Positions 1-64,000 of a DNA stretch of 64,000 nucleotides are shown in pieces. The position numbers were made by a program, and so were the translations under genes. The notes under the pieces are model-generated. The model was not told the origin of the DNA. It searched no databases and saw only the letters and a program-made list of their open reading frames with translations. The stretch is from the NCBI GenBank assembly GCA_907165135.1, contig OU015568.1:11904001-11968000 (forward strand), given 5' to 3'. Source of the DNA: Oikopleura dioica. Taxonomy: Eukaryota; Animalia; Chordata. How positions within the stretch are numbered: position 1 is the stretch's first letter; each line of letters starts with the position of its first letter.

Positions 1-73
1 CAAATACGCATCTTTTCACAACAGGAATGAGTTTTTCCTCTGAACCGAGAATCAAATAAAAAAGAAAAAATTA

Positions 74-145
74 AGGGGACACCCGGGTTTGAACCGGGGA
101 CCTCTCGATCTGCAGTCGAATGCTCTACCACTGAGCTATATCCCC
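74..145 (-). tRNA. tRNA-Cys(GCA)
   Basis: Reverse complement reads GGGGATATAGCTCAGTGGTAGAGCATTCGACTGCAGATCGAGAGGTCCCCGGTTCAAACCCGGGTGTCCCCT: 7-bp acceptor stem, D arm, GCA anticodon, GGTTCAAA T loop, U discriminator, then a T-run Pol III terminator. Confidence 0.97.
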
Positions 146-1117
146 ACGTTCACTGCGGCTAGATCAATTCTATTTGAATCAATACTGTAGCTTGTTGAAA
201 ACTCAATTGACAGCGCCTTCAACTACGGACCGTTGATGATCATTGCTGTCTACTACATGGCTCATTCTAACCGATTCTCCGTCGTCAGCTCTGGACACTA
301 GAAAAAGCAACGAGCTTATTTATTCAATGAAGATCATCTGATTGCAATTCAAATTAGTCATGATTATATTTCCGCCTGTACATGATCTCTCATCAATAAA
401 GCTTATCTAACTAATGTTACTGAATAATTTTTACCAAGTTGAAATCATGATCTTTTGATTTTCACTGGGCATTTATCTGGATAAATGCATCTTGGTGATT
501 TGTGGATACACGACGTTTTCCTCAAACCGACGTTTTCCTCAACCGACGTTCTCGTTAAACCGACGTTCTACTCAATGATCAGAACGTCGGTTTGATCAAA
601 ACGTCGGTTTAATGAAAACGTCGGTTTTCACGAAAAATGCGTGGGCGCCTAGAATTCGACTAAGACTCAGTTTGGAAACCGACGTTTTCGTTAAACCAAC
701 GTTTTCATTATGCTTATAATTTATAAGTTATAAACTTAACGCTTGAACGCATAATGAAGAGTAAAAGTATAAGAATACTGTATATTTTCATTTTATGAAC
801 TAATACAGCTAAAATATTTCTTTTTAAAATGTATACAAGACCGATAAAATGTAAGACGATCATTTTTACTGCATAAATTATGTTGGCTAATGTTTTTCCG
901 ATAAACATATCGACTTTAAATGATACTTACTTTTTATCTTTTTTAATAATTAATATAGTTAAAATTTTCAAAGTTTACAATTTAAGGAAAATGTCGGTTT
1001 GAAAAAGACATTATTCCAAAAAGAGCCTATTCTCATTCGCTCTGATTGCCCCCGCATTTTAAGGGAAAACCGACAATTTCATTAAGCCGACGTTCTGATC
1101 AAACCGACGTTCTGAGT

Positions 1118-1955
1118 CAGGGGTGACCATTTGGGCATTGGGCATTTGGGCAAATCGGGCAATTTTCGGGCAAAAACGCTTTTGGGCGGGCATTTGGTCG
1201 GCTCAACGCCTGAAAATAGGCTGGGCAACATTGGAAAAGTCGGGCATTTGGGCATTTTCTGGGCAGTTGGGCACCATCGGGCAGTTGGGCAAATGCCCAC
1301 CGGGAAAAATCATAAACGTGGGCGTTTTCCTGTCCGCTTATTGGTCGTTAAGCTCACAAACAAGAAAAAAGATAAAAGGAGAAGGTTCTGCAAGGGTGTG
1401 TGAAGTGGACCTCTATGGTTAGCTGTTTACCTTTGACCACTTGATCCTTTTGTGAAATTATCCCTACCCTTAACTCAGCCACTTCTTTGCGGAGATGGTT
1501 CTGCAAGGGTGTGTGAAGTGGACCTTCATGGTTAGCTGTCTACCCTTGACCTCCAGATCCTTTTTATCCCTTATTTTTCCAACCCCATTTTTGAACCCCT
1601 TTTTTCGAGACGGTTATGCAAGAGTGTGTGAAGTGGACCTTAATGGTTAGCTGTCTATTCTTGACAACCTGATCGATCTTTTACAAAATTATTTTTTTAA
1701 CCGCTTTTTAAATAAATTTCAAACCTTCCAAATCTTCAACTGAAATAAATTATTGAGAGAAATTTAGAAAATTAAAGTTTTAACAAGCTCGAAATGTCGG
1801 GAAAATTTTTGCCCGAAAAATTGCCCAATTGCCCGATTGGGCATTCTGGGCACATTGGACTGGTCGGGCATTTGGTCGGCCCGGGTCTTGATTTTTGGTA
1901 TTGGGCGGGCAATTGGTCGGCCCGACGAAGATTTTTGCCCAAATGGTCACCCCTG
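1118..1955. mobile_element. hAT-like MITE nested in the right arm of the foldback element
   Basis: 20-bp perfect TIR CAGGGGTGACCATTTGGGCA (1118-1137 / 1936-1955). Host sequence GTTCTGA is duplicated (1109-1115 and 1956-1962), consistent with a degraded 8-bp TSD. Subterminal GGGCATTT-type microrepeats. Confidence 0.8.
1384..1670 (+). repeat. Three ~114-bp tandem units inside the hAT-like MITE
   Basis: Core GGTTMTGCAAGRGTGTGTGAAGTGGACCT...ATGGTTAGCTGT starts at 1384, 1497 and 1612. Confidence 0.9.
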
Positions 1956-2172
1956 GTTCTGACCATTGACGAGAACGTCGGTTTAACGAAAACGTCGGTT
2001 GAGGAAAACGTCGGTTTGAGGAAAACGTCGTGTATCCGTGATTTGTCGGTGAACTCTACTATTCATAAGATAGTAATTATAGACATCGATAATTAAAAAT
2101 TCTTGAACCTTCTTTAAAAATTAAGTAAAAATTTATTTGTATAAAAACATGAGAAAGCATAAAAGAACGTTC

Positions 2173-3138
2173 TCAGCAAGATCCAATCGGCTTGACGGTA
2201 TCGCCATTGCAGCAAACTTGTTTGTCAACCTTAATGACTCTTTATAAACGCCAACATAATGAGCTAACCTTGAAAATAGTTCGACCGAGTCCAAATCCAC
2301 AACATTCTGTCACAGCTGCGGCTGATTTTTGAGCTTTGTTTCCAGAAGATCCTGATCGGCCTTCAAGGGAGCTGTCTTTCGGTGCCTTTGGGATACATCG
2401 AGCTTCTCGGTCGAATCCGTTCTTCGTGCTGAAAGATTCATCGAACGAAATCGACATCTAAAAAAGTTGAAAACACATCATTTTTGGATTACTCTTTACC
2501 TTTCCGAAAGCTTGAGCAAACTGAAGATCGCACTGGCAGATGGTGTGCCCACAAGTATCACGTCTATCTTGGCAAACGGATCCTTTCTTCTTATTGAAGC
2601 TAGAATTGTAATTTCCTCGGCCGTTGCAAGTTGAGCCATGATCCTTGGCAGCGCATTTGTAGCAGAAAAGGAGTGATTTTGAGAGCTCATCGATCAAATC
2701 AGCCGGTTGTCCTTTTCCAGCGTACCCAGTCTCGCCTTTTTGGAGTGGGTGTCCGTAGCAGCCAGTTTCTTCCAAATCCTCCAAGGCGTATTTGGAAGCT
2801 TATTTTGGAATTATCAAGTGCTCATTTCGTTAAATATTTTATCGCTAATGAAAACACCTTCCTGTTTCCTGGTCAATCATCAAGTCAAGCCTGAGCTTTC
2901 TTCCAGAAAATAGAAGTTTTCCTAAATCACTTCTACTCGCCCCAGCTCGGAAAGCTTCTTGAAGATCTCCCTGCCATTTTTCCATCCTGTCGCCGATCTT
3001 CGTTCCTACCATTTCCTGCTCATAAAGGCTAGTCTCAACCCAATCATTCAGCACTCTCAAGTTCTCAATAGCAGTATCGAGGTCGATGCTCTCGGCGGAA
3101 ATGGCGGAGAAACCGGCGAATAAAAATGCACTCTTCAT
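2173..3138 (-). CDS. Secreted cysteine-rich phospholipase A2-like domain protein (probably non-catalytic), about 5 exons
   Basis: Signal peptide MKSAFLFAGFSAISA. PLA2-like GCYG...GKGQPADLIDELSKSLLFCYKC...CQCDLQFA. GT-AG introns join ORFs 2845-3138, 2458-2784 and 2242-2457 to a last exon VDKQVCCNGDTVKPIGSC* (stop 2173-2175). Confidence 0.72.
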
Positions 3139-4509
3139 ATTTTCTATGTTTGAAATTGCTCGATCGAAATACCTATTTATTTCGGTCTCTCACGAATTTG
3201 TCTTGCTTTCTTTAATCTCGGCGGTGTTTTTATGAGCTGGAAATGGATGTCGGACATGCTTGATAACGATTTGATTGGCGGCAACTCACGTTCCACAATT
3301 GTAAAATTATCAGGAAACAGTAGAGAAGTCTTATCTTATGCTGTTGCGATTTTTGCTATCATCTGACGGATAGACAATTGGATGCTCAACTATCCTGCTC
3401 AATAAATCCTGCATGATATCACATGAATTTGATGCTCACGTTTTCTTTAGAAATTCTTGAATATTTGGTCGTTTATATTTTCTGCACCAGAAACGGTTGA
3501 AGAAATTGGATTTTTGAATAAAGACATTGAAATCATCGTCAGATGGGTTGAAGGGGTTTATTCTGGGGATAAAGGTGGTACAGGTGATGATGGTTTGAAA
3601 TCGCTTTTTTGATGTGGGTACAGCAGAATGGTAGGCAGTGAAGAGGGCAGTGAGGTTCCGGAAACAAATCATAACTCTGATTTTGATCTGTTAGTTTTTT
3701 TGTCCGCCCGGTATCCTGGGTACGATTTTTGACGCCGAAGAGGCAGGTGAAGGGTTGGTTCATCAGTGAAGTGGATAAAAGTACAGTCCGGCACTTTCTA
3801 GTACAGGAAAGGGTTGCTGAGGCAGGGCAGAACGGGTTCAGTCAGATTCACTCACAAGTCAGAGAATTTTCAAGTTTCATCATTGAAAAAATGAAAGTCC
3901 TTAGCGCTCCTTTGATCATTTTAGGTACTGGGTACGTTTCAAAGGAACGCTAGGGGAAACTAAAATATGGATAAATGAGCTTATCCTTCAATAAATAAAA
4001 ATAAATATGAAAAGAAAGTTGAGAAATTTAAGCGTATACTACTACGCCAATCAAAAATAATAGCTGTAGCAACCTGTTCGCACACAAAAGGGACAAATTG
4101 CAAGTATGCTAGAATCTCGGGATAGCTGGATAGGCCGTTGAAATTTACAAGAACAAAAAAAAATTTGCCAAGCCATCCCGAGAATAAACAAAAGAAAGTG
4201 TAAAACTATGCTCAAAGTGGAAGGTCACCTTTGGTCTGATTTGCTGCACATATAGCAGGGTTCGGTTCAGGAGCACACGAGAATGAATTGAGAGTAGCAG
4301 TTACTTTGAAACAGAGGTAAGGTACTAGGTAATCAGAGTTTGAGTTGTGTGCGAGCAGGGCTGGGTACAACTGAACAGTGTTTTGAACTTGAATTGGAGT
4401 GAGGGGTCCAAGAAGATACATTTACAGATTAAATACGTTGAAGTAAAGGTAGGAAGTAGAGGAAGAGGAGTGAACTAGGTAGAAACATAATAACATACAC
4501 CAAAGTTGC

Positions 4510-7500
4510 TTATGCTTGACCGCGCTCGATCTTACGGATTTGTCTGATCGCCCAGCCAGCAAGACGCTTGGTTCTATCCACTCTCGAGCGGTTTCCAAGC
4601 TGGAGAAGGCTCTGAATTTTTCGTTGATACCAATCTCACAATTTTAACACTAACCTGAACTCCCTGAGCAGAGAAAGCCTGCATCAATTGATTCTGAGGG
4701 ATAGTAGATCCGAAAACCATCGAGATATCCCCGATCAGACCGCAAGCGTTTTTCAACAAGCTGTCGGTCATCTCGTCTGTATTCTCTGCGATCTTGCACA
4801 AAAACTCGAAGATGAATGGCAAGTACTGCTCGAGAGCTCGAACTTGGCTGGCTTGTGGGTTTGAGTTCTCATCGTCGCCCTTGAGCCCTTGAATGATACC
4901 GGTGAAGGCGTCGAGGCAGGCTTCGCGGAGATCGGTTTGGTAGTCCAACATTTCGTAGTCGTTGGCATCGACCTCGAATGAAGCAGCTTGTTGAAGAGCT
5001 TCCATCACTGGAGCAAGATACTGTGAGAAGTCAGGACCGATGGCCAGAGCAGAGTCGCCGATGGCGGCAACGATTTGGGGCTTGACAGATCGATCGATGG
5101 AGGCGGAGATAAGCGCGTTGTACATCTTTGTCATGATCTCCTCGAAGTAGTTCTTGAAGTCTTTGCCCATTGCGCGGCAGAGGTCGGTAACGACACCAAC
5201 GGCTGCGATGCAGACAGCAATTTCAGCGTGGTTTTCGAGGGAAACAATGAGGTACGGCTTGAAGTGGGGCATGTACTTCTCGAATCCCTTGCCGACGACT
5301 TCGATGAGAGTTCCGACCGCGCCAAGAGCATCTTCTTGGACAGAACCAACGCCGTTTGATTTGCTGAAAAAGAGTTTACCTTTTGATGTCTAGAAATACG
5401 ACTTACGCAAGCATCTTGAGTAGGTACTCCATGCACTTGTCGGAGAGCTCATTCATGTGCTCGGGTTTGACCTTTCGGATGATGGCAGTCAGAGTGGCAC
5501 AGAGGAGACCCTGCATATCGTGGTACTGCGACATCATCGAGCTATCGATTCCGTTCTCCATGGCGAAGAGGTTCTGGATTCGAGTCATGACTTCTTCGGT
5601 TGTCTAAAACCCTATTTATCGAACGCTCGATTTCTATGATGGTACCTTGAGGACAATGTCGTAGCAATCATCCGGTGCATTCTTCATCAATTCCATGATG
5701 GCTTCATAAGCCGCGTTTCTCAAGTTCTCCTGGTTACCATCTTGTCTGTTGGTCGTGGCCAAGAGCTTCTCAATGATACCACCGAAGAACTTAAAATTGA
5801 GTAGGGGAAGATAAGGAGGATAGCGCTTACTCGAGACATGCAGTAAGTTGTTGGTGTGTCTTCAGTTCCGAGCTGATTCTGCGCATGATCGTAGGCAGCA
5901 TCAGAGAGAGAAGAGAACGCCCAGCAAATGTTTTGGGCAACGCGGGGCTCGTCACCGAGACCGTTGACCATAGCCTGAAGGACGTGCTCGAAGATTTTGG
6001 GGTTGAGGACGGCTTCCGGGACGATATCGCAGACTCGACCAACGAACCAAGCAGCTGTATCTCGGACAGCCGCGGAGGGATCCGTCATTGCTTTGACGAT
6101 GATTGGGAAGGCCTGAAACTAGTAAGCAAATTTCAAGAGATGAACTGCGTACCTGGTCGATGGCAGGCTTGAGATTTTCAACAGCGGGTCCTTCGAGAAT
6201 GGATCCGAAGCACATGAGCGCGGCTTCTCTATTTTGCCACTTGGGGTTTTCGAAGTTTGACCCGATGAAATCCATCACTTGCGGGAGGATATTGTTTCCG
6301 CAAGAGTTCGCTAGAAAACTTATATGCTTCTGACGTAGTCGAATTCTATACCTAAGTTCATAAGACAAACACCAGCAGCCTTGGAAGGGCTCCACTCGTC
6401 AGTGTTCGTGTCGTCGTCCTGCTGCGTAAGGAGGACCGTTAATTTGGGACACAAATGCGGGAGGGCCCCATCGGCGTAGTTTTGAGAAAGTCTTGTTGGT
6501 TCCTGACCGCTTTCTCGGGCCTCTTCGGCTTCCAGAGTCAAATCCATTTCTTCATCGCAAATAGTCGACCAGAATTCGATGGCCTAGATCGTTATTAGGA
6601 GAAGTAAGATCCTACATCTTGAAGAACCCGTATATACCGGTGAAAACATGTCTTTTTTGTAAAGACAAAGACAAGAGAATCTTGATAATAAAGAAATTAT
6701 CACGAAAGACTTTGATCTCATACCTGAAGGATAATTTGCTCTGGTTGACTGAGATCCATTGAAGAAATCGTAATTTTAAAGATATCCTGCATGTAGTTTT
6801 GAATATGCTAAATAATTTCGTTGAAAACCTGATCGGAAAAGAGCAATTTACCTCGTAGTAGAGCATGGCGATTTTGACGAGGCACTCAAGTGCTCTCGTT
6901 CTGATTGTGACATCGTTGTCACTGTTGTTGGGGTCCTTGACTGTCTGGTTGCAGACGACCTGCATGATGTGATTTCTTTCATTGTCGACTTCAAAATTAT
7001 TTTTGACGAATTCAAGCGAGTTGAAAAGCGCCGTAATCGCAGCTTGCCGAATGTATTGATTTTGGTTCGCTAGCTGAACAATGGAGTAATCTACTGTACG
7101 CGACAAGGGAACGTACAAGGCCAGAGCAAATGGAGGTGAGGATGAGATTGGACTGCGAACTCAGCAGTTCCGGCTTCACGTCGCTGCAAATGTAACCAAT
7201 AGCCTCGATAGAGGCTTCTTTTGTTCGCTCGAATCTGCAAGCTGCTTTTTCCTGGAAGAAAATTAGTTAGGAAGAATGGATAGTTACGTACGTCAGTAGC
7301 ATTGGTCGCTAAGGCTTGGATAACTTCTCCCCAGTGGCCGTGTGGCAACTCGGCTCCGGCGATGGCGGCGATTACTTGAGGAATAGAACTCGGCCGACTG
7401 AAAATGAATGGTCAAGAATCATAGAACATTGCCTTGTCCTCACCGTGTTTCAGATCCGAGAGCGTTGAAAGAGTTCGTTTTGACTTGATCCCGGAGGTTT

Positions 7501-7799
7501 TTGTCGATCATTAGCCAGCGCTGCTGATACTCCATCTTCGTCTGATTATTGTTGGAGACCAAGTGATTCTTGAGCTGCAACGCGGCCTGGAATCGACAGA
7601 GCTCATCATTCTGCGGATTTGCGAGCACTATAACGAGAAATAGAAGAAGAAGAAAGAGGAGGGCTAACTGACCTACTGAGAGCTGAACAAGGAATTCTGG
7701 TAAGTTGCTCTTGGCAGCTTGTTCAAGCTGAGTCTGTGCCTCCCTGCAGTGAACTGCGTCCGTCGTCTTCTTCAAAATTTCTAACAGTTGCGCCGCCAT
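4510..7799 (-). CDS. KPNB1: Importin subunit beta-1, multi-exon
   Basis: MAAQLLEILKKT...FLVQLS, AIEFWSTICDEEMDL, WSPSKAAGVCL, WQNREAALMCFGSILEGP, VRDTAAWFVGRVC and C-terminal RTKRLAGWAIRQIRKI. Short GT-AG introns keep the frame. Confidence 0.96.
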
Positions 7800-8398
7800 T
7801 CTATTTTTCTGAAGAAAACAAGCTTTTAGCAAAAGTCATTACGTAATCAAATTTTTCGACGAAATTCTCTAAAGAACTGATAATTATCAGTATCGTATTT
7901 ACGGTAATATCTCTACGTAAAAAGTAAAACGAATGGAAGCAAAAAGAAGTGAGAATAAGTTTGCCCTCAGAATAACTCGAAGAATGCGTTTGAACGGAAT
8001 CGACCAATCAGATTTGCGCGATTGTGCGCCCGAGCGAGCGAAATTGAGAAAAACGACCAACCGAACTTACGCCATTTTTATTTGAAAATCAAGATCTTTG
8101 CATAATCTGTCTTATGCAATATATTTTGTAGTTGGAAATTATTAATTTTACTTATCGAAAAGTTGCTCTAATTTTATCAGTGATCAGTTTTCTTCGATTA
8201 TTCTTTTGTCGCATACTTATCAGACTCTAAACATCTTTTACGTCAATGTTTATAATTTGTGAACAATTGTTTACGATAGAATCTTGATAAGACTATGCCA
8301 GAATTCCCAGTTATTATATTTTGTATAATTTTCTACTCATAACATCTGTGGCAATTAAGATTGAATTCGTCAATGTTCTAAAAGGCTGATAAAGCAGC
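7800..8398. promoter_or_regulatory. Probable bidirectional promoter between divergent KPNB1 and ALG11
   Basis: Head-to-head start codons about 600 bp apart, with a CG-rich patch (GCGCGATTGTGCGCCCGAGCGAGCG) near 8016-8040. Inferred from geometry only. Confidence 0.5.
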
Positions 8399-10169
8399 AT
8401 GATATTCGTAACTACCCTCTTTATATTCGTATTTATTCTAATCCGCTTCGGAAGACGTCAAAACAACTCAGTCGCCTTCTTTCATCCTTATTGCGACGCT
8501 GGTGGAGGTGGAGAACGCGTTCTCTGGGAAGCTGTTACTGCTATTTCGCAGAAATATTCAAACAAGCAAATTTATATTTACACCGGAGATGAAGCTTCTG
8601 GAAAGGAAATTCTAAAAAGAGCAGAAGCACGATTCAATATCAAGGTTGAAGATGTTATTTTTGTGCATTTGAAGTATCGATGGTTAGTCGAAGCGGCTAC
8701 TTGGCCAAGTTTCACGCTTGCTGGACAGAGTTTCGGGTCAATTTTATTGGCATTCGAGGTACAGTTGTAACACTTATCCATTGAATAATCTCATTCTTAT
8801 ACTATCCAATCGTTAATCGATTCCTTAATTCATTTTGACTATGAAAATAATCAAAACTTTTCCAATTTTATACGAGAAAACAGGTGTTTCACGCTCGAAC
8901 CATTATATCCGAACGATCCAACCTAAAAACTACTAGGCGCTGCTTAAAGTGAACCCTGAAATCGTCATCGACTCGATGGGCTACAGCTTTACCTACCCCC
9001 TCTTTTGGCTTTTCGGTTGCAAAGTTGGCTGCTACATCCACTATCCAACGATTTCTACAGACATGTTACAAAAGGTTTCGAAGCGAGAAGCAGATTTTAA
9101 CAACAGTGAAACGATTGCCAATAATTCTGTCCTTTCATCAGGTTTTTCTCTTTCTCTTGAGTTGATTTGTCATTTTTCTATTCAGGAAAACTTCTCTATT
9201 ATCAGTTGTTTTCGAAGCTTTACGCTTTCTGTGGAAATCGATCTTCTGTCGTCATGACGAATTCTTCATGGACGCAAAATCATTTGGATCAAATTTGGAC
9301 CAGGAAGTCGTCGAAAATATTTCCTCCTTGCGACGTGTCCGCTTTTACTAAATTAGGAAAGAGTGCTATTTCTATTTTGCTTTCATTTTATTTCGTTATA
9401 ATTTATTCCTTGTGACAATTCATCAGAGAAATCTAAAGAGGAAAAATGTTAATTAAGCTCTCTTGTAGAGCTGGAAAAGAGGCGAATTCCATTTCAGATT
9501 ATGTCTTTAGCCCAATTTAGGCCAGAGAAAAATCATAAGGAAAAGGCGTTAATTTAGGTATCTCTTTGTTAGAGACTCTGACTAGAACAACTCATTCAAT
9601 ATTATATTTCTACATCAGGAAATCTTGTTTATTGACCCTCAACTAAGCTCCAAGTTGAAGCGTTCAAGCTGTTGTACAAGAATCCTGCTTTTTCGTCCGC
9701 CCGACTCATCATGGCAGGAGGAGTTCGTAACCCAGGCGATCAATCCCGCGTGGACGAACTAAACGACTTAATATCCGAATACGGCCTAAGCGATTCAATC
9801 ACCATTGAGAAGAATATTTCTTTTGAACGAATCATCGAGTTATTTGAGACTTCTTCCTGTGGCATACACACGATGAAGGATGAGCATTTCGGAATTACGT
9901 GCGTGGACTTTCAAGCCTCCGGCACAATCGCAGTGGGGCACAACTCGGCCGGTCCCAAAGAAGACATTTTCGTCGATTATGACGGAGAAACGACTGGCTT
10001 TCTCGCCACTGACGCCAGGTCTTTCGCTGATTCCATGGAAAAGATTCTTCTTCTTTCCAAAGAGAGACGACGTCAGATTCAGAAAAACGCAAGAAACGCA
10101 TGTGCGAGATTCTCATCGGAACAGTTCAAGACGGATTTTCTTTATGCCACTGCAAAACTATTCAAGTGA
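8399..10169 (+). CDS. ALG11: GDP-Man:Man3GlcNAc2-PP-Dol alpha-1,2-mannosyltransferase, multi-exon
   Basis: VAFFHPYCDAGGGGERVLW, YIHYPTISTDML, AQFRPEKNH, HTMKDEHFGITCVD, HNSAGPKEDI. Confidence 0.95.
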
Positions 10170-10342
10170 AAGTTCCTTTAATTACAATAACTTTCTTTCG
10201 TCTTTTTTTAACATTCATTTCTCATTATCTATTAGATATCGTGAGTGCAATAAAACTTTTCTGTACTTCCTTTCTTTCGCTAAATATAGTGCTTCACTTA
10301 GAAACTGAAAATTAAAAAGGACTGCATTCAGATGAAAATATC

Positions 10343-13147
10343 ATGGCAGTGAGCATGGAAGTCGATCAGGTCCCTCCAACCCAGCAGCCTGAAGCAACCG
10401 CTACTCCAGTTTCAGTGCCTCCCGAAACAAATCCCCAAGAAAATGATTCAATCAAAGCAGAAGGGGAAAACAACAATGATTCCGCAGCACTGCCAAAGCC
10501 AATCATGGAATCGAAAGACGAGCCCATGGAGGTGAAAATGGAAAATATGGAAATTCAGGAGGACAAAGATGAAAAGCCAGAAGTGAAAGTAGACAACCGA
10601 TCGGACAATTGGCTTCCCGCCAAACGAAACGATTTAGTCAAAGCTGGCTCTGGATTGTTCCCTCGCGCTCGACATGGGCACAGACTCGTCGCCATCCGAG
10701 GATTGATACTTCTTTTCGGCGGTGGGGATCGCGAAATCCGGGATGATTTGATGGTCTACTCCACAGAAAATGGAAATTGGTTCAAGCCAAGCTGCTCGGG
10801 TGACATTCCTCCTGGAGTTGCAGCGCATGGCATGATTGCGGATGGCACGCGAATTCTAATTCATGGTGGCATGCTGGAATATGGTAAAATGTCAAATGAT
10901 CTCTACGAGCTTCAAGCGTCAAAGGTACTAATCTGAAAGGATTATCATAATTTCAATTAATCGATTTCATTTAGTGGGAATGGAAAAAATTAGAGCAGAA
11001 AGGACAAGCGGGCTCAGTTCCATGCCCAAGAATGGCGCACAGCTTCACGAATCTGGGCTCATCTGGAACAGTCGTTCTTTTCGGAGGAGTGACGAATAAA
11101 TCCGATTCTCCGGAGCGACTATTTCGTCCGGAATTCTTCAACGATGTATATTATCTCGCGCTCAAAGGCGGAACGGGCATTTACAATTGGAGCAAAGCGA
11201 CCATAGCTGGAACTCCTCCGTCTCCGAGGGAGAGCCACACTGCTTGCGTTTACAAGCCCGAAGGTCGTGCTCAAATGGTCATTATTTATGGAGGCAAAGA
11301 TGAGCGAAAACGCCTTGGCGATATCTTCTCTCTCGACACTGGAACCAACACTTGGACAGAGCTGAAACCTTTGGGTAACCCACCATTGATGCGCTCAATG
11401 CACGCGTCTGTAATGGTCAGTGAAACAAAAATGGTCGTTCTTGGCGGACTCGTTAACAAAAACGACAAGTTCGATCTGTTAATGGACAACCACTGTCCCT
11501 CAGGAAAAGATGTCTGGGAGCCAGACGACAGTGTCAGGATATTAGATTTGGCTGCCGATGAATGGTTAGAGAAGGGACTTCAGGATTTGGGTTTCGTAAG
11601 CGTCTGCTAGCTTAATTTGTCGGGTGAGAATAAACTGGCAGATGTCTAATGGCACTTTCACCATGTGTTGGTAAAGAAAGGGATTTTATAATCTATTTTT
11701 CAGACAACTTTTAGTCTAGTCAGAACATTTGTCCACTTAGGAAACCCAAGAAAGGGCGAACAACAGGACAAGCTCTCATTCGCTAGATATGGCCTTCAAG
11801 CGGCCCTCGTTGGATCACAAATCTACATCTTCGCTGGAAAGAAAAACGATCGTGAATGTGTCAATGATCTCGTTTTTCTTGAAACAAAGACCCCTCCGCG
11901 GCCCGTCAATCTACGTCTTATGAAAGCAACGAGTAACAAGACTTTTCCACACATTTCATATTCTTGCTTTATCGCAAAAGGAAGCCTACATAATTTTTCT
12001 TATTTGTAACTTGTCGGAAAGGCTTGGAAACTGAGATCCACGTCGCCTGGAGCTCGATCAAAACAGCGGAAAAGTATTTAGTTCAATGCTCTCCTGTAGA
12101 ACCGAAAAAGGTAGAGAAGAAGGCTGATAGCTCGGAATCTAAAGAGGAAAGTGAAAAAGGAACTGATGAAGTTAAATCCGACGATAAAAAGGAAGAAGAA
12201 GTGGAAAAGGTAAAATATGAATCATTCGAAGCGGATTTGAAAAAGTTTTACTAGAGTAAGATTCCAGCGAGTAAAATTGAATGGCACGATGTACAGATTC
12301 TCAAACACACAGGAGTTGGACCCACAGTCAGTTGCGAGATACAACACTTCTACCAACAAGCAGCTGAAGGTGAAACGCTTTCAGAAGATGAAAAGGCCTT
12401 TTTGGATGCAGAGAAAACATGGAAAAAGACAAAACTGTCGCCTGGAGTAACTTATAGAGTGCGGTATGTATTGAATAACGAGTAGCACCGATCTTTAATT
12501 GATTTTAGAGTATGCGCGATAAACTCCTGCGGTCGATCTCAATTCTCTGACTACGGCTCTTACAAAACAAGTACACCAGGATTCCCTGGTGCTCCCTGGA
12601 ACATCAAAGTCTCGAAAACAGAAGCTGGCGCATCTCTTGCTTGGCAACCTCCAGCGAACGCGGATGTCATCGAATATTCTGTGTATCTTTCAGTGAAGAA
12701 AGAGTTTACCTCTAGTCCTGTAAGTGATGTCTGGTTTCCTCCTTATCAAAGATAATGACATTATTCGCTGCCGCAGCCGTCTAGGACAGTCTGGGAAACC
12801 TTGTGATTTCCCTATTTAGTAGACTCAAGTCAAGTGTTGTCTAACGAGATTTCTTCAGGGTGCTGGAAAATCAAATTTCACAAGAGTGTACATCGGGCAT
12901 GACGCTGCATGTGTTGTCTCTCATACTCTACTATCGCAAGCCGCAACTAGTCAAAATGATGCTAACAAAGCTGCAGTTATTTTCAGGATAGCTGCGAAAA
13001 ATAAAAAGGTAACGACTTGCTTTATCATCCTTTTAACTTTGCTTCCAGGGGTATGGGCCAGCAACACAAGTTCGCTGGATCCAAGACGCGAAAATTAAAC
13101 GCCCTGCTGGATCATCCAAACATGGCGACGCGAAGAAAGCTAAATAA
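10343..13147 (+). CDS. HCFC1: Host cell factor (kelch propeller + FN3 repeats + C-terminal NLS), compact form
   Basis: [79 protein letters not shown] and a KRP...KKAK* end. Confidence 0.92.
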
Positions 13148-13223
13148 GAGAATTTCTGCTCGTAGGAAATTCTTCTTTACTAGGAAAAACAGATACTGCC
13201 GTCCAATCAAAACAATAAGTTCC

Positions 13224-15807
13224 TTACTTTCCTTCACTGCTTATTTTTCTCAATCTTTGGGAAACTTTCAATAAACTTTTGTAAATTTCAGATTTTGCGT
13301 AAGCAAAGGCCTTTAGCCTGTAGTGTTGTTTATTCAGTATTTTTACAATATTAGCTAGTTCAGTATCTTCTTGTCTGTTGTCATGATTCTTCTTTGAGTT
13401 AGGGCTCGGCAGGGGATAAAAGTCTATCCTTGAAGGCTCCAGAACATGATATGATGAGGTAGTTAATATGCAGCCAGTAATCAAGATGAAGGTCTGAAAA
13501 AGTTTTTGAGCAATTGTAAGGATTTCGTGTGTTTACCGGAATAGAAAAACAAGCGTAAATTGAAAAGTTTATGGTGGAACTGATCCATAGAGGGGCTAAG
13601 ATTGTGGCAAGAGTTTCGACGCCGATTCGTACGCCTTGAATTGAACTTTGGTAGTATTGAGGTGTAAACTTAGAGAGTAACGATGCTTTTTAAACGGTCA
13701 GCATATTATATGCTGCATATAGAGATTCTCTATTAGAGAAGAAAAACGTGCTTGACTTTTTTCTCTGACCGCTTCCTGAAGCCACCACGAGCCAGGCCAT
13801 GAAGAAACATTGTAACAGGACGACAACGCCCGTCAAAATATACAAGTAAGTGGCTCGGAATGTAGCGTTGGGAACTGTAGTGGTGAGGATAACTGTATTT
13901 AGAAACTCTACGGACATTCCAATCAGGAGTGCTCTTCGTTGCTGAAATCCAGGTCGATCGGATATGAGTTTCATGCTGAAGATAACGGTTATTTTTTGTG
14001 ATCGAAGACAATATTTCTCACCAGAAATATCCAGAAACAGCAACAACGCCAATAAAGACATAAGTCATCGCATTCTGGACACTTGTGAAACCAAGAAATC
14101 GTTTGGAGAGAGGAGTGAACACTGTTTCCAAAGACGACTGTAAGAACATTCCACCGAAAGATCCAACAAGACAGACAACAACTTGCTCACGAAGCAGTAG
14201 CTTAAGTATGCCACCAGATGTGATATCTAAATAACGTTTCAAAGGTATTCCAATTTAACCTGTACTATCAAGAGAGTATGAATATTTTCTACACTCTAAC
14301 TGATAGCATCTCAAATTGTGGTAATCAATATAGTCTGTCTTAGTGATAGAGACATATTATTACGTTGATAAACCGTACCTTTTGTTTCTTTCCATTTGAA
14401 ATGAAGACTGTGTATGCTCGCGGTAAGATTGACATCATCGTCTTCTGGAATGGTCTCACTTTCTTCATATGCTAAATGGGGCTCGATATTTCCGTTTTAC
14501 CCTGTTTGATAAATTTCCATAGATAATGAATTCACTGTATAAATCATTGTGAAATTTCATTCATAAAAAGATAATTTCTGAATTTATCGAATCATTGATT
14601 TGCAATCATTTTTCAATCAATGAACTTTTCGTAACTATTGTCATTTATAATCATTCTGATCATTAGGAATCAACGAAATTGGTGCCCATCCTTTCGATTT
14701 AGGAATGTCGGTCGAGTTACCTAGTCCAGCGTCATGATACAGCAAGATAATAACAGTAAGCACAGACGCCCAGATACACATTAGGAAGAAGCCTTGCACA
14801 TTGTATGGGTTGATTTGCACGCCGCCAGGGAGGGTGAAGTTAGCATACTTCAGGAATAACATACAGAATGGTCCAATAATTACGCCAACTTGTCTGAAAT
14901 TTTAATGTCATACTTCTTACAAATTGGTGCGAGCTCGTTCACCTCATCAAAATCGCAGAAGCGATCACAGATCCACGATTTTCTGGTGGCGCGTTTCGCG
15001 TCAACGTCCCGACAACAGGTGCATCCAGTCCGTATCCTATTCCTGCCAGGAATCGACCAAATACAATCCACATTTCAGGCTTTGTTCCAGGCAGTCCGGG
15101 CGCCAAGAAGTAGATGATACTTCCAGTTAGATGGAGAGAAACGCCAAAGATCAAAAGTGGCCGTGACGTTCCTAACCAATCGCAAATTCTTCCAAGAGAA
15201 GGAGCAGCAATTATGCTACCGATTGCGAAAATGGAAATTACTACCCCCATATAAACCTTTTATCGGGTTCTTTTTCTTTGTTGAATAACGCTCAGGATAT
15301 CGAATAAACCGTTAGTTCCTTACTACGGGGCTGATTATTTTATTTTCTCAAATTATACGTAAGAATATATTTCAAAGAAATACCCATCCTGTGCGGCTCC
15401 GAGATATTCCGTGAGATATGCATTGACAGTGGGAATAATTAGGGCCCGATCAGCTCCAGCAGAAAAATACCAGACAGCAACTGCTATCTTAAGACAGAGT
15501 AAATCATAAAATTAAAACATATGTGGTTAATTATATTTAATAAATTTGCGCCAGTTATAGGACTTTGTCTCATTATTTTAATGATTCATCTGCTTTGAAT
15601 ACTATTCTCGGAGCAATTCTGAATTCGGCATATATAATTGACGCAAATTAATTCGAAGATAATTTTAATCCCCATGCTACTCGACTCGAGCAGGTTGAGT
15701 TTATTTTTTATATGATTGATCGGATCAATCATCAATTTGATCCACCACAAAGTACTCACCATATAAAGTTTTCTTTGTTTTTCGAGGGATTCATCGCTCT
15801 TTCCCAT
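13224..15807 (-). CDS. Major facilitator superfamily transporter (MFSD8-like), multi-exon; 3' end uncertain
   Basis: Exon 1 MGKSDESLEKQRKLYM followed by GTGAGT. MFS motifs GVVISIFAIGSIIAAPSLGRICDWLG and GRFLAGIG. Many hydrophobic helices. Confidence 0.75.
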
Positions 15808-16569
15808 ATTTATTTATCCTCTTTCGAAATTTCCTTCTGCTTTTCTCGTTTTTTTGGGTTTTTTTAATTGAAAAATCAATCCATGGCCTTCCTCTTTTTT
15901 CGCTTCAAATTTCTTATTTTCCGGCGACCAGACAGACGATGTGTAATTTTGTTATGGCGAGATGTTCTAGCCGAGTAAACAATATTTCTCTTGATTTCTT
16001 CCAGGTCAAAGATCAGTGTTAGCCTTCTGACATAACACCCTACGAATCCTGGCGGATTGACTGTATGTCTCACCCGTTTGTTTTGGCGTGAGCGCGATCA
16101 ATTTTTCTTACTCAGCCCCTCTTGGATGATCTCATTTTTAACTCATTCAAAGGATTCTTTGTTTTTCTGTGCCCGGGGCGCGACTAGCACGCTGGGGTTC
16201 AAGGTTTGGCACTCATCCAGAACGTGGCATTGACATTGGCACAGCGTCAAAGTGAGGATAGCACTCAGAAGTTAGCACGAACGTTTTTACTACTTTACTT
16301 TCATTTTCATCAAGACAATTTTTGTCTTTCGCTATGTTTTCCTTTTACGCTACCTAAAGACCTGTTCTAGTATGGCTGTTAGAATCGAAGTAAAACAGTC
16401 GTATTCTTGCAAATTCCAACAGCTTCTATGAAATACACAAATTTAAAAGTTCCGATTTATTTCGCGCAATCGCGGTTTCAGAAGATAATACTGCTGCAGA
16501 AATTCCTAAACTGGGGCTAATTACAAGAGATGACATCGAATTATGAACAGTATTCTGTGTTTTTGATGA

Positions 16570-17223
16570 TCACATGATGTATTCGAATGGATGGTTGACC
16601 ATGTTTTGCTGGAGATCATTGAGAGTAGGAAGGTGTTGATACTGCATTGCATGGGCTGCGGAAACTTGTGGGATGTTTGGAAGAGTTGGGTTGAAGAGCT
16701 GCGTCGGATTAGCGTTGTTGAGTGCAGGAGCAAATGGGTGGGGAAGACCAACAGCTTGAAAATCAGGCATTGCAGAGCGAAGAGGTGCTCCCGGAGATGT
16801 AGCCATTCCCATGGCTCCAGTTGACACTGGGCTAGGAGGATCCGACATTGATCCTTGTCGCGAAGAATCATTTTGGGCTTGGGACATTGAGATGATATCT
16901 CGTTCGAGTTTCTTTATCAACTCCGTTGCAGAACGAAGCAAAGCCAATCGACTGACATCTTTGCCCAAGCTCACATGTCGGCCGATGACATCCTTGAGAT
17001 CCATGAAACATTCGCGGTGCTTCTTGACTCGAATTCGTTCCCGAGCGTTGTTGGCTTCTCGGCGTAGCTGAAGGGCGGAATCTGGAGTAGTCGGTGGCGA
17101 AAACTGGCCGAGCATTGACGAGTTATCATTGAAGTTCATCGTTGCATCATTTCGAGATGCACCATTTTGAGGTCCAAGCAGTTGTTGGTATGAAAAAGGT
17201 GACATAGAATCGGATGATTTCAT
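16570..17223 (-). CDS. Divergent class I (E-protein/TCF3-like) bHLH protein, single 217-aa ORF
   Basis: RREANNARERIRV...RLALLRSATELIKKLERDI resembles the E-protein RRMANNARERLRV bHLH. Flanked by Q/P/S-rich regions. Confidence 0.7.
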   Translation of the reverse strand: MKSSDSMSPFSYQQLLGPQNGASRNDATMNFNDNSSMLGQFSPPTTPDSALQLRREANNARERIRVKKHRECFMDLKDVIGRHVSLGKDVSRLALLRSATELIKKLERDIISMSQAQNDSSRQGSMSDPPSPVSTGAMGMATSPGAPLRSAMPDFQAVGLPHPFAPALNNANPTQLFNPTLPNIPQVSAAHAMQYQHLPTLNDLQQNMVNHPFEYIM

Positions 17224-18055
17224 TTCTATGTTTTGCTAGTGTTTCTTAATTTGTTTGTAGAAATTTGTATCCGCACGAACTTATAAATCTGCTATTTGCT
17301 TCTGGACGACGGCTGAGGGCGCGAGAGGGTGGCCCTAATATGGCAAAAATCGCACTATTTTTTCTACCATAGCGCGACTCATTTGCGCATTGATTCTGGG
17401 GCCCCGAACATTTCCTGGGATGTACAATTTAAATACATGATAAGGTCAGGGACGCATCAGGAAGTTTGTGGAAGTGACGAAGTTCTTTATTTGATACAGT
17501 ATAAACAGGGGAGTTATAGACGCGTCGGATTCTCGGTTTGGTTTGAACTTTTTGGCATTTTGAACTGGTGAAGAGGAGCCATGTAAGGAAAATGATTGAA
17601 ACCTGAAGAATATGGTCAATTAATATCTTAAAAATCACAAGTTGCAGCTAAAAAATTAGGTAGAAAAACGCTAAAATCAGAAAATTGTTCAGAAAATTTC
17701 TATTAGATACGGGTAAGTCCGACTTATTACGTCGATAACACCTGCATAATACTACTATTGGATAAAAAGTGATCTCATAGATTCAAGTTCTTGAAGCATA
17801 ACTTGAAACGGTGATACGGCCTCTACCTGAAGATTAAGCATCATCATTTGCGCCAGCTCCAGCATCTTCATCTGATAATAGGGTTATTATACCTGGAAGC
17901 ATCAGATAGAACTGAGTATACATCCGATTTTCGATTCGAAAGAACTTTGCCGTTAATATTTACGTGGCAGCTAGACAATGAAATAAACCACATTTATACC
18001 AGTACGATATTTTCTTAGAAAAGTTACCAAAAATCGTTGTTGATTTTCAAATGAC

Positions 18056-20577
18056 TTAGATTTTTCGTCGATAATCCAAAAAATCTTGAGGGACGATAAT
18101 ATGAGATTGAGCCTCTGAGTCGAGGAGCTCTAACCCGTACGCTGAGGATGAATCTGAATCGGAGAATCCGTCGTCGTCATTGTAGTAGTATGCTGAGTTT
18201 TTGGCTCACGAGAAATTCAGGCAAAATATGATGAGTATGTAACATACTGTATGTGACATAATATGTCGAAGTTATGAGCCTCCATGATTCATGAGGTATT
18301 TATAATACGGAAGTTAAGCCCTGGAAAAAAGTCTGTTGAGCCCTTAGCGTAATCATCTTCAAGATCATCTAATTCCTCATCCTCATTCGTATGGTCTTGT
18401 GTCTTGTCATTCTCAACGTCTTCATTCTCCAACTCTTCTTGCTTTATCTTATGCTGGCGTTGGATAAAAATTAAGAAGCACTTTTCCAGCGGAAGGTTCA
18501 GCCGTAGGTCCTTTTATTAGGTAGTTACATGATGCTCATGAATAATATTTTTATTCAAAATATATTTAACACAATTAAAATACCTGATTAATTGGATCGG
18601 AGTAAAATCTGTTGTTCACCGTTCGATTCATTTCCGCGAGACCTTCCAGAGTTCGTTTCAGCCTGAGTGAATATAGTAAAAAATTGTGGACAGATTTGTC
18701 TGGAGCTCTAGACGGAAAATTGTACCTGAAATGTCAAAAAATACGTCAAAGAAAGGTTCGGTTCATACCGGTTAGGATGGGGGTTTTTCAGAGGCTCGCC
18801 ATTGATCGTCATGTGAATTTTTTGTGCCCATATCAATTTCGCTGCCTTATATCCCAGAAGAAAGAGTTCTGATACTGAGAGAAATATTGACTTTTTTGAG
18901 TTAACTTCATTCAAATGATTTTAAGTGACCATAAGAACCATGACAATAAACAGGTGATAATTAACTACTCTTGACCAAACTGTCAAACCAAACATAATCC
19001 AGCTGATAATTGTCTTCTCCTTAGGTCTAAAAGTAAGTAATTTGAAAATGGGCGCGCTTTAATCCCGCAAACCTGGACATAAAAACTGACCTGCTCATGA
19101 AACACTGAGTTACAACGCGACATGGGGAGCGATTGCAAAGATATGAATTCTTGATTTGGGTGCCGTAAATTTTGAATTGAACGAAGGCAAAGAAACATTC
19201 CATGGCTATCCTCAGCAGCAGCTACAAGGAAGAAACAAATCATTAGTGATAACAAGGTGACAGGAAGAAAAAAAAAGATAAAAACCTATAATTTGGTTGG
19301 CACTCCTTATTTCTTTTTTTACAAAAACATTTTCTTGTAAGGAAGCTGCCAGTATCTTACCTGTAGTATGTACATAAGAAGAATCGAGGGAAGCTCTGCT
19401 GAAATATTCTGAACTTCTTGTCTGATCATTTTCGTCTTCAGAGTATAATTTTGGTAATCCACAAGTTTGAGCGACAACTCCGAGGCTGATCCATCCGCAG
19501 ATCGTGAATCAAGAGCATTTTGTACGGCTCTATCCTTTATAGAAGTTCGGGTATTCATACTTTTAGTGAGGTAAAATTAAGCTCTCGTAAAAAACAATCA
19601 CGAAGAGAATTGGTTTATAATAAACCGTTTATCTGTCGGATGATTGGACATTTTTTCTCCATATCTAAATTTTACTGGAGGTAGCGTATATGATTATTAT
19701 TAGCGTTTATAAGAATGGCAACTTATTATAATAAAATGGTGAAGTATGAGCTTCTTTCCTGGATTATCTCCCGGACGAGGTTCATCATGCAATGAACAGC
19801 GTTGACCGCCCACTTGATGAAGGGTTTAGAGTTTTGATACTTATAATGCCACAGCTCCTAGCACCTGACAGTAAGCGTTCATTTATCAATCCATAAGCCA
19901 TGAACGACTTTGCAAGGTGGTAGTTAAACCTTCAGCGGCCTGCCTTGTTTAAGAAATTTACAGGGAAGAATACTTCTTCAATTTTAACCCCTTCCAGAAC
20001 AAATATAACTGTAGGCGCACATGTGAAAATAATCTTGATTTGAAGGTCAATCAATTATCGAACATTTGACATCTACTAGTAGCGCAATTCATTCGACTTT
20101 TAAAACTATTTTTATTAGATAGGACCTTGACCTGGACCGCCCAAAATCGAATCTGAGAAATGGGCGAAATTTGATTGAAACAGACATTTTCACAACCCAC
20201 TTGAAGTGTGTTGCATTTAAAACTTGACTGTTCGTCAGAATAAATTGCCGAAGCAATGCTTTTTGGTGGTGACTAACGATATCTTTTACCTAAGGTCAAA
20301 TATAGATCACCAAAACCTGCAGACAATTACAATTCTACAAGTATACAGAGCAACGAACCAGTATTTTCCGAGAATTGTTGCGTGTCGATTCACCTGAGCG
20401 AGGAGATTTTCCAAAACGCTGTAACTACATAATTTTATAAAATGGCGAAATGAACCCGTCTCATACACATCTTCGAGAAATATTAGATGAATATCGAGAT
20501 CTATCTGATGTGTTTAATGAAAGGAGTATATTTGGTTGATAAATGAACTTATAATCTTTTGAAGATACTTACGCCAT
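18056..20577 (-). CDS. Connexin (gap junction protein) split into more than 10 short exons
   Basis: MAYSVLENLLAQVNRHATILGKYW; E1 YSDEQSSFKCNTLQVGCENVCFNQISPISQIRFWAVQ (20132-20258); IIFTCAPT; E2 YLCNRSPCRVVTQCFMSR|PKEKTII (19090-19221). All six extracellular Cys are present. The loop and tail exon structure is less certain. Confidence 0.92.
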
Positions 20578-21212
20578 GTTAATCCGAAAAGAAACGGGAG
20601 CCCATATCTATCGTAAATCTTGCTAAGTTCAAGGTTCCTCTTTTTTCTTCTTTTCAAAATGTCTCTTTTTTCAAAGTTTGAGATTTGTCTCGTTTTTCAT
20701 GTCACGGCGAACGATCACCAGTTGTGCAATAATTCAAGTTTAGTAGATTCTATCAGCGACGCGCAAAGCCTCTCACATTTTACTTTTGAAAAAGAGATAT
20801 TCGTCGAGTCAAGGGAAAGAAAAGAGCAAGGGAGGGAGTGTGAGCGTACCACTGGTGCATTTTGCACGGAAGAAAATAAGGTCAACACGTTTTTTAATTG
20901 AGAGAAATGTGTTCTTGAAGACAGGACATCAAACTTCCGTGTTGTGTGTTTTGACAAGAAGGAAAACTGCGAACAACTGACCCGTGAGGTGGGAGGGAGC
21001 GACAGCTGGGAGAAGACACGACAGAAAATTTTGTGGACGTATGTTCGTTTTCAACAACTTTTATAATGAAGAAAATGATCGAGAACCAGCCCCTGCGGTT
21101 GGACAAAAATGAAAAGAGATGCATTCTTTGAAGATTTTACTGTCTTCAATGTGAAAGAGCTTTTATGAAAATAAACTTTATTGGTAGTAGAAAAGTAGAA
21201 TGTCTTTGAATC

Positions 21213-22062
21213 TCAGCGGCGCTTTGAATTTTTTCCTTTGGCACTCTTTTTTCGCTTCTTTTTCGCCTTTTCTTCTTCCAAAAATTGAACTAGGTAAATC
21301 TTGGGTAAATGAGGTGTTCGGGTAAACAGCTTGAAAACATAGAAAAGAGAACATGCTGGATGCGTATTTTTGACTTGGCTTGAACTTGACTGGTGCTTGA
21401 CTACTTTTTCTTTCCTTTGCCCTTTGGTGCTGACTTGCTGCTTTTTGAATTAACTACAGAACATGTAAATATTGCTTTGAGGAATGAATGAGGACTTACC
21501 AATTTCGTCGATAGTTTTGGCAAAGTCAGCGTGGCCGGCGGAGACAGCGATCGCTTTACAATCTAATCCGTTGACTGCTGGAGAGCTAGAATTAAATTTC
21601 GTTAATATCAGTCAGCAAAAGGAATAATCTTACTTGATATTGGCACCGGCAGCGAAAAGCGCTTCAAAACCAGTTTTATTCGCCCAGAAACTAGACAACT
21701 GAACAGGGGTGAAGCCAGAAACTCCTTCTTTATGCAACAAATCTGGACGGGCTTTTAGGATAGCCGCAATCGTAGCAGGCTTCCCAAGACATGCTGCAAG
21801 TTCGAGAGGCGTCTTTCCGGAGCTTTAAAACGGAAGAATAGATGCTATGAAAGTGGAAAACCGAGTTGAGTAAGAATCGGTAAGTTGAAAAATAAATTTC
21901 CGAAGTTTCTTGATCCCATGAGCTCCGACTCCGGAAGTCGCTTTATTTGGTCAAAGTAATGAAAGATCTCCCGTGCCTAGGATCAAGCTGGTCCAGCATA
22001 TCATTTGTCATTTCCACTGGAAATGGTTCATCGCGGTACACTGCTTCAACGATTGCTTCCAT
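21213..22062 (-). CDS. Small ankyrin-repeat protein with Lys-rich tail (loosely ANKRD45-like); 3' end uncertain
   Basis: GKTPLELAACLGKPATIAAIL and SGFTPVQLSSFWANKTGFEALFAAGANI repeats. ATG at 22062 is preceded by TTATTCCAG. Confidence 0.7.
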
Positions 22063-22234
22063 TCTGGAATAATGGAGAATTAAAATCATTCACGAAGGTT
22101 TTATAAAAATAAGAATCTGTATTGTGGAAAAAACAAGATCAATATAAAATTAGATTACAAGGAGAGATTTGAAGTAAAAGGCAGACTTGGCGAAAAAGCA
22201 CAATTCGAATGATACAGTCTATTTAAATTTACAG

Positions 22235-25200
22235 TCAGCGCCAACAGGGCTTGGGCGGCGGTTTAGGAATAAGGGCATCTTGAGGGATGAAGCTGGTTGC
22301 CGAGTACGGGCGTGGCTTCGTGCGGGACGGAATCGAGAACAAATCGGAAGCTGTGTTGTTTGATCGATCAGTTGTAGACTAAAATTGAGATGAGAGTTTA
22401 GCGATTAAGGTTTCCGTGGAGAGCTTTGTTTCTTGCTTTTGTGAAAGCCCTTCATAGTAGGTTGTACTTTCCTCTTACAACTAAGGATGAAGAGGAATGT
22501 AAAAAAATAAAAAGCATTCAGCCGAAAAGGTAAATGCTCAAAGTGGTAAAATTAACGAAAAACATCCTCGATTCGAGGATATTGAGTATCGCGTGTGATA
22601 AAGCAATTAAAAAAGGTATTGTGCGGACTCAGTGCACCGAGGATATGGTAGCTCAACTTACAAAAGGCCACATCAATATTGCGTTTCTAAACCAACTCAG
22701 TCAAATCACAATTGAAACTAAAAATTACTACTGTTTGACTTACGTTTGGTCTATTGTTGGAGTAGCGCTGGTGTCGTTGATGTTGGACGGTCGTGGCGGA
22801 ATTGGGTCGTTTCTTGACATTTTGATTCAGCTTAAAAAACAGTTTAACCTTTTTGGTTGAAATCAAGGAGGGCTCACCTTAACACGTGCCAGCTGCTTGG
22901 CAAGCTCTGTCACCGTTTTATGCTCAGCTTGGGTATTATGCCTATCTAGTCCCTTGAGGGCTAATTTAATTGCATCGCTAGACGTTGCCGACGAAAAATG
23001 AGATGCCGTATTCACCCGAGGGGCGAGAGCAGCCGTCGTAAAATCGGCACGAGGAACGATAGAAGGCCTTATTTGTTTCTGTGCATTGCCGCCGCTGTAG
23101 ATGAATGCAGCGTCGCGACATGATGATGGATACGGAGGAGCCTGGTTGGAGGTAGACGGGATTTGGTTGGCTTCGCGGTTGTCTCGCTTCAAGAGCTTAA
23201 AATATTTAGACTTTTTTCTATAACCTGAGTACCTTTGGCTCTTGACTCGCGCTGCGCACCCTCGATTTCTCTCGCCCAGTTGAAAAATTCGGTCTTCCTC
23301 TAGCACCATGTTGCTGGATTACGCTATACGGGCTTTCCAATGCTGATGGTTGTCTTGTGGGCTTTTCTTGAACCGTTATGCTCTCCACGCTTTCCACTTT
23401 CTCAGATTTAACAGGGCTAGTAGACCCAGAATGTTCTTGTTTCTCTGGTTGCACTGGATCATGCGCATCTGGATGTTTGTTTTCCTGATGCTTCTTTTCT
23501 TTCGGACGCCTAGAAAAATCATGAGGGAATATATTCTTTTGTTATATAATCATTATGAATATTTCAATGCACTGGCAGTGGTATCTTATATGGTAATGAG
23601 TTAAAAGATTCTTATAACAAATGATGAGGATGAAAAATTCTATCCTTACTGATTTTAATTCCAAAATACATTTGCGACACTTACTTTTTAGCACCAAGGA
23701 AAACAGATGCAGATTTATTCTCTGTCGTATACTTCGTGAGAATTTCTTCTACCTCACTTTCTTTGCAGCTCATACAGAACTTTTGAAATAGTGGACGCTC
23801 GACGACATCGGAGAATACAGGATCATCATTTAGCATCATGTCAGTGTCGCCTTGATATCTCGCAATGAATTCCACCAACAAATCCCCTAGAATCCTCTTT
23901 CGCTGAATCACAGGGATACCCGATTCGGCAGTAGGGATTTTTATTTCCATCGGATTCTGGAGGTTCGAGGACGCTTTCCGGAGGAAACGACAAACGAGGT
24001 CCATTTGTGCTGGAAAAATATAAATTACTTTTCTTGCGCGGACTAGTTCTGTCTGGCACATGCTAACTGGCGCCAGCGAAAGTCGCAAAATTTTATTAAA
24101 AAAACATGCCCAAATATAGTGATATATAAGCCGACCCAGGGTCAACTTTATGTAAGAAGACTTACTGATGTTATGATCTTTTATATTAGTATTCTCAGCG
24201 TTCAAAAAACGAAGCTGAAGGCGTCGCAGATAAGTCACAAACGCTTCTCTCGCTTCAATCTGAGAGAGCCTTCCAGCTTCTGCCAAGATTTTCTTCGTCA
24301 CTAATTCCATTTGGCTCGAACTGATTGTGTCTGGAAGATCTTCAAGGGAAGTGATATCAAGTGCAGTATCCTTTGGCTCAGAAATAATCTAAAAACTTAT
24401 TAAAAAGTCCTGTTACAATGTATAAGTTACCTTGACTTCTTCCACTCTTTCAGGGCTCTTCGACACAGCGATTTTCTTTTTCTGGGCTTCCTTTATTGAC
24501 CTGTAGATATCTGAATTTTCAACAGACTTCTTCATCGGCTTCGGAATAGTCTTCTGATCTTTTTCTGGTTTAGGTAAAGGAACAGGTCGTCTCGTCGAAG
24601 TACCAGAAGAAACATTGGGAATACTTTGCTGGCTTGAAATTGAGATCGTTTCAATTGGAGCCGCGTAATCGCCTTCGTCTTCATAATCATCGTTTTCAAT
24701 TAAGTTTTCCGCAGTAGAAGATTTCTTAGTCTTCGATTTTTTCTTCCTTCTCCTTTTCTTCTTCTTTTTATCGAGAGGTTCAAGTCTTTCTTCGTACCGA
24801 TTAAATCTGCTTGATTCGGTTCGTTCATTAAATTTATTCCTGACGACACTTGAATAAGGTCTGTAGGTTTCTTTGAAAAGTCGAGAAGCGAGAAGTTCGT
24901 TCGTATGAGTTTTGTTTTCTAGCAGCGCGCCGTAGTTTGCCCAAGTATCCGCTCTTGGGAAGATTCGTAGAAAACCACCTCGACGCTCATGCTGATCTTG
25001 GACCCATCTTAGAAGTTTAACATCGTCTGGAGAAAGAGAGGAAGTATCATATTGTCCTTGCGACGGACTAGGAGCTGCTGAATTCTTCCCATTTCTTCCG
25101 AGGTTGTAAGCGTGTGTCAGTCTCGCATCTTTAGATCTGCGAGATAACGGGTCTACGCTTTCCACGCCCATAAGATTCAAGAAGTCAGCAATAACATTCG

Positions 25201-26760
25201 ACTTGAGTTTGAGATCGAGAGGAGCATCTGTGGCAAGGCTTGGGGAAAGGTTAACCTCGAGGATCCATGGCTTGAGAGTATCATCGATCAGAACATCAAA
25301 ACCGTAAAGCTCAGCACAATTTCCGCGATAAGGGACAAATGTCTTGCACGCTGCAGCAATTTGACCTTCAACAGAAATGATTGTCTTGATGACGACTTGT
25401 TCGATTCTCGACATAAGAGCAGCTGTATCGACACCATCGTCACGCAAGTACCTGAGCAACGCTCCCAGCGTCCACTTGTTCCCAAAGTCTTCCTGTTCGG
25501 CGTCATCGCAGCGAACAAACTCGGGGTTCTTTTTGTTGATCGAATAATTCGTAAGGTGCATCTAAAGTATTTGCTCCACTGACAGTATCAAATAAAACAT
25601 GACACTGCGCGCATTTTTAGAGTTTGTCCCCGCTATCGATAGAAACTGTTACTGTTAGGATTATTGCGGTTAGCGGGTCAAGCTTACCCATTGGTTTTTG
25701 ATGGATTTGAGCGAGGTTTCGTATTTGATTGTTGCGAAACGAGCCATTCCTTCTTCGTATAAATAAATAATCAAAGGGTCGTAGCAGGTTACAGCGACGT
25801 ACAGGCGGACATCGAATTTAAAACCATCGATGAGAAGCGGGTTGTGAATGTACCTATGTATAAGTTACGGATAAAATGTGCGTTGTGATGATTTCACCTG
25901 CAGACCATTGTACTATCATCCAGTGGGACTTGAGAAGGCGAATTCACGAGGAAAATTCCTCTACCCCTGGAACTCGCCTGTGGTTTGACAATCCAAGGCC
26001 CTTTTTCCCGAGCAGCAGCATGGCAGAAATCCTGATACTGTCCCGGCATCATATATGATTTCGGGCAGAAGTCGAAGAGCTTTGCGTTCTTCGTTTGAGC
26101 CATTCTTTCAACATTCCTTGCGAGTAAATTCTTGCGCGTTAGCTCATAACTCCGTGGAAAATGATTGACGCGCTGGAAATCCATCAGATTTCTTAACGAG
26201 TATGGCTTCACGTGCGAGTTGAGCCACATGATGTTGTAATCGTTGGATGTTTCCCGCGCTTCTTTGAAACCATATGCCTAGAAATAATATTTAAACAGGT
26301 TCTTCAGCTTGTCAATGTTTTCAAGAGCTTTTTATTTGTGATCACGATCTCTAGGCCGACCGGAAATAGAGACATGGAGATTTTGTTGTAGAATTACGGA
26401 TAATGCCAATAAATTATATAGTGGCCAGATCTGGGAGGATAAGTTGTCAATATCATCAAATAGATCAACTTTTTCACACTCAAATGATTTTATTTCTGGG
26501 CATTCTTGAAGAAACAAGTTTATCTGATTTACCGTGAGAATATTTCGAATGAGACTGGTACTGGATCTCACGAATTTGAAGGTGAGATTGTTCTGCACCC
26601 CAATCTGCTTCCGTTGCTTATTCGGTTGCTCGACGACCACTTCAGGCCTGAAACACACGTTTGCGCCATGTTTAGTCGACTTCTGATAACGCCAAGTAAT
26701 CAATTCCTCCTCCTCTGAACTCTCGCTCTCATCTGTCGATCCGTCCGAGCATAGACTCAT
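22235..26760 (-). CDS. TTLL5: Tubulin polyglutamylase TTLL5, multi-exon
   Basis: [77 protein letters not shown] and a long basic/low-complexity C-terminus. Confidence 0.9.
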
Positions 26761-27767
26761 TATCTGAAGAATAGCTTAATTCTGGCTGATCAAAAGAAAA
26801 ACTATTTTGAAGACTCAGATAAACTTAATTTGTTTGATTTGAGGAAACTTGATTTACAGTGACATTTATGTTCGGTATTGACTTTCACAAGGACCATAAA
26901 ACTTTTCCGGAAACTGCTGACGTTCTGCATCGACATGTGCGCAGAATGTTATTAGAGAAGCTTATCACAGCTTGGTACACAAAAAATGACTTTCTGGGGC
27001 CCTAGAGAAAAAGATAGGGAGGTAAATTTGGTGTATGATAAACAAAGTGCCGGTTGAATGCTTCCTAATAATTTTCTTTGACTTGTTCCTTCCTAGGAAA
27101 ACGAGAACAAAAGATTTCCGGTTGAAATCATGGAGGAGTACAAATATAATCATTGCTCAAGCTACCTCAAATCTTCTAAATCCCTTTCTCTTATAAAAAA
27201 TCCTCGTTCTAAGTGAAAAATGTGTCACTGCTTGTATGCGCAAATGTGTGTTTCCCCGCAACAAAGGCATTGTCCCGTGGCAAATTTCGCCCCTCCCAGC
27301 AGAATCTTCACCGACCTGATCTCTTTGTCTTCTCCGCGGCTGCCTCTTGCCTCCAAAAGTAAAAACAAAAGCGAAAAATTTATCGGTAATCTAACAACAC
27401 TCTAGAAGATTACCAAAGTTGTTTCAAGGAGCTTTGCTTCGCTTTGGCGACTCTAATTGAGTCTCTTGTAAATCGAGATGAAAGATTTGCCCTTTCAGAG
27501 TTACTGTGCAAATACACTTATCTAAAGCTAAACACGGGGCATCCGCTTTGAGCCAAACGTAATTCACGCTACTTTCTCTTTTTACAGACAAAAAGACTCC
27601 GTACTTTTGAGTTTAGGGCGCCGCAAATCTATTCTATCTCTGCTCTTCCCTGCGTAATAAAGACACATAAAGGTTAAACATTTTAAAACGATTTTATTGA
27701 TAACTGAAGAACATTGGTAGGTAAATGGAATGTGCTGAGCTTTATCAGGTTTATCAGTGCTTTGTTT

Positions 27768-28454
27768 CTAGTGCTCAGCTGTTTGGCCTTCTCTCTGGGC
27801 TTTAATGTTGGCCCAGGCAGCCTTTCGCTTCTCTCGCCAGTCAGCACGGACGCTCTTAGAGGACTTGTTGAGAACGGTCCACTTGTCGACGTAGTACATG
27901 AGTCCAGAAAGACCAAGAGTGTTGGCCTAGAACCATAGGTAATACGAAAAATCGAAGATCAAGGATTACCTTCGTAAAAGAGTTGACTTCGACGTGGAAA
28001 TTTGAAAGATAGGATCCAACCATTCCGGAAGTGGTTGTTACAGTCGCAGTGAAGCCTTCCGGTAAGTTTTCAGCTTCAGGGTCGCCAATAGTCTTTCGCA
28101 TGCCCAGTCGCATGAAAAACCAAGGCACTGAACACTTCCGTCAGTTAATCCGAAAAGTCAACGACTGAGAAGCTAAAAATGGGGCTTACCGGAGATCAGG
28201 AGACCAGCCCAGAGAATATAAATAAACTCGTTCAAGAGAGTGATGATTGGATTGATACGAGCTCGACGGGCCAAGCCGGAACCAAATGGCAAGGTGGAAA
28301 TCTGACCGTCATCTTCGCATTTGAGAGAAGTGGCGGAATGGCCGCCGTCTGGATAGTTCCAATCGTTGAAGTAGGCATCCCGAGATGGCTTGCCGCCGAG
28401 GACTCGAGGAGTCATCGCATATGTGCGGAGAATAGGTCGAGCCAGACGATTCAT
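27768..28454 (-). CDS. NDUFB5: Probable complex I accessory subunit NDUFB5 (SGDH)-like, 3 exons
   Basis: Arg-rich mitochondrial-type presequence and a single TM helix followed by IGDPEAENLPEGF, which recalls vertebrate IGQAELAEIPEGY. About 190 aa. Confidence 0.55.
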
Positions 28455-28654
28455 TCTAAATCATGAAAAAGTAAGTAATCATGAGACAAATATGAACAAA
28501 AATTTAGGGCAGTTAAGAACAAATCGAAATTGGTCATCAACATAATCTAAGCCGCGTTGCGTCTCAATTAAACGCCGAAGAGCGGCTTTTTACATGTTAT
28601 CATTCATATCTTGCTTGACACATCAATATACAGAAATATTCAAGTAAAAAGAAC

Positions 28655-29838
28655 TCATAAAAACTTTCCACCGCCGGAAGAAAAGCGTCCTCCAAGGCCC
28701 ATTGTTTTCTTGAGCATTTGCTTCTTCTGAGCATCTGAAAGAATAGTCGACTGCATATCGGTTTCGCGATTGAAAGCCACTCGTTCTTTCTTGTGACCGG
28801 CTTTCTTGCGTTCTTCTTTTTCCTTTTTCTTCAGCTTCTTCTGGTGCGAGGCGAAGAGTGATTCCGCAGGCCTGAATGGAATTAGAAAATGAATCCTGTT
28901 TTGATGATCATGTTCTACCTTTTTGTTGCTTCTTTTGCCTTCTCAAGCTCCTTCGCCATCCTTTGATTCTTCTCGTATTCGGCAAAGGCCTGGATTCTCT
29001 TTCGATCTTCTTCAGCTGCCTCTTTCTTCGAAGGGCCCTTTTGCCCGGGTGTTCTCGTCCATTCCGAGCGACCAAAGTTGTTGGCAGCGATTTCGTGTTT
29101 GCGGAATGTTGTTCCACCAACAATTGCGTTTCCAGTCTAGAAACTTTTTATAGAAATCGCTTTTAACCGTAAATCGCTCACTCTAACAGACGGAAGCTCC
29201 AACATCCATTCTTCTCGCTCTAGCTTTTTCTCGTCACCGGTTGTGATTTTCTTCTTCATCTTTTCGGAATTCTTTTGAAATCGAGCTTCGATTTCTGCTT
29301 CTTCAAGCTCCTCTTGCGTTGAACTCGCTCCTCCTGCTGCTAAAAATGCTGGAATAGCCGGTCCGACGACGTAATCATCGTCATCAGTTTCAGTATACTC
29401 TGCAGGCGGGCGCGAAGGTCCTTTGACTGGAGGAGGTGGGAGGGGACAGCCAAACTCTTCCTCGACGTCACTTTCTTCATTTCCACTTCTTAGGTGAGGA
29501 GGAAGCGCGGGCCCGATATCTGACACGGGCTCATTCTCAATAGATGACGCACCGGCAGTAGTTGATTCCACACTTTGTCGTAAATGAGCAGGAAGCGATG
29601 GACCTATACTTTCAGCCTGCGAGTCTTCATTCTGACGTAAATGTGGGGGAAGAACCGGCCCTATTCTTTCAGATTCTTCGGTAGACTCGGTATGGGGAGG
29701 AACAGAAGGGCCGATGTTTTTCTGTAAATGAGGAGGGAGCGTTGGACCGATATCTGCATTGTCTTCTTTGCTTTCATTTTCAGCCGGTGATTCTCGCTGT
29801 TTTTGTAAATGTGGTGGTAGAGCTGGACCAATGGGCAT
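28655..29838 (-). CDS. GPALPP1: GPALPP motifs-containing protein 1
   Basis: Repeated IGPxLPPHL motifs, REEWMLELP, and C-terminal FNRETDM...GRFSSGGGKFL*. Confidence 0.9.
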
Positions 29839-30269
29839 TTTAGTCTAAAAAGAAAATAATGTTACAAAGTTTCGAATTGATATCTTCTTGCATTAAAAGA
29901 TACGGCAGTTGGGCAGAAATCAAAGGAAATTATTGAGATTAAACTTAATATTGAAATCAGGACCTCTTTACAAACATAGGGTCAGGTAGAAGGGGTTTAA
30001 CTTGAATAAATAGTATAAATATGAAGCAAAGAAAAGATAAGTTGGTTAGTCACCTAGATTTTGGGAAATTAAATTGTATATTTACACGAAGCTGCATTTT
30101 GATCGATTTGAGTTGAGTTGAATAGAAAATTAGGTTTGTGCGTTATTAAAAGTAACATATGGAAGGTGTTTCTAAACGTAGGTCTAAGTAAGGCTAAACA
30201 TCGTAGTTAGGCTCCTGTTTAATAAACGCAAGGTGATCTCTGTGTGCAATTCGCGCGGGCAGATCCGCC

Positions 30270-31155
30270 TCATCGTCTAGAAAACATTAGCCGTCGGACG
30301 TAGCTTGAATAGGAAACACCTGTTGAAGCAGAGAGACTACTGTCAGAGCCATGATCGGCGGTGCGATTCTGAATGGGACTAAGGAGGCGACTGCGAGAGA
30401 TCGCCGCCAAATCTGCCTGAGAAAACGAAATCCCGTCACCGTTGTCTTCTTCGTCGAAGGGTGGAGGCGCTACGGTTTCATTGATGAAATCGCTTGTTGG
30501 CTCGTCGCTGTGCATTGGGACTTCGTCCATTGGAGGCGGCTCAGAAGAGAAAGTCTAAAAAGAAAGATCATTCTATGAAAGGCCCGTTATCAATACCTTT
30601 TTGCGTTCTGGTCTTTCACGCGACGGTGGCGGAGGAACTGGTTCAGGAGCGTCTTGTTCTAAGTGTAGTTCGGGCATTTTTTCAGAATCTTCGACTTCGT
30701 CTTCGGTAGATTCGCCAAGATCCATGTCTGAGGAGGTTTTTCTCGTCCTCGTGGATTTCTTGCTTGATTCTGGTTCGGAGAAAAAGTCCTCGTTGATTGT
30801 TACGGATATTCTGTCGTCGTCTTCTGTGTCTTCCGTCATAGTCTCTTCGGTTTCTTTCTGATATTCAGGGTCTGTCAATTCTGGCATACTTTCGTCCGCC
30901 TCTTTTTTATCATCTTCGTTCTTTTCTTCCGCTTGTTCGACGAGGCATTTGTATTCCATGAGCAAGAGCGGCCTCTTCGGCTCTCCGGCTTTGCTGATTG
31001 AAATCTTCCTGATAAGAAATAATAAAACTGCGTTCTTCTAGAAAATGATCTAACCTCCCACAGCTGCAGAGAATATCGGCTTTCATTTTACAAATATAGT
31101 GATGGTAAATCAAGCACAATCCGCATTTTTCATCTTTTTCTGATTTTTCGGACAT
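30270..31155 (-). CDS. Orphan protein: N-terminal Cys/His cluster followed by an acidic disordered region, 3 exons
   Basis: MSEKSEKDEKCGLCLIYHHYICKMKADILCSCG spliced in frame (GT-AG) to acidic ORFs 30573-30965 and 30270-30530. Confidence 0.5.
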
Positions 31156-31502
31156 TTTACAAATTCGACTTTTCTGAAGAAAAACATCAACCAACAAGAA
31201 ATCCTCTTATCAACAATCGCCCAATAAGAATGCTTATTTGTAAATAAAAGATAAGAAACATAAAGCGATGAACTAATGGTCTAATTTGAACATTTATTGT
31301 TTTTCTCAAACATAGGTTTATAAAGTAGGTCGTAACGTAAGTTGCATAATCTCATCTCAGAATGAAAGTAAAAGAATATGTCTACAGAAAATGAACAGCA
31401 TTATTATTATTTTTTTCTTTTTTTTTTGAAAGTAGTATTGAGTTGCTTTTATAACGATTTTTTGTTTGTGGCAGAATCTAATATTTCGGATATTAATGTT
31501 TT

Positions 31503-34500
31503 TTACAATTCATCGTAATGACGAAGCTGGGCGCCGTATTCGGTCGCGTCAGAGTCCACCCAGAGGTCGTGGTTGTCGACGATTTCGTCGGGAGTAAGTC
31601 GCTCGTCTTCGTCTTCGTCGCACATGTCGATCAGATGTTCGGCTTCGTCGATGGCGATTTCTGTGTTGTCAGGAGAGAGCTAGGAAAATTAATCAAAATT
31701 GGGCTCAATTTGATCAAATTTAGATGGATATTGACATTTATCAAGAAGATTCTTCTCAATTAAGCGATTTCTTACCCAGAAGATAAGCTCATCAGCCTCA
31801 ATAAATCCATTGCTATCTCTGTCGTATTCGTCCTTGAAGCGGTCGGTCTCCAGTTCCATGAATTCTTCGTCGACATTTGATGGCTAAAATCATCCATGAG
31901 TTCTCATCAACATGTATTCACTTACAGTTTGATGCCAATCTTTGAGATATTCTTGGAGAGAAATCTTGCCATCTCCATCAGTATCGACAGAATTGAGAGC
32001 TTCTGCGAGAACTGCTTTTTGATCTCTTCATTCTTCAGGGGATTCTTGAAGTAGACAAATTCTTCTTCGGTGAGTTTTCCGTCGTGGTCAACATCGGCAG
32101 CGTCAAAGCGAGCCTTGTCTCGGTTGTACATTTTGTTGTATTCCTACGAAAATTGTTTTAACCGAAGAATACTGATAGTTTCATCCGCGCGTTAATTTTT
32201 TGAATGTGCAAAAATCAAGCGGATAATCACCAGTTAGTATGTCACCAAATGGAAATAAATAATCTAAAAAGTCTTGGGCCTGATTTAACATTTTCTAACA
32301 TTCAAGCTATTTCTTAAATTTTCGCTTTTGACATGCTTGGGCACCGTAAAAAGCCGCCGAACAGTCGGTTGCTTTCCAAAAAAGGCTAACAAGCATGGCT
32401 CACTTGATAATTATCGGACTCATTCTCTCGCTCGTCCTCGAGATCAGACTCGTTCGTAGGATCGAAGCTGTAATATTCTTGACAGGTCTCGCCCCATGTC
32501 ATGAAAGAATCTTTATCAAGGTCTTCAAAGGAGAAATCGTCCTTTGCATCGACGCCCTCGATGTTGATTATGGAGACTAAGGTCCAAGCTAAACAAATTT
32601 CATCAATTTCGCTCAATTGAGAAATGAGGATTTTTGATTGGCCAGCTTTAGAAATCGATGTTTTTGATTGGTCAAATAAGGAAGTTGGGTTAGTTGTTGG
32701 ATAAATATGAAAGACCACTTATTCGGGCCTCCAGGTTCCAATAACAAAATCAGTGACATTAAAAAGCATCAAAGTTTAATTCCGGAGCCCTGGGCCGTCC
32801 TAATTGCTAGGCATCGTGGCCTTGTGATGCAGCATTAAATTTCTCTCTTGGCATAAACAACATAACATTTTGTAAACAAATCGAATGCCAAATCAAAGAC
32901 CACGAACCAGAAAGAGATTATAATTTCTTGTATTTACGCGTTCGTTAACGAGGACAGAGTCCTTTAGGTGTTTGTTTAAATGCTTGGGTTCGTCGATTTC
33001 GTAAAAATCGACAATCCAGTCATGAAACGAAACTGGCTCTTTGGAGGGAATGTTGCCTCCGTTTCGGCGGATCGTCGCGAACTCCGATTCCGCCTCTTCA
33101 GCCGTTTCCGACGCCATTACGCCGGTAACGCACCACCCTAAGAAAAGCCAACTGTTAGCCACTATCTTATCCGAGTTGTTTCCCCTATTCTATCCTCTAG
33201 CTCGACCATTCTAGCGCTAATTTGTTACGGGACGAAAGCTGGAAGCACTGAGCTCCCCATCAAGGGTCTGCCGGTAGAAAAATTTCGCATGAGCCCTCCA
33301 CTCGTACGCGAAAGTCTGCCCCTTTTGATTGTAAAAGAGCAGCTTATGACTCTCATCGATCGACATCAATGAGTGAATGCACCAAACTAAAAAGTAAAAA
33401 TTCAATCTAATGTTCTACGGGTCAAAAAAGGGGTAAAAATTAGCCTAGGAAGTATTTTAGGGATTCACATTATTGCGCTGGTTGAATTTAAGAATCTGGT
33501 CTTCAGATTTGCTCCTAGGCTTTGCTACATGGTCCTCATCGTCAATATGGATATTCCAATTGGTGAAAACGTACTCCTTCCAATTCACCGTCTTTCATTT
33601 CAGTGTCTCGAGCAAACCCACTAATCCCCCGCCGCCCTCACGGTTAAACCCTTCCTAAGCCGACCGGGGGATAAGTCAAGAACAGAACAAAAAAATTTTT
33701 GGAGACACTTTCATAATCGCCAGCCTCTTTTTTCGCGGCGAAATCATCGGGGAAGCCGCCTCGCCCAATGTGAATATGCGAATGGAACTCGAGGGACAAG
33801 TTCTCTGACTCGAGATTATAAACCGCTCCAAGGGACCAGCCTGAAGACGAATTAGAGGTGGATAATTTGAGATACCCAAAAATGAATGGATATGAAAAGG
33901 GGGAAATCGAAGATTTTCTTTTTGAGAAAGTCTTCAATTAGAACGCAAAAAGAGGCTTTTGAAAAGCTATTGGGCTTTGGACGTGATACTGTTGGTGCTA
34001 GAAGAATGTCAAGTGATTTCATGAAAATTGACGCCAAATGAAGATTTCTTCATTATGGCAGTTGTTTAAAATCTCAACTACAGCCGACCTTATGGAACCT
34101 CCAAAAAGCCGGCTATAGTGTGCGAATTTCAAATTTTGTTGATTTTGAAAACACTCTCACGTCGTATATGGAGTCGTCTTTGTCAAACGGCTCGGCCTCG
34201 TCGCCGTAGAAAATGTGCCCGTAAATATCGTCCGTCAGATGGACGAAGTCTACTCCGAGTTGCGGAAAGTTCCCCGGTTGATAAAACAACGAGAAAGAAT
34301 ATTAATCCTCTATTTGTGCCACCAAATAGTGACCTATTTACGAAAATAGGTTAAACTCGTTTTAACCTGTTTGTCCTCAATGAGGAGGCGAAAATCTCCC
34401 GCTGGTGAAACGACAAACAGATCGTTGTTTTGTAAATAGAGCATGATTTTTATAACACCAAGCGTGTTTAAAAATTCGGGAAATTCCGCAACCGGTACGG

Positions 34501-34906
34501 GCCTAAACCGCTAGCGCCATCATGTAGAAGGAATTCGTAGTCTTCACGGCCATCCTTTCCCTGGATGTTATAAATGGAGACCAGTCCCCAACCTGGGGAG
34601 GTAATTTGTTTTCAATTCGCAAAGAAAAAAAACGATTCTACTGTCTTTCTAATTCTACTTACTGGTGAGTTCTTCTTGGTCAACGTATCCGTCGCGGTTG
34701 TGATCCATTCGAACGACGAGTTTTCTGAGTCTTGCCTGGAGTTCGTCGTCTTCCAAATCCCAAGGATCCCAATCATCTTCTTCTTCGTCGCCGTGGATGA
34801 CCACGTCTCGGTCGAATTTCAGACGATTCTCCATCATCTTCTGTTTGATGTCTTTGCATTCTACCTCCGGGGGAGTGAGGAGCAAAAGAGCACCAAGTAA
34901 TTTCAT
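31503..34906 (-). CDS. Reticulocalbin/calumenin (CREC) family ER EF-hand protein with an alternative exon array
   Basis: Signal peptide MKLLGALLLL; EF-hands DHNRDGYVDQEE, DVDHDGKLTEEE, DTDGDGKISLQE, DRDSNGFIEADE, DEDEDERLTPDE; ER-retention end HYDEL*. RCN2-like. An apparent 1-nt frameshift lies at 32016-32020. Confidence 0.9.
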
Positions 34907-35838
34907 TTTCAATCTAAAGATTAAATTTTGAAATGACCAGGATTGCGAGTTTCGTTGATTTTGCTCTATTCTGAGCATGCTTGTTGTGAAAACAATCATT
35001 CCATAAACTCTCTGTGAACTTTCTTGTCTTGAATACTTAGGTCTAAATAGTAGCAAGGAAGTTTTGGAAGAAATTAATAAAATAAAGCAAGTTGATATTT
35101 TCGCTGAAAAGAGGGTTGTTTGTCTCTCGGTACCGGATCGCCGGTAAAGTGTCGGCAAAAATCGGCGGTGGGTTGAAGTTACTTTTAGGCCACGAAGCCT
35201 ATCCTCCTACTCAGCTCAAATCGGTCGCCTCGCGGGCAAGTGGCTCAAGCTTTTTTTGATGTCATTCAAAACTAAATTAATTCGGACGAGTGATGTTACG
35301 ACACTTGCTAATGTATCTGATCATAATTCATGAAAAATAAATAAAACAACAACCGCTTCAAATGATAAAAGTAAAGAGTCACAGCCTAACTCTCTATTGA
35401 TAGCTTTATTCGATAAACTATTAGGCAATATTCTCTATTAAAGTATAATTTAATACTTTGAGCAAAATTATTATTGAAAAATCAATCATTCAAATGATTG
35501 AATCAATCATATAAAATTTTTGAAATTGTTTAAATAAAATGATCATTACAATTAGAGATTCCGAATAAATTGTTCAAATTCACTATAATACAATAAATTA
35601 CAGTAAATAAATAATATGGCGCTTTCCTCTTTTTCTCTTTTTTGGCGAAAAATGGGTCGTTCGCGTCGTGAGTAAATTTGCGCGAGCTCTGAGTCACTTC
35701 AACTTCAATTTCTTGTTTGTCGTTCGTTCCATCTTTTTCGTGTCCCGAGAGAATGTCGACTTGATTACAATCATTCTGTCTTTTATGCGAATCTGGGAAA
35801 TTATCAAGTTCAGAGCGCGCGATTTTTTAGAGAGGAAA
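34907..35838. promoter_or_regulatory. Probable bidirectional promoter separating the minus-strand and plus-strand gene runs
   Basis: Divergent starts (CREC gene at 34906, LYPLA near 35839), with CG-rich patches near 35130-35240 and 35620-35690. Inferred from geometry. Confidence 0.45.
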
Positions 35839-36794
35839 ATGTGGAGAAACGCGGCCAGGCAAATTGGAATTATCAAAAACCATCCTTTTCATCCATGCTT
35901 TCAGATTAAAGCTGATCAGCAAGCCAAGGTACGTTTAACGATTCTTAGTCAATAAGAAAAACATAACAATTTTTTTTTTCGACTCGAAAACGCGAAAATT
36001 ACGTCCTCGCCAGATCAATTTTCCAATAAAAAAAGTCATTTTCAGGGAGTCGTTTTCTTCATGCACGGCCTTGGCGACTCTGGAATGGGCTGGGCAGATG
36101 CCTTCGCCAATTATTGCGCCGATCCAAATGTCAGATACATTTTCCCTTCAGCTCAAGAAATGCCGGTTACGCTGAATATGGGAATGCGAATGCCAAGTTG
36201 GTTCGACATCAAAGAACTTTCTGCTTCCGCGAGTGATCGTTACGATTTAGGTAAAAATACCAAAAAAAGGGTCAATTGCTTATTTTGTTTAGATCAGTTG
36301 AATAGAACGTCAGAAGAATTGGTGAAGATTGTCGACGATGTTTTGGAAGAAGAAGGTCTTGGGCGAGAAAATTTAGTTATCGGTGGTTTCTCACAAGGTG
36401 GTGCTCTTGCTCTGAATATTGCGCTAAATCATTATGATAATGTGGCTGGAATTCTAGCGATGTCGACGTTCCTCCCTATCGAAGAGGTAAATGAGAGGCC
36501 TTTGATCTTTTAATATTCGAAAAGAAATATTAAATCATTATTCAGAGTCACGAAATGCTCCAGAAGTTCCTGAACAAAGAAAAATCCCTCCCCGGTCCAA
36601 TCTCCCAGCATCACGGAACTGCCGATGGCGTCCTTCCTTTTTACTTCGCCCAGCAGTCGGCCGAGTTCTTCAAGAAAGTCGCTGAGAAAGAAGAAGACTT
36701 TCAGTTTTTCTCCTACGAAGGAATGGAACACTCAAGCTGCTTAGAAGAGCTGCAGAATGTTAATGATTTTGTCAAAAAAGTTCTCAAACTGTGA
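35839..36794 (+). CDS. LYPLA1: Acyl-protein thioesterase / lysophospholipase; 5' exons uncertain
   Basis: FMHGLGDSGMGW, PVTLNMGMRMPSWFDI, and catalytic triad motifs GGFSQGG, HGTADGVLP and GMEHSS. Confidence 0.92.
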
Positions 36795-36857
36795 TTTCTA
36801 TTTATTTAAATTTCGCAGCGTCAAACTTTCGTTTTTTTTCAGATAGAAAAAAAAGGG

Positions 36858-37613
36858 ATGAAAACTAAAGCCATTCGCTCGAATTCTCGAAAAGTCCAAA
36901 AGAAGGTTCCGACAATGCGTCGGAAAACAGAACTTCGTCAGAAAACCAACGAGAAACTCCTTCCACCAGAAGAGCTGAAAGCTCTCTACGTGAAGAGACA
37001 ACAGAAACTCGAGCAGAAGCGAATTTTCATCGAAAAAATTATCAAACGGCTTCGCAACGCCTCGAGAAGTGGCCACGTCGAGCACATCAACAAAATCTTC
37101 AATCAGATGAGGATCAAGGATCATATCAACGCTGGAACTAGTCAAGGGCTCACTGGTAAGACAAAGCAGTTTAGGAATGATATCATTCATATTCTAGCGC
37201 TTCACTGGGCCGCGGCAAGGGGTCATTATGACATCGTGAAACTCCTGGTTGAAAATGGAGCGAATCCGACTTTGCTGACAGCCCGGGGAAAAACTGCTGC
37301 GGATTTGACGAGATTCCGTGATGTCAAGTAAGAATCCATCATGTTTTCTCTAACCTTTTACTATCTCTTCAGAAAACTCCTCCTCGAGGAAGAAGATCGT
37401 TGGGTAGACACACACGGGCGAGCGAAACCAATTTTCAACCCCCATTCGAAGCCAGACCCACTCGACGCTTACGACGAATATATTTCCGGACTGGAAAAAC
37501 AAATCATCGACAACGACACGCGCAAGGGAAAAATTCGAATGGACCCGAGATTGAGAAAGAGCACAAATCTCCTCGCTCTGACTAGGCCAACAAATCTTCC
37601 TGGACTCAAATGA
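36858..37613 (+). CDS. Ankyrin-repeat protein with basic N-terminus, 3 exons
   Basis: GLT|ALHWAAARGHYDIVKLLVENGANP and GKTAADL. Joined by GT-AG introns to ORF 37341-37613. Confidence 0.8.
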
Positions 37614-37875
37614 TGAGTCGATTCATCCTGTAAATATACTCAGTCTACTTCAAGTTCGTCTTCTTCCGCATAAAATATTTCTTCAACAAAATACTCATTC
37701 ACTGTCTTTACAATTCTTCCGAAAACTTATCGTATCTCTGCCTCCCATCAATCTTCCTTCATAATGATTGTACAAACCATCATTCGTGAATAAAATTCTA
37801 GATACTCAAAATGCATTTTTTGTTGCTTTTTTATGCAGTTACTAATACAGTCAGCATTTTCTTTTTCGCAGGAAT

Positions 37876-38418
37876 ATGCCATTTTACGCGAGACCTAATC
37901 AGTTACAGCTGGACAACCGAGGATATTACATGGATCGCCGTGGTTTTTACGTGTGTTATTGTGATGGTTCATCCTTCAATAACAATGATGCTCGTCGACA
38001 ACTTTTCTCTGGCTATGGTTGCTTTTTTGGGCCAGGTCGTGCCATTTCTCAGCATTCCGACTTCGACGACCGATACTCCAACACAAACAATTTCGCCGAA
38101 CTGTTTTCAATTGTTATGGCTCTCCGGTAGCAATTTATTAACATGAATCTTTGTTGATGGGTATTTAGTCACGCGGTAAAATTCGGCTTGTTTTACGTCC
38201 AGGTTCGCAGCGACTCGACTTGGTGTGTAAATTGTTTGAATGGCGAATGGAACCCAAACTGTCATCTCGACTTGTTTGACGAAATCCAGTATCTCTGTGG
38301 CTGCTTGAATCAGGTGGAATTCTGTTTTGTTAGAAGAAATTCTGAGTATGGACATCAACAGGCGAACGAATTGGGTTCGAGCTTCAAATACAAATATAAA
38401 TGTCATATCCTTCTTTAG
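37876..38418 (+). CDS. Stand-alone RNase H1-like protein, 2 exons
   Basis: YCDGSS...GYGCFFGPG...TNNFAELFSIVMALR|HAVKFG...VRSDSTWCVN...FVRRNSEYGHQQANEL. A 42-nt GT-AG intron (38127-38168) joins the two ORFs in frame. Confidence 0.8.
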
Positions 38419-38689
38419 CGCAACGCGGAGCTTCGAGACACCAGAATCGCTTCTACGCAAACTAGTATTTTATTATCATATTTTCCATCGTTTTGTTAAT
38501 TCAAAGCTGTCTCTCTCTCTCATTTTTATGCATCACTCATTTCCAGACAATAGGCGTGTTATTATCTCTTTCTTTCAATTTTCACTCAAGCTCGACCCAT
38601 TGATCTCTTTCAAAGGTTTTGGGCGTAGTCTCTTCGCATTCCTCCCTTTTTGTCAACTCTAACAGAGGTGTGTTTTCAGAGAAAAAGTC

Positions 38690-40111
<1,422 letters not shown>

Positions 40112-40275
40112 ATCGAAAATCTGCTCAGAAAAAAAGTTTAAGTTATTGTTCACGAAAGTGAACCCAAGTTCCTTGCCTCCAAGTTCGAAGAAAAATCATA
40201 CGTTCTCATGTTCAAATATACACACCAATAAATTTGTAAATAAGAAATTTTGTTCTTTAGAAAAGGAAAGCCAGG

Positions 40276-41083
40276 ATGAATGCGCATATGCAGCAGCAAA
40301 TGCTCGAGCAGCAGCTCCTTCATGGTAAACTTCTTTAATTTTGAGCTGATGGTTTTATTTAAATTTAGCTGCCGAAGTTATGGAAGAACAGATCGACTCC
40401 GAGATGAAAAAGATGGACGAAATGGACGATGACGACATTGAAAAGATCCGACAGAAACGACTGAAAGCGATGCAACGAGCTCATGCGGCAAAACAGGAAT
40501 TCATCGCGAAAGGCCACGGTGGATATGACGAGCTCCCTTCGGAAAAAGACTTCTTTGATAAGGTCAAGGAATGCAAACGAGCCGTGGTTCACTTTTACAG
40601 GCCGACAACTCTTCGATGTGAAATCTTCGGTATGTTTCTTGCGCATATGTGTTTTTATAAAAACATCTTACAGACAAACATCTTGCTCTTCTGGCGCCAA
40701 AACACGTGGAAACTCGATTTGTGAAGCTCAACGCAGAAAAGTGTCCGTTTCTTTGCGAAAGGTTGAACATTCGAGTTATTCCTACTCTTTTGCTTATTGT
40801 TGATGGCAAAACACAGGTATCTATCACATGAAAACGATCACGAGTTTATCTATTTGTGAAGGAAAAAGTCGTCGGTTTCGACCAACTTGGAGGCCATGAC
40901 GAGTTCAGCACAGAAATGCTCGAGTGGCGACTTGGAGTATCAAAAGCGATCAACTACCGTGGCGACGTGAATCAGCCACCAGAGGATAAGCGAGCTCCAG
41001 CGCGCAATCCTCTTCATGCTAACCGCAGGATTAGACAAGCTGATGATTTTGACACCGATGAAGAGCTATTTGGCGACGACTAG
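40276..41083 (+). CDS. TXNDC9: Thioredoxin domain-containing protein 9 (phosducin-like 3)
   Basis: IEKIRQKRLKAM, GHGGYDEL, VVHFYRPTTLRCEI, VVGFDQLGGHDEFSTEMLEWRL. Confidence 0.92.
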
Positions 41084-41199
41084 ACCGCCAGTTAGAGATT
41101 ATTTTGTAGACTTTCTCCTTTTCTTTCTCTTTTTACTTGTATTGTTATCTGTCGCTTATCAGTAGAGGTCCCTTTATATTTATTTAGTATTAATTGACC

Positions 41200-42253
41200 T
41201 ACATTCCTTTTGTTGATAACTGTAAATCATGATTTCAACCACTTCCAGTTATTACAGTAATACAGTTTATTTTTGAAGAAAATCAGGGCTTTAATTTTCT
41301 TCTGGCCTTTTATCAGGGACATTTCTTTTCACTGAGCCGAGCCTAATTGAATCACAATCGTGACCAATTTGATATCAACGAAGAAAATAAGCAAAATACT
41401 TGGCCCATGCGCCCTTAATTTTAACCTCATGAGATCGTCATTATTCCAACTCGAGACCTAAAATAATGGAAAGACTGTCAATTATGTAAGGGAAAAGCTC
41501 TTCCCGAAAAACCTTTTCCAAAAGGTTATCGTTTGGAAAGAAGGCAACGTCACTCGGATACGTCATCTTGAGAAAAGCGAATTGATGATTTTATTCAGGC
41601 AGAGTGAGAAATCGATACTCGGATAATATCTCACCATATTTTAAGCTTCGAATTGCTATTTTTTCTTCTTTATGGAAAAATTTCAAACAGAGATTAATTA
41701 CTTATCGAGACAACTTACCAGTGCTTGGCAAATTCGAATTCTAAATGTAGCAGCGAGCTTTAGTCACCTGGTGTTATTCTTTCTCAAACGTCTGTGTGAT
41801 TTATTAAACAGCATGGCGAACTTTAAGCTGATCTGGTGAATAAATATTCTGGTACGCTACTAGAATCAAGGAGAATTAAGTTATACCCACAAAGCCATCC
41901 AAAACTTGGACTCGATTTATTCCCAAGCCATAATCATTTATCGTATAATAGGCGCCGCCACACGAGACATAAAACACTGCATAATGAAAACCAGGTATTA
42001 ATAATAATCTGAATAGCGACAGTAAGCCGGGACAACTCCGACAGGTTATTTTTACTTTGGCTGACACTAGCGTTGCGATTAATGTCGCACCTTGTCTACT
42101 GAACTGAAGGAAAATGTGCAAAATCGAAAAAATATATTCGGAGTTAATCTGAGCGGGCTTTGGAAATTGGATTATTCGCGGCTTGAGCAGTGTTGAATTT
42201 ATCAATATATAATCAATTAGGCGACGGGAAGGCACCCTTAAAATGGACCGCAC
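41200..42253 (-). CDS. Possible multi-exon orphan gene; product unknown, ends approximate
   Basis: A 125-aa open frame plus several short open segments bounded by AG/GT on the minus strand. No recognisable motif. Confidence 0.25.
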
Positions 42254-43216
42254 TGTACCTCGAACGAGGAAAATAAGATCAAATCAATTTTACTGAAAAT
42301 ATGCCTTTTCAAGATATCCAGTGAGACAAAATATTTAGAGATAAACTCCTGGTCTATTTCGGCTTATTAGAGGTATCGATATATTTTTAATGACTTAATT
42401 TGAGCTAGCTTTCATTTGAGTCATTCTCTTCTATGTCTTCACTTGTGACAGAAACTTAGAATAATTCAGAATAAAAATTATGAATTGGGAGATTTTAATA
42501 AAGAATAATAAAAATATAGAAAAATATTTTTGTCAATCCACTACTGAATATATCTAATATTGATGACGATATCGAATGGCCATGACGTGCACGTGGACAT
42601 TTGACCCATCGATACATTCCATTAAATACGCGATTTATATTGCAACAATATATGCTTTGAGCAGCGCTCCTTCAAAGGCCTCTTTGTGTCCCAAGAGGAC
42701 ACGCTGCACCTTGATTACCACAATCACCGTAGAAAAAACAGCGATCAACACGTTTTTTCATTTAAACTTTTTCTTTAAGAAAGTAACCAGAGAATTCAAA
42801 AAGAGAACATAAGACCGTCATATATTTTCAGTATATCCCGGTAAATCTCTTCTTTTTACAATTTTGAAAATTTGTATCAGCAGAAATTCAATTAAGATTT
42901 TTAAATAATTAAATTTTCAGTAGTTCAAAAATCTGATTATCTGTATCTCCTTACAAATTTCAATAGATGATAGTAGATTTACCGAATTTGCGTCATCCCG
43001 CGCGACCAGTCGGCCAATTAACCCGCTTCGCCCCTTGAATGGCCTGGAAGCACTAATTGGAAATGCTGTCTAAGCTTTCTCAATTACTCCAAAAGTAGCG
43101 GCATCAATATTCATCTACATTCGGCTACTGACTGAAAAGCCAAACATTTTTTCCGCGCTCCGTTTAATGCCCCTTACCAAAAAGATCTGGAGAGAAAAAT
43201 CTTGATATATTTTAGA

Positions 43217-46499
<3,283 letters not shown>

Positions 46500-47018
46500 G
46501 AAACTGCGCAAAGTTCCCCACTCATGTGAATATTTTTTATACGAATCCCTTCAACCCTTTTCTTCTTTTCTTCAACTTATCGACTTTCATTCCCTCTTTT
46601 ACATTTTCCAACTGAGTTCAACATATTCTTCAAATTAAAAAAATCGCTCCCTGAAAAAGCACAAACAATACCAAGGTCAACGTACTTATGACATAATATC
46701 TTATGTTCGAGCAAAACGTCTTCCCCTCTTCGCAAAAATGGAATCCCAACTCATAAATAAAGATATATCGCTCCTATCTCGTTCCATCGACAAATCGCAG
46801 CATAATTTTTTTGCAAAATCGTACTATCTTTTTATTGCTGCTTCTTTCCTTCAAGGTTCACGCACTAGCACGAACTTTTACTATTGATTCTTTTACTGCT
46901 CTTAGTTCCAGCTGTACTTTTTTGTTAATAAATTATTTATAAATTTCGATGAATGGAAACATATTGAAAATGTTGATTTATGACATTTTTAAATCTTTAT
47001 TCAGCTTGAATAATGTTT

Positions 47019-48882
47019 CTATACACAATAGAATTCATCAACAGGGAAAATTATCGGGCGCCAAAATTTTTGCGTTTGGTTGTTAATTACTTTCGACGAT
47101 ATTTTTTCTCCATCCCATTTGATTTTTGTGATAGGAAAATTCTTTTTGATGTACTCTTCTTCTTCGGAATTTTGTTCTACGCCGCTGACGAGATAAATAA
47201 AATTTCCAATACTTATTGTAGAGCAGTAGTAATGCTAAAACTCAAGTTAGTACAGTGGTATGAGCGGTTTCCGCACCCCTACGATTTTTTAAAATTACAC
47301 AGTAAATTTCCAAAAACTCTATTTATTGTATTTTTCCCTAATAGAAAATGGCGTGAAAATTTCATTACTGAAAACAGAAATCAAATATCATATCTGAATC
47401 AAAAGTTATGAATTTTTAAAGGCGAAAAATTGGGGTGCGGAAACCGCTCATACCACTGTACTCCTTTGTTTTGTCACACCTGTTCATTAAGCTTCCCAAC
47501 AACTGTCCATTTCAAGTGTCGAAGTAAGTAAACTTCTTTTGAGGCGTAATAGTCAGTATCATCACTTGTCCATTGACCTCCCATGAGAAGAATGCCCTTG
47601 TTGATTCCAAGGCAAGAGTGAACCCATATTGACCTTAAAATAATCAGGAAACGACCCAAAAAAGGATTCTTACATACTTTGGATGATCCGGTAGATCTTT
47701 CCATGAAGAGCCAGTGAGTTTTTCTACTTTTTTGTAGCCATCTGATCTCGAGGAACTGACCGCCACTGGTTTATCTTTGAGCAGCGCTAGACATGAATTA
47801 CTGTGCGAGTATTTTGTGGACGGTCTTATTTTTACAGAGGATCCGTCGAACTCCACGCATTCTGTCCGTGAATCAATAGTTTCAGAACTTGGAAAGCAAA
47901 TTAGCGCTAAAAATTATAGTTTTATTTGATGTTCAGTACTGTCAGAGTCTGTGGCAAGATGTTTATTCTGAAGCATCCTTCAAAAAGGCCTTCACCTGAT
48001 TGTTGGTCAGCCGCCGTTACTGTAGCAGAGGCAAAGAAGTACACATTATTAAGTATTACATCTAACTCCTTGATATTGCAGTCACTTATCATCGCAATCT
48101 TAGTTTTTATGAAATATCATTTTTAATATGGCTTACTTTGGAGGTATTATTTAAATATAGTGTATCGTTAATTGAGGAGGGTAGCCATTGTGGACTAAAA
48201 ATATAGACTTTCCCTCGAATTAAAGCAGAAATCGCATCTTGAAGATAGTGATGGTCACTTATTGACAAGGGCATTCTGATAGTACGATTATTCATCAGTC
48301 CGTTTGGTTTGAGTACGTAGCTGATAAATTTTGCATTACGATAAACACTATTACCAGCGAGAACCATCATTGAACGTTTCACAGGATCTCTGATATTTAA
48401 AATATGCTTTTTATCCTTTTAGTCACTCACTTTGATATTCTTATCTTTCTGGTTGTTGTTGGTGCCCTTGTGGTCGTGGTTGTTTGAAATTTTGAGGATG
48501 TTTCCGGCGTGTTCATTCTCTTCGTAAAAGCTGGATCAACGGAGGAGTTGGTGAATGAAACAGAATTAAATTCAGAAGGCTTTTTTAGAAGTAATATCGG
48601 AAAAAGAACTGCTCCGATTGTTATGAGAGCCACCAATATCTTCGTAAAAACAGAAAGACCTTTCAGTTTATCGACGCATGATTTTTTCTTCTTCTTTTCT
48701 CCTTCTTCTCCCCGTATTTGTTGATTACCGCTCATTCGACCTGTAGAATACAGCGGAGGAGATGAAGAAAGACGACTCGTTCCAGAAAACGAAGATTCCG
48801 CCGTCTCGTCTTGGTAGGTAGAATGAATTTTATGAACATAATTTTTATATTCTTCCATTTTATCATCGCTTAAAACATACAT
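47019..48882 (-). CDS. Type II membrane protein with Thr-rich stalk and kelch-like beta-propeller ectodomain, multi-exon
   Basis: Cytoplasmic N-terminus, TM ILVALITIGAVLFPILLL, TTTTTRAPTTT stalk, propeller-like blades (SCLALLKDKPVAVS, GILLMGG, WTVVGKLNEQ) and last exon ending RPIIFPVDEFYCV*. Confidence 0.75.
47253..47458. mobile_element. 206-bp Tc1/mariner-type MITE with TA TSD
   Basis: 27-bp perfect TIR CAGTGGTATGAGCGGTTTCCGCACCCC (47253-47279 / 47432-47458), flanked by TA on both sides. Confidence 0.93.
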
Positions 48883-51800
48883 GTATTTGGCCGATTTTTC
48901 AACCGGTTCATTTCACCTGTTCACTTTCGTATACTCTCTCAAACACACATCTTCCGGGGTCTCTTGATTTCTAAATCTCATTTTTTTTTCTTTATCCAAA
49001 TAATATTATTTGTTATACTTACTACTTATATATCTTTCACGAAGAAACCCACCGGCTTATTCTTCTGATAACGCGCCATTCTGCGAGACGCTCTCATAGC
49101 AGGAGACTCATCCCCTCAAAAATTGCCAAAACTGCAGAATCAAAATCAATTGCCTGTTAATATTCGTTGACTTATCTTCACTCGCTATTCACAAAGTTTG
49201 AATGCGAAGGTTCATTTTTGCTAGGGTGCTTCGTTTTGATATCAAGGAAGAGTAAATGGTGTTATTGATGCTGTGAGCTAAGAAAAATGCTCAAACTGAA
49301 TAATAAACTAGTAAAAACATCCAGTTTTATTTCCTTTTACAATTTATCAATTCTATCTTATAGAGAGGGATTTCCTTCGAATGGCGCAGATGAACAGCAG
49401 GGGTTAATGAGCGGATTAGGAAATGGGCGCATGCGCGCGGATTTGTGTGGAGAACAGTGAGATTTGTGAATGAGCTGCCTGTGGATAAGCTTCGGTGAGC
49501 TTCAAACAAAGCTCAGGACAAATTGCTTGCAACCTGCTGTCAAATGACACTCTCGCCCGTCCAGCGGCACATGATCGACTAGAACAACTACCATTGCATT
49601 TTTACGCCTCTTCGATTATCGTAGCACGAGCTCAGAAATACGAGTCATAGAAATGCTTGCATAATGAAATCTGTTGAGTCTCGTGCCATTTGCAATTTAG
49701 CGTCGTTCAAGAAATCGAATTGTTGAAAATGTCACTTTCCTGAAAAACTGGATTTGTTGCGTCTTGGAACCAGCGACCTTCTCCTTCGCTTGAATCCTGG
49801 AGCGTGAGAAAGCTTAGTACTTGGCGTGGTATTTGTATGTCCTGTTTATCCGATTCTAGTGTGTCTTGGAGCACGTTCCAGCCGAGAGGAGCGAAAATCG
49901 CCAAATCGGAAACGCGATTTTTGGGTACTGCCGAAATGTCTTTTATGGACACAAGCAAGAAATTACTGGAACACGGGGGATTAAGGGACCCCTGTCCAGA
50001 TTATGGCGCGCACCACATTTCCGGCTTGCAACTTCCGCCTTTTATACAAACACCGGTTTTCTCACCGATTTATAAACGGTTTAACTACTTGGATTTAGAA
50101 GGGTCGGAGCAGCATTTTCGATTGCTGCTTTTGGGATTTATAAATATTTAAGAAATGAAGTTCTCTTCCGGAAGTAACTTTTGGCTGACTCCCAGTTGGC
50201 CAAATCGTTATCATTCTTTCCCCGAAAAAAGCTTGACCCGCCGTTTGAAAATAAATGCCACATTTTCAAGAACACAACACATTCCAGCGCCAGCAACATT
50301 CGGAGGAATGAAAATTATTTATTTCAAGGGCCAAATAATTTGGACGATTTGAAAAGGTCAATTTGGGCTTGAGCCATTTTCAAATTTACATTTTTTCGCC
50401 ATGTTTTTTCAAAGCTGGCCTCTCTTCCTCTTTTTTTTTGTCTTCGTGCGGCTTTGGCCGTGAAACAATAATTTCTTGGGCGAACAATATAATTTGCGAT
50501 CCCATCATGTCTAGCACTCGGTAAATAGAAATTCATTATTTCGATGTTTAGTAGAGGTGGTTCATCATCTCCTCATGACTTTTCGGCATCCCTCAAATGA
50601 ACGCTCGAATTTCTAGTGCCATTTCTTTTGAAAGCCCCATTTCAATCCATTTAGTTGTACAAAAGAAAAGTGATGCTTGATCTTCGCCAGATAATCCGGT
50701 TGTCATTTAGCCCCAATTAACAATTTTCGCCTTTCGCGGCAAAATGAAAAAGACTTGTGAACCGGGTAAATTTGTCGAAATTGACGTTGATCCCCTCGAC
50801 AATGATCAGCGATATCAACTTCATTCCACTTGGTCTTCTGTCATTAACGTGCCAAATTGGGCTTGACCTGGACTTGCGGCAGGTGCTCGGGAGAATTATG
50901 TAAAAGAGCACTGACAGACAGAAATTCGATGCTAGAACTTTTTTCTCAGGCTCGAATTTCGCTCCATTGTACAGTTTATCAAACACTTTTCGTAGGAAAT
51001 TTCGTAAATATTCTAAATTGGCGTCTAAAAATCCACGCGTATGGATCCTTATCATTAGCTCTTATCAGTAGATGATCGGAACTTGTTCCCGCCCTCTGAA
51101 CACGCGTTGAGACACTTGTCTCGGAAGAAAATGTTTGAGTGAACCAGGCTCATTAGCAACTGCTAAAAACTAGAAGGTTTGCCAATTAAGATTCCCCCTT
51201 TGGTCCTAAGTGCCTTCCCAAACGACGCCTTTGTATAAAAACTGTTTGAGATTTATCTTAACCACTCCAAAGCCAGAGGAAAATGCAAATCCTAGCATCG
51301 CGATAGTCGACCACTGAAACCGACTTTTATAACTTCTCAAGGAGTTTTGCATAAACTCGGTTCACAAGCAGTTATCGCCAAAGAGAGATAAAAAGCCATC
51401 TTTGTATAAATAACGAGGCCGACTCATGTCAAAAGTAAAATGAGATTTGTCAGCTGATCCGAAATAGATTTTGGCTATTCTAATCGCAGCATTTTCAAGG
51501 AAAGGCAGCAAATTCATCAGAAACGAATGGCCATCCATTCTAGAGCAAATTTAAAGCGCATAAAATTGACCGTATTTTTAGTTGGGAAATGCGCGTGAAA
51601 ATTATTCTTATCGCTTTTTTTCAATGAAAACATCCCACGCGTGAGTTAGAGTCTTTTTCTAGTGCGATACAATCTGTCCTGGCTTACACTAAGTTTTTCA
51701 AATCCTGCCTATTTTGACAGGCAATCTAAGTTTAGTGATTGTGCTCCGCCTAGTGTGTCATAATATGTGACCGTAAGCCTCTTATCAGCATAAATTTGTC

Positions 51801-54800
51801 GAGTACCCGAGCCAGCTTTTTTGTTAGTTTTAGCTATCTGTCTCCCACTTTTGGAAGCACTTGAAAACCGGACAGTTACCACAAGTAAAGATAATATACA
51901 GGGCATTTGCTTTTTAAAATATGCAAAAATAGAAGGTGGAGAAGTTTGTTGACTTTTAACCCTAAAGCTTTGATAAACCAATTCGCTAGTCAGGCCAAAA
52001 TCGGGAAGGACAAGGAGGATAGGCTATTTAACATTCTTAGCTCTTTGGGTTGGCGGCAGATGTTGACTAGATTCAACCCTTGTTCCAGCTCCTTGAAGAT
52101 TCAAAGAGCTACAATTCCGGAAAAGGGTTTGTCTCCTTCCGGGAATCTCGGTTTCCGCATATTTCCGGAACACTGAAGCACGTAAGAGGCCTAAATAGGT
52201 TCACCCTTTTAGTCGACGCCAATTTGTGTTGGAAAACTCGCTGTAATGTATTCCGGAAACAAGTGGAAATTTAGAAAGGAAAAATAAAAATCGCCGGAGA
52301 AGGGGGCCTTTCAAGTGACCGAGTAGGCTCATTGAGAGTTACATATGATTATCTGGACTACCAACCGCAACTTTCTGGTGCCAAAGGGCGACCGCAAGCC
52401 GTGTTACGCACACCCTAAGCCAGCGAATATGTTGTAAAAAGAATTCACAAGAAAATCGACCACTCCATCAGGCACATAAAAACGGATTAAATCGCAGTAT
52501 GTTATTTCTTAGCATGCAGCGACTTTCGCAGACCGAGTCAAGATCTAGTGAGAAACGTCATCAGGTGGTGTCTTTTTTTTCGACATCAACGACCAACTGG
52601 TCGATTTGTGGTAGATCCTTAGGAATTCGACCTCGAGAAGAGGCGCGATAGATGCAGTCGGCGGGAAAATGTCAAGTGTTGCCGCCTAAACTTACCCGGA
52701 TTCAGGTCGAATTCTTGAGCCGGATCAGTTTTTTGATTTTTTAAGGAGCCCGAAAGGACAAGAGTTCCCACAGATTAACTCCAGCTCGATACCAAGGGCA
52801 ACAGTTTTTCAAATCGCGAATCCGTGACGAATAGATTTTTCCTAGAAAAGAAAATAAGTGGTCATCGTATCATCATTTATGTTCGCCTGAACCACTGAAT
52901 GTTATCTTAGGGAAAATACAGTAATATGATAACGACCTGTTAATTTGGCATATTTTTGGATGGCACTTTATTTTTCCAAAAAGGCTCGAAATCCGGATTA
53001 CTGGTCGGATTAAGGTCGAGTTTTTCGGGTTATTAAAAATGCCTCCAACTTTCGCGAAATATACAAATCTTGAGGGTTGTTAAACCAACAGCCTATATAA
53101 ATTATAACTACTACCGGCGAAAATCTGTACCCTCCCAAATTTGTGTATTGTCACGTGATCAATATTGGCTGCGCGGGGATCTTATAAAACGCATCAAGGA
53201 AATACACAAGTGGCCCAATTCTGAGTCGATCCCGGTTCCGATAATTTCAAAAACTTCGATTTTCGAAAAAGGGGTCATTAATTTTCCCAAATTAAGGGCC
53301 TCCCCGGATTATTTTGTAAACAATTGGCCTAATTGTAATTATTCCCGCTTTATTATGTTTTTCAGGGCAAAGCAATAAGACTAAAATAATCGCTTATTCT
53401 GACGTGAAATAATAAAGCCTCGAAAATTAGCAGAAACTGAGGGATTGGAACTGGTGCCAAAAATGGTGAATGAGCGGTTTTGTAGCTTGTCTTTTTCTCC
53501 GAAGCGGATTTACAATTTTGCTCATTAGCGGGCAAGGGTCAAAAAGAAGAGATCCTCAGCTGCGGAATTATGAATCAGAAATTAACCCGTTCTTTATTAA
53601 AAAGGACGATACAGTAGAAACACCAATCATGCTCCTGCCAAAAAGTCTTTATACGTAAAATTTCGTTACGTTTCCTGTAGTTTAATACTTGGGCAAATGT
53701 CTGCGGCTGTATATCGGCCGCCCCTTGAGATGTTCGTTTCCGCATTTCGCATGGCAAAGTCAAATAAGTCAATTTATTTCGCGCGAATTTTATTGATGCC
53801 AGTCAGACCGGGGAGCAAATAGAACTCCCTGTGAAGAAAATGACGGACAGGAAATATGACGGTTCTGCTAGCAACACGTGAGCGAAAATATTTACAAACG
53901 AAGTTGAAAAGATACAAGCCGCAATTGTTGATTGTAAGGACATAACCGCCAATTCTGATGGATTTAGAAGTGAAGACCTCCCGAATCGGAACAGGCGTAA
54001 TCTTCATTCGAATTTTTACATGAACGAGGACTTTCTTTGAATTACTGTATCGAGCAGGTACATTTGAATATCAAAGCTCCCAAAATCCGACAAAGGGCGA
54101 AAGGTCAAAATGTAAATGTTTCTCCCTAAAAAAGGATTAATCTTTTCAAGCACCGAAAAAGCGGATTTTCCCCTCGACCAGTGTTTTCGCAAAAACAGCT
54201 AGTGTTCCTTTCAGATTCAAATTCCTCATTTCGCGCGCCGCTAAAAATGCATACAATGCACCTGTTTACAAAAAAATCGTTTTCAAAATAAAAGAAAAAT
54301 ATTTTCTCACACTCTCCTGGTTCTTTTTCTCATGGCGGCTCTTGAAAGCAAATAAGGGACACCTTGCAACAATGGGTTAAAGTCTATACTTACCATTCCT
54401 GTGCATAACCGAGCGCGAAAGTTATGCCCGGGGAAGAGATAAAGAAAAAGTTCTAATGCAACCGCGAAATTTCAAATTTTACATTCTAGCGCCGATAAGT
54501 TTTGAAAAAAATTTGGAAAACCAAAATACTAATTTCCAGCCGCAGCTTAGAAGTTATTGTCGGCCTAATTACCGGTTTTAAAGGTCGAGAAAAAATTCGA
54601 TTCAAAACTGGCTGTCTAAATTCCTAAATTCGAAATTCTCAAAATCCAAAGTTTAATCCGTGTACCCACCTTGGCCAAATCCTTCTGGAGAAATCGAAGG
54701 CTGGGCCAAAATTCATGAATTTAACCCTCTTTGGCCGTGTTGCCACAACTCGAGTCCCATCCCAAGGGCTCTGCGGCATAAGCGTCGCCGCCTTATGGAC

Positions 54801-57800
54801 TTTTCGCCAATTTTTGGCAATTACGGTCACTTCCTCTTCGTAATACTTGAGCGAATTCTTGAGGGCGTATTTTGCCGTTTTAGAAGAGGCAAATCTGCTA
54901 CGAATTGTCGTATTTTCAACAGAAAAACGAAGATATCTTACCAGCCGTATTTTTGTATTTTCAGGATTGATACATGTCTAATAGTCTACTTTTAAAATCT
55001 CCTTGAAGGCTGAAAATCGTGTAGAACTAGTTAAACGCAGCATAAGGGCTTATCCACTTGGCGCGGACATCCGTCTGAAATACACAAACCCATTAGGAGG
55101 CACATATGGGGATGTGTATCAGGCCGCTCAATTTCCTCTGGCCGCTCAATTTCGCTTTGAAGGACTTATCCACGGGACTATCGATCTCGGAGCAACTGGT
55201 GTCCAACTCGGCGCAAGTCAAGTGGCCAATCTTCCAATTTTGGCTACGATTTCGAAAAAATGAAATTCGCTCGAAAACAGGGCCATTTGCTCCGCTCTAC
55301 TAGTCAGGCAGCCGGCTCTAGAACCGGGCAAGAACTGAACCCAACCATTAGCTGAATACCATTAGATCCTTAAGATTTTTGAACACATTCCACAGCAGCG
55401 GGAATGACATTTGGAATGCTCCCAGCGCCAGTTGGAAAAAAGTGGAATTCCGGCAGACGAATTTGTTCTTTGTCCCTGGAAATAAATAAAAGACCAGAAA
55501 CAGGTTTTACTCAGAAAGATGGAAGCTCTGAAAACCAGTTTATTTGACAGGAAACGATGTTTTTCTTCAATCTGAATCACGCTCCGCAAAATTGATGAAT
55601 GACATTATAATTCCACTTTATGTAGCTTTGGTTTTTCGCAAATTTAGAAAAATTCTCGTCCTGCGTGGAAAATTGGTACAAGGTCAGGACAAGAGTGATT
55701 GTGGTCGTCGCTCTCCGACTCGGTGATATGTCCGGCCTAAAATATCAAATTAATCAACCTTTTTAGCTTAATCCTGCAGTGCAACGGGAGGCAGATACGT
55801 CTTGGCATTTTGGGTGGAATTTTGTTCAATAGGGCGGGTTTTTGGCACCATCCGGTTGACTTTTCTTACTGGAAGATTTTCGTAGCTTATCTTGCTTCCA
55901 GAAACCTTCCGAAAGTGAAATTCTTATAAAACAAGACGGAAGAAAATGGCAATATTTCGGGGAAAAATCAATCAATGAAGAAAATCTTATGGGCCCTTGA
56001 AGATCAAGACAGGAAAAAGCCATGGCTTTTTGAGCATCAAAAGTGCCTCCTCCCGATAAAAATAAGAGAGAGGCAGATGGATAAGAGGCTCAACTGAACT
56101 TTTTATGATGCCTCGTGGATCCTGGGATGAGTAGATGTTTTCAAAGGGAAAAGGACACTGGTCACGATGGCACCCGCTGGTAAAGACACGTTCCAAAGTT
56201 GGTTTTATGGCGCTTGGCGAGCTGCTGCTCTCGCCGTCCTAGTCATCCTTGGATTGATGGGCGGTTCGGGGGAAATGTCGCATGGGATACGAGCCAGCCC
56301 TAAAAACCCATAATTCTTGATATAAACCCTTTCTTCTGTTCTTCCTCCTTTCAAGAATCTATATCAAATTCATGCAACCATAAGCAATATATTCAAAGAC
56401 GAAGATTCAAGTTCATCCCTTTGAGGATTAATAATTATTGAGTCGTTTTGCAGCTGATCCTCCGGAACTCCCGCTGCGAGCTCTCACATGCTCCTAACAT
56501 AAGTGTATCTGACCCTGAAGCCTTGTCGGCGTTGTCTTCTGAGGATTCGGATGTCGGCCGAGTGTTTGATGTCTCGAGGCGGAGTATCGATTGGCCTCAG
56601 GCGAGTGAATCTAGAGAAAATTTGTTCCGGACGAAGGGTTCTTGGTCCACTTCCAAAAATTTGTCCAACTCGCTTCCCGACGCTGTCAGATGCTTAATTT
56701 TTAATCGGAGAAAAATGTTGCTGCATATCACGTGGTTATATGTTCATTTGTGCTACGAACAGATTATGAAAGATTAATTCGGGTGACAGCACTTTTTGGA
56801 ACTGAAAGGCGACCCATCCCAGTTTTGTGACAACTTTTTGACAAGGGGCAGGTGACAATGGCTACCCTCACTGAGCACCATCTTATAGATTGGGGCCAGT
56901 TTTCTCACACTTCTTTTTCCAAGTCCTTTTCAGGGCACATTTCTTTGGGAACTCGATATTTGGAAAAACAATATCCCGATCTTTCAAAACTCTTTCAACA
57001 ATGGTTTCAAACGATCAGTATTTCAGTTTCATGCTTCTTACAAAATGCGAAGTTAAAAAATGCCCCTCCTGTTACTTATCGAAGTATCCAATTCGATGAT
57101 GGTGTCCCTCGTTCTCAAGCTGTAAAGATTAATCTCCTAACCTTTCTCACGAGGAAGGGAGGAAACGCTCTAGGACTGTGACTTACAAGGAGTGCATAGA
57201 ATCATCTGTTGATTGATTAAAAGGACACTTGGATCTACGGACTATACACCGGTTCTTCTTCGATAATCCCCAGGAAGGGCGAAATTAATTAACGCGCACA
57301 AAACTCATCCGTTCGGGTCACCAGGGCTGAAATTAATTCTAAACACTACGTCAGGCGAAATTCGCCAAGTTGACATTTACACTTTTTTGAAATGCAGCGT
57401 TTTTATTTGATATACAGGACTATTATAGAACATTTAGGCTCAATTCAGAAGGCATTTTTCCTGCATCTTTTGAGACGAGGCCGACTAGACTTAGGAAAAA
57501 AATACGGTGTTTATAACTCCTGGCCATTTTTGGCAAGCTTTGTGGGACTTGGCAAGTCATTTCAAATCAGAATTACAGTAATGTACTGTAAAGCTTCCCT
57601 TTGAAGTGCAGGTGTACTCATGATCCATTACACTATCGATAATAGGGCCAATAACTGTCTAGAGACAAACATCTCCATCGTGTGAACTGAATGGCTAGTG
57701 CGCCAAAGTCAACACTAGAATCGCCAGAAAAAGCAAATTTACACTCCTCTCAATTGACTGAGCGATATGGGCGCTCAATAATCTCATCAAAAGTGCACCT

Positions 57801-60800
57801 GAATAGAACTTTAGCTCCAACTACCTCTTTACAAGAGCATTCTCTTTTTACCAAAGTCGTATTGAAAATCACCTAACCACTAATTACCGGATTATTTGCT
57901 CTTGAATATCGAGAATATCCAAATTCTCAATACCATTATTCAGTCAGAAAGTAGGAGTATTTAGCATATTTTTACATGAGATAAATGCTCAAGAAATTGT
58001 TTGGTGGAATAAATCTCAATTCGAAAGCCTTGTATTCTGAAACAGTATTATGATTGCCATGGCTGAAATGCAATCAAAGGTGCCATAATTAACTCATTGT
58101 CAATTCAAATGGTTAAAAGGGGCGAAGAAACGTCCCACAGCATATGGCCTCATTACCGTTTATAGATCGAATTGGGGCGAACCTTGATGAGAAATTCATG
58201 AAAATCATTTCTCCTCGAATGACTCAACTTCCATTTGATACTACAAATAAAGCTTTAAATCTTTATCTTCCAATTTATTACAAAGAAACTGTCTTCTGCA
58301 TTGCGATACGGCCGAGGTGAGCTCATCCGTCTTATCGGGTCCGACTTATCCCCTGCTGCCCATCTCCTCTTATCTCCATTACTTTAGTTGCGAAATCCCC
58401 ACTTCTCATGGTATAATATACTCCGAGTTTAATATCTTATCTCAAGTTTATATAACCCCATCCCTTACCGGCACGAGGAAGAAGTACAGTTTTAAATGAA
58501 GGAGCTTCGGAAGAATCGAATAAGTACTAGCACATAATATAAATTTCTAAAATGAGGGATCCCCAATAATAGAACCACGGACTTAAAACTTTCTTCATCA
58601 ATAAAAATGGAATTTTGAAGAATAATTTAGGTTTTTGATAGAAAAATGGCAAAGAAACGCGATTTTCTTCGAAATGAAAGTAGGGGACACGTTTTTATTC
58701 AAGAGAACCGCCTCAAGTTCCTAATATCGCGCCGCTCGTAAATAAAAAATTCCCAACACGTTCCAATGCGGTTTGAGCTACGTAGTCTGTGTACTTCCGC
58801 ACTTCAGTGGGACAAGTGATCCGGTTATTTCCTTTTTGATGCTGATCCAAAATGTAAATATTTAGAGCTCCATCATTACGGTCAGAGTCAGATTCTCCTG
58901 CTTTCTGATGCTTTCTAGTTCCATCTTTCGCGTTTGAAATGCACGCAAAATCGACTTCTGAATTTCAAGCTCAAACGACTCAAACCCGTTTTTTCTTGAG
59001 CGCTAATGGTTCATCCGGCTTTCCGAATATTTGATTTCGCCCGTTTTTTGTCAAAGCTTGAAACAATTATGCCCGGCTTGGTGGTGGTTTTAATCCTCCT
59101 CTCTCCTCCTGCCTGAATCAGTGAATCGTGATTGCACCTCCCTGAATAATCCAGCCTTAGTGCCAGAGGTTTATTCAATATCGATCCATCCAAAAGGCCT
59201 ACTTTCTATTTTCCCTTGTTCGAAAAAGAGTCATGTAATTTCCGATAAAAGGCGATTTCCGAGAGCTCGGCGGGCGATCAGGTGGATAGGTACATATCCT
59301 GCCGAGCAATTTCCAATATCCTGGGAAGTCAGGTGACCTGGGTATCCCACAGAGTCTTCCTGGGAAAGACAATTAGTAGACAAGTAGAATGTATGTAAAA
59401 TTGTTACTAAAATAAACCTGGCGCTGAGAAAAAAGACGATTCGAGAGGTCACCTGGGCCGGTTACGGTAGTTTACGCTTTATCACAGTCATTTACGGCGG
59501 CAATCAAAGAGGTTGATCTCCGGCCAAATTTAGGTCGAGTACCTTCATTTTGCTTGATGCAAGTGTTTCTGACGACCTTCCAATAATTACACAGTAGCTT
59601 TTTGCAACTTTTGATGATATTTTTATTTGCCCGGAAGAATTCTATAATGCCAGGTCAACATGCAGCCCCTCGAGGAAATCGTAATCTCTCCAAGGTCCTT
59701 CTCACACATTTTCCAACATTCGGTGGGGTTTACGGCTATTTACCGAGTGTTTTTATGAATATGTTTAAATAATTTACGCCCCTTGTTCAAATTGCACTCG
59801 TGGCCTTGGGAAGAACAATGGCATTTGAACATTTGGTTATCTTTCTTTTTCACGCTGGCTTGAGTTATAATTTGAGTGCTTTCAAACAATTTGACGAAGA
59901 GAAATTTCAACTAATATTTCTCTGTATTATTGATTCTTCGAAAAATTGATATGATAGTGAAAAATTCAGTAAAATCGAAGTGATAGTAGGTTGAGTACCA
60001 AGCAACGCGTATTTGGCTGAAATTTTCGACCTCAAAAGGTCGCGTGTTTAGCCCAGTTAGCCGTGTATTTGTATTGAAATCGGAAGTAAATCTTATTTAC
60101 CCCATAAATATGGCTAACCTTAGAGACACAAAAGTACCTGGATTTTTATTTAATATTTCATCATATACACGGAAACATTGTGGAAGATATCCGCCCAGGA
60201 AGATCGCCCTCTAAATGAGCGCCTTGTATATTTTTTCTTTGAGAAATCTTTGAACTAATCTGCTTTTAGTCAGATGCCAAAGTATTCGTGTTCATGATGA
60301 GTTCCATGGTTCTCATCTTGCTCCTTACTTTTCAGGTTTGACGGTTTCGAAGCCTTAAAAAAAGATATCTTTGAAATAGAAAAGATACTCCTAGATTAAG
60401 GGTACACCCTTTACTTTCTTTGAAAAGACTGTTTACTAAACAGAGGTGCAATAAATCTTATCAGACATCTATCTTACTCCTGAACAACGAAACCGGTCAG
60501 TTTGATCCACTTGATCACATTTTGAAGATTTGAGCTCTAATTCTGACTAAGTGGCTAACTGCGCCAGGAAAGAATATACCGCCTGGGCGATTGAACGGCC
60601 GACAGGCACTTGGTCTTGTTTGACAGAAATCATCGCCCGCTCTTTCTGTCCCTGGTTCTAGCGCACTTTGTCAAGATGAATGGTCTCCCACGGCGTCATC
60701 CGGACTAAACAACTTCTGACTCTTTTGCAATGTGAAATCGCAGGAGCTGCTTTGCAGGGGAGCTGATCAACAAATGCCTTTGATCACGGCGGAAATTATC

Positions 60801-63800
60801 GGAACCTGTCACCAAAGTGCTCCGGCGCCTTTCATCTTTTGAGGTGGGGTGCAGCAAATAACCCTTGACCGATAGAGTGATTTCATGCAAGGCTCCGGGA
60901 CTTGACAGTTAGTGGTTTAGAAGTGAGACAGATCGTTTTTAAAAAATCGTATTTTCACGAATAAGAAATGCTCTCTTGAAACCTAGCCTTTCAAAAATTC
61001 TGTGATTCTAAAGGAGAAGCACAGATTTTGGAGTTTTTGAGAGGATTAATTTGAAATCGGATGTTTCTAGTTATAACTTATAAGCCAATGTTTTGATTTC
61101 CCGTTTTTGGCTTTTCAGAGCCTGGGAAAATGAAAAGTTTTTATACAAGTTGAGATGTTCACGGTCGATTGACAAAAGCTCGAAATCACCAACGTCCTGG
61201 CTCATCTTTTGAAGAGCATCCGCGAATAGGAGCTTATTCAAGTCTGAAGTCACGTGGGAGTCATTCCGCTCCCGGAAAGTGCTGCCAGAGCGGAAGTTAA
61301 AATGCATTCTCCTTCCATGTAAGAATGTCCGGGCGTAATCGTAACGCGCATAATTAATGCTTCATTCTTTCTTTTTTAAGTTTGAAAGTGAAACCCCGAC
61401 AAATATTTAATACACGGCCAGGGCAATGGGTCGCTTGTTTGAATCTCATTATAGAGCTCTTTTCTATTTTCACCAAGAAAAATCTCAATCATTTCCTCCC
61501 GAAAGCTTGCCTAGCTGATCCATATGCCCAAATCGCAAGAATATCTTTACGGAACTAATTTAAAAACAATCTTCAATCTTTGTCCGCCGGATGCGTCAGA
61601 CGCATATTGCATCAGATTTCACACCAGGTCCCTTAGCTCGCCAATTTTCAGAATTCCTGCTGCCAGCATCAATCATGGGCAAATTTCACGGTTGCAAGAC
61701 ATCTTGAACAAAATTTTTGTAATGCCTAAATGTGCACGAGTCAGGGTCAAAATAATAATTTCAAAAGAAACTTTGCCGACTCGTCAAAAGAAGAAAAAAT
61801 TCCATCAGCTGAAGCAGAAAATGTAATTTGCAATTATTTAGACTGGTTACCGCCGGGCGAGAAATGCGGGTACCTAATTAAATGCCTGGAAAAACTGAGC
61901 TGTCATTTTTTCTATGACAAAATCAAATTGATAAGAACATATTGTAATTATAGGTTTGAATGTCCCGCGCTTTTCGCGTGCTTTTGGGCACTTTTGAGCG
62001 CAAAAATCAAAAACATCTTCTATTTTATCTTTATCTAAGCTTCTTTTTTACTATGTTAAATTCTCTGGAAATGGTTGGAGACCACAAAATGCTAAAAATC
62101 CTCTGCCTTTTTTAAAAATATTTCTTCAAGTAACCCTAATCGCGATCGGAAGTAAAAACTTCCTGTGGCACCATTTTTTTTTTCGTTAAATATTCTTGGC
62201 GATCTTCAACACACGCGATGGCACCTCGCGGTCGGCCAGAAATAACTTGGGAGGAAGCGGCGGCGGTTGACAGGTAGCTCGATAAGGGGAGAGGATTGAG
62301 TTGCAACCGCTTGATTATTATTTTGAACTTGTGCCCTTTTTAGAGGCGCGTTATGGTTACGGATTGACCCGGGGATTATGGGACTGATACCCGGGGAAAG
62401 TGTGACTCTAGCAGGTGCATTTTAGCCGCCTGTCTGACCCTTAAGCTCTTCCGATTAAAAAAACGGCAGAAAATTGATAGTTTATCGGTCAAGAGAGGGA
62501 GGCAAAAAAAGGATCAAAATGGCGACCGCCGACTTCCGATAAATTTAAACACATCAAGTGTTGGTTTGAGCAAACTCTTTAGGGACTCGCTAAAGGACTA
62601 TTTTTCGCAAATAGAGTTCAAAACGCTCCTCGTAGCGCGGGATTAGGGGAATTAGGTTTTGCGTATTTGTATTTGATCAAATGGGACTCGCAAATTGTTC
62701 ATTGGATAAATGTTTCGGCTTATCTTTTGAGCAAGATTGAGGGTTTTTTCTCAACTGGTGTGGGTTCAGGAGAATACGTTGATCCCTGTATATCACTCGG
62801 GAAAAATTCAGCAAGGAAAATCTGGACCATAAGGAGCTACGTTCACTTCCCAAAAAGCGTGACATGAATTTTTCATGTAATCGTGCGCATATATTCCCCA
62901 GGCCGGAAAAGGCCGGTTTCCAAGGAAATCATTCTGACATAATCTTCCCTAAGTAACACTTATGAATCGACTTGTCAGAAAGCTGGCACTAATCGCTGCG
63001 GCTGAAAAATGTATAGTCTGAATGCATCAAGTAAAAATTGAACGAGGGAAATTGGAGTTGAAAAAAAGTTTCTTTGAGAAAATGCTGATATAATGGTTCT
63101 TAGTGGTTACTCTGGCACGAGTGCCCGAGAATCTGATAAGAGCATGCAGATTGCTTCCCGATTAGTTTCGAGCACTAAAATATCCCGCTGAGTCTATTTC
63201 TTTATTTCACCTGGAAGAAAAACTAACCATCCAATTTTGAATGATTTTGGAAGCCCAAGTCTGGAGTTATGAAAGCATGGCCTGCTTGTTTAGGCTCAAT
63301 AAAGCATCATTCTATTTATGAACTCAGCATAACTCTTGTTGAAAAGAGCGCTGGCTACATTCTTGGTTTATTTTGAGATGCAAATTACCTTGACATGATT
63401 TGAGAATCTCTCTATTTACTTTTGCAGCCGCGTTGTTGGTAAATTAAGAGGCATTGGAAAGCCCTAGCTCATCCGCAAAAAGAAGATAGACCTAAATGTC
63501 TGTAAATCTTTGCTAATCCCGGACATTGGCATTCTGGTGGCTTCATAATTGTGAAAATTGGTGAAGACCTTAATCCGGCTTTGGCGAATCTTTGGAATTG
63601 CCAGAATCGATGAAATCATTTTCCACAAAGCCATACTTTCAAATCGACGCCCCATATGGCTCCAGGACTCGAGCAGGACCTGGACGAGCTCGAGCGTCGA
63701 TCCCAGAGCTCAATCCGCGGGGGTAGCTCCTGCGCGACATCTCCGATCTGCGCTAAATGACGCAACAGCGCCATATGCGCCGCCGTGGCCGAGGATGCGC

Positions 63801-64000
63801 GAAATCGAAGCTGAATAAAGCGCATTCGAAGTTTCAACTTGTACCAAAAACACAATCATACAAAAAGTTAAAGTTTCGAAACTTTCCTTTTCAAAAACAT
63901 ACGAGAGCTAAAAATAGAAGAAAAATAACACAGAGATTTAAAAGAAACCTTCACTACACAAACAAAATGGTAAGAAATTACAATCATACACGGTCCTCCA

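Follow-up and report, generated by a model that had tools for sequence, protein, structure and literature searches.

The data are best explained by a true array of five mutually exclusive cassettes, duplicated in tandem, in a CREC gene of Oikopleura dioica, an explanation to which we assign a probability of about 0.92. Five homologous cassettes of the same phase lie side by side between the same two constitutive exons, and each alternative occurs in mature mRNA of sibling lineages, one per molecule. Because only one of the five keeps the Ca2+ ligand residues and each mRNA contains a single alternative, one gene yields five proteins that are alike except at one site. All coordinates are positions in the window, which is the whole stretch of 64,000 nt that was analysed (O. 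dioica contig OU015568.1, 11,904,001-11,968,000 of the forward strand). All features described lie on the minus strand.

Results

The array gene (CDS 34906-31503) corresponds to g11863 of O. dioica OKI2018_I69. Judged by its sequence, g11863 is a CREC gene of the reticulocalbin/calumenin type. EF-hand Pfam matches were obtained for its exons and for full-length relatives, the AF2 model has six helix-loop-helix units (six EF-hands in one chain), and the C-terminus, ...RHYDEL followed by a stop, is an HDEL-type ER retrieval signal. Reticulocalbins were the best named relatives of g11863; with the larvacean relative P0003 as query, the named homologs were reticulocalbin-1 and -3 (P0103 and P0104, E = 4e-32 and 7e-31). 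We take g11863 to be, probably, one of the two genes Od-Calumenin1/2. Od-Calumenin1/2 are Oikopleura CREC genes with notochord expression, and the words "splice" and "isoform" do not occur in the paper that describes them (Kugler et al. 2011, PMC3034685).

Constitutive exon 1 (34663..34906) contains the ATG, a hydrophobic N-terminus that by eye resembles a signal peptide (MKLLGALLLLTPPEVEC), an acidic stretch and EF-hand 1. Its EF-hand Pfam matches were weak, and its sequence is identical to P0078/P0079. The following constitutive exon (31926..32143, the EYNKMY exon) encodes EF3 and EF4 and was placed by translation and RNA-seq joints, as was the EF5 exon (31776..31883). The last coding exon (31503..31679) encodes EF6 and ends with the retrieval signal, again with RNA-seq joints. 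An earlier note, made from the letters of the window, had exon 1 ending in phase 1 at CTCACCA|GT (34663) and the next exon starting at AG|GAATAC (32143), and RNA-seq joints confirm both. The EF3/EF4 exon has 218 nt in the window and 219 nt in relatives; one base is absent within 32013-32020, which breaks the frame. If this break is real and not an assembly error, the allele of the sequenced individual would be defective. In the public annotation of g11863, the break is concealed by a false intron.

The cassettes A (179 nt), B1 (251 nt), B2 (158 nt), C (200 nt) and D (185 nt) lie between exon 1 (34663, phase 1) and the EYNKMY exon (32143), and all have lengths of 3n+2. Each starts with NN-TGG in phase 1, ends in phase 0, and encodes the last part of the EF1 exit helix (xW...), the entire EF-hand 2 and the linker to EF3. 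The coordinates and peptides given in the earlier note were all correct, including the five AG|NN-TGG starts at 34592, 33840, 33386, 33137 and 32588 and the description of B2, C and D (158, 200 and 185 nt) as one exon each, with a GT donor. B2 (33229..33386) is represented by cDNA L006/P0072 and has equal length in the Bergen genome. C (32938..33137) is represented by L005/P0071, and D (32404..32588), which carries the Ca2+ ligand residues DLDKDSFMTWGE, by L003/P0060.

Cassettes A and B1 are each split by an intron. A consists of a 90-nt exon with a GC donor (34503..34592; also 90 nt in Bergen) and an 89-nt exon (34161..34249) with a non-canonical EF2 loop. The intron between them (34250..34502) is GC-AG in the window and GA-AG in Bergen. 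RNA-seq joints were found at 34590/34662 and at 34249/34503, which skips 253 nt, and the joint 32143/34162 from A exon 2 to the EYNKMY exon had 9, 51 and 30 reads in three runs. A is present in P0069 and P0078. B1 consists of a 128-nt exon with a GA donor (33713..33840; same length and donor in Bergen) and a 123-nt exon supported by cDNA (33469..33591), with a GA-AG intron between them; P0073 and P0079 both contain the junction GDY|TVNW.

Four single-exon patterns of the type "AG-NN-TGG, open frame, GT, 3n+2, 150-210 nt" were found, with 0.07 expected from first-order Markov random sequences of matched composition (P(>=3) = 0.0002), so the pattern far exceeds chance. The B1 match among the four is mechanical, since it ends at an in-frame GT and the true B1 junction lies elsewhere. 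Pairwise identity among the cassettes is 10-30%, so that the protein differs by 70-90%, and the helix/loop layout is common to them. A copy search within the window found the intron inside A and the C-D intron in single copy each, and an ORF search around D matched only an ORF in DNA of the same lineage. Single exons and public full-length relatives were used for the searches and AF2 folds, and exons were joined only for translation, dN/dS and frame checks.

The EF2 loops were placed by eye on AF2 models. The D loop has D-D-D-E at positions 1, 3, 5 and 12 and the A loop has L-D-A-H; the acidic ligand set is also missing from the B1, B2 and C loops. D thus appears to be the only cassette that retains the Ca2+ ligand residues. 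The earlier statement that only D has a canonical loop stands for the ligand positions, although position 6 of the D loop is Ser. The D and A isoforms have an identical arrangement of helix 78-104, loop and helix 114-122 (pLDDT 86 and 83), and in the D isoform model pLDDT was about 88-94 across the cassette. A PDB sequence search returned calmodulin matches only and no solved CREC structure.

Skipping every cassette, or joining any pair, produced a stop within 3-44 codons in silico. Because every cassette is 3n+2, zero or two cassettes give an early stop, which agrees with the frame shift that the earlier note predicted for modules in series. The reading frame would thus be the main enforcer of exclusivity, and mRNAs with zero or two cassettes would be non-productive or cleared by NMD. 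It is unlikely that docking/selector RNA pairing of the kind known from Dscam1 exon 6 enforces the choice instead. Pairing would fit with 6 of 21 inverted-repeat pairs of the region, which involve the 70-nt intron that follows exon 1, or its donor, and with three intronic blocks that are conserved between lineages within otherwise unalignable introns. The first block lies between C and D (32697..32826; Okinawa and Bergen about 95% alike over about 100 nt), is more conserved than the exons and attracts reads from the other lineage. The second, after cassette A (34016..34062), contains the palindrome ATGAAGAAATCTTCAT, and the third (32212..32256) has TACTAAC some 90 nt before the acceptor at 32143; both emerged from the lineage comparison. 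However, the intron after exon 1 has 50 nt in Bergen and its sequence is not conserved, duplex energies between introns were no better than those of shuffles (z -0.7 to +1.4), and a 13-nt pairing of the exon 1 donor with 32227-32239 is not preserved in Bergen. Scans with the conserved blocks gave no outstanding partner at a like position in both lineages. In a comparison of limited power, between the two lineages with genomic DNA, no conserved docking site complementary to a selector by every variant was found. An Rfam scan of 31400-35100 gave only a chance-level snoU105B match. The C-D intron block had fold z-scores of 0.7-0.8 on both strands and therefore no structure signal, and a metagenome pattern scan with the conserved block added one further Bergen-type contig only and no new lineage for covariation.

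Mutually exclusive use, as proposed from the frame, is directly demonstrated by transcripts. Every full-length cDNA contained exactly one cassette: A in P0069, B1 in P0073, B2 in P0072, C in P0071 and D in P0060. These cDNAs are marine metatranscriptome contigs of Atlantic-type O. dioica, and in each of them the cassette is as long as the window sequence predicts. At their 5' ends the contigs have the spliced leader together with a template-switch oligo, and a poly(A) tail is present on two. This shows that all five isoforms are capped, SL-trans-spliced and polyadenylated mRNAs, the tail being seen on two contigs. The numbers of members in 90% clusters were 10 for A, 15 for B1, 5 for D, 4 for C and 1 for B2; B2 mRNA is thus known from one cDNA contig and from a B2-like isoform of a different species. 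The B2, C and D cassettes were seen in spliced form in Atlantic-type lineages only, and for the Okinawa lineage of the window the NCBI annotation has two of the five isoforms, A (g11863.t2) and B1 (g11863.t1). No modules in series were seen among the cDNAs, and no mRNA with zero or two cassettes was present among the 68 relatives found.

The five mRNA types might instead come from five paralogous genes or from chimeric assemblies, and the samples are indeed mixed environmental ones, containing several haplotype groups of O. dioica that differ by about 7-8%. We consider this very improbable. The window, three Bergen scaffolds and a wild contig each have all five cassettes in a single gene, flanked by the same pair of exons. 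Two cDNAs of one sample, L003 with cassette D and L006 with cassette B2, show no difference outside the cassette, UTRs included, over 52 + 246 + 504 + 265 nt; they are the same gene and the same allele. For L005 (C) and L007 (B1), 244/246 and 501/504 positions outside the cassette agree. Furthermore, junction-spanning sequence requires junction-spanning reads for its assembly, and the types recur in many contigs.

The array of five alternatives is also conserved between lineages. In the Bergen genome (L009-L011) and the wild metagenome contig L013, the order and exon lengths are unchanged and the splice sites intact, so that the organisation of the array is shared by Okinawa and Atlantic genomes. 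The Bergen locus lies at FN654892.1, 6932-15976. dN/dS was 0.03-0.065 across the cassettes (A 0.034, B1 0.032, C 0.044, D 0.065) with dS from 0.6 to saturated, and for B2 pN was 0.084 and pS 0.82. These values point to strong purifying selection on every cassette; the stops or neutral evolution that the earlier note named as refuting outcomes were found in none. Exonic SNPs within the Okinawa-like lineage were all synonymous, 5 of 5 in C and D against the wild Tara DNA scaffold L008, with three synonymous and zero non-synonymous SNPs in C. Cassette types cluster across species (A-type clade, support 95/98; B2 with P0053, 93/80), and the D-type is the form common to all related species. Same-type arrays are present in other larvaceans, and the array originated within the larvaceans. 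With cassettes 70-90% apart in protein sequence and each under strong constraint, it has been maintained over a long period.

Joints listed in three bulk RNA-seq runs were exon 1-A1, A1-A2 and A2-EYNKMY exon only. A count of junction reads per module, suggested in the earlier note, therefore returned the A joints and none for B1-D, and read placement was biased by the origin of the runs. The runs are Bergen-type and 90-95% alike to the window, reads were placed with a 90% likeness cut-off, and depth was restricted to parts at least about 89% identical between lineages (A1, A2, the 3' exons and the conserved intron block). The A-only picture results from this cut-off, because B1-D are just 73-85% identical between lineages; it is a mapping bias and was therefore not counted against B1-D. 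The reads suggest that A may be the main form in bulk adult/whole-animal RNA. That A alone is spliced in, and that the other four cassettes are idle pseudo-exons left over from exon duplication, is hardly credible, since the A-only joints that speak for it are explained by the cut-off and it is refuted by full-length cDNA for each cassette, dN/dS of 0.03-0.065 at saturated dS, and lengths and splice sites conserved in Bergen.

Discussion

We found a large, cleanly supported five-way array of mutually exclusive exons in a chordate whose genome is among the smallest of any animal. The swap would replace a Ca2+-competent EF2 (D) by four versions that keep the EF2 shape but are ligand-poor and differ in their surfaces. 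The Ca2+ response of an ER/secretory-pathway protein, its partner binding, or both would change as a result. The five natural isoforms offer material for studying the role of EF2 in a CREC protein. Tentatively, we propose a regulated switch between a Ca2+-responsive EF1-EF2 lobe (D) and Ca2+-blind lobes with four surfaces (A, B1, B2 and C). The conserved intronic elements, above all 32697-32826, might direct the choice according to tissue or stage, as between notochord and house-secreting epithelium, and so fit one ER/secretory chaperone to different client sets. Chordates might then have arrived at a swap of the N-terminal EF-hand lobe on two occasions, in this gene and in vertebrate CALU.

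The array is not entirely new: a vertebrate CALU exon pair lies in the corresponding part of the protein, and the public annotation, which is corrected here for the missing isoforms and for the false intron over the frame break, already listed two of the five.

Arthropod Dscam1, Mhc and human clusters likewise have more than two tandem alternatives, of which one is chosen. Human clusters of mutually exclusive exons comprise 3-10 exons, and in many of them including exons together disrupts the frame and triggers NMD (PMC5740500). Unlike in Dscam1, docking/selector RNA pairing is not supported in O. dioica, and the gene family and lineage differ. As summarised in PMC4494069, which cites Waites 1992, an EF-hand exon swap in alpha-actinin gives a Ca2+-sensitive or -insensitive version, and the account of OGDH in PMC7969005 describes mutually exclusive exons 4a/4b with the same alternative. 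On these accounts, the likeness to O. dioica is an exclusive exon choice between a Ca2+-sensitive and a Ca2+-insensitive version of one protein, although the Ca2+ effect in O. dioica is one that we infer. Those pairs occur in unrelated proteins, whereas O. dioica sets one Ca2+-competent version against four ligand-poor ones.

The closest parallel is vertebrate CALU, and it overturns the earlier statement that no such array is known in CREC genes. CALU has two mutually exclusive homologous exons in the EF1 region, giving calumenin-1 and -2, and the pair was dated to jawed vertebrates (PMC4494069). As in O. dioica, tandem homologous exons of a CREC gene are used one per mRNA and recode the N-terminal EF-hand region. 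The CALU exons have 195 nt each by the coordinates in Table 1 of that paper; this is 3n, so frame cannot enforce exclusivity in CALU. In contrast to the two EF1 exons of CALU, the five cassettes of O. dioica, 158-251 nt long and all 3n+2, begin downstream of the EF1 loop; extra non-canonical introns interrupt two of them, and the array arose within larvaceans. Compared with the published exon description of CALU, the boundaries and phase do not correspond to those of an orthologous pair. Since boundaries, phase and dating differ, the O. dioica array probably had an independent origin. The N-terminal EF-hand lobe of CREC proteins would thus have been made swappable at least twice, in the larvacean array and in vertebrate calumenin, which suggests that this lobe is where function is tuned.

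Gene Structure and Cassette Layout

The CREC (reticulocalbin/calumenin-type) gene g11863 belongs to chromosome PAR of the Okinawa assembly and lies on the minus strand of the window. Exon 1 (34906-34663, minus strand) codes for a hydrophobic N-terminus, an acidic stretch and EF-hand 1; it ends in CTCACCA/GTAAGT and carries one base of the following codon. Downstream of the cassettes, the first exon common to all transcripts starts at 32143 (AG/GAATACAACAAAATG) and is followed by exons at 31883-31776 and 31679-31503, all on the minus strand, and the product ends in RHYDEL. EF-hand Pfam matches fall on the gene's exons, and the best named matches of a full-length larvacean relative, P0003, were reticulocalbin-1 and -3 (E ~1e-31). 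A sequence search of PDB returned no CREC structure.

The interval 34663-32143 holds five cassettes, each opening with AG/NN-TGG and closing in phase 0: A (34592-34503 plus 34249-34161, 179 nt), B1 (33840-33713 plus 33591-33469, 251 nt), B2 (33386-33229, 158 nt), C (33137-32938, 200 nt) and D (32588-32404, 185 nt). All are on the minus strand and 3n+2 in length. The coordinates and peptides given in the earlier note proved right; the splitting of A and B1 into two exons each is new to it. Four matches to the pattern "AG-NN-TGG, open frame, GT, 3n+2, 150-210 nt" were found versus an expectation of 0.07 for random first-order Markov sequences of equal composition (P(>=3) = 0.0002), the match in B1 being a mechanical one to an in-frame GT and not its true junction. 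The pattern is not due to chance. The translations of exon 1, A, B1 and the last two exons are exact substrings of Oidioi.mRNA.OKI2018_I69.PAR.g11863.t2 (A) or.t1 (B1), and the public annotation contains these two of the five isoforms.

Cassettes A and B1 are each divided by an extra minus-strand intron with a non-canonical donor (34250-34502, GC at 34502; 33592-33712, GA at 33712). In Bergen, the donor of the A-splitting intron is GA, and that of the B1-splitting intron is GA in both. In a contig of another O. dioica lineage (L001), the two exons of A are contiguous while the adjoining introns are still present; this represents either a lineage without the A-splitting intron or partly spliced RNA. 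About 30 nt upstream of the D acceptor begins a direct repeat of 28 nt (TTGAGAAATGAGGATTTTTGATTGGCCA, copies 75% alike, 32617-32674); the one part of it that was compared with Bergen shows no conservation. The neighbouring gene, an Abhydrolase_2 (phospholipase/carboxylesterase-type) gene from 36061 onwards on the plus strand, is divergent from the CREC gene, and this neighbourhood is kept in Bergen (L009-L011, 695-1866).

One Cassette per mRNA

A phmmer search with exon 1 led to P0003, and a search with P0003 to 68 larvacean CREC proteins, mostly of marine metatranscriptome origin. Among them, an O. dioica group with the N-terminus MKLLGALLFL... contains five proteins that differ in the cassette only: P0069 (A), P0073 (B1), P0072 (B2), P0071 (C) and P0060 (D). 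Clusters at 90% held 10 (A), 15 (B1), 1 (B2), 4 (C) and 5 (D) members, and the Bergen reference protein CBY10162.1 falls in the A cluster. Both a template-switch oligo and the spliced leader of O. dioica stand at the start of the metatranscriptome cDNA contigs of these five proteins (L003-L007), and a poly(A) tail closes L003 and L006; the contigs are therefore mature mRNAs. L003 (D) and L006 (B2) stem from one sample and show 100% identity in the 5' UTR, in the flanking CDS (246 + 504 nt) and in 265 nt of the 3' UTR; the flanks of L005 (C) and L007 (B1) agree at 244/246 and 501/504. The data therefore indicate one gene and one allele with differing cassettes. The spliced isoforms of B2, C and D were seen in Atlantic-type lineages, not Okinawa RNA.

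Zero cassettes, or any two joined, led to a stop within 3-44 codons in a frame check, and exclusivity probably follows from the reading frame. Many human clusters are known to work in this way (PMC5740500). Overall, the five-cassette array is confirmed, and its mutually exclusive use, as first proposed from the sequence, is well supported by cDNAs of all five cassettes, each with one.

The RNA-seq runs X10-X12 are Bergen-type. Their loose-end consensus was GYVDKEELTS, the same as in P0069, and unspliced reads matched the Bergen intron. The joints from exon 1 to A1, A1 to A2 and A2 to 32143 were confirmed (the last with 9, 51 and 30 reads). Read depth was confined to A1, A2, the 3' exons and one conserved intron block, the parts with about 89% identity or more between lineages; B1-D have 73-85%. 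Because the 90% mapping cut-off reaches only the former, this depth does not contradict the use of B1-D. The loose ends listed at 32143 were few, a weak hint that A predominates among the isoforms of these samples.

The spliced leader joins L003-L007 3-4 nt before ATG. Bergen DNA at this site (L011, 2490-2503) reads ttttcag/aaaATG and the window (about 34907-34920) tttag/attgaaaATG; the acceptor of the window is probably a few bases further upstream.

Conservation and Constraint

The cassette lengths in the cDNAs exactly equal those predicted in the window. Between window and cDNA, dN/dS was 0.034 (A), 0.032 (B1), 0.044 (C) and 0.065 (D), with dS from 0.6 to saturated; B2 had pN 0.084 vs pS 0.82. 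In the Bergen scaffolds (L009-L011) and a wild metagenome contig (L013), the order E1, A1, A2, B1a, B1b, B2, C, D and the 32143 exon is the same, the cassette exon lengths are identical (90, 89, 128, 123, 158, 200 and 185) and the splice sites are intact; introns were unalignable to the window apart from conserved blocks. L008, a Tara metagenome DNA scaffold from an Okinawa-like lineage, matches 32168-33226 at 98.2% identity, and 5/5 of its exonic SNPs are synonymous (three in C, two in D). In the Bergen reference scaffold FN653051.1 (L009), cassette C occurs twice (4555-4752 and 5372-5569) around a 100-N gap; it is single in both Bergen haplotype scaffolds and the wild contig, and the doubling is probably an assembly artefact.

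The exon 32143-31926 (minus strand) has 218 nt in the window vs 219 nt in Bergen and all five cDNAs. The missing base (32013-32020) adjoins an A5 run and throws the exon out of frame beyond ...NEEIKK. A false intron (EYNK/IDQKAVL) takes the NCBI models P0078 (A) and P0079 (B1) across the break, at the cost of about 35 residues, EF3 included. The probable cause is an assembly error in the homopolymer, with some chance of a true frameshift in the sequenced individual.

Other larvacean species, with different signal peptides and flanks 95-100% identical within a group, also have several alternative cassettes. The metatranscriptome proteins P0003, P0043-P0055, P0070, P0076, P0077 and P0082 include at least nine different cassettes in one group, some resembling no O. 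dioica cassette, and the array may be larger there. In a cassette tree, which rests on a short alignment and is indicative only, A-type cassettes form a clade across species (95/98), B2 pairs with another species' cassette (93/80), and D-type is common to all. Even so, it dates the earliest duplications to a time preceding the divergence of these species.

Control of Cassette Choice

The earlier note had likened the array to Dscam/Mhc-style cassettes. A search for a docking/selector system of the Dscam kind gave no support. The intron following exon 1 lacks conservation between window and Bergen, intron-intron duplex energies were no better than those of shuffles, and a 13-nt complementarity between the exon 1 donor and 32227-32239 is lost in Bergen. 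Three conserved intronic blocks (34016-34062, 32697-32826 and 32212-32256, minus strand) are candidate regulators of cassette choice.

The 32697-32826 block, between C and D, keeps about 95% identity across some 100 nt of Okinawa and Bergen sequence, more than any of the gene's exons. Every frame of it contains stops, other-lineage reads map to it, and neither an Rfam family nor a fold signal was found for it. The 34016-34062 block carries the perfect palindrome ATGAAGAAATCTTCAT; the 32212-32256 block has TACTAAC, some 90 nt upstream of the acceptor at 32143, as well as a repeated motif, TTGGTGA/CTGGTGA.

Comparison with Known Systems

Each cassette covers the tail of the EF1 exit helix, both loop and exit helix of EF2, and the linker leading to EF3. 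The D and A isoforms, modelled with AF2 (pLDDT 86 and 83), share one arrangement: helix 78-104, loop, short strand, helix 114-122. D carries D, D, D, E at loop positions 1, 3, 5 and 12, where A has L, D, A, H; the acidic set, read by eye, is also absent from B1, B2 and C. We infer one Ca2+-competent EF2 (D) and four EF2-shaped, Ca2+-poor versions with differing surfaces.

Two "calumenin" genes of O. dioica with notochord expression were reported by Kugler et al. 2011, whose text does not mention splice isoforms (PMC3034685), and our literature search found no paper on this O. dioica array. Clusters of 3-10 mutually exclusive exons exist in human (PMC5740500). In vertebrate CALU, the EF1 region is encoded by a pair of homologous, mutually exclusive exons that has been dated to jawed vertebrates (PMC4494069). 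Since these exons are 195 nt each, with boundaries unlike those of the larvacean cassettes, the two systems appear to be separate inventions that affect one region of a single protein family. The nearest functional analogues of the larvacean array are the alpha-actinin EF-hand exon swap (cited in PMC4494069) and OGDH exons 4a/4b (PMC7969005), both of which switch Ca2+ sensitivity.
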